DNA of 64,000 bases from Candidatus Marinacidobacterales bacterium (lineage in GTDB: Bacteria; Acidobacteriota; Vicinamibacteria; Marinacidobacterales; DATDRI01): contig OZ245365.1 of NCBI GenBank assembly GCA_965226495.1, positions 5,792,001 through 5,856,000 on the forward strand, given 5' to 3'. The stretch's first letter is position 1. Every line of letters begins with the position of its first letter. The notes under the pieces are model-generated. The model was given only the letters and a program-made list of their open reading frames with translations. It was not told the DNA's origin and searched no databases. This document shows positions 1-64,000 of this stretch, one piece after another. The position numbers and the translations under genes are program-made.

Positions 1-547
1 TCCCGCGGTGATCATAGAGGCGCTTTTCCTCGAGGCTGAGCTCGGCGAAGCACTTACGAATGGGCGGATAGTAGAAGATAGGGTCGTACCCAAAGCCACC
101 AGCGCCCCGGGGGGCTTCGGCGATGAGTCCTTCGACGCTCTCTACGGTCTTGAAGAGGATCGTCTCTCGATCCGCGATGGCGGCGGTGCTCACGAAGCGA
201 GCCCTACGCTGGGTCGCAGGGAGACCGGCGAGCGCTTCGATCAGTTTGGCATTCTTGATCTCGTAGGAGGTTTTCTCCCCCATCCAGCGCGCCGAATGGA
301 GACCCGGCTCACCCCCCAGTGCTTCGACCTCGAGCCCGGAGTCTTCCCCGAGCGCGGCCAAGCCCGTGGCTCGGTGGTAGTACATCGCCTTGGCGACCGC
401 GTTGTCTAGAAAGGTAGGACCTGGTTCGGCGGGTGAGGCGAGGTCGGGCCAGTCGTCCAAGCCAACGACTTCTACTCCACAAACGGCGAGTGCCGCTCCT
501 TGTTCTCGGATCTTTCCCGGGTTTTGAGTGGCGAGAAGAAGTTTCAA
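1..547 (-). CDS. rdgB: Non-canonical purine NTP pyrophosphatase (RdgB/HAM1 family), 3' end cut by window edge
   Basis: Not in the ORF track. Manual translation from TTG at 547: [15 protein letters not shown]...[21 protein letters not shown]...[11 protein letters not shown]...[10 protein letters not shown]. Overlaps the rph stop by 4 nt; rph-rdgB is a classic pair. Confidence 0.95.
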
Positions 548-1293
548 CTCTCGGCGGTCGGGGGAAGGAAGCTCAATGGTCCAAGGACCTCGCTCTGGTG
601 CTGGACGATTCCATCGATCCCCTGTTGGGCAATCTTCAAAAGCTCCGAGAGCTGGTCCTGATCAAAAGGATCGGACTCGGCGGTGCCCTGCAGCTCGACG
701 AAACGACCGTTCCCGGTCTTGACGACGTTCATGTCGACTTCGGCGTTCGAGTCCTCCGGGTAATTGAGATCCAGTAGCAATTCTCCTTCGACCACGCCGA
801 CACTAGTAGCGGCAACGAAGTCACGGGCCGGGAAGACCTTGAGCGGGCCCTCTTCGACGGCCTTGTTGAGAACGAGGGCCAAAGCGACGAACGCGCCGGA
901 AATGGAAGCGGTGCGGGTTCCGCCGTCGGCTTGGATTACGTCGCAGTCGATCCAGATTGTTCTTTCCCCGAGACGCTTCAAGTCAACGACCGCTCGTAGT
1001 GAGCGCCCGATGAGACGCTGGATCTCCTGAGTGCGTCCGGAAACTCTTCCACGGCTCGATTCACGGGAGATGCGCTTGGCAGACGAACGGGGGATCATGC
1101 CGTACTCTGCCGTGATCCAACCCTTCCCCGATCCCTTGAGGAAAGGCGGTACTTTCTCTTCGAGAGTCGCCGAGCAGATGACTTTCGTTTCACCGACCTG
1201 AATGAGCGCCGATCCCTCGGCGTGGCGGAGGTAATGAGGGCTGATGGAAATAAGGCGCATCTCGTCTACGCGCCGGCCGTCTACTCGTTTCAT
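544..1293 (-). CDS. rph: Ribonuclease PH
   Basis: Motifs [61 protein letters not shown]. Likely start MKRVDGR at 1293. Confidence 0.97.
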
Positions 1294-1309
1294 GTCTTTG
1301 TCTTTTACC

Positions 1310-1960
1310 TCAGGGACCAGATGGTTGCTCCTGTTCCAGCCGTCGCGGTCCTCGCCCGTAGGCAATCGTAAGATCGAGGTGGCCCGCCAAGGTGTGGACT
1401 TCGCGACCCTCCACCAAGAACTGGACGCTTTTCACGGCAGGAAAATTCACAATCAAAGTGTTGGAGAGACTGTACACGGTAAGTTCCTCGGCGACAGTGC
1501 CTCCCACGTGGTTCGCGATGAGCTCCTGCGACAAATCTACGAAGGCCAAACCTTGGGGTGTTATGAAGAGCTCCCGCAGTTCGACTCCTGTCGGAAGCGC
1601 GGATACAAGGCCCTGGTGTGAGCCCGCAAGAAGCTCACGGATGACTTGCTTTGCCTGATCTTGCACCGAGTCTGCTAAGGCGATTTCTCTGTCCTCGAGG
1701 GCGAGCGTCTTCCCTGAACGGGAAACAAGGTAGAGGGTGATTTGAATGCGTCGCTCGGTGGAGACATTCGGCTCTCCCCTACTCTCGGGGCTTCCAGGAC
1801 TGTCGGAGGAGAGAGGGATTTCCAGGCGCTCGTCGCTTAGCACCTCGGCGGCGTCGGGTTCGGTGGCGGGCTCGTCGAAGAGCCACAAAGTCAATGTGAC
1901 GATCGTCGCGATCAGAAAAACTGCGATCGATACCGCGGCGATGAGACCTTTCCTGGTCAC
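1310..1960 (-). CDS. GerMN domain protein with N-terminal membrane anchor
   Basis: N-terminal TM; LLAG...SALP...AFVDLS...[12 protein letters not shown]...VQFLVEG...TLAGHLDL; located next to an amidase. Confidence 0.88.
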
Positions 1961-3643
1961 TTAAGGCCTCTGTCCGGAAGGCGAGCCGCCCACACTTAGC
2001 GTACGTTCGTAGCGCTCTTTGTATTTCACGACGCCGCGAAAGATGGCTTGCGCGAGTTGCTCCTGGTACTCGACAGAACCGAGTCGTCTTTCTTCTTCGG
2101 GGTTAGTAACGAACCCGATCTCGATCAGCGCCGATGGCATAGTGGCGCCCATGAGGACACGAAACGGTGCCTGCTTGATACCTCGGTTCTTGTCGTCATT
2201 GCGGTTAGCTTGCAACTCGTCTTGCAGCAACTCGGCCAAGGTCGCCGATTCGTTCAAGTGAGCGGCCTGCGCCATGTCCCAAAGGATGAACTCGAGATCG
2301 TCATCGCCTCGGGCGACCGTGCGCTCGGGGCCGGCATTCTCCGTGGCGGCGAGCCGGCGAGAATCTTCATCGCTCGCTTTATAAGCAAGGTAGTAGACTT
2401 CGCTACCGCGCGCCGTCTGTCGAGGTGACGCGTTGGCGTGGATGCTGAGAAATAAGTCAGATTTGTTGTTATTGGCGAGAGTGGTTCTGTCGTCCAGAGA
2501 AAGAAACAAATCAGAGTCTCTGGTCAACAAAACGCGAACCCCCAAGCGATCCTCTAACAATCGGTGTAACCGTCTCGCCACCGCCAGCGCTACATCTTTT
2601 TCCTGCAAGCCGTTTCGGCCGGTAGCGCCGGACTCCGAGCCGCCGTGGCCGGGATCGAGAGTTATCGTGGTCAAGACACCGGGCCGCCGGTCGGGCCGCG
2701 GAGTACGGTCAGGAACGGTCGGCCGCGGGGGCGGTCCTGAAGTACCGGTGTTGTTGGTTGGCAACTCCGGCCCTGGAGCCGGCGGAGAAATGATCTCAGG
2801 ATCGTTAGGAACCCGGCTCCGGAAAAGATCGAGCACAATCCGCGAAGGACTGTCCAGCTCGAACGCCTTGAGCGTCCCGAATCTCTCTCCGAGGTTCACG
2901 AGAAGCAAATAGCCATCCCCCTGTCGGGCAAGCGTCATGCTATCCACAACACCGTCCTGAAGCTCATCGCTCGAGAAGTCGGACTCCAGATAGCCGATCG
3001 GCATGGAGACACGGACTTGGTCTCCTGCTTGGGTTACCTGAAAGTCGACTTCAGAAGTAGCTTCGAGCACGATCCGCGTGTAGGCCGGGTAGGGGAAACT
3101 GCGAACACTGAGTTGTGGGAAGCCCTCCCCGAACACGAGCAGGCGGGAGTCCTCTTCGTAAGTGATCTTCTGTTGAGTAACTTCCGGGAGAACCTTCTCG
3201 AGGAAATCGAGCGGTACGAACCATCGTCCTGCCCGGGCCGTGATCGGCGCGGAGAGTAAGATGAGTTTCCCTTCAACCCGCACCAGTGAACGGCCAGAGG
3301 AAATCTTTGCCGAGCGGTTGCCTACGACGAAGGTCGCCGATGCGGCGTCGGGGTCGGTGTGGACCGAGCTCCCAACAAAACGGTTGAGGTCGTCGAGAGG
3401 GACCATCGCGATCCCGGCAAGCTCGCTAATAGGGATGGCCTGGCGACCACGGGGACCCACTACCGTTACCCGCTCCATTTGTCTCTGAGCCAACCCGTAA
3501 ACCTGGATGGGCGTGATGGACAGCACCAGGAGCGTGAGGATGGACAAAAAGAAAAGGCGGTTATTGCTGGCCTGAACGGACTTGCCTCCCCGCGGCGCGG
3601 TCGGGCCGCCCTTAGTAAAACGGGTGAAACGGAAGGGCATCAT
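1961..3643 (-). CDS. N-acetylmuramoyl-L-alanine amidase (Amidase_3) with AMIN-like N-terminal region
   Basis: TLDPGHGG..E.GA, LLTRDSD, LSIHANAS, PSALIEIGFVTN. Start uncertain; the ORF is open to 3799, which would overlap the divergent gene. Confidence 0.92.
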   Translation of the reverse strand: MMPFRFTRFTKGGPTAPRGGKSVQASNNRLFFLSILTLLVLSITPIQVYGLAQRQMERVTVVGPRGRQAIPISELAGIAMVPLDDLNRFVGSSVHTDPDAASATFVVGNRSAKISSGRSLVRVEGKLILLSAPITARAGRWFVPLDFLEKVLPEVTQQKITYEEDSRLLVFGEGFPQLSVRSFPYPAYTRIVLEATSEVDFQVTQAGDQVRVSMPIGYLESDFSSDELQDGVVDSMTLARQGDGYLLLVNLGERFGTLKAFELDSPSRIVLDLFRSRVPNDPEIISPPAPGPELPTNNTGTSGPPPRPTVPDRTPRPDRRPGVLTTITLDPGHGGSESGATGRNGLQEKDVALAVARRLHRLLEDRLGVRVLLTRDSDLFLSLDDRTTLANNNKSDLFLSIHANASPRQTARGSEVYYLAYKASDEDSRRLAATENAGPERTVARGDDDLEFILWDMAQAAHLNESATLAELLQDELQANRNDDKNRGIKQAPFRVLMGATMPSALIEIGFVTNPEEERRLGSVEYQEQLAQAIFRGVVKYKERYERTLSVGGSPSGQRP

Positions 3644-3728
3644 CGTGTAAGATCCTTTTTTACCAATAGATAGGCCTAAACGCAAGTCCGACCCGGAGCC
3701 CTCGGATAGGACGACCCTCGGTTTGATG

Positions 3729-3841
3729 GAGGCCCCACCGCGTGCTATCTTGTGTTCCAGAGGAGACTTAGGAAGAACTGGAGGCTTTGTACCTGCCATG
3801 AAAACACCCTTTTCCGACCGACTCGATATGGATCATCGACG
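3729..3841 (+). repeat. Copy 1 of a 113-bp duplicated promoter/5' segment
   Basis: Near-identical to 4564-4676; includes TGCTATCTT (extended -10-like) and ATGAAAACACCC. Confidence 0.9.
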
Positions 3842-4499
3842 CCCCTACGGGCTGGTATACGCGCTAGTGGTGGTGGGAATTCTCGCCACGAGTCTCTTCG
3901 TCCCGGCGGCGGCCGACGAGACGGACGAGCTCGACGAAAAGTACAAAACGTTCCTGAATAAGGATGCGATCTACATCATGCTACCCAAGGAGAGGGAGAA
4001 GTTCCTCGAGTTGAGGACCGACCGGGGACGAGACGTCTTCGTGGAGAATTTCTGGCAGGTTCGGGATCCGATTCCGGAGACCTTGGCCAACGAGTTTAGG
4101 GACGAGCACTACAAGAGGATGAAGGAAGCGGATCAGAAGTTTCGCGAGGCGCGTCCAGGATGGCGGACCGAGCGGGGTCAGATGTACATCTCGCTCGGGC
4201 CCCCTCACGACATTAACAGTTACCCGAACACCCAACGTCTCGTCCCTCTCGAGGTCTGGCAGTACCAAGGACTCCAAATTCGCGGAGTGCCTCCGGCTCC
4301 TCGCTTCATGTTTTTCAAGCGACACGGGGTCGGTGAGTACCGGCTCTACAGCCCCGTCTTCGATGGCATGAAGGGGCTGATCGGCGACAAGGCGATCGCG
4401 GCACAGATCGGCTTTGGCAACGACATACCGCCGCATTATAGCAAGTGGGAATGGGACCTTCTCTTGGATGAAGATCCAAGGAAACGCGACTTACTGTGA
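3798..4499 (+). CDS. GWxTD domain protein, short form (GWRTE variant)
   Basis: Signal peptide; FVENFWQVRDP..T..NEFRDEHYKR, PGWRTERGQMYISLGPP; lacks the C-terminal domains of the next gene. Confidence 0.85.
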   Translation: MKTPFSDRLDMDHRRPYGLVYALVVVGILATSLFVPAAADETDELDEKYKTFLNKDAIYIMLPKEREKFLELRTDRGRDVFVENFWQVRDPIPETLANEFRDEHYKRMKEADQKFREARPGWRTERGQMYISLGPPHDINSYPNTQRLVPLEVWQYQGLQIRGVPPAPRFMFFKRHGVGEYRLYSPVFDGMKGLIGDKAIAAQIGFGNDIPPHYSKWEWDLLLDEDPRKRDLL

Positions 4500-4563
4500 C
4501 GCTCTATGAGTTCAGCACAATCGACTTGACAACGGTCGGACTGCGAAATCGGCTGGTTTGTGA

Positions 4564-4676
4564 GAGGCCCGACCCCGTGCTATCTTGTGTTCCAGAGAAG
4601 ACTTAAGGAGAACTAGAGGCTTTGTACCTGCCATGAAAACACCCATTTCGGTCCGACTAGAATCCAATCAACGACG
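4564..4676 (+). repeat. Copy 2 of the 113-bp duplicated promoter/5' segment
   Basis: Near-identical to 3729-3841. Confidence 0.9.
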
Positions 4677-6741
4677 TTGGGTCATGATGATCGGCCTGAG
4701 CCTAGTCTGCCTCTTGGCGACCCAGGTTCTCGCCCAGGACAGCGGTGCGGCGAGCCTTTCGTCGAAGCACCGCCGGTGGCTCGAGGAAGAAGTCGTTTAC
4801 ATCATCACCGATCGAGAGCGGGAAATCTTTCTTATTCTCAACACCATCGAAGAAAGGGAACGGTTTATCGAGTCCTTCTGGAGAAGGCGCGATCCCGAAA
4901 GCGCCACCCCCGAGAACGAGTTCAAGGACGAACACTACCGTCGCTTGAAGCACGCGAACACCACCTTTAACAGGCACACTAAGCGTCCGGGGTGGAAGAC
5001 CGATCAGGGACGCATGTACATCATTCTCGGTAAGCCCAACGAGATACAACGCTACGAGGGTCAGAGGGATCTTGCAGCCAGTCAGCTGTGGTTTTACGGT
5101 GGCGATCTCACCAAGGGGCTACCCAACTTCTTTGTTCTATTGTTTTTCAAGCCAATCAACGTGGGCGAGTTCCGGCTGTACAGCCCCGGGATGGACGGTC
5201 CGGCATCCCTCCTCCAGGGAAAGGAATTCGATTTCAGCAACGCGGACGCGATGCAAAGGCTTATGGAGCTGTCACCGGACCTAGCCAGGGCGTCTCTCAC
5301 CATCGACATGGGGGACAACCCGGATCTCCGAACGGGAACTCCCACCCTCGGCGCCGATATGGTCATTGGAAACATCGAGGAGTCTCCCAAGCGCCGCATA
5401 CGCACCGACTATGCCGAGGGCTGGCTCCGCTACGGCGACAAGGTTTCCGCCGAGTATTCCTTCAACTTTTTTCCAAGCCGCAGCTTCTTCGCAGTTCTGG
5501 CGGGACCGGGCGGGGTTCCCTTCGTTCACTATTCCATCGAGGTGGATCCTCAGAATCTCACTCTCGCGACACAGGACAAGACGAAGTACTACACGACTCT
5601 CGATGTCACTTTGGAGGTGACGGACTCCGAGGGGAAGATCGTGGTCGGGACCGACAAAGCGGTATACGTCGAGCTTTCGCCTGGACAGATCCAGCAATTC
5701 GATACCTCCCCGTTTGCCTTCCAGAACAATTTTCCGCTGATTCCCGGCGACTACAAGATCAGTGTGTTCCTTAAGAATCGGGTCGGCGAGCAGTTCACGG
5801 TGGCAGAGCAAGATTTGAAGGTTGTCGCGCCTCCGCCTGACAAGCCGGTCTTGAGCAATATCGTCCTAGGATACAAGAGTGAGCGCACGCTGGATGGCGC
5901 GACGGCGGGAGAGCTCCGCACGTTCCAGATCGGAACACACCGCATCCACCCCGCAGCAGGGAACGTCATCACCTTGGGAGAGGAGGCACACGTATTCCTT
6001 CAAGCCTTGGGGGTCGGGTCCGACTATGGCCTTCGACTGGAGATTCTCGATGGCACGAAAGTGCTCCAGGAGTTCTCTGGCCGGGTGGGCGATTATCTCG
6101 GCGGGCCGGTAGAGCACAGTTTCGCGTTGACCGACATGGTCGGAGGCCGCTACGTGATTCGTGCTCGTCTCCTGGACCCCTCGGGGACCGTGGTTGAGGA
6201 AACAACGGCTCCGCTCATCGTTTCCCCACGTGCGAGCCTACCCCGCCCCTGGGTTCACCGGCGCAGCTTCAATGTCGGCGCGCCGGGCCTCTTGCCACTG
6301 ACCTTGGGTGAGCAGCTCCAGGCTATCGGACGCTACGAGGAAGCGGCGCGCGCGCTGGAGGCGGCGGTAGCCGCGAACAATCCCGAGCTGGTGTCGGCCC
6401 GCTGGAGGCTGGCGGGGCTCTACCTAGGATGGCGCGAGGCCGATCGGGCGCTCGAGCTTCTTCTGCCCTTGGCCGAAACCCACCCGAATCAGTACGAGGT
6501 GGTCGTCGGCCTTGGATTCGCCTATTTCATGAAGGGAGACGCCGCGAACGCACGGGACTATCTCGAGCGAGCGAGAACGCTACGCCCTCCCGGCACCTCT
6601 TTGCTGAACGCGTTGGGCGAGTGCTACGAGCGGCTCGGCGAGCCCGCCAAGGCCAGGCAAGTCTTTCAGAGCTCTCTCGAAATGGATCCAGAACAGACAT
6701 CCATCCAGGAGCGGGTGGCTTCCTTCCCGGAGGGTAGCTAG
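4633..6741 (+). CDS. GWxTD domain protein with C-terminal TPRs
   Basis: WLEEEVVYII, FIESFWRRRDP, NEFKDEHYRR, PGWKTDQGRMYIILG; C-terminal TPR helices. Confidence 0.92.
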   Translation: MKTPISVRLESNQRRWVMMIGLSLVCLLATQVLAQDSGAASLSSKHRRWLEEEVVYIITDREREIFLILNTIEERERFIESFWRRRDPESATPENEFKDEHYRRLKHANTTFNRHTKRPGWKTDQGRMYIILGKPNEIQRYEGQRDLAASQLWFYGGDLTKGLPNFFVLLFFKPINVGEFRLYSPGMDGPASLLQGKEFDFSNADAMQRLMELSPDLARASLTIDMGDNPDLRTGTPTLGADMVIGNIEESPKRRIRTDYAEGWLRYGDKVSAEYSFNFFPSRSFFAVLAGPGGVPFVHYSIEVDPQNLTLATQDKTKYYTTLDVTLEVTDSEGKIVVGTDKAVYVELSPGQIQQFDTSPFAFQNNFPLIPGDYKISVFLKNRVGEQFTVAEQDLKVVAPPPDKPVLSNIVLGYKSERTLDGATAGELRTFQIGTHRIHPAAGNVITLGEEAHVFLQALGVGSDYGLRLEILDGTKVLQEFSGRVGDYLGGPVEHSFALTDMVGGRYVIRARLLDPSGTVVEETTAPLIVSPRASLPRPWVHRRSFNVGAPGLLPLTLGEQLQAIGRYEEAARALEAAVAANNPELVSARWRLAGLYLGWREADRALELLLPLAETHPNQYEVVVGLGFAYFMKGDAANARDYLERARTLRPPGTSLLNALGECYERLGEPAKARQVFQSSLEMDPEQTSIQERVASFPEGS

Positions 6742-7703
6742 CCGGGGTCTTCGGGCGTCTGCTTCTTGAGGGTCTCCACGATTCCGCGAGCCGCCGCCGC
6801 TTGAGCGCCTTCCGGATCGAGCTCCAGATACTTCTCCAAGTGGGTGACGGCCTCTTCGTTCTTGGTCTCACTCACTGAGATCATACCCAGCTGGAAGTGG
6901 GCGAGCGCCCAGCCGGGATCGAGCTCCAACACTTTTTCGAAGGCCGCTCGCGCCGACGTCATGTCGCCCATGTTCATCATCACAGCGCCATAGTTGTACT
7001 GTGCCGGGACTTCGTCGGGCCGCCCCTCCGTTGCCTTCTTCAGGTATTCGGCGGCCTGCGACCAGTCCTGCTGATTGATGTAGTGGTCTCCCATTGCCTG
7101 ATTGGCTTCGAAGTACCCGGGCTTCAGCTCCAGGGCCGCCTGAAAGTGTTCTCGGGCCTTGTCCGCGTTCCCGAGCTTCTCGTTGACGAACCCAAGGTTG
7201 TAGTGGACTTCCGGAAAACCCGGCGCCAGCTCGACCACTTTCTCTAATCCGGCGAGCGCGGCTTGGTAGTCTTCGGCTCGGACGTCATCCATTGCTTTGT
7301 TGAAGTGTGCCTGCGCACCGGGATCCACCCAATCGTCCGGAAGCTTGGGGACGACGATCTCACCCAAGCGGTTGGACTCCCCCATGCTGACGTCCACCTC
7401 CTGTTGGGCCTCCTTGTAGCCTTCCTTCTTGAAGGTCAGCATGTACCTCCCGGAGTGTAGGTTGGCGAGCGTGAACTCTCCATTATCCTTCGTCTTCCCC
7501 TTTCGGGGCCGCCTACTCCCGCCTCTCTCTGTGGGCTCGGCGAGAATCTCCATGTCCGCGATGGTCTGACCATCGTCATCTACTACCGTGCCCCTCAGCG
7601 CCCCCGACGTTTGAGCGTCAGCCGTCGGGGTGCTGAAGAGGGCACAGAGAAGGACGGCCAGCGAGCAGGTCGTAAGCCACGCAAGCTTCGGGTGGTTATT
7701 CAT
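6738..7703 (-). CDS. Exported protein with carboxypeptidase-regulatory-like domain and TPRs
   Basis: Signal peptide, LRGTVVDDDGQ...GEF...GRY.LTFKKEGY, then several TPRs (HYNLG, AHFQLG, YLELDP). Confidence 0.88.
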   Translation of the reverse strand: MNNHPKLAWLTTCSLAVLLCALFSTPTADAQTSGALRGTVVDDDGQTIADMEILAEPTERGGSRRPRKGKTKDNGEFTLANLHSGRYMLTFKKEGYKEAQQEVDVSMGESNRLGEIVVPKLPDDWVDPGAQAHFNKAMDDVRAEDYQAALAGLEKVVELAPGFPEVHYNLGFVNEKLGNADKAREHFQAALELKPGYFEANQAMGDHYINQQDWSQAAEYLKKATEGRPDEVPAQYNYGAVMMNMGDMTSARAAFEKVLELDPGWALAHFQLGMISVSETKNEEAVTHLEKYLELDPEGAQAAAARGIVETLKKQTPEDPG

Positions 7704-8305
7704 TATTTCTTGGGCGCCACCTTGGTTAGTCGAATAGGCTCGGTCGTGTACTTTCCGAACTTGATTTGCCCTGTCTTCTCGTCCCATAGCACTTGCACTG
7801 CGATGTTCAGGGTTCCGCTGCCTTTTCCTTCCTTGTCGAGATCAAGAACGATGACCGATATCGGATAATTCGACACTGCGGCGCCGGACATCGCCTGCGA
7901 GCCGCTAATGGGACGATCGGTAGCCAAGACGATGGTCTTTCCTCCTTCTTTATTTGGAAACTCGCGCGCGTAGTGCAGCCGTGTGCTCGGGAACCCCGAC
8001 GATTGGGCGGCGGCACCATGGAATTGGACATTGCCTACATCCGTAGACGCTTGGAGCGCCTTGGTCAGCTCTTCCTGACCCCTCTTTTCGTTCGCATACT
8101 CCGTCACCACTCCCATGAGCTTATTGCGCTCCTCATCGGTGGTCCACCGATCGATAGTGATCTGCAGTGAGGTCGACGCGCCCGCGCCCATCGTGCCCAT
8201 GTTCACCGCACGTGCGTAGTACTTCTCTCCTGCCCCGGCCAACGTGGCGCTCACAGCAAAGGCCAACCCCACGATGACCGCCATCATAACCATACGTCGC
8301 AACAT
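7703..8305 (-). CDS. Exported hypothetical protein
   Basis: AAGGAGG RBS before MLRRMV, signal peptide, ITIDRWTTDEER and IVLATDRPI segments; TAATG coupling with the downstream gene. Confidence 0.8.
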   Translation of the reverse strand: MLRRMVMMAVIVGLAFAVSATLAGAGEKYYARAVNMGTMGAGASTSLQITIDRWTTDEERNKLMGVVTEYANEKRGQEELTKALQASTDVGNVQFHGAAAQSSGFPSTRLHYAREFPNKEGGKTIVLATDRPISGSQAMSGAAVSNYPISVIVLDLDKEGKGSGTLNIAVQVLWDEKTGQIKFGKYTTEPIRLTKVAPKK

Positions 8306-8372
8306 AGCTAGCTCCTCCTTGGGGCCAAACGGCCCGTAATTCCGCGGGGCGGATGCCCCATATCCATTGCGC

Positions 8373-8397
8373 AGAGAGAGAGAGAGAGAGAGAGAGA
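8373..8397. repeat. (AG)12 dinucleotide microsatellite
   Basis: 25-nt perfect AG run about 70 nt upstream of the start at 8305. Confidence 0.95.
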
Positions 8398-8535
8398 TAC
8401 CAGGAAATTCGAATGGATGCAACCGTGAAACCGCCGGATTTTGGTCCCCGGCCTGCGGATGGAATTCACCGTAAAAAACTACCATAAAAGGAGTTAGGGC
8501 TGTGAGCCCCCGGCTCGGAAAGCGCGGGTGATCCC

Positions 8536-9543
8536 TTACTTTGCCCTCAGGCGTTCGAGCTCCTCGGTGAGGGCCTGGATCCGCGGGTCGCCGGGGAGAA
8601 GCTCTTGAAGCACCGCCAAGTGAGGCAAAGCGGCGCGCACCCTACGCGCATCGAGGAGAAGGCGAACCAATTGGATTCGCGACTCGGTGTCGTCCTTGTC
8701 GAGACTCACTGCGGCTTGAAGGACGCGCAACTCCTCTTCGCGGGCGTTTTGCTTCATGAAGCGGGCCAGGGCGGCGCGACCGGCTTCCGTGTCACCGCTG
8801 CGAAGGAGAGCTTGAGCAAGCAAGTACAAGACGTCGTTTCGATCGGGTGCCGCCTTGAGGACTTCACGCAAGACCGGCACCGCTTCCGATGCTCGACCGG
8901 CCTCGAAGAGGACCCGACCGAGCAACATCTTCGCCTCCAAGGCTTGGGGCCCGGTGTTTACGATCGGTCGCAACAAAGCCTCTGCCTTTTCGAAATCGCC
9001 GTCGGCCAGCGCGACCTCGGCAAGAGCGGATTGGGCCAGCGGCTCGCCGGGTGAGAGAGCCCGCGCTCGCTCGATGTCGGCCCGCGCCTCCGCGGCCCGG
9101 CCCAGCTTGAGCAATGAAAGCCCGCGGTAGGTAAACGGGTAGGGGTTCTGCGGCGCCAGATGTTGGGCACGCTTCAAGGCCTCGGCCGCTTCGAAGTAGC
9201 GTGCTTGTTGGTAGAGCACCAAGCCCAAGAAGAAAGCGGCCTGGCCGTTTTGAGGATCCGCTTCGAGCGCTTTCTCGAAGTGGCCCTTGGCAGGTCGTAG
9301 CAGGCCGGCCATGAGACAGCTTTGCCCTAAGAGAAACTGCACGTCGCGGTACCCTGGGTTTACGGCTGCGACCGAGCTCAGAAGCTCCAGTGCCTCATAG
9401 TGCTGGCCGCGCTGAAGGGCCTCCACACCCGCGCCGTAGAGCGCTTCGATGTTTCTCGGCTGGCCGCTCGCGACCGTCGCTTGGAGAAGGAAGAGCGCCA
9501 AGCCGAACGAGCCTGGTAAGCCTCGTAATATTGTCCGGCTCAC
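8536..9543 (-). CDS. Tetratricopeptide repeat protein
   Basis: Signal-like N-terminus and tandem TPRs; GTG start overlaps the upstream stop (GTGA). Confidence 0.85.
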   Translation of the reverse strand: MSRTILRGLPGSFGLALFLLQATVASGQPRNIEALYGAGVEALQRGQHYEALELLSSVAAVNPGYRDVQFLLGQSCLMAGLLRPAKGHFEKALEADPQNGQAAFFLGLVLYQQARYFEAAEALKRAQHLAPQNPYPFTYRGLSLLKLGRAAEARADIERARALSPGEPLAQSALAEVALADGDFEKAEALLRPIVNTGPQALEAKMLLGRVLFEAGRASEAVPVLREVLKAAPDRNDVLYLLAQALLRSGDTEAGRAALARFMKQNAREEELRVLQAAVSLDKDDTESRIQLVRLLLDARRVRAALPHLAVLQELLPGDPRIQALTEELERLRAK

Positions 9544-11330
9544 TGGCCGGTCCCCTCCAAGGCTCGACGCGAAGCGATCCCTTCGCCCTGCCGCCAGACC
9601 ACCAACTGACCGCCCGTGAGGTTCGTCTGTTTCTCCACGCTGCCGTCGGGCCACCGTACTTCGATCTCGTCGATTTGGTCGGCGTCGTCGAGCCCGAGGT
9701 GGACCCGCGTGTCGCTATGGGAGGCATAGCTCCCACCGTCGGCCACCTCACGCCGCAGCTCGCGAGAGCCGATCCGAGCGATCACGCGGCTTCCGTAGGC
9801 GTGGGTGTTCGGCGCCTGCCCGACGAGCTCCAGAAGCAGGAAACGCTCGGGCCGTCCCGCATCGTTGCGCCACACCCGCGCCCGCCCCCCGCAGCTCGCG
9901 ATCACCAGGTCGCGGTCGCCGTCGCCGTCGATGTCACCCGTGGCTAGGCCTCGGGAGGAAAGCGCCTCACCGGGGAACTCCTTCATCTCGAAGCGGCCCT
10001 GCCCATCGTTGAGGAACAGCTGATCCGGCATGAAGTAACTACTGCCGGGGATGAACTCGGAGGCGTTCTCGAACACGTGGCCGTTTCCCACCGCGAGATC
10101 GAGATCCCCGTCGCCCTCGACATCCAGCGCGCCGATCCCCCAGCTCACCATCTCCAAAGAGGGCAAGCCCAGGCCGCTCGGAAAGCTATCGTCGTTGAAG
10201 AATCCCCTACCGGCATCGACGTAGAAGCGGTTCGGCTCCTTCTGGAAGTTGGTCAGGAAGATCGTCATCTTCCCCTTCCCGGTGAAGTCCCCCGCGGCGG
10301 CACCCATGCCCCCCTCGACCCCCCCGGTCATACCAAAACCGACCCCGGACTCCGCCGCTACCTCTCGGAGGCGCTTGCCCTCATTGAAGTAGAGAAGGTT
10401 TTGAGAGCGGTCGTTGGCGACATAGATATCTTGGTCTCCATCGTCATCGAGATCGCTGACCGCGATTCCCATTCCCCGCCCCGTGGGCACGACTCCCGCT
10501 TCGCTAGAGACGTCCACGAAACGACCGTCCTCGTTCCGGTAGAGCCTATCTGGGGCGGGAGGATACTGCTCAGGGCTGCAGTAAATCTCGAGAGTACCGG
10601 CCTTGCAATGTTTCTCCTTAGAGACGTCGTATTGGAGGTAATTGACGACATAGATGTCCTGATCTCCGTCGAGGTCGTAGTCCAGGAAAGCGGCGGCGTT
10701 ACTCCAGGACGGGTCCTCGGCTCCCACCTCCACGCGTTGGAAGCGCCCTTCACCATTGTTGCGGTAGAGAGCATTGGGTCCGTAGTTGAGGACGTAGAGA
10801 TCCAAGTCGCCGTCGCCGTCGTAATCGCCCACGGCGCAGCCACTGCCGTAGCCAGTGTCCCCGGTACCGGAGAGCTCGGTCACGTCTTCGAACGTACCGT
10901 CGCCGCGATTGCGGAAGAGACGATTGCGGGGGGTCGTGCCGGGAGGCGCACCAGGAAGGGGGGATCCATTTACTAGATAAAGATCCAGGTCTCCGTCCCC
11001 GTCGGCGTCGAAGAGCGCCACACCAGGACTCATCGTCTCGACGTAGTAGTGGCGGCCCGCGGCGCCACTGTAGTGTACGAAGTCCATGCCCGATGCTTTC
11101 GTGACGTCGGTGAAAGGGAAAGAGGATCCCGTGGGCACGTCTTTTCTCTCGGGACCGCTCTCCACCGGGACATCTGCTTTCTTCTCGGTCAGGTCGGTCA
11201 GGTCCGTATTGCCCGCGGGATCCTCCTTGGGCGGGTTCGAGCAGCCGCCGAAAGAAAACGCTGCCATCAGTAGGACAGAAAAAAGGAAGGCGAGCATATT
11301 TTTCTTTGTTGAGTGCGCTGGGGCTGCCAT
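9540..11330 (-). CDS. CRTAC1-family (FG-GAP/VCBS plus ASPIC/UnbV) lipoprotein
   Basis: Lipobox-like FGGC, repeated DxDGDGDLD motifs, C-terminal GGSYASHSDTRVHLGL...IEVRWPDG. Confidence 0.93.
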   Translation of the reverse strand: MAAPAHSTKKNMLAFLFSVLLMAAFSFGGCSNPPKEDPAGNTDLTDLTEKKADVPVESGPERKDVPTGSSFPFTDVTKASGMDFVHYSGAAGRHYYVETMSPGVALFDADGDGDLDLYLVNGSPLPGAPPGTTPRNRLFRNRGDGTFEDVTELSGTGDTGYGSGCAVGDYDGDGDLDLYVLNYGPNALYRNNGEGRFQRVEVGAEDPSWSNAAAFLDYDLDGDQDIYVVNYLQYDVSKEKHCKAGTLEIYCSPEQYPPAPDRLYRNEDGRFVDVSSEAGVVPTGRGMGIAVSDLDDDGDQDIYVANDRSQNLLYFNEGKRLREVAAESGVGFGMTGGVEGGMGAAAGDFTGKGKMTIFLTNFQKEPNRFYVDAGRGFFNDDSFPSGLGLPSLEMVSWGIGALDVEGDGDLDLAVGNGHVFENASEFIPGSSYFMPDQLFLNDGQGRFEMKEFPGEALSSRGLATGDIDGDGDRDLVIASCGGRARVWRNDAGRPERFLLLELVGQAPNTHAYGSRVIARIGSRELRREVADGGSYASHSDTRVHLGLDDADQIDEIEVRWPDGSVEKQTNLTGGQLVVWRQGEGIASRRALEGTGQ

Positions 11331-11478
11331 GTGGCTCCAGGGTGTCTTTAGTTATGTCGTTGGCGCCAAGCCGTCTCATGAGCCGGTAGCAGCAGAAATA
11401 ACTATATCAGCTTTGGCGGTGGTCAGAAGCAGGGCTGGAGTTCGGTGGGAACTTCGGCGTCCCATGCCGCTGCGAGCG

Positions 11479-11506
11479 AAAAAAAGGGGGCCCGGAGGCC
11501 CCCTTT
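11479..11506 (-). terminator. Rho-independent terminator of the TonB receptor gene
   Basis: Minus strand AAAGGGGGCC-TCCG-GGCCCCC followed by a T7 tail. Confidence 0.85.
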
Positions 11507-11531
11507 CGGCTTACGCCTTTTGGCTGTCCTG

Positions 11532-14518
11532 TTAGAAGTTCAAGCGAGCGCCAAGGAACAGACTGCGAGGCACACTGAACAAGACGCCTTCGCCGAAGGC
11601 GACACCACCCTCGCCCGACTCCAGGTCCTGGTTCCGTGTGGCGTCCTGGTTGTCGAAGACGTTGAAGATGTCGGCGAAGAGCTGCACGTTCCACCTTCCG
11701 CCCTGGTTGACGTAGTACTGAATCCGCATGTCGAAAATGCCGAACGAGGGGTTCGTGAGGGCGCCCACCGCGCCCGGCCTAATCCAGCGTTGATTGGTGA
11801 TGCCGGCGAACTCGAACGGTTCGGATACGCGGGACGGTAGGTTCCGCCTGAAGGCCCGGAAGGTGCTGCTGGCGTGCGTTCCCGAGTTCCAGCGGTAGAA
11901 ACCGCCGAGCTCGAGTCCCATGTCGAACCGGTAGGTCCCGGCGAACTTCAACAAGTGGTTGATCAGGCCGGGCTGGGTTGCCTCCTGGTTCGGCGACCGG
12001 GGATCCAGCCACAGCACCCTGGAAGTCCGCGTTGGAGTCCGAGTTGGAGTTCCCCGTCGCATCGCTATAGGTATACCCTGGAAGCCAAGTCGCCTACGAA
12101 GCCAAGGCCTGCCAGCCATCGGAGAAGCGCTTCCGGTAGACGAACTCGAGGTGGTCGGACGTGCGCTCGCCACCCGCCAGGGTGGCGATGACGAAGTTGG
12201 ATGCCGGGAATTCACTATAGCCGAAGTAATCCAGCCCCAGGTACAGAGAGTCGGGATGATCGATCGGCCCCGGATAGCAGTCGCCGGCATACAGACACAT
12301 GTCGTAGTCCTCGAGGATGTCGTCCGTCTTCCGGTGGGTGTAGAGAGCTTGGAAGCTCATCAACGGAGCTACCTCGATCTCGTAGGTGACCTGGAGGTCG
12401 GTGGTGACCGGCGTTTTGGTCGTGGGAGCGAACAGAGCGTCCTGGACCTGCGCCCCGCCGCGGACACGGTAGGTCGTCCACTCCTCGAGGTCCGAGGTAT
12501 AGACCTGCTCGTGCGTAATGGCGCCGGTTAGCGAACCGGCGAAATCCGTCATGTTGAGCCGAATGGGGTCATAGTACTGGCCCCAGAAAACCGACACCTT
12601 CTGCAACCCTTGGCCGCCGATGTCATAGATGGCGCTGAGCCGGGGAGCCCAGGTCGTGTCGAAGAAGCTGATCGACGTGTCGTCCGTCGCAAAGTGATCG
12701 TAATTCTCGGCGCGAAGACCGACGTTGAAGACGAAGTTGTTCACGGAAAAGGTGTCCTGGACGAAGAAGGCGAGGTCCCGCACCCTGAAATCCTTTGGAC
12801 CCTCCTGCACCTGGATGCGCCGCTCGTAGTTGGTTTTGTCATGGGGATTGCCCGCCGTGCTGTTGTAGCGAAGACTGGCGCCGAGCTCCTCTCCAGTGAT
12901 GGTCCCATCCCTGTTGGTGTCGTAGGCGTTCAGGTACTCCTGCTTGCGGGGGCTGGCGTTGACGGTGTCGTTGAATCCGTTGACGTCACTTGGGTTCGTG
13001 GGGTCGAAGCGGCTGTTGCTGAAGTCCCCGGCTACGATCTCGCTCGCGAGGACGCCGGAATGCTGGTTGGCGACCGAGGTCCACTCCCCCGCCGAGATCT
13101 CGTTTTCAAAGCGGGACCTTTCACCCCACTCGAAGCCGCCCCTGACGTCGTGCTGCTCGATGTTCCAATTCGCGCTGACGTTGAAACCCTGGCCATCGCG
13201 TTGGTCAATAATTTCTCGTCCCCATGCGCCGAGCTGCTCGTCCTCGAGGGTGCGAACATCATTGGTGCGGAAGGTGATGTCGTTAGCCGGCCCGGAGTCG
13301 GCGGCTAGGTCGGTGACCTCTCCGTTGTGTTTGCTCCAGTTGGCGTCCATAAGCACGTCGGTGCCAAACAGATGCGACCAAGCGAGACGGAAATTGTTCC
13401 CACCTTGCACCCGGGCGCGGTTACGGGTGTTCAAGATGTTCCGCTCCAGGCGGCCGTCGCGGTCGAACGGATCGCTAAAGAAGGTGAACGAGAAGGTGTC
13501 GCTGGCGCCCGGCGATGCCGTTCCCCTCGCGTACCACTGGTTTTCGACGGTACCCACAGTTCGGAGGAACTCCGCCGTGTCTAGGGTAGCGATGTCGTTA
13601 TCTCTCTCCACCCGGCGGTAGCTAAAGAAGCCCCAGGCTTTGTCCATCACGATCGGTCCGCCCAGAGTGAAGGCGGTGTCGAATCGCGAGAAGTTTTGCG
13701 ACTCGGCGTTCGTGTCCGACGCCTGTAAGCTGTCGTTCTGGAAGAAGTAGTTCGCGGAGCCGTGGAGGAGTGTTGGTTCCCGACTTGGTGACCACGCTCG
13801 AGATTAGTCCGGGGGCCCCCACGTACTGGGCGGGGATACCACCGGTGAGCACCTTCTGCTCCTGGATGATCTCGGTGTTCAGGTTGGATCCGAAGGTTCC
13901 TTGCAACCCGTCCGTGGTGTTCACACCGTCGATGTAGTAGAAGTTGTCTCTGGAGACACCGTTGTCTCCGAAGATGTCCCGGTAGTTCAATCCGGTCTTG
14001 GAGGCCGGGTTGCCCTGCGCCCTGGGATCGTCGGGGAAGACGCCAGGAACGAGCTGGAGATAGTCCTGGTAGGTACGGCCTGTCGGCAGAGATTCCGTCA
14101 GCTCGAGGGTGATGTCCTGGCCGGTCAAGGCGCTGGTGGTGTCCACCAATGGCGTAACCGAAGTGACGGTTACCGTCTCCGCCACGCCCGCCACGGCTAG
14201 GCTCACCTGAAGCGACGCGGTGTGACCGGAACGCACCAAGACGTTTTCGTTCCTGGATGGAGCAAAGCCAGCCATCTTCACCTCGACGACGTACATAGCC
14301 GACGGTGAGAGAGCCTGAAGGGTGGCTTCACCTTGGCTATTGGTCACAACCTCTCTCGGTGTGGTGGAGTCCGAGGCGGATGCGGAGACGACTGCTCCGG
14401 GTAGTCGACCGCCTTGCGCGTCAGACACGATCACCTGGAGAGTGCCTGTGAGGACCTGCGCTGACGCCATGCTTGCGACAAGCACAATCGCCAGGAAGGC
14501 CACAAGTTTAAGTTTCAT
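11532..14518 (-). pseudogene. Oar-like TonB-dependent receptor, broken in this sequence (probably assembly errors)
   Basis: Three ORF pieces join into one protein: signal peptide, carboxypeptidase-reg domain, plug (NFYYIDG, VVTKSGTN), barrel ending LGARLNF. Lesions: one extra base near 13769, a 21-nt insert with TAG at 12076-12096, and a frameshift near 12017. Confidence 0.88.
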
Positions 14519-14935
14519 GATTCCTCCTTGAATCGTAGGTGCGATTGGAAGCAAATGCTCCCTATCTTGAAGCAATAGCACTAGACATATCCTGGTGATT
14601 GTGCAAGAAATATACCCGAAATCAAAAACGGGCTAGTCATCTGAAAGTGTTTATTTTGCAAGGATAAGGCCAAATCAGTATACAGTCCACCCCCGGTCAG
14701 TGAACCACGTTATCCAAAACATTGGATCTTCGTTCACCTTGCCGGATCGTCTACAAAGCGATTGAACTTCTCGCTCAAGGAATTGAGTAATTTTGCCCTA
14801 ACCGCTCGAGCGCGGAAGGGGCAGTGCGGCCTAGAAGTGCAGTCTGGACGTGGTTCGGAAGCGGAGATTACCCAGGAAAGTGCCCGCGAGAAGGAGTTTT
14901 TCTTTCCGGAGGTCGAGAAACGTGCCGACGATCCT

Positions 14936-16288
14936 CTACTCGGAGTCCAGCGATGGGCGGCGACTCGGATCGAGCTCGAAAACGTAGTCGCCCAGATGGG
15001 TGATTTGCTCTTCCCCCATCATGTACCGCAGCGTGTTCTTGAGCTTGGTGAGCTGAATGAACAGGTCGTGCTCGGGGTACACACCCTGAGGAGACATTGG
15101 GCTCTTGAAATAAAATGACAACCACTCTTGGATGCCCTTGAACTTGGCCCGCTGCGCCAAGTCGAAAAAGAGAGCCAGATCCAACACGAGGGGTGCGGCC
15201 AGGATGGAATCTCGGCAAAGGAAGTCCACCTTGATCTGCATCGGGTAGCCCAGCCAGCCGAAGATATCGATGTTGTCCCAACCTTCTTTATTGTCACCCC
15301 GGGGTGGGTAATAGTTGATGCGGACCTTGTGGTAGAAGTCGCCGTAGAGATCGGGGTATAGCTGCGGCTGGAGAATATGTTCGAGCACCGATAATTTGCT
15401 CTCCTCTTTGGTCTTGAAGGAGCCGGGATCGTCCAGGACTTCACCGTCTCGGTTTCCCAGGATGTTGGTGGAGAACCAACCGCTGAGCCCCAGCATGCGA
15501 GCCTTGAGGCCGGGGGCGATGATGGACTTCATTAAGGTCTGCCCGGTCTTGAAGTCTTTGCCCCCGATGGGGACGCCGTTTTGGTAGGCCAGCATCTCGA
15601 GTGCCGGAATGTCTACGGTCAGGTTCGGCGCTCCGTTCGCATAGGGCACGCCGCTCTTCAATGCCGCGTACGCATAGATCATGCTGGGCGCGATCTCGGG
15701 TGAGTTCTCCTTGAGACCCCGCTCGAAGGCCCCGAGGTCCTTGTGCACGTCCCCGGGCGTCAGGTAGGACTCGGTCGACGCGCACCAAACCATGACCGCT
15801 CGCTTCGCGCCGGTCTGGTTCTTGATGGCCTCGATGTCCTCCATGACCTGCTCCGCGAGATCCATCTTGTTCTTGCCCTGCTTGACGTGGGTGCCGTTCA
15901 GACGCTTGACGAAGTTCTGGTCGAAGACTGCCTTAAAGGGCTTGATGGACTCGAGGTCACCTCGAAGTTGTTCGAGCTGAGAACTCTCGAGAACTCCCGC
16001 TTTGGTAGAAGCCTGGAAGGCGTCTTCCTCGAAGATGTCCCACGCCGCGAAGGCGAGGTCTTCGAGTCTTGCCAAGGGGACGAAGTCTTTGATGGCGGGA
16101 ACACGGTTCTCGGTACGCTTTCCGAGCCGGATGGTGCCCATTTGGCTAAGCGAGCCGATCGGCTTGGCGATGCCTTTGAGCACCGCCTGCACGCCCGCGA
16201 TGAACGTGGTGCTTACGGCGCCGAGGCCAGGGAGCATTACGGCGAGCTTCCCATCTGCGCTGTCGATTTGAAATTGTTTCTTGGCCAT
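14936..16288 (-). CDS. ino1: Myo-inositol-1-phosphate synthase
   Basis: GLGAVSTT, WCASTE, NGAPN, GKDFKTGQT, NILGNRDG, GDNKE, RDSILAAP, FYFKSP. Confidence 0.95.
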   Translation of the reverse strand: MAKKQFQIDSADGKLAVMLPGLGAVSTTFIAGVQAVLKGIAKPIGSLSQMGTIRLGKRTENRVPAIKDFVPLARLEDLAFAAWDIFEEDAFQASTKAGVLESSQLEQLRGDLESIKPFKAVFDQNFVKRLNGTHVKQGKNKMDLAEQVMEDIEAIKNQTGAKRAVMVWCASTESYLTPGDVHKDLGAFERGLKENSPEIAPSMIYAYAALKSGVPYANGAPNLTVDIPALEMLAYQNGVPIGGKDFKTGQTLMKSIIAPGLKARMLGLSGWFSTNILGNRDGEVLDDPGSFKTKEESKLSVLEHILQPQLYPDLYGDFYHKVRINYYPPRGDNKEGWDNIDIFGWLGYPMQIKVDFLCRDSILAAPLVLDLALFFDLAQRAKFKGIQEWLSFYFKSPMSPQGVYPEHDLFIQLTKLKNTLRYMMGEEQITHLGDYVFELDPSRRPSLDSE

Positions 16289-16463
16289 GGCTGATTCTCC
16301 GGGCCCCGATGGGGCAGTTTTGGTCTTCCGTCGTGAGAGAAGGCGTCCTTTTTACTCCATTCTGGTCGATCGGTTCAACTCTTAGGAGCTTGGCGGAAAC
16401 GGTGACAGCACGCTGAAGCGTGCGCTTCGTTTTATTCGGAGCTTGGTATAGAAAGGATTGAAT

Positions 16464-17618
16464 CTAACGGCCGCGGAGCAAATCCAAGTTCTCTCGCGCA
16501 ACTTGCGACCACTCCGAGCTAGGATCTTGGGTCAAGTACGCGAGCCAATACTGGGCCGCCAAGTTGCCCGATCCGACCTCCTGGTAAAAGACTGCGAGGT
16601 TGTAGAGCACCATGGGATTCTCCGGCTCGATGCCGCGCGCGCGCTGCAGCAAGCCGAGCCCCTCCCGCATCATCGCAGCGGATTGGTCCGGTTCTCGGAG
16701 CGCTTTCTCGAAATAGAGAACCGCCATCCCATTGAGGACGGCGACGGCGACGGCGACCGACTCCGGTGCAAGCTCCGAAGCTTCTCGTAGCTCGGTCTCG
16801 GCTTCTTTGAGCCGCCCCGCATCGAGTAAGAAAAGGCCCAGCGCCAGCTTGGCCGTTACTTCGTTGGGGGCAAGAGCGACGGCTCGCCGGAATCTAAGTT
16901 CGATCTCCGCTTCGATCGCTTCTTGCTCGGGATCCGTGACGTCGAACCCGCTTCGGGTTACCCGGGCGCGCACGAAGCCTGGAATATAGCGAAGCGGCAC
17001 TCGACCCGTTCCTTGCCGGATGTTGATGAGTGCGTCGGTCGCCTGCGCCACGAGCCGGCGGCTACTCATGGGAGCGATGACGTAGCTTTGAATGACAAAG
17101 AAGAGAACTGCGAACCCGGCGACGGCCGCTGCGACTGGAAGGGTCGTTCTCAATTGACTCCATGGGAGCTTTCGTTGTGAGCTCGGGCTTGTCTCGATGA
17201 TGCGCGATCTGAGCCGGGCTAGGAGCTCCGCCGGGGTGGGGTGAGGGTGCTCGTTCAACACGGCCTCCTCGTTCGCCGAAGGAGGCTTCTCGGAACCGAG
17301 CGCGGCGGCCACATCCCTCAGACAATCCACGCAGCTATCTAAGTGGTCTTCTATTTCGGCTCGCTGCGAGCGAGACAAAGTTCCTTCGATGAAGTGATAC
17401 ACCTCTTCCGGGCTGAGGTGGCCCTCAGTTGGAGGATCCGAATTCATTGCGTTGCCCTCTTTCGTGAAGGCCGAGGGCTCTCTAAGTAACAACACCGCGA
17501 GCTGACATCGCTCGCAGGTAGCGAGGTGGGTTTCCACCCCGCTCAAAATCGCCGGATCCAGCTTACCCCGTGCGTGTGCGGCGAGCACACTGGGAGAGGG
17601 GCAGTCACCCGGACTCAC
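16464..17618 (-). CDS. Anti-sigma factor with two zf-HC2 motifs, TM helix and C-terminal TPRs
   Basis: HLATCERC and HLDSCVDC; TM; TPR; directly downstream of an ECF sigma gene. Confidence 0.85.
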   Translation of the reverse strand: MSPGDCPSPSVLAAHARGKLDPAILSGVETHLATCERCQLAVLLLREPSAFTKEGNAMNSDPPTEGHLSPEEVYHFIEGTLSRSQRAEIEDHLDSCVDCLRDVAAALGSEKPPSANEEAVLNEHPHPTPAELLARLRSRIIETSPSSQRKLPWSQLRTTLPVAAAVAGFAVLFFVIQSYVIAPMSSRRLVAQATDALINIRQGTGRVPLRYIPGFVRARVTRSGFDVTDPEQEAIEAEIELRFRRAVALAPNEVTAKLALGLFLLDAGRLKEAETELREASELAPESVAVAVAVLNGMAVLYFEKALREPDQSAAMMREGLGLLQRARGIEPENPMVLYNLAVFYQEVGSGNLAAQYWLAYLTQDPSSEWSQVARENLDLLRGR

Positions 17619-17682
17619 GCCGACCCCTCCCCACTCAGATGAGACGAATTTTCCATCTGCAGTCCTCCCTCCGTGTAGGACA

Positions 17683-18360
17683 CTAGGTCTCCTTGGTCAA
17701 CTCCTTTTGAACCGCAAGCCGAAGCCTCCGGACGCATTTCTCGACGCCGCTCCGCGAGAGCCCGACCGCCTTACAGGAAGCGAGCTCTGCGATGGTCCGC
17801 CCTTCCAAGAAATAAAAGCGGAACACCAAACGGTCGCGCTTCGGAAAACCGAGTCGCTGTATCACCGCCCCGATCCGTCGCCGGAGCTCATAGGCCTCTG
17901 CGGTGTGCTCGGGACCCGGGCGGGTGCTGGCGACGTTCTCGCCGACGCTCGGCCCTTGCTCACCATCGCTCGTTGGGTATTTCTCGTCGAGTGATGTCGC
18001 CGCCGGCGGCGTCTTTTGAGCACGGAGCTTCTTGAAATGATCGTGCACGAGATTGCAGGCGATGGCACTCAAATAGGTATAGACGGAGTTCTCGTTTCGG
18101 CCCTTGAATTGAGCGAGAGGTTTTCTCTCTGCATCGAGAAGTCGCAGGAATACGTCCTGGGTAAGATCTCGCACCATCTCGCCTGTCCAATCGACATCCG
18201 AGGCTCGATTGTGCACCGCCTCGACTCGAAACCGGCGATAGATCGTAAGCCGGATGCGGCGCTCGAAGCGAGACACGAACTCTAGCCAAGCGGGGTCATC
18301 GGGTCCTGCACCGGCGAGGTGGGCGATGAGCTCCCGGTTGGAAAGCCGCGTGACGTTCAC
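17683..18360 (-). CDS. ECF-type sigma-70 factor
   Basis: AWLEFVSRF, DLTQDVFLRL, YLSAIACNLVHD, region 4 DRLVFRFYFLEGRTIAELA. Confidence 0.9.
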   Translation of the reverse strand: MNVTRLSNRELIAHLAGAGPDDPAWLEFVSRFERRIRLTIYRRFRVEAVHNRASDVDWTGEMVRDLTQDVFLRLLDAERKPLAQFKGRNENSVYTYLSAIACNLVHDHFKKLRAQKTPPAATSLDEKYPTSDGEQGPSVGENVASTRPGPEHTAEAYELRRRIGAVIQRLGFPKRDRLVFRFYFLEGRTIAELASCKAVGLSRSGVEKCVRRLRLAVQKELTKET

Positions 18361-18467
18361 GGTAGTGGCTATATCCGCTCGACGCCCTCCAGGTCAAGGG
18401 CCAGGGGGTGCGGAGAAAGAACGCGTCAGACTCGACAAACTCTCTAGGCGCTACAATGGGAGACGTC

Positions 18468-19244
18468 ATGGGTATCATTGGTCTCGTTCTCGCGCTCGCG
18501 TTGCAGGCGTCGAGCGAAGAGGGATTCCGGGCGCGGCTTCTTGTCGAGGAAGGCGGGGCGAAGGCGAGCTACGTGGTCGATTTCAAACCGGGAATGATCC
18601 GTATCGAGCCGCCCGACACCGACGTCTATTTGATCTTGGACATATCTGCGTCTCGCCTGACGCTCGTAAACCCCGAACACAAATACTCCGTTCGTATTGA
18701 TTCGAAGACCCTGCCACTGGTCGTTGAAGCCGAGCTCGTGGGGCCCAATTGGTTTCCGTGGGTTTCGATGGTAAGCCCCGATCTCATAGAGGGCGTTTCA
18801 TTGGAGGGACGGGGCCGTGCACCCCTCCCCGATGGAAGGCGGGGCCTCCACTATGTTGGCGATAGCCCGGAGTACGATCGACCGGTCGCCGAGTACCGGT
18901 TGGATCCGAAGGCCTCACCTGATCTGTTCTTCCAATGGACCGAGGTTTATGAGGAATTCTGGGGAGAACCGACGCCCGAGGCGGAGGCCGCTCAAAAGAA
19001 GCGGCTCGAGCTTTATGCTAGCCTTCCTCGACTCCCGCTCGTCTCCGAGGAACGTTTCGTTTTTTTGAGCCGTCCGCGGATCATTCGAATTGAAGAACGG
19101 CTGAAGATCCCCGAAGGTGCGTTCACCATCCCGGAAGATTACGAAGAGAAGTCCGTCGTCGACTTGCTTCGCGAAACGCTCACCGAGCGTTTGCTCCAGC
19201 GCTTCGGTATAAAGGGAAGCGGTTCAGCCTTTTGCGCCGGCTAA
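18468..19244 (+). CDS. Exported hypothetical protein
   Basis: Signal peptide; C-terminal [12 protein letters not shown] reminiscent of DUF4412-like proteins; start uncertain. Confidence 0.65.
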
Positions 19245-19266
19245 CCACATTGAGTATACTTTTTTC

Positions 19267-19818
19267 GTGATGCACGGGAGGAGCTCGCCACGACCCCACG
19301 GAACGACGGTTATCGCCGTCCGACGTGACGACAAGACCGCCATTGCCGCCGACGGACAGGTGACATTGGGCGACACGGTGGTGAAGCATGGGGCTAAGAA
19401 ACTGAGACGGCTTTCTAGCGGCCAAGTCCTCGCCGGATTCGCCGGCACCACCGCCGATGCTCAGGCGCTCTTCACGAAGTTCGAAATCAAGCTTCAAGAA
19501 TACCGTGGAAACCTCGAGCGAGCGGCGGTAGAGCTTGCGAAGGACTGGCGAACCGATCGCGTGCTTCGGCGTTTGGATGCGCTGCTGATCGTTGCCGATT
19601 CGCAACACGTCTTCTTGCTTTCTGGCAACGGCGATCTGATCGAGCCGGACGACGGCGTCATCGCCATCGGTTCCGGTGGGCCCTACGCACTCGCGGCGGC
19701 TCGGGCATTGTTGTCACACACCGAGCTGCCCGCTGCTCAGGTCGCGACCGAGGCGATGCAGATCGCGGCAGAGATTTGCGTTTATACGAATTCGCAAATC
19801 ATGCTCGAGGAAATCTAA
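19267..19818 (+). CDS. hslV: ATP-dependent protease subunit HslV
   Basis: [42 protein letters not shown]. Confidence 0.97.
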
Positions 19819-19840
19819 TAGAAGGACGGCACGGCAAACG

Positions 19841-21241
19841 ATGGTCTTTTTCCTTCCCGAAACCGCTGGCACCAGCCAATCGCTGGATCAACTCACCCCA
19901 CGCCAGATTGTAGAGGAGCTGGACAAGTACGTGATCGGCCAGCACGCCGCAAAGCGATCGGTGGCGATCGCACTTCGCAATCGAATGCGGCGGTTGAAGC
20001 TCCCACCCGAGATGGCTGACGAAGTGGCGCCGAAGAACATCATCATGATCGGACCCACCGGCGTGGGCAAGACCGAGATCGCGCGGCGACTGGCTCGCCT
20101 GTCGGGCTCGCCGTTCACCAAAGTCGAGGCTTCGAAGTTCACCGAGGTTGGTTACGTCGGCCGGGACGTGGAATCGATGGTGCGCGATTTGGTCGAGATC
20201 GCCGTAGATATGGTCCGGGAGGAGAAGATCTACGAAGTCCAGGACAAAGCGGAAGAAAACGCCGAGGAGCGCTTGTTGGATCTGCTGCTGCCTCCTCTGA
20301 AGCCCGTATACCGCACCGATCAGGAGGAAGCGGCGCAACAACACGCCGCCCAAGACGAGTTTCAGACCACCCGCTCGAAGCTAAGGGCTCAGCTGCGTGG
20401 TGGCAAGCTGGATAACCGCAGCGTAGAGCTGGATGTACGGGATCGGTCGTTCCCCTCCTTCGAAGTCATTACCAGCGGAGGAGTCGAGGAGATGGACATC
20501 AACTTGAAAGATATGCTCCCTGGCCTTTTCGGTGGCAAGACGCGGAAGCGGAAGATGAAAGTGCCGGAGGCGCTCGAGTACTTGATCCAGGAAGAGGAAC
20601 AGAAGCTGGTCGACATGGATCAAGTGGCGCGCCTCGCGGTGGAGCGTACCGAGCAGGCGGGGATAATCTTCGTGGACGAGCTGGACAAGATCGCGGGGAG
20701 AGAAGGGGGCCACGGTCCCGATGTTTCTAGAGAAGGGGTTCAGCGTGATCTACTTCCGATCGTGGAAGGGACCTCGGTCTCGACGAAGTATGGAATGGTG
20801 CGAACCGACCACCTCCTGTTCATTGCCGCGGGGGCCTTTCACGTTTCCAAACCTTCCGATCTCATCCCCGAGCTGCAGGGACGGTTTCCGATCCGCGTGG
20901 AGCTTTCGTCTTTGACGAAGGAGGATTTCGTACGGATCTTAAAGGAGCCGAAGAACGCCCTGCTCAAACAGTACAAAGCGTTACTGGCTACCGAAGGCAT
21001 CGATCTGGACTTCACCGAAGACGCGGTCGATTCGGTGGCTTCCTACTCGATGCGAGTCAACGAGGCGACTGAGAACATCGGCGCGCGGCGCCTCCATACG
21101 ATCATGGAAAAAGTCCTCGACGAGCTTTCCTTCGACGCGCCCGACTTGACGCAAAAGAAGTGGGTTATCGACGCCGCCTACGTAGGTAAGATGGTGGACG
21201 AGGTGGCCAAGGACGACGATCTTTCGCGTTACATTCTCTAA
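19841..21241 (+). CDS. hslU: ATP-dependent protease ATPase subunit HslU
   Basis: [46 protein letters not shown]. Confidence 0.97.
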
Positions 21242-21246
21242 CCCGG

Positions 21247-22929
21247 ATGCCTGGCGTTAGGCTACCGCACCTGAGCTCCCGCGCGACCCTACTTGCGCTC
21301 CTGGCCCTGCTGGTACTGACCGCGGGCTCGAGCGCCTGTGGGAAGAGGGGAAATCCGCTGCCTCCTTTTCAACACATTCCTTCCCCAGTACCCAAGGCTC
21401 GAGTCTCTCAGCGTGGGTCAGTTATCCTTATCGAGTGGGCGGCTCCGACGAAGACGACCGATGGCTCCGAGCTCCGGCTGACGCAGGTAGAAGTGCTTCG
21501 ACGTATCGTCGAGCCGCCGCCACCTGTGCCAGAAGCCCCGCTGACCCCGGAGATCTTGGACACCGAGGGGATGCCTGGCATCACCGACACGGAAGGAGAG
21601 ACGACCCCGGGTGCGGGGACCGCGGGCGAGCGCGAAGCATCCGCGGTAGCCCCCGCGGGCTCGACCCCCGCTTTGCCTATCACAGAGGACGCCGCTCAAC
21701 CGGATTCAGCCCCGCCAGCCCCACCGGCCCCGACGGCTCCTAAAGGGGAACCAACCGAAACGCCAAAGGAGACTGCGAGCCCCTCCCAGGAGACTGCCGA
21801 AGAGACGACGGAGTCCCCACCTGAAGGGCAGACTGAAGGAGACGCGGAGGGTGAGGAGCCGTTGGTCATGGCGGTGCCCCCGTCCATAGTGCAAATGACA
21901 CTCAAGCCCAAGAGGTTCGGCGAGGAAGCGAGGATCATCGCGAAGCTAGAGGTGGACCCGTCCGGGAGCCCGCTTTTTTTCGAAGACGAGTGGAAGCCCC
22001 GGTGGCAGGGTAAGAAACTCGAGTACGCGGTTCGGTACGTCAATCCAAAGGGGCTGAAGGGTGCCCATTCCGGTCCAAGCTCGATACACCCACGGCCACC
22101 ACTTCCCGCGCCGTCTGCGCTTTCGGCAACGGCAGACGATGGCTACGTGAAGATTACTTGGGAGGAGTCGGCTGGACTTGCGGAATGGCAAGAGGCCGTC
22201 AAAGCTCTAATCCCCGAAGGCGTGAAATTGGACTTCGGCTTCAACGTGTACCGGAGGCCTCGGGATGGCGTCTACCGTTCTGCAACGCCGGTGAACCGTA
22301 AGCCAGTGGAAGAGACATTGTTCGAGGATCGGAACGTGAGATTCGGCAGCGCCTCGTGTTACGTCGTTCGTAGCGTTGTGGTTCCGATTATTCTGGAGCC
22401 CTCCCCCGTGGCGCCCGACGACGGAGGCGCAGTCTCCGATCTGAAAGTGCCGTCAGAAGGAGAAATCGATGCGCTGGCGGCAGCAGTTGAGGAGGTTCCG
22501 CCAGGCGTCGCGGCAGGTCTACAAGGCACCGCCGCGGCAACACTTGAAACGGCCAAACAACTCCAGCCACCCGAACCCCAAGCCCTCGTCGAAAGCGAGA
22601 GCACCGACGAAGTTTGTCTGAAGCCCATCGACACATTTCCGCCCGCCGCCCCGTCCCGACTGGTCGCCCTAGAGACGCCGGACGGCATCATGATTTCCTG
22701 GGGCGAGTCCGACGCGCGGGATCTAAAAGGATTCTTGATTTATCGAGCCGATAAAAAGAGAGGACCCTTCGAGCTCCTGACCAAGGAGCCGATTCCCTTG
22801 CCGAGCTTTACCGACAGTGACGTGAGTCCAGGTGAGACTTACTTTTACGCGGTGAGCGCGGTAGATTCCGCCGAGCCGCCCAACGAAAGCGAGCCGAGTT
22901 CCCCGATCGCAGCTACGGCACTCAAGTAG
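21247..22929 (+). CDS. Lipoprotein with fibronectin type III domains and a Pro/Glu-rich insert
   Basis: Lipobox SACGKRGNPLPP; FN3 signatures (ISW, YRAD, YFYAVSAVD..NESEPS). Confidence 0.82.
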   Translation: MPGVRLPHLSSRATLLALLALLVLTAGSSACGKRGNPLPPFQHIPSPVPKARVSQRGSVILIEWAAPTKTTDGSELRLTQVEVLRRIVEPPPPVPEAPLTPEILDTEGMPGITDTEGETTPGAGTAGEREASAVAPAGSTPALPITEDAAQPDSAPPAPPAPTAPKGEPTETPKETASPSQETAEETTESPPEGQTEGDAEGEEPLVMAVPPSIVQMTLKPKRFGEEARIIAKLEVDPSGSPLFFEDEWKPRWQGKKLEYAVRYVNPKGLKGAHSGPSSIHPRPPLPAPSALSATADDGYVKITWEESAGLAEWQEAVKALIPEGVKLDFGFNVYRRPRDGVYRSATPVNRKPVEETLFEDRNVRFGSASCYVVRSVVVPIILEPSPVAPDDGGAVSDLKVPSEGEIDALAAAVEEVPPGVAAGLQGTAAATLETAKQLQPPEPQALVESESTDEVCLKPIDTFPPAAPSRLVALETPDGIMISWGESDARDLKGFLIYRADKKRGPFELLTKEPIPLPSFTDSDVSPGETYFYAVSAVDSAEPPNESEPSSPIAATALK

Positions 22930-22934
22930 GTTCC

Positions 22935-22963
22935 AGGTTCATCGCGGGTTACCCGATGAACCT
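22935..22963. other. Intergenic hairpin (possible terminator or processing stem)
   Basis: AGGTTCATCG...CGATGAACCT perfect 10-bp inverted repeat; no U tail. Confidence 0.45.
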
Positions 22964-23033
22964 AACTTCCAACTATAATGAGTCACCGCCTCGCCGGCGG
23001 GTAGGTCAGTGCCGACTAGGTGGAGGAGGTTAG

Positions 23034-23678
23034 ATGAAAATCTTTCTCGACACAGCCAACGTAGAGGAGATTCGGACGGCCGCGGAGCTAGGTCTCCTCG
23101 ACGGCATCACCACCAACCCCACTCTACTTTCCAGGGAATCGGCTCCTTATCGGAAGCTGCTCGAGCAAATCTGCGAAATGGTCCCGGGCCCGGTCTCGGC
23201 AGAGGTGGTGTCGGAAGATCATCAGGGCATGGTTCGCGAGGGGAAAGAACTGTCCACCATCGCCGAGAACATCGTCGTGAAATGCCCGCTCACGCCGGAA
23301 GGACTCAAGGCGGTCCGGAAGCTCAAGGACGACGGGATCCGTTGCAACGTTACTTTGTGTTTTTCGGTCCCGCAAGCCATCTTCGCCGCCAAGGCCGGAG
23401 CTTACATCGTAAGCCCGTTCGTGGGCCGGCTTGACGACATCGGAAGCGACGGGATGGCTCTCATTCGGGACATTGTCCAGGTATACCGGAACTACCAGTT
23501 CGAGACTCAGGTGCTGGTGGCCAGCATTCGTAACCCTTTGCATGTCATCGAGGCGGCTCGGGTGGCGGCCGATATCTCGACGATGCCGGCCAAGGTTTTC
23601 CACTCTCTGTTCAAGCACCCACTCACCGATATTGGGATCGAGCGATTCCTCAAGGATTGGGAAAAGGCCCAGAAGTAA
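23034..23678 (+). CDS. tal: Transaldolase / fructose-6-phosphate aldolase family
   Basis: MKIFLDTAN, GITTNPT, NIVVKCP, NVTLCFS, SPFVGRLDD, ASIR, HPLTD. Confidence 0.93.
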   Translation: MKIFLDTANVEEIRTAAELGLLDGITTNPTLLSRESAPYRKLLEQICEMVPGPVSAEVVSEDHQGMVREGKELSTIAENIVVKCPLTPEGLKAVRKLKDDGIRCNVTLCFSVPQAIFAAKAGAYIVSPFVGRLDDIGSDGMALIRDIVQVYRNYQFETQVLVASIRNPLHVIEAARVAADISTMPAKVFHSLFKHPLTDIGIERFLKDWEKAQK

Positions 23679-23681
23679 ATC

Positions 23682-25232
23682 ATGCCCCCAGGCGACCGGT
23701 CGGCCGAGCTTAACGAGCGAAATCGTCGATCCAGCGAAGCCGGAGGTGCCGAGCGCATCGAGCGACAGCACGCCGCCGGGAAGCTCACCGCAAGAGAGAG
23801 AATAGAAGTCCTCGTCGATCCAGGAACCTTCGAGGAGCTCGATCGCTTGGTGACCCATCGGGCTCGGGATTTCGGAATGGATCAGACCGTTATCCCCGGC
23901 GATGGAGTGATTACCGGCTACGGGCGCATCGAGGACCGTCTCGTTTATCTCTTCGCCCAGGATTTCACCGTCTTCGGTGGCTCGCTCTCCGAGGCGTACG
24001 CCGAAAAGATCTGCAAGGTGATGGATCTGGCGATGAAGATCGGTGCACCTATTTTGGGGCTCAATGACTCTGGCGGCGCTCGAATCCAAGAAGGAGTCGT
24101 CTCGCTCGCGGGCTACGCAGATATTTTCCTCCGCAACACCCTGGCGTCAGGGGTGGTTCCGCAGATTTCTGCCATTATGGGGCCTTGTGCGGGGGGAGCC
24201 GTCTACTCGCCGGCCATTACCGATTTCACTTTCATGGTGCGGGACACGAGTTACATGTTCGTGACCGGTCCGGATGTCATCAAGACCGTGACCCACGAGC
24301 GGGTGACGATGGAGGAATTGGGCGGAGCGGCGACGCACAACGAAGTCTCCGGGGTCGCCCACGTCATGGCGGAGGACGATCGGGACTGCCTGCAGACGAT
24401 TCGAAGGCTGCTATCGTTTCTACCGAGCAACAACTTGGACGAAGCGCCCACTCTGGAATGCACCGATCCACTGGATCGCGAAGACGACGCGATCGACAGC
24501 TTGATCCCCGAAGAGCCTGATCGTCCCTACGATATGAAGGAGCTCATTCGCTCGGTTGTCGACGATGGTGAGTTCCTCGAAATGCACGAGCATTTCGCAC
24601 AGAATATCGTGGTCGGGTTTTCCCGATTGGGAGGAAGATCAGTAGGCATCGTCGCCAACCAACCCGCCGTGCTCGCTGGCGTGCTGGACATCAACGCGTC
24701 GGTCAAAGGGGCTCGTTTCGTCCGTTTCTGCGATGCCTTCAACATCCCTTTGGTGACCTTCGAGGATGTGCCGGGGTTCCTCCCTGGCACCGATCAGGAA
24801 TGGGGCGGCATCATTCGGCATGGCGCCAAGCTCTTGTTTGCCTTTGCCGAGGCCACGGTTCCCAAATTGACGGTGGTAACACGAAAGGCATACGGCGGGG
24901 CTTACTGCGTGATGGCCAGTAAACACATCCGCACCGACGTCAACTATGCGTATCCGACGGCGGAGATCGCGGTCATGGGCCCCGAAGGTGCGGTGAACAT
25001 TCTTTACCGCAAAGAGCTCGCGGCAGCTTCCGACGCCGAGGCTCTGCGGAAGGAAAAAGTGGCGGAGTTTCGAGCCAAGCTGGCCAATCCGTATGTGGCC
25101 GCGGAGCGAGGCTACATCGATGAGGTTATCGAGCCTCGGAAGACTCGCCGAAAACTAACCACCGCCTTGGCTGCCCTCGCTACCAAGAAAGACCGGAACC
25201 CACCGAAAAAACACGGCAACATTCCGCTTTAA
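23682..25232 (+). CDS. pccB: Acyl-CoA (propionyl/methylmalonyl-CoA-type) carboxylase, carboxyltransferase subunit
   Basis: [45 protein letters not shown]. Confidence 0.92.
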
Positions 25233-25249
25233 TCTCATCGAGGCCAAGG

Positions 25250-26767
25250 ATGCCAATCTTTCGCAAGCTACTTGTCGCCAATCGGGGCGAGATCGCGGTT
25301 CGTATTCTGAGGACTTGTCGCGAGCTCGGGATAGCCACGGTGGCGGTCTATTCGGATGCGGACCGCGACAGTTTGCATGTGCGCTACGCCGACGAAGCGC
25401 GGCGGATCGGACCGGCACCGTCGGCCGAAAGTTACCTCGACATGGATGCGGTGCTCCAGGCGGCTCGGGAAACAGGTGCGGACTCGCTGCATCCCGGCTA
25501 CGGTTTCTTGGCCGAGAACCCGGAGTTCGCGAAGCGCTGTGAGGAAGTGGGGCTGGTTTTCATCGGACCGACTCCCGAAGCGGTTGCCCTCATGGGCGAC
25601 AAGGTCGAGGCTCGCCGCGTTGCTCGAAAGGCCGGAGTCCCCACCGTTCCGGGAAGCGAGCTGCTGTCGAGCGATGTCGATGCGCTCAGCGAAGCGAAAC
25701 GGATCGGGTTTCCGCTACTCGTCAAAGCGGTTGCCGGCGGCGGCGGAAAGGGAATGCGGATCGTAAGCTCTGAGTCCGAACTAGAAACTGCGCTCCAGCA
25801 AGCGGCTTCGGAGGCGAGCTCGAGTTTCGGCAATCCCTCGGTCTATCTCGAACACTATCTTCATCGACCTCGTCACATCGAGTTTCAGATTGTGGCCGAC
25901 GATGCGGGTTCGGTCGTCCACCTGCTCGAACGTGAATGCTCGATTCAAAGAAGGCATCAGAAACTCATCGAGGAGTGTCCATCACCGCGCTTGGACTCCG
26001 AGCTCCGGCAACGTATGGGTGAAGCGGCGGTGGCGTTGGCGAGGAAAGCCGACTACCGGAACGTGGGTACCGTCGAGTTCCTATTGGACGGCAATGGGGA
26101 GTTCTATTTTCTCGAAATGAATGCTCGACTACAGGTGGAGCATCCCGTTACCGAAATGGTGGTCGGTCTGGATCTCGTTCGGCTGCAGCTCGCCCTGGCT
26201 GCCGGAGAAGCACTTCCTTTCACGCAAGCCGACATACGCCCGCATGGTTGGGCGATGGAATTCCGCATTGTGGCGGAGGATCCGTATCAGGATTTTCTGC
26301 CGTCGCCGGGAAGAATCGACTTTCTGAGGCCGGCGGGTGGGCCTGGGGTCCGGGACGATAGCGGCGTCTTTTCCGGCTGGGAAGTTCAGCCCCATTACGA
26401 TCCGTTGCTCGCGAAGCTCATCGTCTGGGGTCGAGACCGGCGAGACTGTCTCGCACGGGCGAAGCGTGCGCTCGAGGAGTATCGGGTCGACGGGATCTCG
26501 ACGACTCTGCCGTTCTTCCAGAAAGTACTCCAGGATCCTCAGTTTCTCGCTGGGGAGATCGATGTCGGTTACATCGATCGAAATTGGGAAGGATCGGCGT
26601 CGACCCCTGTATCGATCGCTGTCGATCGCGACCGAGCGGCCCTCATCGCCGCCGCGGTGGCTGTTTATCGTTCGGCTGTCCGACCGCGACGGCGCACAAC
26701 CGCGGTGGCGGCGCCGTCGGTATGGAAGCGAACCGGTATTCGCGAGCAGCATGGGAGCCGCCTGTGA
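25250..26767 (+). CDS. accC: Biotin carboxylase subunit
   Basis: ANRGEIA, HPGYGFLAEN, GGGGKGMR, RECSIQRRHQK, EMNARLQVEHPVTE. Confidence 0.95.
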   Translation: MPIFRKLLVANRGEIAVRILRTCRELGIATVAVYSDADRDSLHVRYADEARRIGPAPSAESYLDMDAVLQAARETGADSLHPGYGFLAENPEFAKRCEEVGLVFIGPTPEAVALMGDKVEARRVARKAGVPTVPGSELLSSDVDALSEAKRIGFPLLVKAVAGGGGKGMRIVSSESELETALQQAASEASSSFGNPSVYLEHYLHRPRHIEFQIVADDAGSVVHLLERECSIQRRHQKLIEECPSPRLDSELRQRMGEAAVALARKADYRNVGTVEFLLDGNGEFYFLEMNARLQVEHPVTEMVVGLDLVRLQLALAAGEALPFTQADIRPHGWAMEFRIVAEDPYQDFLPSPGRIDFLRPAGGPGVRDDSGVFSGWEVQPHYDPLLAKLIVWGRDRRDCLARAKRALEEYRVDGISTTLPFFQKVLQDPQFLAGEIDVGYIDRNWEGSASTPVSIAVDRDRAALIAAAVAVYRSAVRPRRRTTAVAAPSVWKRTGIREQHGSRL

Positions 26768-27300
26768 AGCCTGTGAAGCCTGTGAAGAATGCGAAGAGGC
26801 TGACGCTGCTCGCAGGCGAAGAGTCCTTCCCGATGGAGGTCGGTGAAGGCGAAGGGCGGTTGCAGGTAACTCTTTCCGGTAAACCCTTGGAGTTCGACCT
26901 AGGCGATCAGCGAGGGGGAGGACTATCCATCATTGTCGAAGGGCGATCCTATGAGGCTCGAGTGACGATCGATGGCAATCGCATCGCCGTTGAAATAGAC
27001 GGAGAGCGACGGGTCTTCGAGTTGGACGATGCTCCCGAGAAAGACGTTCGGCCCGGGGGCAGGAAGCGGCAGGGTTCCGCGCAAGTCGTGGCCCCGATGC
27101 CCGGTAAGGTGGTCAAGCTGCTCGCCGAGCCGGGAGAGCAGGTGCAAGCGGACCAAGGGGTGCTGCTATTCGAGGCCATGAAGATGCAGAACGAGATCCG
27201 AAGTCCCGTGGCCGGGACTCTAGTGGCGATCGACGTTCGAGAGGGCGCAGTGGTCGAGTCGCGGGACCGGCTGTTTACGGTGAAGGTCGGCGCGAAGTAG
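26764..27300 (+). CDS. Biotin carboxyl carrier protein subunit
   Basis: APMPGKV...EAMKMQNE biotinylation motif; GTG start overlaps the accC stop. Confidence 0.9.
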   Translation: MKPVKPVKNAKRLTLLAGEESFPMEVGEGEGRLQVTLSGKPLEFDLGDQRGGGLSIIVEGRSYEARVTIDGNRIAVEIDGERRVFELDDAPEKDVRPGGRKRQGSAQVVAPMPGKVVKLLAEPGEQVQADQGVLLFEAMKMQNEIRSPVAGTLVAIDVREGAVVESRDRLFTVKVGAK

Positions 27301-27422
27301 CCATCCCGGTGCCGCGCCGAGCGCTCAATAGCGCTACAATGGAACGCAGCTCCCGTAAAGGCACACCAGGTCGGGCGAACCGTGCTGCGGAACCCCCGAA
27401 AACATTATTAGGTAGATAGACC

Positions 27423-30400
27423 TTGAAGAGCCGCCGCTGGACACGCATCCTAACCGGCATTCTAGGTTGGGTGATCGGAGTCGCCGCCTCAGTCACAGCG
27501 ACAACCCTCCTTTTTTTAGCAGTTTTCATCCTATTCTTCGACTATCCCGATTACCTGCGGCAATGGATCGAGGATGAGGCGACCCGGGTCCTGGACACTT
27601 CGGTTTCAATCGACAGTATTTCGGTTGATCTACCTAATTATAGTTTCGTTATTGCGGGCGTTCGGGTCGAAGCCCGAACGGATGGGCCGGCCCCACTCGA
27701 GATCGAGAGCGTACGTGGTCAGCTCAACTTGACCGGGGTCTTCGACCGAGAGCTCCATCTTTCGCTTCTGGAAGTAAGCGGTCTCAAGTTTCGCGTGCAG
27801 GACTACGGGGGAGGTCGGATCGAGGCGCCCGGGCGCTTGCGCACACCGGGGGGACCCGCAAATTCAGAAGCCAGCGGAATGGCCCTTCTGGCGGATCGGA
27901 TTCGAATCGAGAACGCGTTCTTCGTTTACAACAACACGAATATCCCCTGGCGGCTGGAAGCGGACGAGCTCGCCGCGAACTTGGAGAGGGAGAGCTCCGG
28001 CCGGTTTCGGGGCACGGTCGAATACGAGCGCGGCTCGGTTCGAGTCAAGGGGCGTCAGCCGATCGAGGCCGCAGTCGACGCTCGCTTCAGGCTCAGCGGG
28101 CGAGAGTTGGAACTAGAAGAGCTCAACGCTCGGGGATCTTTCTATGAGCTCTCGTCCAAAGGGAGCATAACGCTTGGGACGGACCCACAAGTCGAGCTCT
28201 CGATTGACGTCGAGAGCGAGGTCGGGCCGGCGGCTACGCGTCTACTTGGTCTCACCCTGCTTTCGAGCGGACGGGGAAATCAGAAGGGAAGTTTTGAGGG
28301 CAGTCTCCTAATGGGGCGGGGCTGGCACCTCTTGCGAGGCGTCGCGCGGATCCCGGAGGCACGATTCGCCGGAATCCCTCTACGCGATTTCGAGGGGAAC
28401 GTACTTTGGGATCGCAACATCGTCGAGTTGCAGTCCGCCGAGGCAGTTTTTGCTGGCGGGACGGCGTCGTTCGATTTCAAACAGCCAGCTCCGATAGCTA
28501 CAAGAACTGCCGAGCTCGACTTGAAGTTCGAAGACGTTCGCTTGTCACAACTCATGGAGTCATCCGGCGATGACCTGGAGCGTTTTGCTTCTCGCGTGTC
28601 GGGTGGTGCGAACCTCAACTTCCCTTTGGCCGACCCGACTTTTGCCACCGGAGACTTCGAGCTCGTAGGTGTCGCCCCCGATGAGCCCGATGAGCCTGAC
28701 GAGTCCGAGCTTCCCGGACTCGACTTTTCGGTAGGCGGCGTCTTGGAAAGTGGGGAACTGGAACTGCGCCCGAGTCGTTTCGAGAGCGACGGCGTTGTCG
28801 CGACCCTAGCGGGCGCGTACCCACGAACTGCGCCGGCGAGTCTGAGCTTCGAAGCCGTCGCCCAAGATCTTGCCCGTGCCGACCGACTGCAGCGAGGACT
28901 GCGCGCTCTCGTGAATCCCGAACGTCAGCCGCAGTTACTCGGCGTCACCGGAAGCGGTCGCGCCAAGGGCCGTTTGGAAGGACGGCTTCCCGGGCTGACA
29001 TTCAAAGGTACGTTCAGCGGTCGCGACGTTACTTACTACGGGATTCGATGGGGAGATGTGGAGGCGGATGGAAGCCTTAGCGCTAAAGAAGTGCACTTCG
29101 ATTCTTTCCAATCCAAAGCGGGTGACGATGAGCTCGCCGGTCGCGGCACTCTGGCATTAGGCTCCAGTCCCCTAGCCGAGTCGACCAGAGATTTCGCCGT
29201 GGCGGTGGAGCTCCGCGGCTGGCCTGCCTCGTCGCTCGAGATCCTTTTGGGGATCCCGCTCGATCTGCAGGGACGGCTCACCGGGAAGGGGAGGTTTTCA
29301 TCCGCCGCCGGCGAGCGCAGTGGAGAAGCCAGAGGATCGTTGGTGTCGGGATCCTTCCAAGGCCAAGACTTCGACCGCGCATCATCCCGCATAAGGCTTC
29401 ACGGACGAGAGCTGTCTTTAGACGATCTTTCAATCTCTCGCGGACCTGCCGAGCTCAGCGGCACGTTCAGGCTGGATATCGACTCGCGCGAGGTGAAGAG
29501 CGACCTCCGAGGTCGACGCCTGCCGGTATCGGCACTCGGATCGATGGCCGCGAAGATCCAGGGTGAGCTTGATGGATCTGTCTCGGTCGCGGGAAGAGTC
29601 TCCGCGCCCGACATTGATGTCGAAGCCGAGGTCTCGGGCTTGGCGGTCGCCGGAGCAGAGCTTGGCAGCGGACGGGTCGAGTTACACGTACGCGGTGAGT
29701 CTTTACGCGGGGGCCTGACCGTCACCGGGCGATCCCTCGAGCTAGAGACCCAGGTGCAAGTCCGTATCGCGCCCGGTTTTCCCGTCGAGGGGCAGGTGCG
29801 CTTTCGCGGTGCCGATCTCGCCCCCATGCTGCGCTCCATGCGCGATGAGCTGCCCGAATCTTTGCGCCTGATCTCGGACGGCCAGGCCTCTTTTGAAGGA
29901 CGACTCGAATCCATCGAGACCTTTTCCGGGGAAGGTAGGTTGTCCAGTCTTACCACCGATGTTTCCAACTATCGTCTCGTTTCGTCCGCGCCGGTCCAAC
30001 TGAAGCTTCGGCGAGGGACCCTCGAGGTGAGCACGATGGAGCTCGTCGGCGACGATACCCGCATTCGATTGGGCGGCAGCTTGGGCCTCGATGGAACGGA
30101 GATGGATTTGGATGCCGACGGCATGGTCAATCTCCACCTGCTGAGCTCACTCTTCCCTTCCACGACATGGTCTGGAAAGGCCGAGGTGGCGGCGAACTTC
30201 AAAGGTGGTTGGGCACATCCCTCCGTTTCCGGCCACGTCGATCTCAACCAGGGAGCCTTGAGCTTCAGGGAGTTTCCGCACGCGTTCGGGGATATTCATG
30301 GCCGCGTCCTCTTCGATAACCGGACCGTGCGACTGCAAGGTCTGGAAGCTCGTTTCGGGGGAGCACCGGTCAGCTTGACGGGCTCTTTATCGTTGACCGG

Positions 30401-31382
30401 GCTCCGTCCCGATTCCTTCGAGTTGAGGGCAAGTGGCAGCGGGCTCCGTCTTCGCTACCCGCAAGGGCTGGCCGCGACAGTGGATGCGGACCTGTCCCTC
30501 ACCGGCACGGCGAGCGCACAGATCCTCGCGGGACGAGTCGAGATTCAGGAAGCGACCTGGACGAGGGAGTACGACATTGCAGCAGGAATCCTCGGTACTC
30601 GTGACGTCATCGATTTGGTGGAGCCGACCGTAGAATCACGTTTTCCCGATCTCCGTTTGGACGTGAGCGTTGTCGCGCCCGACAGCTTGAGGGTTCGCAA
30701 TTCGCTGGCGACGATCGATGGAGGCGCGGAGTTCCAGCTTCGCGGGACGTTTGACCGCCCGGCTCTGCTTGGACGCGCCGAGGCCGCGCGAGGCGAAGTA
30801 TTTCTGCTTGGGCAGCGGTACATCATCGTTTCCGGGAAAGTGGAGTTCGTCGACCCTAGTTCCATCAAACCGTTCTTCGATCTAGCGGCCGAGGCCCGTG
30901 TAAGGAGCTACCAGGTTCAGCTCCGTCTTACCGGAACACCCGATCGCTTTTTTCCCGAATTGAGCTCCGACCCACCCCTCCGACCGGTCGAGATCTTGAG
31001 GCTCCTCGCCGGCGCTACCGAAAGCGAGCTCAGAACCGTTGGTACCGCGGAAGAGGAGTTGGCCAGTGTGACCGTCGCCAGCCTCCTCACCGAGAGACTC
31101 AACCAGCAGTTGAGCCGACGCGCCGAGCGGCTCTTCGGTCTCGATCGCTTTAGTGTCAATCCCTCCTTGGTAGGGCAATTCGCGAACCCGGTCGCTCGCG
31201 TCAGTGTGGGGAAACAAGTCTCCCGTGACGTGGCCATCAATTACTCGACCGCCTTCGGTGAGACCACGGAGTCGATCGTGGTCGTCATCGAGTACACACC
31301 CAAGGGACCGGTGTCTTGGATTTTCTCTCGGGACGAGACCGGCGCCCTCGCGGTGGACATGAAGTTCCGAAAGAGCTTTTGA
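27423..31382 (+). CDS. tamB: Translocation and assembly module TamB / AsmA-like protein
   Basis: N-terminal TM, long beta-rich body, C-terminal DUF490-like region (LSSDPPL...ILRLL; VGKQVSRDV); next to an Omp85 gene. Confidence 0.88.
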   Translation: MKSRRWTRILTGILGWVIGVAASVTATTLLFLAVFILFFDYPDYLRQWIEDEATRVLDTSVSIDSISVDLPNYSFVIAGVRVEARTDGPAPLEIESVRGQLNLTGVFDRELHLSLLEVSGLKFRVQDYGGGRIEAPGRLRTPGGPANSEASGMALLADRIRIENAFFVYNNTNIPWRLEADELAANLERESSGRFRGTVEYERGSVRVKGRQPIEAAVDARFRLSGRELELEELNARGSFYELSSKGSITLGTDPQVELSIDVESEVGPAATRLLGLTLLSSGRGNQKGSFEGSLLMGRGWHLLRGVARIPEARFAGIPLRDFEGNVLWDRNIVELQSAEAVFAGGTASFDFKQPAPIATRTAELDLKFEDVRLSQLMESSGDDLERFASRVSGGANLNFPLADPTFATGDFELVGVAPDEPDEPDESELPGLDFSVGGVLESGELELRPSRFESDGVVATLAGAYPRTAPASLSFEAVAQDLARADRLQRGLRALVNPERQPQLLGVTGSGRAKGRLEGRLPGLTFKGTFSGRDVTYYGIRWGDVEADGSLSAKEVHFDSFQSKAGDDELAGRGTLALGSSPLAESTRDFAVAVELRGWPASSLEILLGIPLDLQGRLTGKGRFSSAAGERSGEARGSLVSGSFQGQDFDRASSRIRLHGRELSLDDLSISRGPAELSGTFRLDIDSREVKSDLRGRRLPVSALGSMAAKIQGELDGSVSVAGRVSAPDIDVEAEVSGLAVAGAELGSGRVELHVRGESLRGGLTVTGRSLELETQVQVRIAPGFPVEGQVRFRGADLAPMLRSMRDELPESLRLISDGQASFEGRLESIETFSGEGRLSSLTTDVSNYRLVSSAPVQLKLRRGTLEVSTMELVGDDTRIRLGGSLGLDGTEMDLDADGMVNLHLLSSLFPSTTWSGKAEVAANFKGGWAHPSVSGHVDLNQGALSFREFPHAFGDIHGRVLFDNRTVRLQGLEARFGGAPVSLTGSLSLTGLRPDSFELRASGSGLRLRYPQGLAATVDADLSLTGTASAQILAGRVEIQEATWTREYDIAAGILGTRDVIDLVEPTVESRFPDLRLDVSVVAPDSLRVRNSLATIDGGAEFQLRGTFDRPALLGRAEAARGEVFLLGQRYIIVSGKVEFVDPSSIKPFFDLAAEARVRSYQVQLRLTGTPDRFFPELSSDPPLRPVEILRLLAGATESELRTVGTAEEELASVTVASLLTERLNQQLSRRAERLFGLDRFSVNPSLVGQFANPVARVSVGKQVSRDVAINYSTAFGETTESIVVVIEYTPKGPVSWIFSRDETGALAVDMKFRKSF

Positions 31383-31386
31383 AGCG

Positions 31387-34116
31387 ATGCTCTTTACGTC
31401 GATGCTCGCTGGAGTGGCCTTAGCACTCGCTTTACCTAGCGGAAACGCCTCGGAGCGATTCACCGGAATGGTGGTGAACGACGTCCAAATGGAGTCTTCG
31501 CGTGGGCCGCTTCCCGAGCGGGCGAGGGAATTGGTCGATGTTCAAGCCGGCGATGCCTACGACCCGGCGGCGGTGCGTCGCTCGATCAAACGCCTCTATG
31601 CTCTGGGGCGCTTTAGTGACATCAAGGTGGACGCTAGACCCGAGGGAGATGGCGTCGCGCTTACTTTTCACCTCTACCCCCGCTTGACCGTCGGTGAGGT
31701 CTTGCTTTCGGAACCCACCGCGAGCTCGAAGGAAGTTCTTTCGATGAGAGAGAGGCTGCTCGAAGAGGGAGCCATTTCTCCCGGGGAGCCGTTCGACGCG
31801 ACGCGGGTCGAAGAAGCGGCGGCGCGAATGGCTGTCCTGCTACAAACGAAGGGTTTTCTTTGGGCTCGAGTCGATCCAGAGGCTCGGATCCAAGAGGCGG
31901 AAGCGCAGGTGATTTTTCACGTCGAGCTCGGTCCACGAGCAAGGATTCACGAGATCCGCATTCAAGGAGTGCCGGAGCACACGAAGGAAGACCTGAGACG
32001 GCAGGCCGCACTTAAGCCCGGTTCCCTCTATGACGAGGAGACCGTTAATAAGCAACTCGATGCGATTCTGAAGCGGTGGAAGAGCAGAGGGTTCTACGAG
32101 GCCCGGCTCGACGCCAAGCCGTTACCGCAACCGCCTGACCGCGTCTCGATCGACATCCAAGGGTCGCTAGGCCCTCGCGTCGTGATCGAGGTCACCGGGG
32201 CCGAGTTGAGCCGGAAAACGCTGCGCCGGTTGGCGCCGATCGAAAAAGAAACGAGCGATTCAGAGGACTTGATCGAAGAGTCGCGGGCGAATATCGAAGC
32301 CCACTTTCGGGAGCGCGGATACCCCGACGCGTCGGTTTTGGTTGAGCGCGAGTGGGTGGGTCAGGAGCGACTTACATTGCGGTTCCGTATTGAGCCCGGG
32401 CAACATCTCGAGATCGAGTCGGTGCGAATCGAAGGCCTGAGCGAGGCCGACGAAAAGACGATTCGCACACTTCTCACCACAAGACCGACGGGCCGATTTC
32501 GTTCCTCTCCCTACGTCCCGCGCAAGTGGGACGAAGACCAGAGGGTGGTTCGCAGATACTTACTCCAACAGGGATATCACCGTGCGGTGGTCACGGGCGA
32601 GTTGGAGGCGACAGACGAGGATCCCGGCCGAGTCGATCTCGTCTTGCGCATCGAGAAGGGTCCCGAGGCTCATTTGGAGAGCATCGTCCTCTCAGGGGCG
32701 GAGCAAATTCCGCCTGACGACGTCATCAAGAATAGCGGCCTCAAAGTTGGAGAGGTCTTCGATGCGACCAAGCTAATAGGAGCTCGTGAGAGAACCATCA
32801 ATTTGTACCGGAACCGTGGCTTCCGACAAGCGGTTGTGGAGCTTGCCACGGAGCTAGACGCAAGTGGAACCCGGGGGACGGCGAGTCTTCTCATCGACGA
32901 GGGCACCGAGACGCGTGTCGATCGAATCATCATTACCGGGCTCGACCAGACGAAGGAGCAAACGGTGCAACCCCATGTGATGCTCTCTCCTCAGGAGCCT
33001 CTTTCTTCAGAGGACCTCCTCGAGACGCGACAGCAACTGATCGGAACCGGCCTCTTTCGTGATGTGAGCGTCGAGGTGCTACCTCGCGATCCGGCCACCC
33101 GATCCAGTGACATTCTGATCGACCTGAAGGAAGCCCCTCGAACGACGGTGGGTTACGGATTCGGATATAGCGAACGGGATCTGGCGCGGGTGGAAGGACA
33201 AGTTACTCGCCACAACATCTTTGGAATGAACCGCTCGGCTAGCGTCTTCGCCCGCGCGAGTTTTCGGAGCAATCGCCTCTTTTTCTCGTACCAACAGCCA
33301 GACACGTTCGGACTGGGTTTGCCGTCTTTCGTGACCGCGGTTCGGGAAGAAGGGGAGCGGGCCGACTTCAAGTTCAAACGGGTCGGCGTCGGTATGCAAG
33401 TTCTTAAGCGTGCGTCGAAGCATCAGACGTTTTTCTTTCGATACTCGCTAGAGGACGTAGAACTGCTGGAGGAGCCAGAGAAACCGCCTCCACTCGAGTT
33501 TCAGCCCGCCTTTATCTCCAAGGTCTCGGTATCGTCGGTGACGGATACCAGAGACGATCCGGTCAGCCCAACGCGCGGACAGTTTCGCATCGTGGACTTC
33601 GATTTCTCTCCCAAATTCTTGGGGACCCGCTTGGCGTTCATCAAGGGGTTGGCGCAGCAGTTCTTCTACTTCCCGCTACCCAAAGACTTGGTGTTCGTCC
33701 TCGCGCTTCGGGGCGGTATCGGCCGCACGTTTGATGACGAGGATCCCAGATTACCCGTTACTGAGCGTTTCTTTGCAGGAGGCGCCAACACGTTGCGCGG
33801 CTTCGCGCTCGATGAGGCAAGCCCCAAGAATGACGATGGGAATCCGGTGGGAGGCAACGTCTTGATGTTGCTGAACTTCGAGCTCCGATTTCCGATCACC
33901 AAGAAACTGGGGGGCGTCGTGTTTTCTGATAAGGGGAACGTCTACCGACGAGTAGAGTTCATTCGTCTCCTCAACTGGCGGTACAACGCTGGGTTCGGTT
34001 TCCGCTACGAGACCCCGATCGGCCCGGTACGGGTGGACTACGGAATCAAACTCAACCGTCGCCGCCTCGACGAGCCGAACGGGCGTCTTCACGTGAGTCT
34101 GGGACACCCCTTCTGA
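31387..34116 (+). CDS. Omp85-family outer membrane protein (BamA/TamA) with multiple POTRA domains
   Basis: POTRA repeats (LYALGRF, RGFYEA, GTGLFRDV); ERFFAGGANTLRGF; GFRYETPIGPVRVDYG; terminal F. Confidence 0.93.
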   Translation: MLFTSMLAGVALALALPSGNASERFTGMVVNDVQMESSRGPLPERARELVDVQAGDAYDPAAVRRSIKRLYALGRFSDIKVDARPEGDGVALTFHLYPRLTVGEVLLSEPTASSKEVLSMRERLLEEGAISPGEPFDATRVEEAAARMAVLLQTKGFLWARVDPEARIQEAEAQVIFHVELGPRARIHEIRIQGVPEHTKEDLRRQAALKPGSLYDEETVNKQLDAILKRWKSRGFYEARLDAKPLPQPPDRVSIDIQGSLGPRVVIEVTGAELSRKTLRRLAPIEKETSDSEDLIEESRANIEAHFRERGYPDASVLVEREWVGQERLTLRFRIEPGQHLEIESVRIEGLSEADEKTIRTLLTTRPTGRFRSSPYVPRKWDEDQRVVRRYLLQQGYHRAVVTGELEATDEDPGRVDLVLRIEKGPEAHLESIVLSGAEQIPPDDVIKNSGLKVGEVFDATKLIGARERTINLYRNRGFRQAVVELATELDASGTRGTASLLIDEGTETRVDRIIITGLDQTKEQTVQPHVMLSPQEPLSSEDLLETRQQLIGTGLFRDVSVEVLPRDPATRSSDILIDLKEAPRTTVGYGFGYSERDLARVEGQVTRHNIFGMNRSASVFARASFRSNRLFFSYQQPDTFGLGLPSFVTAVREEGERADFKFKRVGVGMQVLKRASKHQTFFFRYSLEDVELLEEPEKPPPLEFQPAFISKVSVSSVTDTRDDPVSPTRGQFRIVDFDFSPKFLGTRLAFIKGLAQQFFYFPLPKDLVFVLALRGGIGRTFDDEDPRLPVTERFFAGGANTLRGFALDEASPKNDDGNPVGGNVLMLLNFELRFPITKKLGGVVFSDKGNVYRRVEFIRLLNWRYNAGFGFRYETPIGPVRVDYGIKLNRRRLDEPNGRLHVSLGHPF

Positions 34117-34117
34117 G

Positions 34118-34753
34118 ATGAACGCAACAAGGATGATACGAGCCGCGAGTCTAGTACTGGGAAGCCTGACGCTTGCCGTACCCATCGTGCGAGCGGAAAT
34201 CGTGGATCGGATTGCCGCCGTCTTAGACCGGGAAGCCATTACTCTTTCCGAAGCGGAGCAAGCGGCGGAGTACCGCGCGCTTCGGGGTGAAGAAGAGTTG
34301 TCGATGAGTGAGTTGGTCGAGAGGCTCATCGAAGCGCGTCTCGTCGAGAGAGAAGTGAATCGCTATCCCGAAGAGTCTATACCTCAAGAACAAATCGATG
34401 AGGTGCTCGACGCGATCCGGCAGTCCTTCCCCTTGGAGGAAACGCTTGTTGATATCCAAGGAATGACTCTGGACGAGTTGGAAGCGTTAGTGAGAAAGCA
34501 GCTCACGGTCCAGCGTTACCTGGAGCGTCGATTTCGGCCACTCGTTTACGTCACCGAGGCCGACATCGAAAAATACTATGCCGACGAGCTTGTTCCGGTC
34601 CTCGACGACGCCGGCGAAGCGGTACCACCTGTCGAAAGCGTCGCGGGAAGCATTAGGAGGATTCTAGAAGAGAAAGCGTTCAACCAGCGGGTGGACCGCT
34701 GGATTGGGGATCTCAAGTCGCGGGCACACGTGCGCCGGTATGTGTGGCAATAG
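34118..34753 (+). CDS. SurA N-terminal-domain-like periplasmic chaperone
   Basis: Signal peptide, EIVDRIAAV, ITLSE, VTEADIEKYY, WIGDLKSRA. Confidence 0.8.
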   Translation: MNATRMIRAASLVLGSLTLAVPIVRAEIVDRIAAVLDREAITLSEAEQAAEYRALRGEEELSMSELVERLIEARLVEREVNRYPEESIPQEQIDEVLDAIRQSFPLEETLVDIQGMTLDELEALVRKQLTVQRYLERRFRPLVYVTEADIEKYYADELVPVLDDAGEAVPPVESVAGSIRRILEEKAFNQRVDRWIGDLKSRAHVRRYVWQ

Positions 34754-34755
34754 AA

Positions 34756-34836
34756 GCTGGCTTCCTTCCTTTACTCCCTCTCCCTCTGGGAGAGGGCCGG
34801 GGTGAGGGTCGATCTGCTGGCTTCCTTCCTTCCTTT
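34756..34836. repeat. BoxC/intrastrand-triplex-type repeat flanked by direct repeats
   Basis: CCCTCTCCC-TCT-GGGAGAGGG-CCG-GGGTGAGGG (34776-34808) between two copies of GCTGGCTTCCTTCCTT; lies between convergent genes. Confidence 0.85.
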
Positions 34837-36184
34837 ATTCTGTGGCGCTTCGTAGGGCTTCCCGCACGGTTTCCAATCCGAACGTGCCGCCCAGCGGCAT
34901 GTCCGAGATGCTGGCGGTGATCGCCGACGCCAGATCGGCTTGTTCGAAAGGGGGCGGCGGGGCTACTGTTCCCGCTCGCAGACCGGCGAGCACTTCTTCG
35001 AGAAACGCTAAATAGGCGTTCGCCTCTGCGCGAAGGCTATAGGCCTCTTCGACGTGCTCCCGAGCATATCGCCCCATCGCGCGCCTCAGTTCGGGCCGGT
35101 TTGCAAACAGCTCGAGAGTCCTTGCGATCTCTTTCACCTCCGGCGGTCCCAAATCGATCCGAGCCACCGTGTATTCTGGGAACTCTACGAACGGACCGGT
35201 ATTGGAGACCAGGACCGGTTTGCCCATGCCTAGGGTTCGGATAAGAGTGCCGGAGAGCTCTCCGGTGGAAGGGAACCTGAGGTTTACTACGACGTCCGAC
35301 GCGAGCATATAGAGGTAGAAGCGATCCATCGGCTGCCGCCCCGTCACCACGATCTTGTCCTTGAGCTCCGGTGAACGGGTGTGGGCTTCGATCGGAAAGC
35401 CCTTCTGCACGTCGCCGACGATCAGGAAGCGGGCATCAGGTCGGTTAAGAGCAAACAGACGAAACCCCTCGAGGGCTTCCTCCATGCGCTTGGCTCGAGT
35501 CACGAGCCCGAAAGACGAGACCAGGAAGCCATCCTGTGGTAGGCCAAGCATCTTACGGGCCTCGGCCACGTCTGTCGTAGGAAGAGGGGGCGGTGGTGCG
35601 TAGTGGTGTGGTGCCTTGCCGATGAACTTACCCACCGGCATGCTTCCGAATCGACGCCTCAGCCAGCCTTGCATGAATCGCGTCAAAACCAAGACCCCAT
35701 AACTTCTTTCGACGACTCTTTCGCACAGCGGAAACTTGGAGACCAGTAGATCGCTTCCCAATGCCAGGGCGATCTGCCTACCCAACGCGGCTCCGCGGTC
35801 ACCGTAGGCTCGTTTCATCTCCGCCACGTAGAGCTCGACGTTCGCGCGCTCCACGGAAAGTCCAAGAAACAGATGCTGGAGAACGAGGTCGTGCATCACG
35901 ACGACGCCCGGAAAGCGCAGTGCGGCGTTGAGGGCGTAACGGTGGTAGGAGCTATTGCCGAGCTGGTACAGATTTAGGTCGAATTTTTCTCGCTGGTTGA
36001 CTTCTTCGAACTCTTTCGCTTGGTGCCATGGGAACCGTTCGGCGATGGTAGGCTCGGACGGCGTATAGCCGTCGACAAATAAATGGATCTCCGCCCCGTC
36101 GGCGAGATAAGGTAGAAGCTCCTCGCTGTAATCAGCGACGCCCGTTTCCATGGGGCTGAGCGGACTCCAATAGGCGATCTTCAT
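34835..36184 (-). CDS. Glycosyltransferase family 4
   Basis: MKIAYWSPL..TGVADYS, YQLGNSSYH, VMHD, NLRFPSTGELSG, GKPVLVS. Confidence 0.9.
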   Translation of the reverse strand: MKIAYWSPLSPMETGVADYSEELLPYLADGAEIHLFVDGYTPSEPTIAERFPWHQAKEFEEVNQREKFDLNLYQLGNSSYHRYALNAALRFPGVVVMHDLVLQHLFLGLSVERANVELYVAEMKRAYGDRGAALGRQIALALGSDLLVSKFPLCERVVERSYGVLVLTRFMQGWLRRRFGSMPVGKFIGKAPHHYAPPPPLPTTDVAEARKMLGLPQDGFLVSSFGLVTRAKRMEEALEGFRLFALNRPDARFLIVGDVQKGFPIEAHTRSPELKDKIVVTGRQPMDRFYLYMLASDVVVNLRFPSTGELSGTLIRTLGMGKPVLVSNTGPFVEFPEYTVARIDLGPPEVKEIARTLELFANRPELRRAMGRYAREHVEEAYSLRAEANAYLAFLEEVLAGLRAGTVAPPPPFEQADLASAITASISDMPLGGTFGLETVREALRSATE

Positions 36185-37227
36185 CTGAGAGGAGCGGTCA
36201 GGGAATCGATGATGTGGTCCCAACCGATTCCACTTACCTTGGGCTTACCCTGTTTTCCCATCTCCCGAGCCCGATCGCGATTGGCGAAGAGACTCTTCAC
36301 CGCCTCGGCGATCGCCTCGGCTCGCGGCTCGACGATAAGGCCGTTCACTTCATGGTCTACGAACTCCAGGGTTCCTCCGGAATCGTTGCAAGTCACGACC
36401 GGCTTCCCGGCCATGAAAGCTTCCACTGTGACATAGCCGTAGTCTTCATCGAGGGGCGCGTAGAGAACCGCGAACGTGCCGGCGTAGAGCTCGAGTAGCT
36501 CTTCATCAGATACGAAGCCCTTGAGCACGACGCGATCCTGGAGCCCGAGCCGCTCGATCTGACGCTCCAGGTTCTCTCGCTGTGGCCCGGATCCTGCGAT
36601 GACCAACTTGGCTTCTCCGATGTGGCGAAAAGCGTCCACCAGGAGATCGCATCGCTTCAGTGGGTCGAGTCGTCCTGCGAACAGCGCGTAGTCACCGAAG
36701 GGGCCTTCTCGATAACGCCCCGCGTAATTCGGCGGCGGGTACAAGGGCGTCGATGCAATGTCGTTGTAGCGCTCGAGTCGGGAAGACACGTTCTGCGAAA
36801 TCGTGAAAACGGAGCGAGATTCGCGCAGCGTTTTGTTGTCCATGCGGATGATAGTTTGCCGGATCTCTTGTTCCTCGGGGTCGTCGGTGAAACTGCAGTA
36901 GGGGGTCCCATAAAGGTCGTAGACCTCGCGGTGCTGGTGGAAGAGCCAAGTGACTTTGGTCGGATGTCGAACGAGGTACGACGGAAATTTCGTGGCAATG
37001 ACCATATCGATCGGCATTCCGTTCGACTCGGTGATCTCCACCCAGCGCCAGAGGAGAGCCTGCTTGATGAGGTCTCGAACTGGATACCACTTGAAGGGTA
37101 TGTTGACGACGTCGACCGCATAGCCTCTCGTCTTGAGCTGTGCCGCGAGCTCGCCGACCAGGATCTCTGCTCCCCCGGTGATCAACGGGGCTTGGACGGA
37201 ACAAATGCAGATTGTTCGGCGTGGCAT
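36181..37227 (-). CDS. Glycosyltransferase family 4
   Basis: GGAE, AGRLDPLKR, EDYGYVTVEAFMAGKPVV. Confidence 0.92.
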   Translation of the reverse strand: MPRRTICICSVQAPLITGGAEILVGELAAQLKTRGYAVDVVNIPFKWYPVRDLIKQALLWRWVEITESNGMPIDMVIATKFPSYLVRHPTKVTWLFHQHREVYDLYGTPYCSFTDDPEEQEIRQTIIRMDNKTLRESRSVFTISQNVSSRLERYNDIASTPLYPPPNYAGRYREGPFGDYALFAGRLDPLKRCDLLVDAFRHIGEAKLVIAGSGPQRENLERQIERLGLQDRVVLKGFVSDEELLELYAGTFAVLYAPLDEDYGYVTVEAFMAGKPVVTCNDSGGTLEFVDHEVNGLIVEPRAEAIAEAVKSLFANRDRAREMGKQGKPKVSGIGWDHIIDSLTAPLR

Positions 37228-37239
37228 TTGGAGTAGGGC

Positions 37240-37908
37240 TCAGCGTTTCGCCGAGGCGGACAGCTTCTCCTCCAACTGGCGAGCCCTTTGAGCGATGTCC
37301 TTAAGCTCCTCCCGAGCTTCCTTGAGCGTGCCCTCGAGGTAGAGGTGGTTTTGCTCGGCGGTCTCGAAAACGAAATCCATGCGTTTGACCAGCTCGTGCA
37401 CGTGCCTGACCAGCTCTTGTTGAAGAATCAGATGACGCTCGTCGATCTCTTCCATCCGCTTCCCGTAAAGCCCGAGCATTTGATCGTAGTGCACTGAAAT
37501 TCGATCCAATCGTTTGTCGATGTACTGCACCAGCTCGTTTCCGAACCGGACTTGCGCGGAGTTGAGCTCGACCTGGCGCTCGACAATGGGGCCGAGGGCG
37601 AAGCGTACGAGTCTCTGGAGCGGGCGGCGCAGCGGAGAAAAAATCCTCGCGATTCGACCTGGGGGAAGGGTCTCGAAAGCGGTAGAGATGTCCCATGACG
37701 CATTCAACCGCTCGGTGCTCGGCGAGGTCGGGACCTCCGTCGATGGCGACTCCGCCGGCTGGACCGAACCTAGTGGAGCATGCGGCTCCGAGAGCTTCTG
37801 ATAGGGGGAAGGCTTGGGTGAAGGATTGTCTTCGGATCGCACGCGCTCGCGCACATCGCGGAGCGCGTCTGACACTTCCTCTTTTAGGGGATCGTTGGGC
37901 TCACCCAC
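37240..37908 (-). CDS. Coiled-coil hypothetical protein in a glycosyltransferase operon
   Basis: Helical heptad pattern (RQVELNSA...); co-oriented with the two GT4 genes. Confidence 0.7.
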   Translation of the reverse strand: MGEPNDPLKEEVSDALRDVRERVRSEDNPSPKPSPYQKLSEPHAPLGSVQPAESPSTEVPTSPSTERLNASWDISTAFETLPPGRIARIFSPLRRPLQRLVRFALGPIVERQVELNSAQVRFGNELVQYIDKRLDRISVHYDQMLGLYGKRMEEIDERHLILQQELVRHVHELVKRMDFVFETAEQNHLYLEGTLKEAREELKDIAQRARQLEEKLSASAKR

Positions 37909-37949
37909 AACAGATTTCTATCTTAGAAGTCTCGAGACTGTCAAAAGCA

Positions 37950-38018
37950 GAGTTTCGGGGACAGGTGATTTAATTCCGTATACCGGAAGGCTGAATCAAA
38001 TCACCTTTCCCGAAACTC
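37950..38018. repeat. REP-like imperfect palindrome (CGGGGACAGG family)
   Basis: GAGTTTCGGGGACAGGTGATTTAATTC...GAATCAAATCACCTTTCCCGAAACTC. Confidence 0.75.
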
Positions 38019-39483
38019 AGTAGCGAGGTAAAGAGGGGTCGATCCGCTCTGCCCAGGCGAGAATTCCTCCTTCGAGGTTTCTCACCTTGCGAAAGCCCAT
38101 GCCCATCAGGAATTGGACAGCCTGGGCGCTTCTCGCGCCACTTCGGCAGTGAACGACGATCTCGTCCGCCGAGCTCAACTGATTCACTGCCTGAGGGAGC
38201 TCACCGAGCGGGATCAGCTTGGCATCGTCTAGGTGAGCGATGTTCCACTCCTGCGTTTCCCGTACATCTAGGATGAAGACGTCTTCCTTATTATCCATGA
38301 GAGACTTCAGCTCCTCGACGGATATTGTCGGCACGCCCGCTCCGGTGCCCGCCGCCGCCGGTTCCTCGCGGGGGATGCCGCAGAATTGCTCGTAGTCTAT
38401 GAGCTCCTTGATGGTGGCGTGCTCGCCACAGAGCATGCAATCGGGATCTTTTCGAAGATTCAGCTCCCGGAAGTTCATTTTGAGAGCGTCGAAGAGCAGC
38501 AGCCTTCCAATGAGAGAACTCCCCACTCCTAGGATTAGTTTGACCACCTCGAGTGCCTGCAGCGTCCCCACGATCCCGGGGAGAACTCCCAAGACTCCGC
38601 CTTCCGCGCAGCTCGGGACGAGGCCGGGTGGTGGTGGTTCCGGATAGAGGCAGCGGTAGCAGGGTCCTTCTTTTGCGTAGAAGACCGAGGCCTGACCCTC
38701 GAAGCGGAAGATGCTGCCGTAGACGTTGGGCTTGCCTAGAAGCACGCAGGCATCGTTCACCAAATAGCGCGTCGGAAAATTGTCGGTGCCGTCTGCGACG
38801 ATGTCGTATTCTTGGAAGATCTCGAGAGCGTTCTCCGAGCTCAGCCGCACCTCGTGCGTATCGATCTGAATGTGTGGATTGATTCCTGCCAGTCGCTCCT
38901 TGGCGACCTCGAGCTTGGGTCGCCCGACGTCGCCCGTAGAGTAGGTCACCTGGCGTTGCAGGTTCGACGAGTCGACGACATCGAAGTCCACGAGCCCGAT
39001 GCGTCCGACTCCGGCCGCCGCGAGGTAGAGCCCAAGGGGAGCACCCAAACCTCCGGCGCCAATGAGTAGCACTTGGGCCTGCTTCAGCTTCGCCTGACCC
39101 TCCATGCCCACTTCGGGCATGATGAGGTGTCGGCTGTAGCGCTGGATCTCGTCGTGACTGAAGGTCACCCTGGCACTGGCCGTGCCGGTCGCTGCCCCAG
39201 CCCCTCCGGCCCCCCCGGCAATGCTGGGCACGATGCTCACCACGTCGGAGTCCGTCACCGGAGTCTCTTCTCGCGACAGGTATCGGATGTCCTCTTCGTT
39301 GACGTAGATGTTGACGAAGTTTCGGAGCTTCCCTTCATCATTGAATAAATGCTTCTTGAGGGGTTCGTACCGTTCGGTGAGACTAGTGAGCAACTCGGCC
39401 ACCGTATTGCCCTCGAGCTCGATAGCCTCGAGCTTGTCGGTATAAGCCCGTAGAGGGGTGGGAATCATTACCTTGACTGCCAT
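38017..39483 (-). CDS. moeZ: MoaD/CysO-like sulfur carrier fused to MoeB/MoeZ adenylyltransferase-rhodanese
   Basis: Ubl domain ending PSIAGG (residue 91), Gly/Ala linker, RYSRH, GAGGLG, SNLQRQ, CYRC, PSCAEGGVLG, CMLC, rhodanese HCRSGARS. Confidence 0.93.
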   Translation of the reverse strand: MAVKVMIPTPLRAYTDKLEAIELEGNTVAELLTSLTERYEPLKKHLFNDEGKLRNFVNIYVNEEDIRYLSREETPVTDSDVVSIVPSIAGGAGGAGAATGTASARVTFSHDEIQRYSRHLIMPEVGMEGQAKLKQAQVLLIGAGGLGAPLGLYLAAAGVGRIGLVDFDVVDSSNLQRQVTYSTGDVGRPKLEVAKERLAGINPHIQIDTHEVRLSSENALEIFQEYDIVADGTDNFPTRYLVNDACVLLGKPNVYGSIFRFEGQASVFYAKEGPCYRCLYPEPPPPGLVPSCAEGGVLGVLPGIVGTLQALEVVKLILGVGSSLIGRLLLFDALKMNFRELNLRKDPDCMLCGEHATIKELIDYEQFCGIPREEPAAAGTGAGVPTISVEELKSLMDNKEDVFILDVRETQEWNIAHLDDAKLIPLGELPQAVNQLSSADEIVVHCRSGARSAQAVQFLMGMGFRKVRNLEGGILAWAERIDPSLPRY

Positions 39484-39524
39484 AACAAGTACTCCTTCTT
39501 GTGAAATCGCTCGAAGCCGAGTGC

Positions 39525-39953
39525 CTAGACCGTTTGGAGTTCCTCTGCATCGAATTCGGAGCGGTCTTCCTTCATCACGAAAGACCGCACTTCGGTCGGT
39601 TCGCCCTTCTGGACGGAAACGATGACGTACGAAAAGAAAGGGAACGCATGTGCTAAATCATACCCCGAAGGAAACGCCGGGTGATCGGGGTGTGAGTGAT
39701 AGAAACCCAGCAAGGTCAATCCACGTGCCGACGCCTCGGCTTCGGCTCGCTGGTAGTCCTTGGGGGTGACGAGGAAGCGGCGATGGCGCTCACCGTCTCG
39801 AGAGTTGGCAAGCGGCTGCACGTCCTGAACGTCCTTGATAGTCATGTCCGGGCCTTCCTGCCGTCCGAACATGACACCACACGCTTCGTCGCGGTAGCTT
39901 TCTCGGCCATGACCGCGGATGGTCTCTAGTAGCCGTTCAGGAAATCGAATCAC
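39525..39953 (-). CDS. JAMM/Mov34 (M67) metalloprotease, Mec-like
   Basis: EACG and YHSHPDHPAFPSGYD JAMM motif; likely GTG start at 39953. Confidence 0.92.
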   Translation of the reverse strand: MIRFPERLLETIRGHGRESYRDEACGVMFGRQEGPDMTIKDVQDVQPLANSRDGERHRRFLVTPKDYQRAEAEASARGLTLLGFYHSHPDHPAFPSGYDLAHAFPFFSYVIVSVQKGEPTEVRSFVMKEDRSEFDAEELQTV

Positions 39954-40890
39954 GGGTCCACGGTCCTTCGGAGAGATACTTATCGCCACCGTCGGGGAAG
40001 ATCGTGACCACCACACCGTCTTTAACGAGCTCGGCAACATGCTCAACGGCGACCAAGGCGGCACCGGAAGAAAGGCCCACGAAAAGCCCGCGATCCCGGG
40101 ATAGCCGCAGGCAGGCCTGGTAGGCCTCTTCGGTCCGAATCGTCAGCGTCTCGTCGGCAATCGTGTCGTCATAAATCCCTGGCACCATAGCGGTCTCCAT
40201 ATGCTTCAAGCCTTCGATAGCGTGCATCGGTGAATCGGGCTGGAAGGATATGCACCGGATCGCCGGTGACAGCTCCTTGAGCCTACGACTATTCCCGACG
40301 AAGGTTCCGCTCGTTCCGAGCCCTGCGACGAAGTGCGTCACACGTCCGTCGGTTTGCTCCCAAATTTCTTCGGCCGTCGTCCGATAGTGGGCTTGCCAAT
40401 TAGCCGGATTGTTGTACTGATCCGGATAAAAGTAAAGGTCAGGCTTCTCAGCGGAAAGCTGGCGAGCCCTGACGATAGCACCATCCGTTCCCTCGAGGGC
40501 GCTCGTTTCGATGAGCTCCGCCCCGTAGGCTCGGAGGATCAGTTTCCTTTCCTTGCTGGCATTGGCGGGGAGGCACACTCGAACGCGGTACCCTTTCGCG
40601 GCCCCCAACATGGCGAACGAGATCCCCGTATTGCCGCTGGTGGCCTCGAGGATGACTTTGCCCGGTCTCAGGCGACCGCTCTTCTCCCCCTGTTGCAACA
40701 TCTCGAGGGCGGCCCGATCCTTAACCGATCCCCCTGGATTGAACCATTCGGCCTTGGCGTAGATCTCGGTACGAGAACCTTGGTCCTCTCCGATACTGAG
40801 CAGAGGGGTCCCGCCGACGGCCCCTTCCAACGTGCTCGGTCCCGCGGAAGTCCTTGTGTTTGAATAGCTTAGCATTCTGGGTTTGGTCAA
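39937..40890 (-). CDS. cysM: PLP-dependent cysteine synthase (CysM-like)
   Basis: NPGGSVKDR, EATSGNTG, DQYNNPAN, GLGTSGT, SSGA, PDGGDKYLS. Confidence 0.92.
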   Translation of the reverse strand: MTKPRMLSYSNTRTSAGPSTLEGAVGGTPLLSIGEDQGSRTEIYAKAEWFNPGGSVKDRAALEMLQQGEKSGRLRPGKVILEATSGNTGISFAMLGAAKGYRVRVCLPANASKERKLILRAYGAELIETSALEGTDGAIVRARQLSAEKPDLYFYPDQYNNPANWQAHYRTTAEEIWEQTDGRVTHFVAGLGTSGTFVGNSRRLKELSPAIRCISFQPDSPMHAIEGLKHMETAMVPGIYDDTIADETLTIRTEEAYQACLRLSRDRGLFVGLSSGAALVAVEHVAELVKDGVVVTIFPDGGDKYLSEGPWTRDSIS

Positions 40891-40943
40891 GACCCAGTTC
40901 TCCCAACTGGTCGGTTCCTTGCAGACTGTGTATACCTTTGCAT

Positions 40944-40971
40944 ATTATAAATCCCCATCTTTATTAGTCAA
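40944..40971 (-). promoter_or_regulatory. Sigma70 promoter of the cysM operon, possibly overlapped by an Rrf2-type box
   Basis: Minus strand TTGACT-N16-TATAAT in an AT-rich island. Confidence 0.7.
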
Positions 40972-41142
40972 GTTTAATGGGCAACTAGGGAGCACACCAG
41001 GAATCACCGGCATAATTGGGGACGCGGAAGGGGTAAAAAGTGGACAGGGGGTGTAAAGTTTTGAGGCTCTCGCCGCCGGCGAGAAAACGCACAAAATCCC
41101 TTAAACTGCTGATTACTAACGGATTTTGGATTGGCCAGCGCT

Positions 41143-41159
41143 TTGGCACGGGACTTGAA
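41143..41159 (+). promoter_or_regulatory. Putative sigma54 -24/-12 promoter
   Basis: TTGGCACG-GGAC-TTGAA (canonical -24; -12 has GA instead of GC), 50 nt before the sigma gene. Confidence 0.6.
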
Positions 41160-41209
41160 GGATACATAGCTAAGAGGAGGGAGCCCGTCCTCAGGAAAGG
41201 GAAGAACTT

Positions 41210-42232
41210 ATGAGAGCGACTGACATCGAAATCTCCGACGGCACTTACGAAACGGAGGTAGATGGCCGCCGCGTTGCCCTTGAGACAGCCGAAGCGGAAC
41301 TCGACGCGCGAGCCCGAGCCGCCGATGCCGCCGATCCCAGAGTCGGAGAGCTCGACACACTTGGCCAATACCTCAAGGAAACGCACCGTCATCCGCTTCT
41401 CAATCGGGAGCAGGAGCAGAAGGTCTCTCGGGCCATGCGAAAGTCCGAGCGGGCGCTCAAACGTAAGGATTCGACCACAAGCAAGAGGCGGGCTGCCCAA
41501 AGGGAGTTCGATGAGACCAGGGCCCGGATGATCGAGAGCAACCTTCGGTTGGTCGTTTCGATCGCCAAACGCTACAAAAACATGGGCATGGAGCTCACCG
41601 ACTTGGTGCAGGAGGGGAACATCGGGCTGATGCAGGCGGTCGAGCGGTTCGACCCTCGTCGTAATCTAAAGTTCTCCACCTACGCGACGTGGTGGATTCG
41701 CCAGGCCATCACCCGAGCCTTGTCGCAGAAGTCACGGACCATCAAGGTGCCCATCAACAAGCTGGAGCTCGTCCGGATCGCGACCCGATCCAAGGTCAAG
41801 CTGGAGGAGCAACTCGGACGAACACCGACCACGAAGGAGATCGCGAAGGCGGTCGGCGCTCCGGTCTACCAAGTGGAGGCGGCCATGCAGTCGATCCCTC
41901 ACCTCGAGTCTCTGGATGCGTTGGCGGTCGAGGACGGAAGCCCCCGCTGGGAGCTTCAGACTGACGAGCGGTCGGAGTCCCCTTGGCAGGCGGTCGTCGA
42001 TCGCGACATGCGTGAGAAGGTGGGGGCGACTCTCGAGCTCCTGCCTCCCCGTCAGCAGCTGATCGTGCGCATGCGCTTCGGGATTGGCTTCAACTCCGAA
42101 TACAATCTCGAGGAAATTGGTAAGGTCTTGAATCTGACGCGCGAACGCGTTCGTCAGCTTGAGGTCGAGGCCTTGCAGCGACTAAGGGTGGCTGGAGATC
42201 GGCGCGCGCTGAGCTACTTTTTGAAAAAGTGA
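41210..42232 (+). CDS. Alternative sigma-70 factor (RpoD/RpoS-like, no region 1.1)
   Basis: [55 protein letters not shown]. Confidence 0.94.
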
Positions 42233-42245
42233 GACAAAACAACCG

Positions 42246-42278
42246 GCCCCGGTGGCGAAAGCTGCCGGGGCTTTTTTT
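42246..42278 (+). terminator. Rho-independent terminator
   Basis: GCCCCGGTGGC-GAAA-GCTGCCGGGGC followed by T7. Confidence 0.9.
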
Positions 42279-42284
42279 ATTGAG

Positions 42285-42731
42285 TCACAGAGCGGTGGGT
42301 GCCGTCAGCGCACCGAGAAGAGTGGGGATCCAGTTGATGAAGATGAGAATTAGAATGGGGACGAGGCTGAGATCGAGCACGCGGCAATAACGGGCCAACT
42401 CTTCCCGAAGGTTCGGCAGGCTCAACCAGGCGAATCGCGTCAATGACTGCAAGAGTAGGTAGACGAGAACGAGAATACCGATCCGATGGTGCGACGTACT
42501 TGCCGCCCAATCCGCGTTGGCAGCAGCCACCACTGAGCGGGTCAATCCACACCCCGGGCACGGTACCCCGCTTGCTTGTTTCATCACGCACAAATTCGGC
42601 ACGGCTCTCCCGCCGATGCGAAGCGACGTTTCGGTGTCTGGCGCCGGCGTGAGAAGCATCGCCAGGACCAGGATCGAAGCGCATGCCGCGAGAATCACGA
42701 GGTGGGGTGCTACCGGCTCGCGGTGCAACAT
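42285..42731 (-). CDS. DUF2752-like membrane protein
   Basis: C....GVPCPGCGLTRS motif flanked by TM helices. Confidence 0.85.
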   Translation of the reverse strand: MLHREPVAPHLVILAACASILVLAMLLTPAPDTETSLRIGGRAVPNLCVMKQASGVPCPGCGLTRSVVAAANADWAASTSHHRIGILVLVYLLLQSLTRFAWLSLPNLREELARYCRVLDLSLVPILILIFINWIPTLLGALTAPTAL

Positions 42732-42742
42732 TGTGTCTCAGT

Positions 42743-42769
42743 GCTCGCGGGTCTCCTCGACCCGCGAGC
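42743..42769. repeat. REP-like perfect hairpin
   Basis: GCTCGCGGGTC-TCCTC-GACCCGCGAGC. Confidence 0.6.
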
Positions 42770-42892
42770 TGCGCCTCGCTCTTCCATCAAAGCCGCGGGG
42801 CCCCACCTCCACGGCTCGTCCCTTCGCCGACAAGCGGCTTCGGGAAAGCTGATGGCTCCTCGCTACGGTGCTGTGCATTCCTGAGCACCCTG

Positions 42893-43339
42893 CTACCTAA
42901 AAGCTTCCTTGATGTGGGGCTTGGTTAGTGTCACGAGACTCCAAATCCCGACCGGAAGTCCGATGATGCAGCACGGGCTGACGCAAGGCACCATCGCGAC
43001 TACGCTTGCCGCGACGGCGAGGCCGTATTGGCTGAGTTTCTTCATCTCGAGCGCTGCGTAGACGAGGAATCCAGCCACCAAGAGCCCCAATATGCTCGAG
43101 GTGATGCCGATTCCCCCGGACAAGTACTGAGCAAACTCCTCCTCGGCGCTTCCCGCCAACATGGTACCGAGGCTGACCCCGAGTAGATTACCGAGCAGGC
43201 CAAGGAACGCGAAGAAACCACCGAAGACCGCGGTAATCAAGAGCCCAATGGCCGGGCCCGAAACTTCTTGGGAGGGATCGCCAGCGGGTTTCGGAGGGGA
43301 CACCAGGGGTGGCGGTGGTGGTGGCGGTATGCTCGACAT
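42893..43339 (-). CDS. Small membrane protein with Pro-rich N-terminus and Cys-rich C-terminal TM
   Basis: PPPPPPP, GPAIGL, PCVSPCCIIGLPVGIWSL; co-oriented with the DUF2752 gene. Confidence 0.8.
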   Translation of the reverse strand: MSSIPPPPPPPLVSPPKPAGDPSQEVSGPAIGLLITAVFGGFFAFLGLLGNLLGVSLGTMLAGSAEEEFAQYLSGGIGITSSILGLLVAGFLVYAALEMKKLSQYGLAVAASVVAMVPCVSPCCIIGLPVGIWSLVTLTKPHIKEAFR

Positions 43340-43419
43340 TGTTAGAACCTCCCTTTTAGGGCTAAAGCGATCACTTGTATATTAGATTCCGCGCGGTACT
43401 TCAAACGCTCGCTAAATAA

Positions 43420-43655
43420 GCTCTTCTTCCTTTTTTCCCTCTCCCTCTGGGAGAGGGTGGCGTCAAGACACCTCATGCCCATGATGCAAGCCAAAAAAGG
43501 TAGCAGCTGACAATCAAGCGAGCCAGACGCTGGTGGCCAGTCGCCGGGTGAGGGTAACCGTGGCTCTTCTTCCTTTATTCCCTCTCCCGTGGGAGGACTG
43601 CGGCCGTCAAAATACGTCGTGCCAACGAGCAAGGCGCTCAGGCGGCGGGTGAGGG
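43420..43655. repeat. Two tandem BoxC-type repeats with inserted cassettes
   Basis: Unit A 43420-43554 and unit B 43563-43655: GCTCTTCTTCCTTT lead, CCCTCTCCC..GGGAG, insert, GGGTGAGGG. Confidence 0.8.
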
Positions 43656-43691
43656 CAGATTGCCCTCTCCGCGAACCATGAGTACTATCAA

Positions 43692-44837
43692 ATGATGAAA
43701 ATCAACGTTGTCGGAGGCGGGCCCGCCGGCCTCTACTTCTCCATCCTGATGAAGAAGCTCGACCCGGGTCACAAGATCACACTCTACGAACGCGACGGGT
43801 CCAACGATACCTATGGGTGGGGAATCGTTTTCTCCGACAAAACGATGACCTATCTAAGAGATGCCGACCGAGAGTCTCACGAGAGTATTGCGCGCGCCTT
43901 CGAGACATGGCCGAACGTGGATGTGGTTCATCGTGGCGCGAAGCACTCAGTTCTAGGCAACCAGTTTTCGGGTATCGCCCGGGTCTCCTTTCTGAACATC
44001 CTGCAGGAGCGTTGCAAGGAACTTGGTGTGGATTTGAAATTTCTCGCCAACATTACCAAGGTGGAGCATGTCGCGGACTGTGACCTGCTCGTGGCCGCCG
44101 ATGGGGCCAATAGTTTGGTGCGGAAAACCTATGAAGACGCTTTCAGGCCCAGCCTCGATGTGAGGAAGAACAAATACATCTGGCTTGGCACGGAGCGGTT
44201 GTTCCACGGATTGACGCTGATTCTACGTACCAATGAGGCCGGGCTTTTCGTGGCCCATGCCTACAAATTCAACAACGCCCACAGCACTTTCATAGTCGAG
44301 TGTGTGGGAGAGACATGGGAAAGGGCGGGCCTCCGAGACAAAGACGATGCGCAAACGTGTGGTTACTTGGAAGAAGTTTTCAAGGACGACCTGGAAGGAA
44401 AACCGCTCCTGCACAACAACTTCGTGCGCTGGCTCAATTTTGTCATCGTGCGAAACGGAAACTGGGTTCACAAAAACACGGTTCTCCTCGGTGACGCTGC
44501 TCACACCGCTCATTTTTCGATCGGTTCCGGTACCAAATTGGCACTCGAAGATGCCATCTCTCTCGCCGGTTGTTTTCGAAGCACCCTCGACGTGGCACGA
44601 GCCTTGGCTCAGTATCAGAGCGTCCGAAAACCAGTTGTCCAAGACTTGCAAGAAGCTGCGGAGTCCAGTTTGGTTTGGCTCGAGAACGCGCAACAAAAGA
44701 TCGAGCTGGAGCCGATCCCACTCACTTACGAGCTAATGACCCGCAGCAGGAAAGTCGACTACGAAAAGCTGAAGAAGCGCGATCCGGAATTCGTCGCGCT
44801 CTACGATGAATGGCGGGGTGCCGATACAGGAAGCTAG
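43692..44837 (+). CDS. FAD-dependent monooxygenase (salicylyl-/anthraniloyl-CoA hydroxylase N-terminal-domain type)
   Basis: GGGPAGLY, DTYGWGIVFSD, ADGANS, GDAAHTAHFSIGSGTKLALED, MTRSRKV. Confidence 0.9.
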   Translation: MMKINVVGGGPAGLYFSILMKKLDPGHKITLYERDGSNDTYGWGIVFSDKTMTYLRDADRESHESIARAFETWPNVDVVHRGAKHSVLGNQFSGIARVSFLNILQERCKELGVDLKFLANITKVEHVADCDLLVAADGANSLVRKTYEDAFRPSLDVRKNKYIWLGTERLFHGLTLILRTNEAGLFVAHAYKFNNAHSTFIVECVGETWERAGLRDKDDAQTCGYLEEVFKDDLEGKPLLHNNFVRWLNFVIVRNGNWVHKNTVLLGDAAHTAHFSIGSGTKLALEDAISLAGCFRSTLDVARALAQYQSVRKPVVQDLQEAAESSLVWLENAQQKIELEPIPLTYELMTRSRKVDYEKLKKRDPEFVALYDEWRGADTGS

Positions 44838-45982
44838 CCTCTCCGGCAATACTCCTGGGCCAGATCTACCAAAATGTCACGGCAGTCGTAGATATCTTGG
44901 ATCTCCGCGTACTCCACTAGGCTATGAAGCCCGGCGCCGCCGGGGCCGAAGACGACGCTCGGAATCGCCGCCTCCGCGAGGATCGCGGAGTCGGTCCATG
45001 CGGTAAGCCCCCCGAACTCGACTCCCCTATCAGTGGCGCGCTCGATGGCCCGAGCCACAGCCTGCGGCAGGGCATGAGATGTCGAGATCTCGTAGGGCGG
45101 GCGGGCAAACGTCAGCTCGCACTCGGCCTTGAAACGCGGATCCTCTTGTCGGAGTCGATCGAGGAGCGCGTCGAGCTCAGTTTCGGCATCGGCCTCGGAC
45201 TCACCAGGGAGGGTGCGCCGCTCGACTTCGAGCCCGCATCGATCCGGATAGCTGGAAAGCTCGCGACCTCCCTTTATCAGTGAGGCATGGACGGAAGGTG
45301 TGCCGAGGCGAGGGTGAGGCAAAATGCCTCGAAGGTTTTTGTCGAGTTCCTCGAGGCCCACGAGAACCCGTCCCATGTGGGTGATGGCGTCGATACCCTC
45401 CTCGGGGCGGCTTCCGTGCGCGGCTTTTCCTTGCGTCTCGATGTGGAACCAGGCGAAACCCTTGTGGGCGACCAAGACCTTCAAGTCTGAGGGCTCGAAC
45501 ACGATGGCGGCGTCCGCCTGGACGGTTTCGACCAGCGCCTCGGTACCGGAAGATCGATATTCCTCATCGACCACAGCGGCGACGGCGATCTCTCCTCCGT
45601 GTGGAGAGCCTTCGGCAAGTTTGGCGGCTGCCGCCAGCATGGCGGCCAAGCCGCTCTTGATATCGTGCGCGCCGCGGCCGTATAGCCTGCCGTTTTCGAC
45701 CCGCGCCTCGAATGGGTCCTCCATCCCTTCGGCGCTGACCGTATCCAGATGACAGCACAATAAAAGGCTGGGCCCATCGCCGCCGCCCCGCAGACGGCCC
45801 ACGACGTTCGGTCTCGCCGGTTCGACCTCGATCATCTCGGCCTCGATGCGGTGCTCTTCGAGAAAGGCGTGCACGAAGCGAGCGATCTCTTGTTCTCCCG
45901 GCGCTCCGGGCACGAGTTTGGGGTTGACCGAGTTGATACGCACCAGACTGCGTGCGAGCTCTAGGGTTTCCCGATCGTCCAT
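44834..45982 (-). CDS. M20 family deacylase (ArgE/DapE-like)
   Basis: HLDTV, GRGAHDIKSG, DEEY, EPS, AAHGSRP, GPG...LHS..E. Confidence 0.92.
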   Translation of the reverse strand: MDDRETLELARSLVRINSVNPKLVPGAPGEQEIARFVHAFLEEHRIEAEMIEVEPARPNVVGRLRGGGDGPSLLLCCHLDTVSAEGMEDPFEARVENGRLYGRGAHDIKSGLAAMLAAAAKLAEGSPHGGEIAVAAVVDEEYRSSGTEALVETVQADAAIVFEPSDLKVLVAHKGFAWFHIETQGKAAHGSRPEEGIDAITHMGRVLVGLEELDKNLRGILPHPRLGTPSVHASLIKGGRELSSYPDRCGLEVERRTLPGESEADAETELDALLDRLRQEDPRFKAECELTFARPPYEISTSHALPQAVARAIERATDRGVEFGGLTAWTDSAILAEAAIPSVVFGPGGAGLHSLVEYAEIQDIYDCRDILVDLAQEYCRRG

Positions 45983-46111
45983 GGGGTCTGTCGGCCTGTC
46001 GGGTCTGGTGGGACGCGCCTACACCTCTAAATTAATGCTCTAGGGGATCGCAGTCAAGGATGAAGTGGTCAGCACATGGTGCTATCATTCACGGCGGAAG
46101 GAACAGAAAGA

Positions 46112-46528
46112 ATGTCGGTGGTGAGCGTCCAGAAGTCTGTCGACAGCCGCGGCGACAACCACGTCATCGATATTACTTCCGAAGTCGCTAGCTCGGTTGC
46201 GGAAGCTGGAATCGAAACCGGTGTCGCGACGGTGTTCGTCACCGGTTCGACTGCCGGCGTCACCACCGTCGAGTTCGAGCCCGGCCTAGTGAAAGATCTG
46301 GACGCAGCGTTCAATCGACTCATGCCGAGAGAGCTGGAATATCGACACCATGAGACCTGGGGCGATGACAACGGCCATAGCCATGTTCGGGCTTCCTTGC
46401 TTGGCCCATCGCTGACTGTACCCTTCGAGCACGGTCAACTTGTCCTGGGCACATGGCAACAGATCGTCCTCATCGATTTCGACACCCGGCCTCGGAGCCG
46501 GAACTATATGATTCAGATCATGGGCTAG
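46112..46528 (+). CDS. yjbQ: YjbQ / UPF0047 family protein
   Basis: DITSEV, GSTAG, DNGHSHVRASLLG, LGTWQQI...DFD. Confidence 0.92.
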   Translation: MSVVSVQKSVDSRGDNHVIDITSEVASSVAEAGIETGVATVFVTGSTAGVTTVEFEPGLVKDLDAAFNRLMPRELEYRHHETWGDDNGHSHVRASLLGPSLTVPFEHGQLVLGTWQQIVLIDFDTRPRSRNYMIQIMG

Positions 46529-46694
46529 TGTCCTGTATCAGTAGATCGTTGCCTAAAGCTCGAGGCCATTTTGTGTGCTGGCGAGGCGTGCCGAGCGGAG
46601 GGCTAGGCCGAAGGCTGAACTGCACCGAGGCACAACGAAGCCAGCGCGCAAAAGGGGCCGAGATTTAGGTGACGAATTACTGATACAGGACACT
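46527..46694. mobile_element. Palindromic MITE-like element, 168 bp
   Basis: Perfect 17-bp terminal inverted repeats AGTGTCCTGTATCAGTA / TACTGATACAGGACACT, with imperfect pairing extending about 55 bp; non-coding. Confidence 0.8.
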
Positions 46695-46727
46695 CGGCAA
46701 GTAACACAACTCTTGGAGGGTCACTGA

Positions 46728-47363
46728 ATGATCGTTTTGGTAGACGAGAAGCTCGAAGCATATGCCGCTAACCACACCCGGGCTCAGCCGGAGTTGTTGA
46801 ATCGTCTCGCCCGGGAAACGCACGGGTCGATGAAGGACCCGGAGATGCTCACCGGACGACTCGAGGGTGGTTTCTTGCGATTGATGGTGAGAGCCCTTCA
46901 AGCCCGCCGCATTGTCGAGGTCGGCATGTTCACCGGCTACAGCGCACTCTCGATGGCAGAGGCGCTTCCCGTCGATGGCAAGCTCATTACCTGCGAAGTC
47001 AACCCCGAAGCGGAGGCCGTCGCCCGCCGTTACTTCCGAGAAAGTCCCCACGGCGACAAGATCGAGATTCGTATGGGGCCGGCACTCGAAACGCTCGAAA
47101 AACTCGAGGGCCCCTTCGACTTTGCCTTCATCGACGCGGACAAGGAAAACTATCCTACTTACTACGAGCTGTGTCTGGAGAGACTTCGACCGGGAGGCGC
47201 CATCGCTGTGGACAATGTGCTGTGGAGCGGCCGGGTGCTGGATCCTCAGGACGAGGAAACCCGTGCCATCGCTACTCTAAACGAGCGAGTGAGTAAGGAC
47301 GATCGAGTGGATCACGCCTTGTTGACGATTCGAGACGGCCTCATGTTGGTAATCAAAAAGTGA
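46728..47363 (+). CDS. SAM-dependent O-methyltransferase (caffeoyl-CoA OMT-like)
   Basis: VEVGMFTGYS, FDFAFIDADKENY, DNVLWSG, IRDGL. Confidence 0.93.
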   Translation: MIVLVDEKLEAYAANHTRAQPELLNRLARETHGSMKDPEMLTGRLEGGFLRLMVRALQARRIVEVGMFTGYSALSMAEALPVDGKLITCEVNPEAEAVARRYFRESPHGDKIEIRMGPALETLEKLEGPFDFAFIDADKENYPTYYELCLERLRPGGAIAVDNVLWSGRVLDPQDEETRAIATLNERVSKDDRVDHALLTIRDGLMLVIKK

Positions 47364-47383
47364 TGTGAGGGAGAGCCAAGCGC

Positions 47384-48751
47384 CTACGATTTTTCCGAGA
47401 GCGCCTCTTCGGTTTTTCTCGGGTCGACCAATTCGTAGTCTCTGATCTTCTTGTCGAGGGTGGGGCGAGTGATCCCCAAGATCTCGCTTGCCCGTGACTT
47501 ATTCCAGCGTGTAGAGCGCAGCACGCTGTCGATGTACTGCTTCTCCATCTCTCTGAGCGACATGAGCGCGCCGGAAATCTTGCCCGGCTCCGTGGCCAGA
47601 GGCAAATGCTCCCCCACCAACACGTCTCCTCGCGATAAGGTCACGGCGCGGGTAAGGGCATTCTCGAGCTCTCGGACGTTACCTTTCCACTCGTAGTTGA
47701 CGAGAAGCTGCATGACGCTATCCGGCACTTTCCGAACGTTGGTGTGAAGTTGCCGGTTGATTTTTTCCAACAGGTGGGCCGCCAATAGCGGAACGTCTTC
47801 GCGCCTTTCTCGCAGCGGGGGGAGGGTAACTTCTACGACCTTGAGTCGGTAGTAGAGGTCTTCCCTGAAGATGCCTCGCTGGACCAGATCTTCCAGGTTG
47901 CGATTAGTGGCCCCGATGATGCGTGCCTCGGTGCGCTGGGTTTTTTCTCCGCCGACCCTCGAGTACTCCCGATTCTCGACCACCCTCAAGAGCTTGGCCT
48001 GAAGGTTCGGGGAGATGTCACCGATCTCGTCGAGGAATAGGGTTCCGTTGCCGGCGATCTCGATCTTGCCTCGGCTGTCACGTACCGCGCCGGTGAAGGC
48101 TCCACGCACATGACCGAAGAGCTCGCTTTCGAGAACACCTTCCGCCAAGGCTGTACAGTTGACGGCTACGAAGGGCTCGTGACGATTATCGGCGTTGTAA
48201 TGGATGGCTCGTGCCACCAGCTCTTTTCCGGTTCCGGATTCACCCCGAATCATGGCGGTGGTTCTGCTCCGGGAAAGCATGCCGATGGTTTTGAACACTT
48301 CGCGCATCTGCGAGGTACGGCCGATGATGTTGTCGATGCTCCACTCCCGAGAGGCCTCGGTGACGATGTAATCGAGCTTGGTGTCCATTTCCTGCATCCG
48401 CATCGCCTTGCGGATGCCCAGCATCAACTCGTCGTAGTCGATGGGTTTACAGATGTACTCGAAGGCACCGAGCTTCACCGCCTCGACCGTGGTACGCATG
48501 TCGTCGAAGGCAGTGATCATGATGACGTAAGCTTTGGGATCGACTGCCTTGATCTCTTTGAGCACGCCGAGACCATCGAGCTCCGGAAGGTGAATGTCCA
48601 AAATTACCAGATCCGGCTCTAATTCCTTGAAGCGCTGTACCCCCTCTTTGCCGTCGGAGGCAAGGTGGACCTCGAAACCCTCTCCGGAGAGATGGTTCTT
48701 GAAGGTTTGGCGGATCAGGCGATCGTCGTCAATGGCTAGGATGGACTTCAT
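47384..48751 (-). CDS. Sigma54-dependent response regulator (NtrC/AtoC family)
   Basis: Receiver domain, GESGTGKE, ESELFGH..GAFTGA, LFLDEIG, FREDLYYRL, GNVREL, Fis HTH. Confidence 0.95.
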   Translation of the reverse strand: MKSILAIDDDRLIRQTFKNHLSGEGFEVHLASDGKEGVQRFKELEPDLVILDIHLPELDGLGVLKEIKAVDPKAYVIMITAFDDMRTTVEAVKLGAFEYICKPIDYDELMLGIRKAMRMQEMDTKLDYIVTEASREWSIDNIIGRTSQMREVFKTIGMLSRSRTTAMIRGESGTGKELVARAIHYNADNRHEPFVAVNCTALAEGVLESELFGHVRGAFTGAVRDSRGKIEIAGNGTLFLDEIGDISPNLQAKLLRVVENREYSRVGGEKTQRTEARIIGATNRNLEDLVQRGIFREDLYYRLKVVEVTLPPLRERREDVPLLAAHLLEKINRQLHTNVRKVPDSVMQLLVNYEWKGNVRELENALTRAVTLSRGDVLVGEHLPLATEPGKISGALMSLREMEKQYIDSVLRSTRWNKSRASEILGITRPTLDKKIRDYELVDPRKTEEALSEKS

Positions 48752-50318
48752 TGGAATCTCTCATTGCCACGCTCGGTTTGTGGCTTGCGGGTTGACCGTC
48801 CCCGTAGGACAAGTGGATGGTGACGGTGGTACCCACCGAGACCGTACTTTTTACATCGACCGTACCGTTGTGGATCTCGACGACCTTACGGGCGTTGGTG
48901 AGTCCGAGCCCGGTTCCGAGACTCTTGGTCGTGAAAAAAGGCTCGAAGATTGATTTCAGTTCCTTTTCCTCGATGCCGGCTCCATCGTCCGCGATTTGGA
49001 CGATGGCGCGCCGCCGTTTCTCCCCGTCTTTCTCGGCAGGCTCAGCAGGCTCAGCAGGCGTCTCTGGTGCCAGGGCGGTCCATACCACGACTTTGCCTCC
49101 CGCCCCCAGCGCCTCGGCGGAATTGAGAAGAATGTTCAGGAAGGCCTGGCGTAGCTTATCGCCGTCGACCAGAATGAGCGGAACGTTGGGAGCGTATTCC
49201 CTGACGATCCGGACGTTCTTGTCTTCGAGTTGATCCTGGACGAATTTGAGAGCGTCGTCCATGAGGTTGTCCAAAGAAAAGAAGTCCTTGGTGAGGATCG
49301 GTTCGCGTGCATATGCCAGCAGTTCTTTCACGATTCTCTCGACTTGATGAATTCCGCTCTCCGCGATTTCGATCTGTTCTTTCTCGTGGGGGACCAGGGA
49401 GGGGCTTCTTCCGACCTTTTGGATGTTGAGCTTGATGGCGGTCAACGGATTCCGGATCTCGTGCGCCATCGCCGCCGCCAGTCGACCGATGGTCGCCAGT
49501 TTTTCGACTTCGACGAGTCGCCGGGAGGTCCTTTCGATCTCGCGTCGGTCTTCCAGAATCTGAGCCGTCATTTGGTTGAAGTTCGCAGCGAGCTCTCCTA
49601 TCTCGTCCCCCGGCGCGATGTGGATGCGGTGGTTCAAGTCACCCTGCGCGACCTTGATCGTTCCCTCGACGAGGGTCTCGAGCGGGCTGCTGATCCGTTT
49701 CGCAAGGAACATGGCTCCCAAGGTACCCAAGGCGAGCCCCAGAAAACCGAGGCTGACCAGGCCGATTCGGGTGCGGTGGATCTCTGCATTGAGCTGCTCG
49801 AGCGAGAGTCCTAACTTCACCGCTCCCCAGAGCTCGTCTTCACCGGCGAGAATCGGTGCGACAATTTCCAAGACCGCGATTTCTTGCAGGACCTCGCTGT
49901 CGTTGGGTCCAGGAGTCTCGAACGTCAAAGAGCCCATCAGGACGCGGCCTTCTTCGAGACGTCCCATTTCGGCGCCCATTTCGAAAAGCTCTGCCGGGAA
50001 GTTGCGACGAGCCTCCTGATTGGAGGCCAGAGCCTTGGCGCTGCGACTAAAGATGATGGCGTAGAGGATGTCGGAGTCTTCCGCCGTCTTTTCCATGTTC
50101 TGCTGTAGCGCGACGGTGTCGTAGTAAAGGAGGGGGGTTACCGACAAATCGGCCACCGCTTTGGCCAAGGCGGCACCGTGCTCGCGCGCTTGCTCTAGGA
50201 TCACCGCCGTCTGCCGGCGTTCGACGAAGAAGACCACAATGATCATGAGTAGCGTGATGAGCGCGGTGGAGCTCAGGATGAAGCGGCTCCGCAGGCTCAA
50301 GGGGCGACGGGTGAGCAT
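48729..50318 (-). CDS. Sensor histidine kinase with two TMs and HAMP domain
   Basis: DEIGELAANFNQM, AHEIRNPL, NILLN, DDGAG, FEPFFTTK, GTGLGL. Confidence 0.94.
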   Translation of the reverse strand: MLTRRPLSLRSRFILSSTALITLLMIIVVFFVERRQTAVILEQAREHGAALAKAVADLSVTPLLYYDTVALQQNMEKTAEDSDILYAIIFSRSAKALASNQEARRNFPAELFEMGAEMGRLEEGRVLMGSLTFETPGPNDSEVLQEIAVLEIVAPILAGEDELWGAVKLGLSLEQLNAEIHRTRIGLVSLGFLGLALGTLGAMFLAKRISSPLETLVEGTIKVAQGDLNHRIHIAPGDEIGELAANFNQMTAQILEDRREIERTSRRLVEVEKLATIGRLAAAMAHEIRNPLTAIKLNIQKVGRSPSLVPHEKEQIEIAESGIHQVERIVKELLAYAREPILTKDFFSLDNLMDDALKFVQDQLEDKNVRIVREYAPNVPLILVDGDKLRQAFLNILLNSAEALGAGGKVVVWTALAPETPAEPAEPAEKDGEKRRRAIVQIADDGAGIEEKELKSIFEPFFTTKSLGTGLGLTNARKVVEIHNGTVDVKSTVSVGTTVTIHLSYGDGQPASHKPSVAMRDSNEVHPSH

Positions 50319-50323
50319 CGAGG

Positions 50324-52093
50324 CTAGAGATCCTTACGCTTGGACGCTTCCGTCTCCGGCTCGTCGAGCCAGATCTTGTTCATCTTGATATAGGTGTAGC
50401 CCATGGGTGATAGAGAGAAGCCCCGCACGTTGGGTCGAACCAGAAAGCGAGACCGGCCGTAATCGAGAGGGATGATCGGCGAGTCATGAAGGATCATCTT
50501 CTCGATACGACGGTAGAGATTGTTCCGTTCCTTATAGCTGGTCTCTGACCAAGCGAGGTCGAGCAGACTGTCCACCTCGGGGTTGTTGTAGCCGGAGCGG
50601 TTAACGGGCGACGCGGAATGGAACAAGACGCGAAGGAAGTTGTCCGGGTCCGGGAAGTCGGCGATCCAGCCGTTTTGCAGTAGAAACGGACTCTCCTCGA
50701 AGACCGGATCGCTCAACGGGACCAAGTTTCTGACCTTGTAGGGTTGGACCTCGATTCCGATCTTCGCCATGCAGCTCGTGATGCATTCTCTGCGGGCCGC
50801 CGAGTGCGGGTCGTCCCGTCCAAAGACGATCGTCTTGATGGGGGGAAGGTTTCTTCCCTCTGGGAAACCGGCCTTCGCCAGGAGCTGCTTCGCCTTATCA
50901 GCGTCGTGTCCCCAGGATGCACCCATCGGGAAGAATCCTGGGATCCCTGGTGGCACGATACCCGTCGCGGCTGGAGTTCCCGCGGTAAAACGGCTGGAAT
51001 CCAGGAGCGCTCGTTTGTTGAGTGCGTAATTGATGGCGCGCCGCACGCGCGGATCGTCATAGGGTGCCACTTGTGTCGGAAAATAGTAGTAGTTGAGCTC
51101 CAGCAGTTTGTCGGTCTCTACCCGGACCCAGTCGTAGTAGCGGTCGATCGGCGCTTCGATGCAATCGACCAGCTCGTTGAGGGGTTTTTCTTCCTGTGCG
51201 TTCGGTACGTTGACGATCGCGCGGAAGACGACGGCATTTAGATGAGGACGCCCTCCAAGATAGTGAGCATTCGCGTCCAGTCGAACGCCTTGCGGAACTC
51301 CCTTGAGGAACGGTATGGCCGGATCCTCTTCTCGACTCGTCCAGCGCGAGAATCGGAAAGGCCCCGCGCCGATCGGCTCCTTGAAGAAGTTCTCGCCCCT
51401 CTTGAGGACCTCTTTCTTCGGTAAGATCTTCGAGCTGTACATGCTGAAAACGGAGAGGGCGGGGACGAACGGCGTCGTGAAACGGATCTGAAACGTTCGC
51501 TCGTCGATGGCGCGAAGCCCGGCGACGGTTTTCGCTCTGCCTTCTCGAAAATCCTGTGCTCCAACGATGCGCGTGAAGTAATGATAGTTCGTCTCGTTCA
51601 AGCCTGGCGTGAGGAGTCTTTCGAAGGAGAAGACACAATCCTCGGCAGTGACCGGCTCACCGTTATGAAAGCGGGCTTCGGGGTGGAGCTCGAAGGTATA
51701 GGTCTTGCCGTCCGGTGAGATATCCCAATAACGAGCGAGCGCGGGCACGATGTTCAGATGCTGGTCGAACGCGGTGAGGCCCTCGTAGATTTGTTGGATC
51801 AGCATGATCTCGCTGCCACTCGTCGCCCTTGCTGGGTCGAGGGTCTGAACTGGTCGGAAGATAGGGAAACGGAAGACCCCGCCTTGAATGGTCTCCGGCT
51901 CATTGGCGACAGCGGTAGTCGCCGTGTATTTGTGTTTCGCGGCCAGAAAGAAAAATGCCGCGGTAACCAAGCAGAGGACCAAGAGCCCCCCCGGGATCAA
52001 CCAGGAGCGGGATCCCGTCCTGGCGAACCGCTTAGCCGTTTCCCCATCGGTATCGCTGGTAGATGGTGTGACTGGGTCGTTTTCTAGTTCCAT
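50324..52093 (-). CDS. Family 5 (peptide/nickel-type) solute-binding protein with N-terminal membrane anchor
   Basis: TLDPA, IYEGL, PALA..W, FHNGEPVTAED, PIGAGPF, VRRAINYA, WIADFPDPDNFL, YNNPEVD. Confidence 0.92.
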   Translation of the reverse strand: MELENDPVTPSTSDTDGETAKRFARTGSRSWLIPGGLLVLCLVTAAFFFLAAKHKYTATTAVANEPETIQGGVFRFPIFRPVQTLDPARATSGSEIMLIQQIYEGLTAFDQHLNIVPALARYWDISPDGKTYTFELHPEARFHNGEPVTAEDCVFSFERLLTPGLNETNYHYFTRIVGAQDFREGRAKTVAGLRAIDERTFQIRFTTPFVPALSVFSMYSSKILPKKEVLKRGENFFKEPIGAGPFRFSRWTSREEDPAIPFLKGVPQGVRLDANAHYLGGRPHLNAVVFRAIVNVPNAQEEKPLNELVDCIEAPIDRYYDWVRVETDKLLELNYYYFPTQVAPYDDPRVRRAINYALNKRALLDSSRFTAGTPAATGIVPPGIPGFFPMGASWGHDADKAKQLLAKAGFPEGRNLPPIKTIVFGRDDPHSAARRECITSCMAKIGIEVQPYKVRNLVPLSDPVFEESPFLLQNGWIADFPDPDNFLRVLFHSASPVNRSGYNNPEVDSLLDLAWSETSYKERNNLYRRIEKMILHDSPIIPLDYGRSRFLVRPNVRGFSLSPMGYTYIKMNKIWLDEPETEASKRKDL

Positions 52094-52299
52094 AGGGGCT
52101 TGCTTTCGTAAACTCTCAGGTATGACGCGATCGGCGGTTTACCCACGCCAATCTAAACAAGGAGCAGCTCCCCCCTGTGCGCCCAGATTAGATGATCGGG
52201 GTCCACTTCGCAAATGATGATGCTACGGGCCTTTCGCGGTGTGTAGCCGTCGAGGGGCGAGCAGGATACAATGCGTTGAGTCCTTCGGAAGGAGGGAAG

Positions 52300-54150
52300 A
52301 TGCGCCTACAAAACGTAGAAAAGACAACGCTTGCGCTGATGGCTACGGGTATGCTGTTCTCGGCCGCCGCTAGCTCTGAGCAGACCGCAAAACCTGTGCT
52401 TCACGGGGAGCACTGGATGGCGATCACCGGCAAGCCTCTGGCCGCCACGGCGGGAGCGATGACCTTCCAAAGGGGTGGCAATGCCGTCGATGCCGCCACG
52501 GCCATGTTGGCTGCCACTTGTACGATGTTTGATTCTCTAAGCTGGGGTGGGGAAACGCAGGCTCTTATCTACGACCCGAACACCAAGAAGGTGTATGGGA
52601 TCAATGCCTTGGGTGTGGCTCCCACTGGCGCCACGATCGATTACTTTCGGGGAAAGGATATGCCTTACCCTCCCGAGTACGGTCCTCTTGCCGCAGTCAC
52701 TCCAGGAACCCCGGGTGGCCTGCTGGTCATGTTGGCCGAGTACGGCCGCTTGAGTCTCAAGGACGTGCTGGAGCCCGCCATCCAGCTGGCCGACGGCTAT
52801 CCCATCGAGGAAGCGCGGTCGGCGAACATCGAGGAGGAGAAAGAGAGGATCAAGCAGTGGCCGTACTCGCGCCAGGTTCTCTTGCCGCACCTGGGTGAAG
52901 AGTATGAAGCCCCTCGTCCAGGGGAGATATTTCGCCAAGCCGATCTCGCAGCAACGCTTCGGAAACTCGTGGAGGCAGAGCAACAAGCACTGGCTGCGGG
53001 AAAGAACCGCAAGGAGGCCATATACGCCGCCTACGATCGATTCTACAAGGGCGACATCGCTCAAGAGTTCGTCCGGAGCTCGCAAGAACAGGGCGGGCTC
53101 CACACCCTGAAAGACTTGGCCAGCTGGAAGGTTTATCTCGAAGAACCCGTGAAAACGTCCTACAAAGGGATCGATGTCTACAAGCTGACGACGTGGGTTC
53201 AGGGACCCGTACTGTTGCAGGCACTCAACCTTCTCGAGAACATCGACGTGAAGTCGATGGGTTACAACTCCAGCCGATACATCCATACCCTTTACCAAGT
53301 CATGAACTTGGCTTTCGCCGATCGCGACTTCTATTACGGCGACCCCTACTTCCCACCCGAGGAGCCGGTGGAGGGGCTTCTGTCCAAGGAGTATGCCAAA
53401 GCGAGATTGAAGCAGATCGATTGGGAGCGAAACGATCCGAAGGTGAAACCCGGAGACCCGTATCCTTTTCAAGCACAACGAAACCCTTTCCTTCATTACT
53501 TGGATACTTGGGGAACCGAGCAGCCGGTCACGGCCGCCGCCGCGCGCTCCTTCGAAGAGGGTTTCTATGCCGGCACGACCTCCATCCAAGCCGCCGATGA
53601 GGAAGGATGGGTGGTGTCGGTGACGCCCAGCGGGGGATGGATCCCGGCCGCCATCGCAGGTAAGACCGGCATCGGAATGAGCCAGAGGATGCAGAGTTTC
53701 GTCCTCGACGCGGCGAAGAATCCATTCAATGTGCTCGAGCCCGGGAAAAGGCCACGTGCTACCCTGACGCCGAGCCTGGCGCTCAAGGAAGGAAAGCCGT
53801 TTCTCTCATTCGCGGTGCAGGGGGGCGATACGCAAGATCAGAATCTGTTGCAGTTCTTTCTGAACATGGTGGAGTTCGGAATGAACGTGCAGGAGGCGGC
53901 CGAAGCTCCGAACATCACAAGCTTTCAGATGCAGAGCTCTTTTGGGGCACACGAATCTGAGCCTGGAAGGCTGACGTTGAATGACTCCGTATCCCCCTGG
54001 GTGCGCGACGAGCTCGAGAAGATGGGCTACGACCTGGATTTTGAGCCGCGGACGTCGGGTCCCATCAATGCTATTTTCTTCGATTGGAAGCACGGAACCA
54101 TGTGGGGCGGGTCGAGCCACCACGGGGAGGACTACGGGATAGCCTGGTAG
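52300..54150 (+). CDS. ggt: Gamma-glutamyltransferase family protein (exported)
   Basis: GGNAVDAA, TPG, FYKGDIA, AFADRD, nucleophile GTTS, PGKRP, GGDTQ. Confidence 0.92.
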   Translation: MRLQNVEKTTLALMATGMLFSAAASSEQTAKPVLHGEHWMAITGKPLAATAGAMTFQRGGNAVDAATAMLAATCTMFDSLSWGGETQALIYDPNTKKVYGINALGVAPTGATIDYFRGKDMPYPPEYGPLAAVTPGTPGGLLVMLAEYGRLSLKDVLEPAIQLADGYPIEEARSANIEEEKERIKQWPYSRQVLLPHLGEEYEAPRPGEIFRQADLAATLRKLVEAEQQALAAGKNRKEAIYAAYDRFYKGDIAQEFVRSSQEQGGLHTLKDLASWKVYLEEPVKTSYKGIDVYKLTTWVQGPVLLQALNLLENIDVKSMGYNSSRYIHTLYQVMNLAFADRDFYYGDPYFPPEEPVEGLLSKEYAKARLKQIDWERNDPKVKPGDPYPFQAQRNPFLHYLDTWGTEQPVTAAAARSFEEGFYAGTTSIQAADEEGWVVSVTPSGGWIPAAIAGKTGIGMSQRMQSFVLDAAKNPFNVLEPGKRPRATLTPSLALKEGKPFLSFAVQGGDTQDQNLLQFFLNMVEFGMNVQEAAEAPNITSFQMQSSFGAHESEPGRLTLNDSVSPWVRDELEKMGYDLDFEPRTSGPINAIFFDWKHGTMWGGSSHHGEDYGIAW

Positions 54151-54155
54151 CTATG

Positions 54156-54220
54156 AAGTCGGGGACTGGCACCCTTTTCGTGTTGGAGCATAGCGGAAGA
54201 AGCCTGCCTGTCCCCGATTT
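54156..54220. repeat. REP-like imperfect palindrome (CGGGGACAGG family)
   Basis: AAGTCGGGGACTGGCA...TGCCTGTCCCCGATTT between convergent genes. Confidence 0.7.
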
Positions 54221-54221
54221 G

Positions 54222-55910
54222 CTACGGAGTTTCACCCGACAAGATGAACATCCGGCCGGTGCGAGCGCCTCCGATGGCGCTCCAGGCGGATGTCACCAGG
54301 AAATCGATCGATCCATCACCATCCACGTCGCCCATGCCGGTAGCGTCGAAGCCCAAGGTATCTCCCTGGACCCTGCTGGTGTAGGCTCGCATGAGTGAGC
54401 CGTCCTTGCCGGAGCGAAGATAGACCTTTCCGCCGGCCGGAGCAGCCCCGCTGTATTGCCACGCACCGACGATGAGGTCGTCGTGCCCGTCCTCATCGAC
54501 ATCGCCCGCATCGGCGGGGCCGATGCCGAACCCGTCCCCCGCCCCTTCGCCGGTAAGTGTCAACAGGCGCTCGCCGTTGGCGCCGGAGTGAACATAGATG
54601 CGCCCGGTTTGAGCCCCGAGCGCATTATCCGACCAGTCCGAGGCATAGACGTCTGCCACACCGTCTGCGTTCACATCGCCCACGACGGAAACGAACATGC
54701 CTCCGAGTTGCGACCCCGTCTCCTCGGCGTCGATTACGAAATCGATTTCACCGGAAGCGCCGGAGTAGACATATACGCGCCCCTTGTTCTCGGGGCCGGC
54801 GTTTGGTGCGCCTACGACGATGAGCTCGTGTTCACCGTCGAAGAGTCCGGCGGCAGAGCTGCCAAAGCCATCTCCCTCTTCTTCACCCGTCAGGGTCAGT
54901 AGAAGCGCACCGTCCTTCCCAGAAAAAACGTATGCTCGGCCTGCATCTTCCGCTTCCACGTCGCTGCCCGGCGCACCTACGATGACATCATCGTGGCCGT
55001 CTCCGTTTAGGTCTCCCAGGTCGGAGACCTTGCGGCCAAACATATCGCCCTTCACTTCGGCGGTGAGCGTGAGCAGCAGGCTGCCATCCCTTCCCGAAAA
55101 GACGTAAGTCTCGGCCGCTCCGGGTGCGCCGGCGATGACGTCCGGAATACCGTCGGCATTGGTGTCTCCAGCCGCTTCGATGCCCAAGCCAAGTTGGTTG
55201 CCGGGTTTGCCCGACTGAGTCCAAATGAGCTCTCCGGTGCGACCGGAGTAGACGTATATGCGTCCCGATCTTGGTCCGTCCATCTCCAAGTTGGGGGCCG
55301 ACGTGGTGAGGTCGTTCACGCCGTCGCCGTCGACATCACCGATGTTTCGAGCGATCCATCCGAAGGTGCCGCCCTTGGCCTCGCCGATCCACTCATTGAG
55401 AATGCGGGTGTCCTCAACGAAGGGGTCGCGGAAATCTGCCGGCTTCGGGAGCAGTTCTTGGAAACGGGAGTCTTCTCGAAGGCTCTTGAAGTTGGGGTCG
55501 ATCTCGATCTTTGTCATGTCGACCCGACCCGTCTCCTGTGCCTTCGTCAGCCACTCGAAGGCCTTGTCCTTGTCACCATTCAGAGCGTAGGCGCACGCTG
55601 CGTTGTACATGGCATCCGGTGCGGTGTCGGGAAACTCGGTTGCCTTGAGGTAAGCGGGCAAGGCGCGGTCGAGGAATCCCATAGAGTGAAGGGCCATTCC
55701 TAGGAGTGACCAAGCCCTGGCGTTGTCCGGTTGGTTCTTCGTCACTTCGTTGAGGATGACGACAGCGCCCGTGAAGTCTCGCGCCTGCACGAGCTCGATG
55801 GCCTTTTCGACCTGGTCGTCCGAAGCGCTCTCGGACTCGGGCGCCGGTGAAGAACATCCGAGCCAGCCTATTCCGACGGCGAGAAGAAGAGAGTAAACCT
55901 TCCTCGTCAT
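54222..55910 (-). CDS. Lipoprotein with TPRs and FG-GAP (integrin-like) propeller
   Basis: LGC lipobox; YNAACAYAL TPR; repeated GDVDGDG..D...GAP...GR.YVYSG. Confidence 0.88.
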   Translation of the reverse strand: MTRKVYSLLLAVGIGWLGCSSPAPESESASDDQVEKAIELVQARDFTGAVVILNEVTKNQPDNARAWSLLGMALHSMGFLDRALPAYLKATEFPDTAPDAMYNAACAYALNGDKDKAFEWLTKAQETGRVDMTKIEIDPNFKSLREDSRFQELLPKPADFRDPFVEDTRILNEWIGEAKGGTFGWIARNIGDVDGDGVNDLTTSAPNLEMDGPRSGRIYVYSGRTGELIWTQSGKPGNQLGLGIEAAGDTNADGIPDVIAGAPGAAETYVFSGRDGSLLLTLTAEVKGDMFGRKVSDLGDLNGDGHDDVIVGAPGSDVEAEDAGRAYVFSGKDGALLLTLTGEEEGDGFGSSAAGLFDGEHELIVVGAPNAGPENKGRVYVYSGASGEIDFVIDAEETGSQLGGMFVSVVGDVNADGVADVYASDWSDNALGAQTGRIYVHSGANGERLLTLTGEGAGDGFGIGPADAGDVDEDGHDDLIVGAWQYSGAAPAGGKVYLRSGKDGSLMRAYTSRVQGDTLGFDATGMGDVDGDGSIDFLVTSAWSAIGGARTGRMFILSGETP

Positions 55911-56313
55911 TCCGTTCTCCTTGTTGATTGTCAGTCTACCGAAACCACGCCGCATTCGAGTCGAGAAGTTGCATACGATCGATGTTAGAGGGCGGCTAGG
56001 ACGAAGTCAAAGAGGTAGCAGACAAGCAATGGCGACCTCGTCTACCCGTACCGGGCGTGCTACTCTCTTTCTCGAAGTAAACCTACGTGAACGTTGATTG
56101 CGGAGGCAGGTTGATATGGGCAGCCGGTCCGACGACCGAGATAGCGGTCGGCGACAAGGTGTCGATCTCGCGGGGCGTGGAGATGCGCGATTTTTCGAGC
56201 CCTTCTCTCGGGCGAACCTTCGAGAGCATATACTTTGTCACGGGCATTCAGATGTGAGAACAGTCACGGTAAAATAGCACTGCCGACAAAAGGTCTTAAC
56301 GGCTTGATTGACC

Positions 56314-57222
56314 CTAGACCTTGATCGTTCCCTCCGCGACTTCTACGGCTGTGCCACCCACCCGCACCTCGGTCGGGTTGTTTTCGGTTCCATCGACCTC
56401 GACGTAGATCGTACTCGGGCGTCCCATCTCGTACCCCTGCTCCACGATCAAGTGGGCAGTGGGACTGGCGTTCAGTACACCGTGCCGAACCAAGTAGGCA
56501 CCCAGAGCCCCCGCCGCACTTCCCGTCGCGGGGTCCTCGGGCACACCGAGCTCGGGGGCGAACATACGAGCATGGACAGTGGAGTTCGGTTGCACGGTTT
56601 GCCGGGTGAAGATCATGAAGCAGTCGGTCTCCATGGTCTTGAAGATCTTTCGCATGGCGACGAGGTCGAGCTCGATGGCTTCGAGGTCTTTGAGCCCTTG
56701 CGCAGGAACCATGAGTTGAGGAACGGCGGTCGACACGACCTCGGCGGGAAGTCCGTCGGGGAGTAGTCGATCCTCTTCGAGACCGACCGCCGCGGCCAGG
56801 AGCTGGCGGCTGGTCGTGCTCCGGAAGAACTGAGGGGTCGCCTGCGTCATATAGACGCGAGCGACCTTGCCTTCCCGGACGTGGATATCGACGGGGAGGA
56901 CACCGGCTCCACACTCTTGAAAAATACGGTTGGTGCCTTCTTCGAGAGGGAATCGGCCCTTCTGGGCCAGAACGAAGCAGGTCCCCACCACGGGATGCCC
57001 GGCCAGTGGGAGCTCTTTCGCGGGCGTGAAAATTCGAAGGCGGAAGGTGGCCGAGGGATCCTCGGAGGGTAAAACGAAAGTCGTCTCGGAGAGGTTCATC
57101 TCGTTGGCGATAGCTTGCATTTGCTCCGTTGAGAGCCCCGAGCCGTCGGGGATGATGGCGAGCGGATTCCCGGCAAAAGCGCGATCGGTGAAGACATCAG
57201 CCTGGATGAAGGGGACTTCCAT
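56314..57222 (-). CDS. PhzF family isomerase
   Basis: DVFT...GNP, EMNLSETTF, RIFTP..ELPLAGHP, EDPATGSA, EQGYEMGRPS. Confidence 0.93.
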   Translation of the reverse strand: MEVPFIQADVFTDRAFAGNPLAIIPDGSGLSTEQMQAIANEMNLSETTFVLPSEDPSATFRLRIFTPAKELPLAGHPVVGTCFVLAQKGRFPLEEGTNRIFQECGAGVLPVDIHVREGKVARVYMTQATPQFFRSTTSRQLLAAAVGLEEDRLLPDGLPAEVVSTAVPQLMVPAQGLKDLEAIELDLVAMRKIFKTMETDCFMIFTRQTVQPNSTVHARMFAPELGVPEDPATGSAAGALGAYLVRHGVLNASPTAHLIVEQGYEMGRPSTIYVEVDGTENNPTEVRVGGTAVEVAEGTIKV

Positions 57223-57247
57223 GCGAGCTATCATACACTGAGCGAAC

Positions 57248-58282
57248 ATGACTCCTGAAGTCAGCATCCTCCTTCTTTGTTTCAATGCTGCCACCTACCT
57301 TTCGGAGTGCTTTGCGAGCCTCTTCTGCCAGAGTCTCGATCGATTCGAGATCATCGTGGTCGATGATGGCTCCGAGGACGACACGCAGCGTCTTCTTTCT
57401 CAGGTTGCAGAATCCGACGAAAGAGTTCGAGTCTTCACGCAAGGTCATTGCGGTATTGCAACGGCGCTCCTCACCGCAAGCCGAAAGGCGCGAGCTCCGC
57501 TACTGGCCCGAATGGATGCCGACGACATTTGCCAACCCGAGCGGCTTGCCGTGCAGACGCAGTTTCTTCGAGCTCATCCCGACGTCGGGGTCGTCGCATC
57601 GCGCGTCCGCATGTTCCCCCGCGACGGGTTGTCCGATGGGCTCTTGCGGTACGAACGTTGGGTGAACGGGCTTCTAGCGCACGACCAAATTCTGCGGGAT
57701 CTTTTCGTGGAGAGCCCTCTACCTCATCCCTCGGTGATGATGCGACGGGAATGCCTTGAACGCGCGGGTGGTTATAGGGAATCCGGTTGGCCCGAGGACT
57801 ACGACCTGTGGATGCGGATGGCGAGAGCGAAGGTGCGGTTCGGGAAAACTCCCGAGGAGCTGCTTTTATGGAGAGATTGGAGCGAGAGAGCGAGCCGCAC
57901 CGACCCACGCTTCAGTGAGGAAAGCTTCCTGTCATTGAAAGAACACTATCTCGTGGAAAAGTTTCTCGCCGATCGCGCTCCCGTCGCGATCTGGGGCGCG
58001 GGCCCGGTCGGTAAAGGCTGGGCGCGCAGGTTAGCGGCCAGGGGAGTCGAAGTCAGTCATTTCGTCGAGGTGGACCCGCGCAAGATCGGTAAACGCATTC
58101 ACGATGCGAAGGTCGTCGCTGCGACCGAGCTCGACACGCTTCGAGGAACGTTCCTTCTCGTCGCGGTCGGCGCATTGAGTCGTCAGGCGGGGGCGGCGTT
58201 TGTCTCGGCGCGTGAGGAGATTCGCGCCCAGCTCGGTGAGGCCAGCTTCGTGGACGGTCGCGATTACGTTTGCGTGGCTTAG
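57248..58282 (+). CDS. Glycosyltransferase family 2 with C-terminal Rossmann-like domain (QTGAL/B3GNTL1-like)
   Basis: VDDGS, MDADD, PEDY; C-terminal IWGAGPVGK...EVDPRKIG...DGRDY. Confidence 0.9.
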   Translation: MTPEVSILLLCFNAATYLSECFASLFCQSLDRFEIIVVDDGSEDDTQRLLSQVAESDERVRVFTQGHCGIATALLTASRKARAPLLARMDADDICQPERLAVQTQFLRAHPDVGVVASRVRMFPRDGLSDGLLRYERWVNGLLAHDQILRDLFVESPLPHPSVMMRRECLERAGGYRESGWPEDYDLWMRMARAKVRFGKTPEELLLWRDWSERASRTDPRFSEESFLSLKEHYLVEKFLADRAPVAIWGAGPVGKGWARRLAARGVEVSHFVEVDPRKIGKRIHDAKVVAATELDTLRGTFLLVAVGALSRQAGAAFVSAREEIRAQLGEASFVDGRDYVCVA

Positions 58283-58332
58283 GGCACGAGCTCGCCGTCG
58301 GAAAAGTCTTCCATCTTGCAATCCGGATCGGA

Positions 58333-58863
58333 TCACTCGAGTTCGACGCCCAGTCCCTGCGCCAGCCGATTCACGTACGCGTAGTAGCAGGTGACCTGGC
58401 ACGCGTCCAAGATGTCGGCGTCTTGCAGGCCCGCTTTTCGCATGGGCTCCAAGTCCTCTTGCTTGACGTTCCAGGGCTCTCGCGTCAGCTTGAGGGCGTA
58501 ATCGACGAGTGCCCTTTGTCGAGGCTCGAGGGGCGCGCTCCGAGGATCTTGCTTCAGGGCGCTTACCAGCTCTTGATCACCACTCAATCGGAGGAGACCC
58601 CTCGCGTGGTGCTCGATTCAATAGTGACATTCGTTTTCTTTAGACGCTGCAACGGCGATCATCTCCCGCTCGATGCGCGTGAGGCCGGAGGGTCCTCGCA
58701 TGAGATGAGCGTACAGCTTCAAATGCCCTTCGAGAGACGGAGGGTTTAGGCTGTGGATCTTGAGAATGTTGTCGACCCGTCCCGAGGGTTCACGGTAGCG
58801 CCCATACATCTCCGCGAGCTCTCCGTCGGCTTCGTCCTCTCGAATCATCCGAATCCATGCCAC
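58333..58863 (-). CDS. AhpD/CMD-like peroxidase-related selenoprotein (176 aa, Sec at codon 82)
   Basis: ORFs 58618-58863 and 58333-58587 are in frame and separated by one TGA that completes N-E-C-H-Y-U-I-E-H-H; SECIS directly downstream; C-terminal YVNRLAQGLGV. Confidence 0.9.
58578..58611 (-). promoter_or_regulatory. Bacterial SECIS element
   Basis: CACCAC...GAGG-GGUCU-CCUC...GUGGUG; the loop begins 18 nt after the UGA. Confidence 0.8.
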
Positions 58864-58904
58864 CCGCGCACCTCCTCCGGTAATTGGAGCCCTATTAGAT
58901 AATA

Positions 58905-60647
58905 ATGATGGAAGGATCGAAAATGTCGATGCGGGGAGCCTTCGTTGTCGCGATTGTCTCCTATGTGCTTTTTTGCCTCTTCTGGTTCGATACCGGCGTC
59001 AAAGAGATCCTTTCCTTCCTACCTGCGTTCCTTCGGTCTCCTGTGATCCCGGCCGTGGTTTTCGCAATCGCACTCGGGGTTCTCTTGCGCCAGAAGGGTT
59101 TCCCCAAGCTCTTCAAAGAGAAAGCGGACAATCGCCTCGCGGTTTTGTTCTTTGTACTGAGCCTGATCACTCGCATCCCGCTCCTCGTCGGGGCTTACGG
59201 AATCCCTAGCTCGGACGCCGCGGTCCACGGCGTGATGGCTCTGCACATCCTCGAGGGGAAACACCATCCTGTGTTCAGTTATGCCGAATCCTATGACGGA
59301 AGCCTGAAGGCGCATCTTACGGCGCTCCTCACGATGCTGAGCGGGGACCCGGTGGTGAGCTTCACTGCGGCGGGCATCCTTCTTTATGGCGGATTCGTCG
59401 TCGCGCTCTATGCGCTTGCCCGAACCGTGCTGACCCGGGGTGAGTCGGCGTTCGCCGCGGCCTACGCGATTTTGTCTCCCGGATTTCTCACTGCCTGGGG
59501 CGTGAAGGCCGACGGCAGTTACGTCGAGGTGCTCTTTTTCGGCACGGCGCTTTTGGCTGTTGGTGCGCGCCTTTTGGGAGATCCGAATGACCGGGCTCGT
59601 CGGCGGGCGTTCTGGATGGGTGTCCTGGGAGGTCTCGCCCTGTGGGCCCACATCCTTTCCACGTACTACTTGTTGGTGGCTCTTATCGTCTTGGTTGCCG
59701 CGGATTGGACTCGCAAGAGTTTCGAGCGCTTGGCGCTATTTCTGGTCGGTTTTCTCTTGGGGAACCTCCCTCTCTTTCTCTGGAACCTCACGCGTTACGG
59801 ACAAAGCTACCGCTGGTGGACCCAGGACGAGTCCACTCTCGCCGAACGTGTCGTTCGAACGGCGAACCAGATTCAGGCGGTCGCCGTCGAATCTCTTCCC
59901 GTACTGGCTGGCTGGTGGCCGATGGATTTCCCGACGCACCCGGCAATGGCATTCATCCTGGGAGTCGCCCTCATGGTGATCTTTCCCGCCGCCTTCTGCG
60001 GGTTCATCTTCCAGAAGCGGGACCGTCTGCGGGAGGTGGCGCGGGCCCGGTTGACTCCAGAGAGCATGCTCGTCGTCTTTGCGATGCTCGTCGTAGCCGT
60101 CTTCGCGCAGAGTGCGTTCGGTTGGCTCACCAAAGAGCCGCGCTACCTCATTTTTCTATTTTCGGTTATTCCCATTTTCCTAGCGTCGTCTCTGGCAGGT
60201 CTGGCAGGCATGAGAAGATACTCGCGTTGGGCGGCGGGCCTAGTGGCGGGCCTCGTTCTGGCCCTCAATATTTACGGCAGCGGGCTCTACAGCGTGCGGG
60301 CCCTCGAGAGCGCTGCCGCAAATCGCGAGTTCGTTCGGGAGCTCGAGGAGCTTGGGGTGCGGTACGCGTATACCGATTTCTACATCTCTTATAAATACAT
60401 TTTTCTCTCCCATGGCCGGTTGTTGATGACTTCGGAGCTCGGTCCCGAGCAGACCGAACGCTACCCACCGTATCGTGACGAGATGGCGAAGGCGGAAAAC
60501 GTGGCTCTCATCCCCCGAAGCTTCCGCATGGCAGAGCGTATCGGCCGGCGTCTCGATGCCCAGGGCGTGACCTACCGGCGCGAGGATCTCCTCTATCCGG
60601 TTATTTATGATTTGAGCGAGCCGGTCCGGCTCGAGTGGCTGCGCTAA
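58905..60647 (+). CDS. Polytopic membrane glycosyltransferase (GT-C / ArnT-PMT-like)
   Basis: Many TMs; SDAAVHGVMALHI..G..PVFSY..SYDGSL loop; EPRY motif. Confidence 0.75.
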   Translation: MMEGSKMSMRGAFVVAIVSYVLFCLFWFDTGVKEILSFLPAFLRSPVIPAVVFAIALGVLLRQKGFPKLFKEKADNRLAVLFFVLSLITRIPLLVGAYGIPSSDAAVHGVMALHILEGKHHPVFSYAESYDGSLKAHLTALLTMLSGDPVVSFTAAGILLYGGFVVALYALARTVLTRGESAFAAAYAILSPGFLTAWGVKADGSYVEVLFFGTALLAVGARLLGDPNDRARRRAFWMGVLGGLALWAHILSTYYLLVALIVLVAADWTRKSFERLALFLVGFLLGNLPLFLWNLTRYGQSYRWWTQDESTLAERVVRTANQIQAVAVESLPVLAGWWPMDFPTHPAMAFILGVALMVIFPAAFCGFIFQKRDRLREVARARLTPESMLVVFAMLVVAVFAQSAFGWLTKEPRYLIFLFSVIPIFLASSLAGLAGMRRYSRWAAGLVAGLVLALNIYGSGLYSVRALESAAANREFVRELEELGVRYAYTDFYISYKYIFLSHGRLLMTSELGPEQTERYPPYRDEMAKAENVALIPRSFRMAERIGRRLDAQGVTYRREDLLYPVIYDLSEPVRLEWLR

Positions 60648-60664
60648 TGGATGCTCTTGTTCCG

Positions 60665-60782
60665 TTACTTCCTCTCCCTCTGGGGACCGAGGCCGTCAAA
60701 ATACGCTGTGCCAAAGAGAAGGTGGCCAGACGGCGGGTGAGGGATACTCGAGCTTACTCCCTCTCCCTCTGGGAGAGGGCCG
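60665..60782. repeat. Tandem BoxC-type repeats, the first with an inserted cassette
   Basis: CCTCTCCCTCTGGG-[GGCCGTCAAAATACG...CCAGACGGC]-GGGTGAGGG, then CCCTCTCCCTCTGGGAGAGGGCCG. Confidence 0.82.
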
Positions 60783-60783
60783 A

Positions 60784-61194
60784 CTAGGTGGCCCGGCCGT
60801 GCAGTACCGACCGGATGTCTGCGAGGCGATACAACTTTCCTTTGCCGGCACCGTGGCACGTTTCCTTCACCGCGTTCCATGTTTCGGGCGATTCGAGGTT
60901 TTCCGGCCAGAACGGGAACGTGCGGCATTGTCGTGGCCGGACCGGATAGATCGTGCAGCCGCCATCCCAAAAGATGCAGTCTCCGTTCCGACGGATGCGC
61001 AGGCTCGGCGCTCCGTCGAGGTCTTTGAGCATGTATTTATTTCGGAACTTGCTGAGGGAAAGTTTGAGCCAGCCGGCGATGCGCTTGACCTCGGGTCGGC
61101 TCGGATAGACGCCACCGGCCTGCGCGCCTCGACAACAGTTGTGACACTGCTGGCAGTCAAAACGAAGTCCGCCTTGGTAGAAAGGCTCGGCCAT
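60784..61194 (-). CDS. YkgJ family cysteine cluster (CxxCxxCC) protein
   Basis: FDCQQCHNCCRG, CIFW..GCTIYPVRPRQCRTFPFW. Confidence 0.9.
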   Translation of the reverse strand: MAEPFYQGGLRFDCQQCHNCCRGAQAGGVYPSRPEVKRIAGWLKLSLSKFRNKYMLKDLDGAPSLRIRRNGDCIFWDGGCTIYPVRPRQCRTFPFWPENLESPETWNAVKETCHGAGKGKLYRLADIRSVLHGRAT

Positions 61195-61252
61195 GTTTTC
61201 GGTGACAATACCACACTCCTAAGGTCCTGGGTATAATCGCCGCTCTGAAAGC

Positions 61253-63832
61253 ATGATCAGCTATCTTCGGGCGACACTCGTAACCGCTTCCATTTTCGCG
61301 GCGTTTGGTTTCTCTCGATACCTGGACGGGTTCATTCGAGTGTTCCTCCGCCAGCAGACCGGCGAATCGTTCCTCACCGCGTCGGCCAGGAATCTTCGTG
61401 CCGGAGAGGCCATCGGAGACGTCCTGACGGTGATGAGTTTTGGGCTCTTCCTCTGGCTGGCGATCTCGTTCCTTGTCGCCTGGCTCTGCGAACGGCCGAT
61501 GAGTGAACTGCTAATCCGGATCGGCCGCTCGATGGCACCTCTTCTGCTCCCGGCCGGGCTGACATTCGTTTCCTGTCTGTCACTCATCCTTTCGCCGCAG
61601 TTCCCCTTCGGTTTGAACTTCATTTTGACGCTTAGCTACGAAGGCTCCTTCGCCTCCGTGCTTACATGGGCTCTCTTGGCTTTGTCTCTCGCCGTTACGA
61701 TCTGGCATCTCGCCGATCCCCGACCGTCACTCGCTTTCCTGATCATGACCGGTCGACACGATCGTCGTTGGCGGCTCGGCGGTGCTGCGATCGTGGTTCT
61801 CGCGATGACCATCTTTGCGTTGGCCACTCCGCCCTGGCTTTGGAAGGACGGTGAAGGTCAAGGGAACATGTTCAAGTACCTACGCATGGCGGCGGCCATT
61901 TCTTCGTCGGGAACGTTGGACATCGCGAGGGCGGAAGGGGCCGCCGAAAGTGCAAGCTTCCCAGGATTCCTCTCACGACTTCCCGAGATCGCTTCGCGAT
62001 GGGTGGGCGAAACGTCCGAGCTTGGGGGAGCGTTCGTCAGCTCCGCGAGCAAAGGAAAGCTCTACGTCGGAGAAGTCGTCGCAACACGGGCCAACCGTTC
62101 GATGTTTCGAAGCCCAAACGGAGGGATTTATTACATCAACGCCCCCGGGCCGGGGCTCCTCTTGGTCCCGCCCTACTTGCTGGATCGAGCGTTGAATCGA
62201 TGGCTGGGGTGGGACCGTCAAGTCGCGGCCATTCTCTTTTGGAACCTCCTCGGTGCAATGTTGGTCTTGGAGATCTTCCGAGCCGCCCGCGAGGTGGATG
62301 TGGGGTGGGGGGCGGCCTTTGTTGCCGCCTTCGTCCTCGCGGTGTCGCCCCCGCTCCTTCTTTATACGTACCAAATCTATCCAGAGCTTCCCGCCGCACT
62401 TCTCTTGCTGTATGCATTTCGACGGCTTTTCATCGAGCCGGCGCCGAGCGGAAACGGGTTGTTGTTTGGTGCGATGGCGCTCGCCTTCTTGCCTTGGCTT
62501 CACCAAAAGTACTCGCTCACCGCCGCGATCATGGGCGTTTTCATCGCCTGGCGGATTTTCGGCTCGGCACCGAGCCGGTCGGAGCGCATCGTCCGTTGGG
62601 GTCTTCTCTTTGCGCCTCTCATTGTTTCTGCGCTTTCGATCTCGGTCTATAACCACGCGTTGACAGGAAGCATTCTTCCCGATGCGACGTTCCGGGCGGC
62701 AGGACGAACGTCCTTCGAGCCGGGTAACGTGCTTTCCGGCCTTCTAGGCCTCTTCCTCGATAGGGAGAACGGGCTCTTCATTTACGCCCCCATTTATGCG
62801 CTCGCGCTCGCCGGGCTAGGGCGACTGGCGTTCCGCTACCGCGAGATCCGTTTCTATCTGGCGGTGGTGGTCTTGTCCTACGTTTTCGTGATCGCGTCCT
62901 TTCCTCACTGGCCTGGGGCGGTGAGCTCTGTCGCCCGCTACATTCTTAGTGTCACTCCGTTGGCCGCGCTGCCTCTAGTCTTCGTGCTACGAAGAAGCTC
63001 TTCCGATGGCATCCTTGCCGGTGTGGCCATGGTGCTTTTTGCGGCGACCATGTCATTTACGGTTGTTTTTCAGAAGGACATCGTTGCTAGTCATCTCACC
63101 AAGCTACTACTCGACAAGGCGCTCTTTAGCGATCCCTACCAATACTTGCCTACCTTCTTGAGCGAAGGGCTGGTGGGATCGGGTCCGGCTCACTTCTACA
63201 AGCTCGGTGCATTGGTTGTCTTGCTGGTTCTCTTGGTCTACACGCTCTCACCTCGCGTTGAGCAAGAAGTGCTCGAGAGTGAACGCGATCGCGATGCGAC
63301 GCTTTTTCCCAGGAGAGTGACGCTCGGTGCTGCCGCCGCGGTCGGAGCTCTCGTGGTCGTGGCGGGAGTTTTGGAACGCCTGCCCTCGAATGCCACGACC
63401 AAGACCGGCCCCGTCTTCAACGACACCCACGCGATCCGCCGCGCCGCACAAACGGCCAAGTTCTGGACGGAGGGCCGCTACGGATTCGAGAACCGAGGTG
63501 TTTGGGTTCCCGGCGGCGAAGAGACACAGTTTTTCGTGCAAGCGGACCATCCCATCGAAAGGCTTCAACTAATCCTCACGAATACGCCAAGCGAGAACCG
63601 AGTGCAGATCAAGCAACGGGGTGCCGATCCTTTGGACAAACTGCTTACGTCCTCCGCCCGCGAGGCAATTGTATTGTCTCTCCGTCGGCCGCAGGAGTTC
63701 CGAGGGCCTTCCGGAAACCAGTGGGTCTACGAGATCACCGTCCGCTCGCGAGGAAGCTACGTTCCTCGTCGGGAGGGGACGGGAGAGGATCCACGACCGC
63801 TTGGATGCTTTGTAGTTCTTTCTGCTATGTAA
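61253..63832 (+). CDS. Large polytopic membrane protein, possible GT-C glycosyltransferase
   Basis: More than 12 hydrophobic segments; YPELPAALL, PWLHQKY, GLFLDRENGLFIYAP, ARY motifs; soluble C-terminal domain. Confidence 0.7.
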   Translation: MISYLRATLVTASIFAAFGFSRYLDGFIRVFLRQQTGESFLTASARNLRAGEAIGDVLTVMSFGLFLWLAISFLVAWLCERPMSELLIRIGRSMAPLLLPAGLTFVSCLSLILSPQFPFGLNFILTLSYEGSFASVLTWALLALSLAVTIWHLADPRPSLAFLIMTGRHDRRWRLGGAAIVVLAMTIFALATPPWLWKDGEGQGNMFKYLRMAAAISSSGTLDIARAEGAAESASFPGFLSRLPEIASRWVGETSELGGAFVSSASKGKLYVGEVVATRANRSMFRSPNGGIYYINAPGPGLLLVPPYLLDRALNRWLGWDRQVAAILFWNLLGAMLVLEIFRAAREVDVGWGAAFVAAFVLAVSPPLLLYTYQIYPELPAALLLLYAFRRLFIEPAPSGNGLLFGAMALAFLPWLHQKYSLTAAIMGVFIAWRIFGSAPSRSERIVRWGLLFAPLIVSALSISVYNHALTGSILPDATFRAAGRTSFEPGNVLSGLLGLFLDRENGLFIYAPIYALALAGLGRLAFRYREIRFYLAVVVLSYVFVIASFPHWPGAVSSVARYILSVTPLAALPLVFVLRRSSSDGILAGVAMVLFAATMSFTVVFQKDIVASHLTKLLLDKALFSDPYQYLPTFLSEGLVGSGPAHFYKLGALVVLLVLLVYTLSPRVEQEVLESERDRDATLFPRRVTLGAAAAVGALVVVAGVLERLPSNATTKTGPVFNDTHAIRRAAQTAKFWTEGRYGFENRGVWVPGGEETQFFVQADHPIERLQLILTNTPSENRVQIKQRGADPLDKLLTSSAREAIVLSLRRPQEFRGPSGNQWVYEITVRSRGSYVPRREGTGEDPRPLGCFVVLSAM

Positions 63833-63913
63833 TTCTTTCCCTCTTCATGGACCCGTAAGAAGCTATTTCTCTTTAAATTACTAATTTTAATAGACTTATA
63901 CATTTGCGGGATA

Positions 63914-63930
63914 TTGGCACACACCTTGTA
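63914..63930 (+). promoter_or_regulatory. Putative sigma54 promoter for a gene beyond the window
   Basis: TTGGCACA-CACC-TTGTA preceded by an AT-rich IHF-like tract (63870-63900). Confidence 0.5.
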
Positions 63931-64000
63931 TTGCATGGTAGCGGGAGTCGGGGGATTGAAGTGGAAATCGGCACCCGGATCCGGTCATAGGAACCCCTCA

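Follow-up and report, generated by a model that had tools for sequence, protein, structure and literature searches.

The window (the whole stretch of DNA that was analysed, 64,000 nucleotides) carries the gene of a soluble, cytoplasmic-type glycosyltransferase of family 2 (GT2), in which a GT-A domain is followed by a separate nucleotide-binding-type domain. The protein belongs to a conserved, unnamed family of bacterial glycosyltransferases that is widespread yet patchy. Our tentative reading, held with somewhat less than even confidence, is that the enzyme is a cytoplasmic inverting hexosyltransferase that acts on a nucleotide-bearing acceptor, most likely the queuosine at position 34 (Q34) of tRNA, and that it is a bacterial counterpart of QTGAL (B3GNTL1). 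The latter is the eukaryotic queuosine-tRNA galactosyltransferase, as described in PMC11755703 and PMC11705514, citing Zhao et al., Cell 2023. The coordinates of the gene and of the features of its product are collected in Table 1.

Table 1. Location of the glycosyltransferase gene in the window and of the features of the encoded protein
Feature	Residues	Position	Strand	Basis
Whole gene, GT2 glycosyltransferase	344 aa	57248..58282	+	ORF list; ATG start, stop codon 58280-58282
N-terminal GT-A catalytic domain	1-210	57248..57877	+	PF00535 and Foldseek
C-terminal small Rossmann-like domain (CoA-binding / Rex / CapD-N / PglD-N type)	241-344	57968..58279	+	AF2 model, structure alignment
DDGS, presumed nucleotide-binding motif, as in GT2 enzymes	39-42	57362..57373	+	conservation
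RMDADD, presumed DxD-type metal / UDP-sugar diphosphate site, as in GT-A enzymes	88-93	57509..57526	+	
RYERWVNGL, family-specific helix motif	134-142	57647..57673	+	Y135, W138, N140 nearly invariant
PEDYDLWMR, acidic E/D cluster, putatively catalytic	182-190	57791..57817	+	conservation
Basic linker and helix	205-240	57860..57967	+	conserved W208, R209, R214, R217, K231
C-domain motifs WGAGxxGK and VDPRKIG	248-256 and 275-281	inside 57968..58279	+	

The Pfam profile PF00535 (Glycos_transf_2) matches residues 6–171 with an E value of 2.2e-28 and 99.8 bits (cut-off 23.3), and the protein is a GT2 enzyme of the GT-A fold with a DxD-type site. The AF2 model of the whole protein has a pLDDT of 92.4 and a pTM of 0.89, while residues 212–344 modelled alone (pLDDT 92.4) form a separate alpha/beta fold. 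The protein is conserved from end to end in a large family of bacterial sequences, and together these results confirm the two-domain description given in the first-pass annotation, a GT2 core followed by a C-terminal domain. The motifs listed there, RYERWVNGL, PEDY, LLLWR, IWGAG, FVEVDPRKIG and DGRDY, are all present and in the order that it gave, starting at residues 134, 182, 205, 248, 272 and 336, respectively; DDGS (from residue 39) and RMDADD (from residue 88) are likewise found. The same annotation had described the protein as lacking a signal peptide, and indeed neither a signal peptide nor a membrane segment was found in it, the maximum Kyte–Doolittle mean over 19 residues being 1.54, compared to 2.4–2.5 in the two membrane proteins encoded downstream.

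In an alignment of 189 family members, identity reaches 93% or more at 49 positions, which shows that the motifs of the window protein are not due to chance. These positions include D40, G41 and S42 of DDGS; R88, D90, D92 and D93 of RMDADD; Y135, W138 and N140; the acidic run E183, D184, Y185, D186 and L187 together with R190; and W208, R209, G250-A251-G252, K279 and G281. The conserved basic residues are R209, R214, R217, K231, K256, R278, K279, R322 and R326, and the median net charge of the C-domain in the alignment is +5, as opposed to −6 for the remainder of the chain. In the AF2 model, the linker region between the two domains contains helices at residues 215–218 and 224–238.

The family is large. 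An exhaustive profile search (E<=1e-30) yielded 921 clusters at 50% identity, the best 150 of which are listed without names, and members occur in at least 588 species genomes, including those of the non-pathogenic, cultivable Geomonas edaphica Red53, Geomesophilobacter sediminis Red875, Anaeromyxobacter soli SG29 and strains of Sorangium. The best 120 homologues from the search among proteins of similar length are all bacterial, and 117 of them are full-length (at least 92% query coverage). The gene is single-copy, with about 45–50% identity between phyla, and was found in 28 of the 401 Acidobacteriota genomes sampled (7%) and in 21 of the 101 Gemmatimonadota genomes (21%). The C-domain profile gave 440 matches among proteins of 73–233 aa; those listed (120) come from bacteria and are either fragments or C-domains standing by themselves. 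Among proteins of at least 414 aa, a 236-residue profile gave 32 matches, none with a eukaryotic name. Some members are fused to other domains, namely a 2-thiouracil desulfurase domain (P0242), CYTH domains (P0245-P0247, P0250) and a class I methyltransferase (P0340). One Pfam entry given for some homologues, PF22674 (C2185-like_N), has no match in the host genome.

The connection to QTGAL emerges when the GT2 core is left aside. With residues 212–344 only, the fifth-ranked match in the ESM-Atlas (score 0.85, 162 of 256 features, i.e., under the reliability line of 0.9) is a cluster auto-named 'queuosine-tRNA galactosyltransferase isoform X3 family protein', 71% of which is Eukaryota. Within this cluster, the Bacteroidota members appear to be the closest. 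The C-domain by itself points in this way, as a lead, to the eukaryotic enzyme. The layout of the window protein is also of the QTGAL type, a single soluble chain in which a conserved alpha/beta domain comes after the GT2 domain. Animal QTGAL presumably has the same layout, in a soluble protein of about 350 aa, and we take the order of its motifs across both domains to agree with that of the window protein. The two proteins are alike in having a GT2 GT-A domain and then a C-domain of about 110–130 residues, in their length, and in being cytosolic without a signal peptide. On the strength of the Atlas lead and of these presumed motif matches, we infer, also as a lead, that both domains are homologous to those of animal QTGAL. 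The window protein differs from QTGAL in being bacterial and in belonging to a family present in only a minority of the queuosine-making bacteria. QTGAL transfers galactose from UDP-galactose to Q34 of tRNA-Tyr; the connection of the bacterial family to tRNA-Tyr or UDP-galactose is limited to a GalE-like epimerase encoded within about 2 kb of the gene in 4 of 80 loci. A more far-reaching version of the proposal, that a true QTGAL orthologue adds a hexose to queuosine-34 in bacteria of ten or more phyla and that animals acquired the enzyme from bacteria, is considered unlikely.

According to this tentative assignment, the enzyme would be a cytoplasmic, metal-dependent, inverting glycosyltransferase of family 2. 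DDGS and RMDADD in the N-terminal GT-A domain would form the site for the UDP-hexose and for a divalent metal, and the catalytic base would be provided by the acidic EDYD cluster, which lies at the catalytic-base position of GT2 enzymes. The basic linker and the net-positive Rossmann-like C-domain (GxGxxG-K, D-x-x-K-I-G) may present the active site with an acceptor that carries a nucleotide or a phosphate. The sugar would most likely be placed on the cyclopentenediol of queuosine-34 in a tRNA with a GUN anticodon, the product then being hexosyl-queuosine (571.21 Da, as compared to 409.16 Da for queuosine, a gain of 162 Da). The domains fused to some family members, the nucleotide-binding folds nearest to the C-domain, the conserved basic residues, the GalE-like neighbour and the queuosine genes of the host genome speak for this reading.

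To our knowledge, animals are the sole known source of glycosylated queuosines. They import queuine from bacteria, and the writer enzymes of the glycosylated forms were named only in 2023. The literature searches found no report of glycosylated queuosine from bacteria, consistent with the novelty that the first-pass annotation had expected of tRNA glycosylation in bacteria. Three human motifs quoted in that annotation were looked for in the papers searched and occur in none of them. They also found no paper on B3GNTL1 with either horizontal gene transfer or a bacterial GT2, and nothing relevant on queuosine with a bacterial GT2; the available part of a 2026 QTGAL preprint contains no passage on domains or bacterial homologues. 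If the assignment is correct, bacterial tRNAs would have one more modification than is known now, and a tractable microbial system would be available for studying how a sugar on Q34 affects decoding and the stability of the tRNA. The assignment would also be relevant to the question of where the animal enzyme came from, and it would give a function to about 900 sequence clusters that are now called 'glycosyltransferase' or 'cell wall biosynthesis'.

The fold of the C-domain is compatible with more than one type of acceptor. Its nearest structural relatives are nucleotide-binding modules, with weak Pfam/NCBIfam matches to CoA_binding, PglD_N and Rex. In the VIA-align comparison, 3nkl gives a Z of 12.2 with an rmsd of 1.9 over 92 aligned residues, followed by WbaP (8t53, Z 10.3), Rex (5zz5, Z 9.2) and VioB (7txp, Z 8.8); over the whole set, the rmsd is 1.9–2.3 over 86–92 residues and the identity 15–25%. 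The top Foldseek match is Rex, with an E value of 5e-4, and no QTGAL entry was found in the PDB, either by sequence or by fold. The fold of residues 241–344 is thus common to the N-domains of CapD/WbpM-type enzymes and PglD/VioB, the cytosolic domain of WbaP, and Rex, but in none of these cases does the module follow a GT2 domain, and the ligands of the modules are NAD(H), CoA and NDP-sugars. Since the closest structures (CapD-type 3nkl, WbaP, PglD/VioB) are those of glycan and sugar-nucleotide enzymes, an NDP-sugar-like ligand fits the C-domain equally well as RNA.

It is therefore pertinent to consider an enzyme that keeps the kinship and fold of QTGAL but glycosylates another cytoplasmic acceptor. 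Its C-domain would then bind an allosteric nucleotide or else the nucleotide moiety of the acceptor. The candidates would be a nucleotide-sugar, a nucleotide-like cofactor, a phosphorylated small metabolite (e.g., a compatible solute or a thiol precursor), another RNA or DNA base, or a protein. In addition to the structural matches above, this possibility is favored by the GxGxxG-type loop with a conserved acidic residue after strand 2, by the patchy occurrence in 7–21% of genomes, which is typical of accessory metabolism, and by the fusions to CYTH, methyltransferase and thiouracil desulfurase domains, which suggest a general nucleotide or small-molecule chemistry. On the other hand, the gene is not accompanied by a biosynthetic cluster, each family of neighbours being present in at most 12 of 80 loci, genes of specialised metabolism are seldom so well conserved between phyla unless a partner is conserved with them, and the Atlas lead (0.85) is specific to QTGAL. 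We regard a different acceptor as possible, though on balance doubtful. Even then, the family would represent uncharacterised cytoplasmic glycosyltransferases with an unusual accessory domain of the nucleotide-binding type.

The queuosine genes bear on the same question. The host genome contains tgt, queA and queG, at 0.7–1 Mb from the glycosyltransferase gene, and the organism is predicted from these genes to make queuosine. The first-pass annotation had proposed co-occurrence with tgt, queA, queG and queH as a check on the QTGAL reading. We found tgt in 42 of the 43 carrier genomes checked (28/28 carriers of the phylum sample and 14/15 from other phyla), but the gene is near-universal, being present in 398 of the 401 genomes of the phylum sample, and the comparison therefore has no discriminating power. 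In the possibly incomplete carrier MAG G403 (2.3 Mb), tgt was not found. No queuosine gene is a regular neighbour, which is in line with a different acceptor: queA or queG was found within 8 kb in 0 of 80 loci, and tgt is at a distance of 6–9 kb in just three genomes (L045, L077 and G258), all from related Acidobacteriota and counted as a single evolutionary event. A scan of the whole window with Rfam gave 0 matches, and a preQ1 riboswitch was not found there. Considering that most queuosine-making bacteria lack the family (7% and 21% carriers in the two phylum samples), it is not part of the core queuosine pathway.

Another alternative is that the protein is an ordinary GT2 enzyme, in which the likeness to QTGAL reflects the generic GT-A core, the C-domain is an unrelated Rossmann module and the motif matches are coincidental. 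All named sequence and structure matches are indeed generic GT2 enzymes. For the GT-A domain, Foldseek matched SpsA, chondroitin polymerase (K4CP), heparosan synthase, WrtF and RmlT with E values of about 1e-14, and the full-length ESM-Atlas search returned bacterial GT2 clusters only. The best NCBIfam equivalog, EpsE, is far under its threshold (74.9 vs a cut-off of 450). The sequence matches listed contain no eukaryotic protein, but they are the best 120–150 of a family of 921 clusters, so that eukaryotic proteins could not have appeared among them. The soluble SpsA-type GT2s and the GT2 modules of chondroitin and heparosan synthases (1qg8, 2z86, 8vh7) have the GT-A fold, DDGS and DxD in common with the window protein, and an inverting mechanism is expected. 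However, their match to the model of the window protein stops at about residue 250, they lack the Rossmann-like C-domain as well as YExWxN, ExPxHP and WR..R..R, and they function in glycan synthesis loci. Although the QTGAL match of the Atlas is under 0.9, it was obtained with the C-domain alone, the GT2 core being excluded, and the presumed correspondence of motifs covers both domains in the same order. An ordinary GT2 enzyme is judged improbable.

The surroundings of the gene argue for a substrate outside the glycan pathways. BLAST clustering of the 80 loci revealed no neighbour family common to more than 12 of them, and the gene is surrounded by unrelated housekeeping genes, for example between uvrA and gyrA in Gemmatimonadota, or in the order NUDIX, glycosyltransferase, DUF2288, DUF480 and hflX in Geobacter-like genomes. 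In the 33 of the 80 loci that were scanned with Pfam (E<=1e-10; 129 crude ORFs within 2.2 kb, many without any Pfam match), a second glycosyltransferase, flippase, polymerase or exporter was found in none. The homologues are thus independent of LPS, EPS and polysaccharide loci, unlike the glycosyltransferases of EPS, LPS and capsule clusters with their setting among glycan genes. The prevalence of homologues in LPS/EPS loci, which had been named beforehand as an observation against the QTGAL reading, was not encountered. Given that the protein is soluble, single-copy and conserved across phyla with housekeeping neighbours, a universally conserved substrate such as tRNA suits it better than a variable glycan.

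The window itself is less clear in this respect. The earlier statement that the gene lies outside a polysaccharide cluster holds for the homologues but only in part for the window, where two large polytopic membrane proteins with weak GT-C-like matches are encoded 0.6–3 kb downstream. The first, of 580 aa (58905-60647), begins 0.6 kb after the gene and has a weak PMT_2 match (E 0.0077); the second, of 859 aa (61253-63832), lies 3 kb downstream and weakly matches the putative glycosyltransferase LA_3751/LA_3752 (37 bits vs a cut-off of 200). Since GT2 and GT-C type enzymes occur as pairs (ArnC/ArnT, GtrB/GtrC, DPM1/PMT), the window protein could be an envelope-glycan enzyme that makes a polyprenyl-phosphate sugar or extends a lipid-linked glycan, which the two downstream proteins would then transfer on the outer side of the cytoplasmic boundary. 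The arrangement recurs in L001, where a 560-aa homologue of the 580-aa protein (50% identical) directly follows the glycosyltransferase gene on the same strand. This is, however, the only one of the 80 related loci that has it, and the synteny is part of a longer block common to two related genomes. While the window protein shares the GT2 core with enzymes of the ArnC/GtrB/DPM1 type, it has neither a C-terminal membrane nor an amphipathic anchor, its C-terminus being globular and Rossmann-like. The glycan genes looked for within 2.2 kb are absent from the 33 scanned loci, and the phylum sample shows no co-occurrence of the pair. The idea of a GT-C partner was rejected, and an envelope-glycan role is considered very improbable. 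In that sample, the 580-aa protein is present in 10 of the 401 genomes, 3 of which carry the glycosyltransferase, and 25 of the 28 glycosyltransferase carriers lack it. In G058 and G258, the two proteins are encoded on different contigs, and the seven genomes having the 580-aa protein without the glycosyltransferase include the unpublished genome G048.

The product of the gene (hereafter GT, a name that also covers its bacterial homologues) carries a family-2 glycosyltransferase domain (PF00535) on residues 6-171 with an E-value of 2.2e-28 in Pfam. Scores against NCBIfam equivalogs all stay far below the respective cut-offs, the highest being that of EpsE at 74.9 bits where 450 are required. 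The first-pass annotation had compared GT with the eukaryotic queuosine-tRNA galactosyltransferase, QTGAL, on the basis of a set of motifs; in the translated frame all of these are found in the order described there, together with the standard GT2 motifs (see the table). The observation is confirmed, and its interpretation as a QTGAL-like enzyme is plausible. Nothing in the hydropathy profile exceeds the membrane threshold, the maximum being 1.54 as compared with 2.4-2.5 in the two downstream membrane proteins.

Coordinates of GT, its motifs and neighbouring genes in the window
Feature	Position	Strand	Remark
GT gene	57248..58282	+	ATG start, 344 residues (ORF list)
DDGS	GT residue 39		standard GT2 motif, present
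RMDADD	GT residue 88		standard GT2 motif, present
RYERWVNGL	GT residue 134		motif present
PEDY	GT residue 182		motif present
LLLWR	GT residue 205		motif present
IWGAG	GT residue 248		motif present
FVEVDPRKIG	GT residue 272		motif present
DGRDY	GT residue 336		motif present
PhzF-family gene	56314-57294	-	longest ORF; 47-bp overlap with GT start
AhpD-like "peroxidase-related enzyme" (TIGR01926)	58333-58863	-	split by in-frame TGA at 58618-58620
580-aa polytopic membrane protein	58905-60647	+	weak PMT_2 match, E 0.0077
859-aa polytopic membrane protein	61253-63832	+	weak LA_3751/LA_3752 family match, 37 bits vs cut-off 200

The PhzF-family gene is divergent from GT. The Pfam match of its longest frame starts only at residue 33, and the start is probably the ATG at 57222 (-), leaving a divergent spacer of 25 bp. 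The same divergent pair occurs at L001, a homologue locus in a related Acidobacteriota MAG.

The AlphaFold2 model of the whole protein, built from 18 homologues (mean pLDDT 92.4, pTM 0.89), predicts a GT-A domain ending near residue 210 and a separate alpha/beta domain (about 241-344), with a basic linker of helical structure as the third part between them. A Foldseek search of the PDB with this model returned only generic GT-A enzymes (heparosan synthase, SpsA, chondroitin polymerase, WrtF, RmlT, and TarS), which cover the first 220-270 columns with E about 1e-14; neither the sequence search nor the fold search with GT found a QTGAL structure in the PDB. The C-terminal 133 residues, modelled separately (pLDDT 92.4), resemble, by VIA-align, small nucleotide-binding Rossmann-like modules: the N-domain of a CapD-type UDP-sugar dehydrogenase (3nkl, Z 12.2, rmsd 1.9, 92 residues aligned), the cytosolic domain of WbaP (8t53, Z 10.3, rmsd 2.1, 91 aligned), Rex (5zz5, Z 9.2, rmsd 2.3, 89 aligned), the N-domain of PglD/VioB acetyltransferases (7txp, Z 8.8, rmsd 2.0, 86 aligned), and likewise CoA-binding domains. 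Rex is also the top Foldseek match of this domain (E 5e-4), one of just six at E<=1e-3.

Across 189 aligned sequences of the family, identity reaches 93% or more at 49 positions, and the conserved basic residues cluster in the linker and the C-domain (R209, R214, R217, K231, K256, R278, K279, R322, and R326). The median net charge in these sequences is +5 for the C-domain and -6 for the remainder of the protein. We tentatively favor a cytoplasmic inverting hexosyltransferase acting on a nucleotide-bearing acceptor, most likely Q34 (queuosine) of tRNA. The GT-A domain would use a UDP-hexose, while the basic linker and the Rossmann-like domain would hold the acceptor.

When residues 212-344 alone were searched in the ESM-Atlas, the cluster auto-named [quoted passage not shown] came at rank 5 with 162 of 256 features and a score of 0.85, which is to be read as a lead only, as are all scores <0.9. 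Eukaryota make up 71% of its 100 members, and the commonest known phylum is Bacteroidota. The motif order of human QTGAL presumably agrees with that of GT across both domains. It is likely that GT and animal QTGAL are true two-domain homologues. According to a review (PMC11755703) and a mosquito study (PMC11705514), QTGAL is B3GNTL1, galactosyl-queuosine (galQ) sits on tRNA-Tyr in mammals, and gene loss accompanies galQ loss in mosquitoes. Our literature search found no link between bacteria and B3GNTL1 or queuosine glycosylation.

The best 120 database matches are 44-99% identical to GT, 117 of them with at least 92% query coverage, and the few with a name belong to Vicinamibacteria (at 91% identity), other Acidobacteriota, Armatimonadota, Gemmatimonadota, Longimicrobiales, Desulfuromonadales, and "Deltaproteobacteria"; members from Pseudomonadota, Verrucomicrobiota, Myxococcota, and Bacteroidota are seen in the Atlas as well. 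When 1.84 billion representatives were searched with a profile of the C-terminal 236 residues, 921 clusters defined at 50% identity matched at E<=1e-30, and at least 588 species genomes contain a relative. The distribution is patchy and single-copy, with carriers amounting to 28/401 genomes (23/231 genera) in the sample of the host's own phylum and 21/101 in that of Gemmatimonadota. Proteins of 130-180 aa consisting of the C-domain only were also seen (P0128, P0141, P0225, and others), some on contigs of 20-468 kb, so that split or stand-alone forms may exist; the majority of the 440 C-domain matches are probably fragments at contig ends.

The host genome contains tgt, queA, and queG, each 0.7-1 Mb from GT (tgt about 1 Mb away); queH was not found in it. 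Co-occurrence with tgt, which the first-pass annotation had named as a check, holds in all 28 carriers of the phylum sample but has no power as a test, because tgt is present in 398/401 of these genomes (a tally that takes in the unpublished G048, G145, and G023). Among carriers of other phyla, tgt is present in 14/15, the exception being a 2.3-Mb MAG of unknown completeness. The 80 homologue loci, with 8-kb flanks, were also searched by tblastn, the queries being host-genome ORFs no shorter than 200 aa that lie at its tgt, queA, and queG loci. Downstream of GT, tgt lies 6-7 kb away in L045 (15128-16231) and L077 (15063-16160), and the position is similar in genome G258 (C103), the distances in the three genomes spanning 6-9 kb; as all three are related Acidobacteriota, this counts as one event. 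No match to the queA- or queG-locus ORFs was found near GT in the 80 loci.

Fusions of the family lean mildly and non-specifically toward nucleotide or nucleobase chemistry. They comprise a 2-thiouracil desulfurase (DUF523) fusion (P0242, one cluster, on a 74-kb contig), CYTH fusions in four clusters (P0245-P0247 and P0250, two of them with 96 and 14 member sequences), a class I methyltransferase fusion (P0340), and HEAT-repeat fusions (P0255, P0256). As the main alternative to Q34 of tRNA, the acceptor may be some other cytoplasmic compound that is nucleotide-linked or phosphorylated, a reading that we rate as only somewhat less likely.

In the 80 loci, 60 of which extend at least 3 kb on either side, BLAST clustering found no neighbor family in more than 12, the most frequent ones being generic. 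The lineage-specific neighborhoods are of a housekeeping nature, such as uvrA-GT-gyrA in Gemmatimonadota and NUDIX-GT-DUF2288-DUF480-hflX in Geobacter-like genomes. At 33 loci (the remaining 47 were covered by clustering alone), Pfam was run on the crude ORFs no more than 2.2 kb from GT, 129 in all. Neither a further glycosyltransferase nor a flippase, polymerase, or exporter turned up among them, while LptF/G and a CpsB/CapC-type phosphatase were each seen once. Three loci by Pfam and a fourth by clustering (L025, L028, L031, and L075, mostly Anaerolineales) have a GalE-like NAD-dependent sugar-nucleotide epimerase at a distance of about 2 kb or less. Judged from the 33 loci scanned and the clustering of all 80, the homologues do not sit mostly in LPS/EPS loci, the finding that the first-pass annotation had named as refuting its reading. 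That GT takes part in making envelope glycans is improbable.

The gene order in the window is SBP5, PhzF, GT, AhpD-like gene, 580-aa membrane protein, CxxCxxCC protein, and 859-aa membrane protein. This block (50324-63832) is syntenic only with L001:5108-13760 (45-68% identity), where no AhpD-like gene separates GT from the membrane protein. Because both membrane proteins have weak glycosyltransferase-like matches, a GT2/GT-C pairing was considered and rejected: GT stands beside the membrane protein in 1/80 loci, and the 580-aa protein occurs in 10/401 phylum-sample genomes, of which just three carry GT (the seven GT-negative ones include the unpublished G048). It is absent from 25 GT carriers of that sample, and genomes G058 and G258 have the two genes on different contigs.

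If the TGA in the AhpD-like gene is read as selenocysteine, the product is a 176-aa protein in which a C-H-Y-U motif replaces CxxC. A hairpin 3' of the UGA does not exceed shuffled sequence in stability; SelA is encoded in the same genome.
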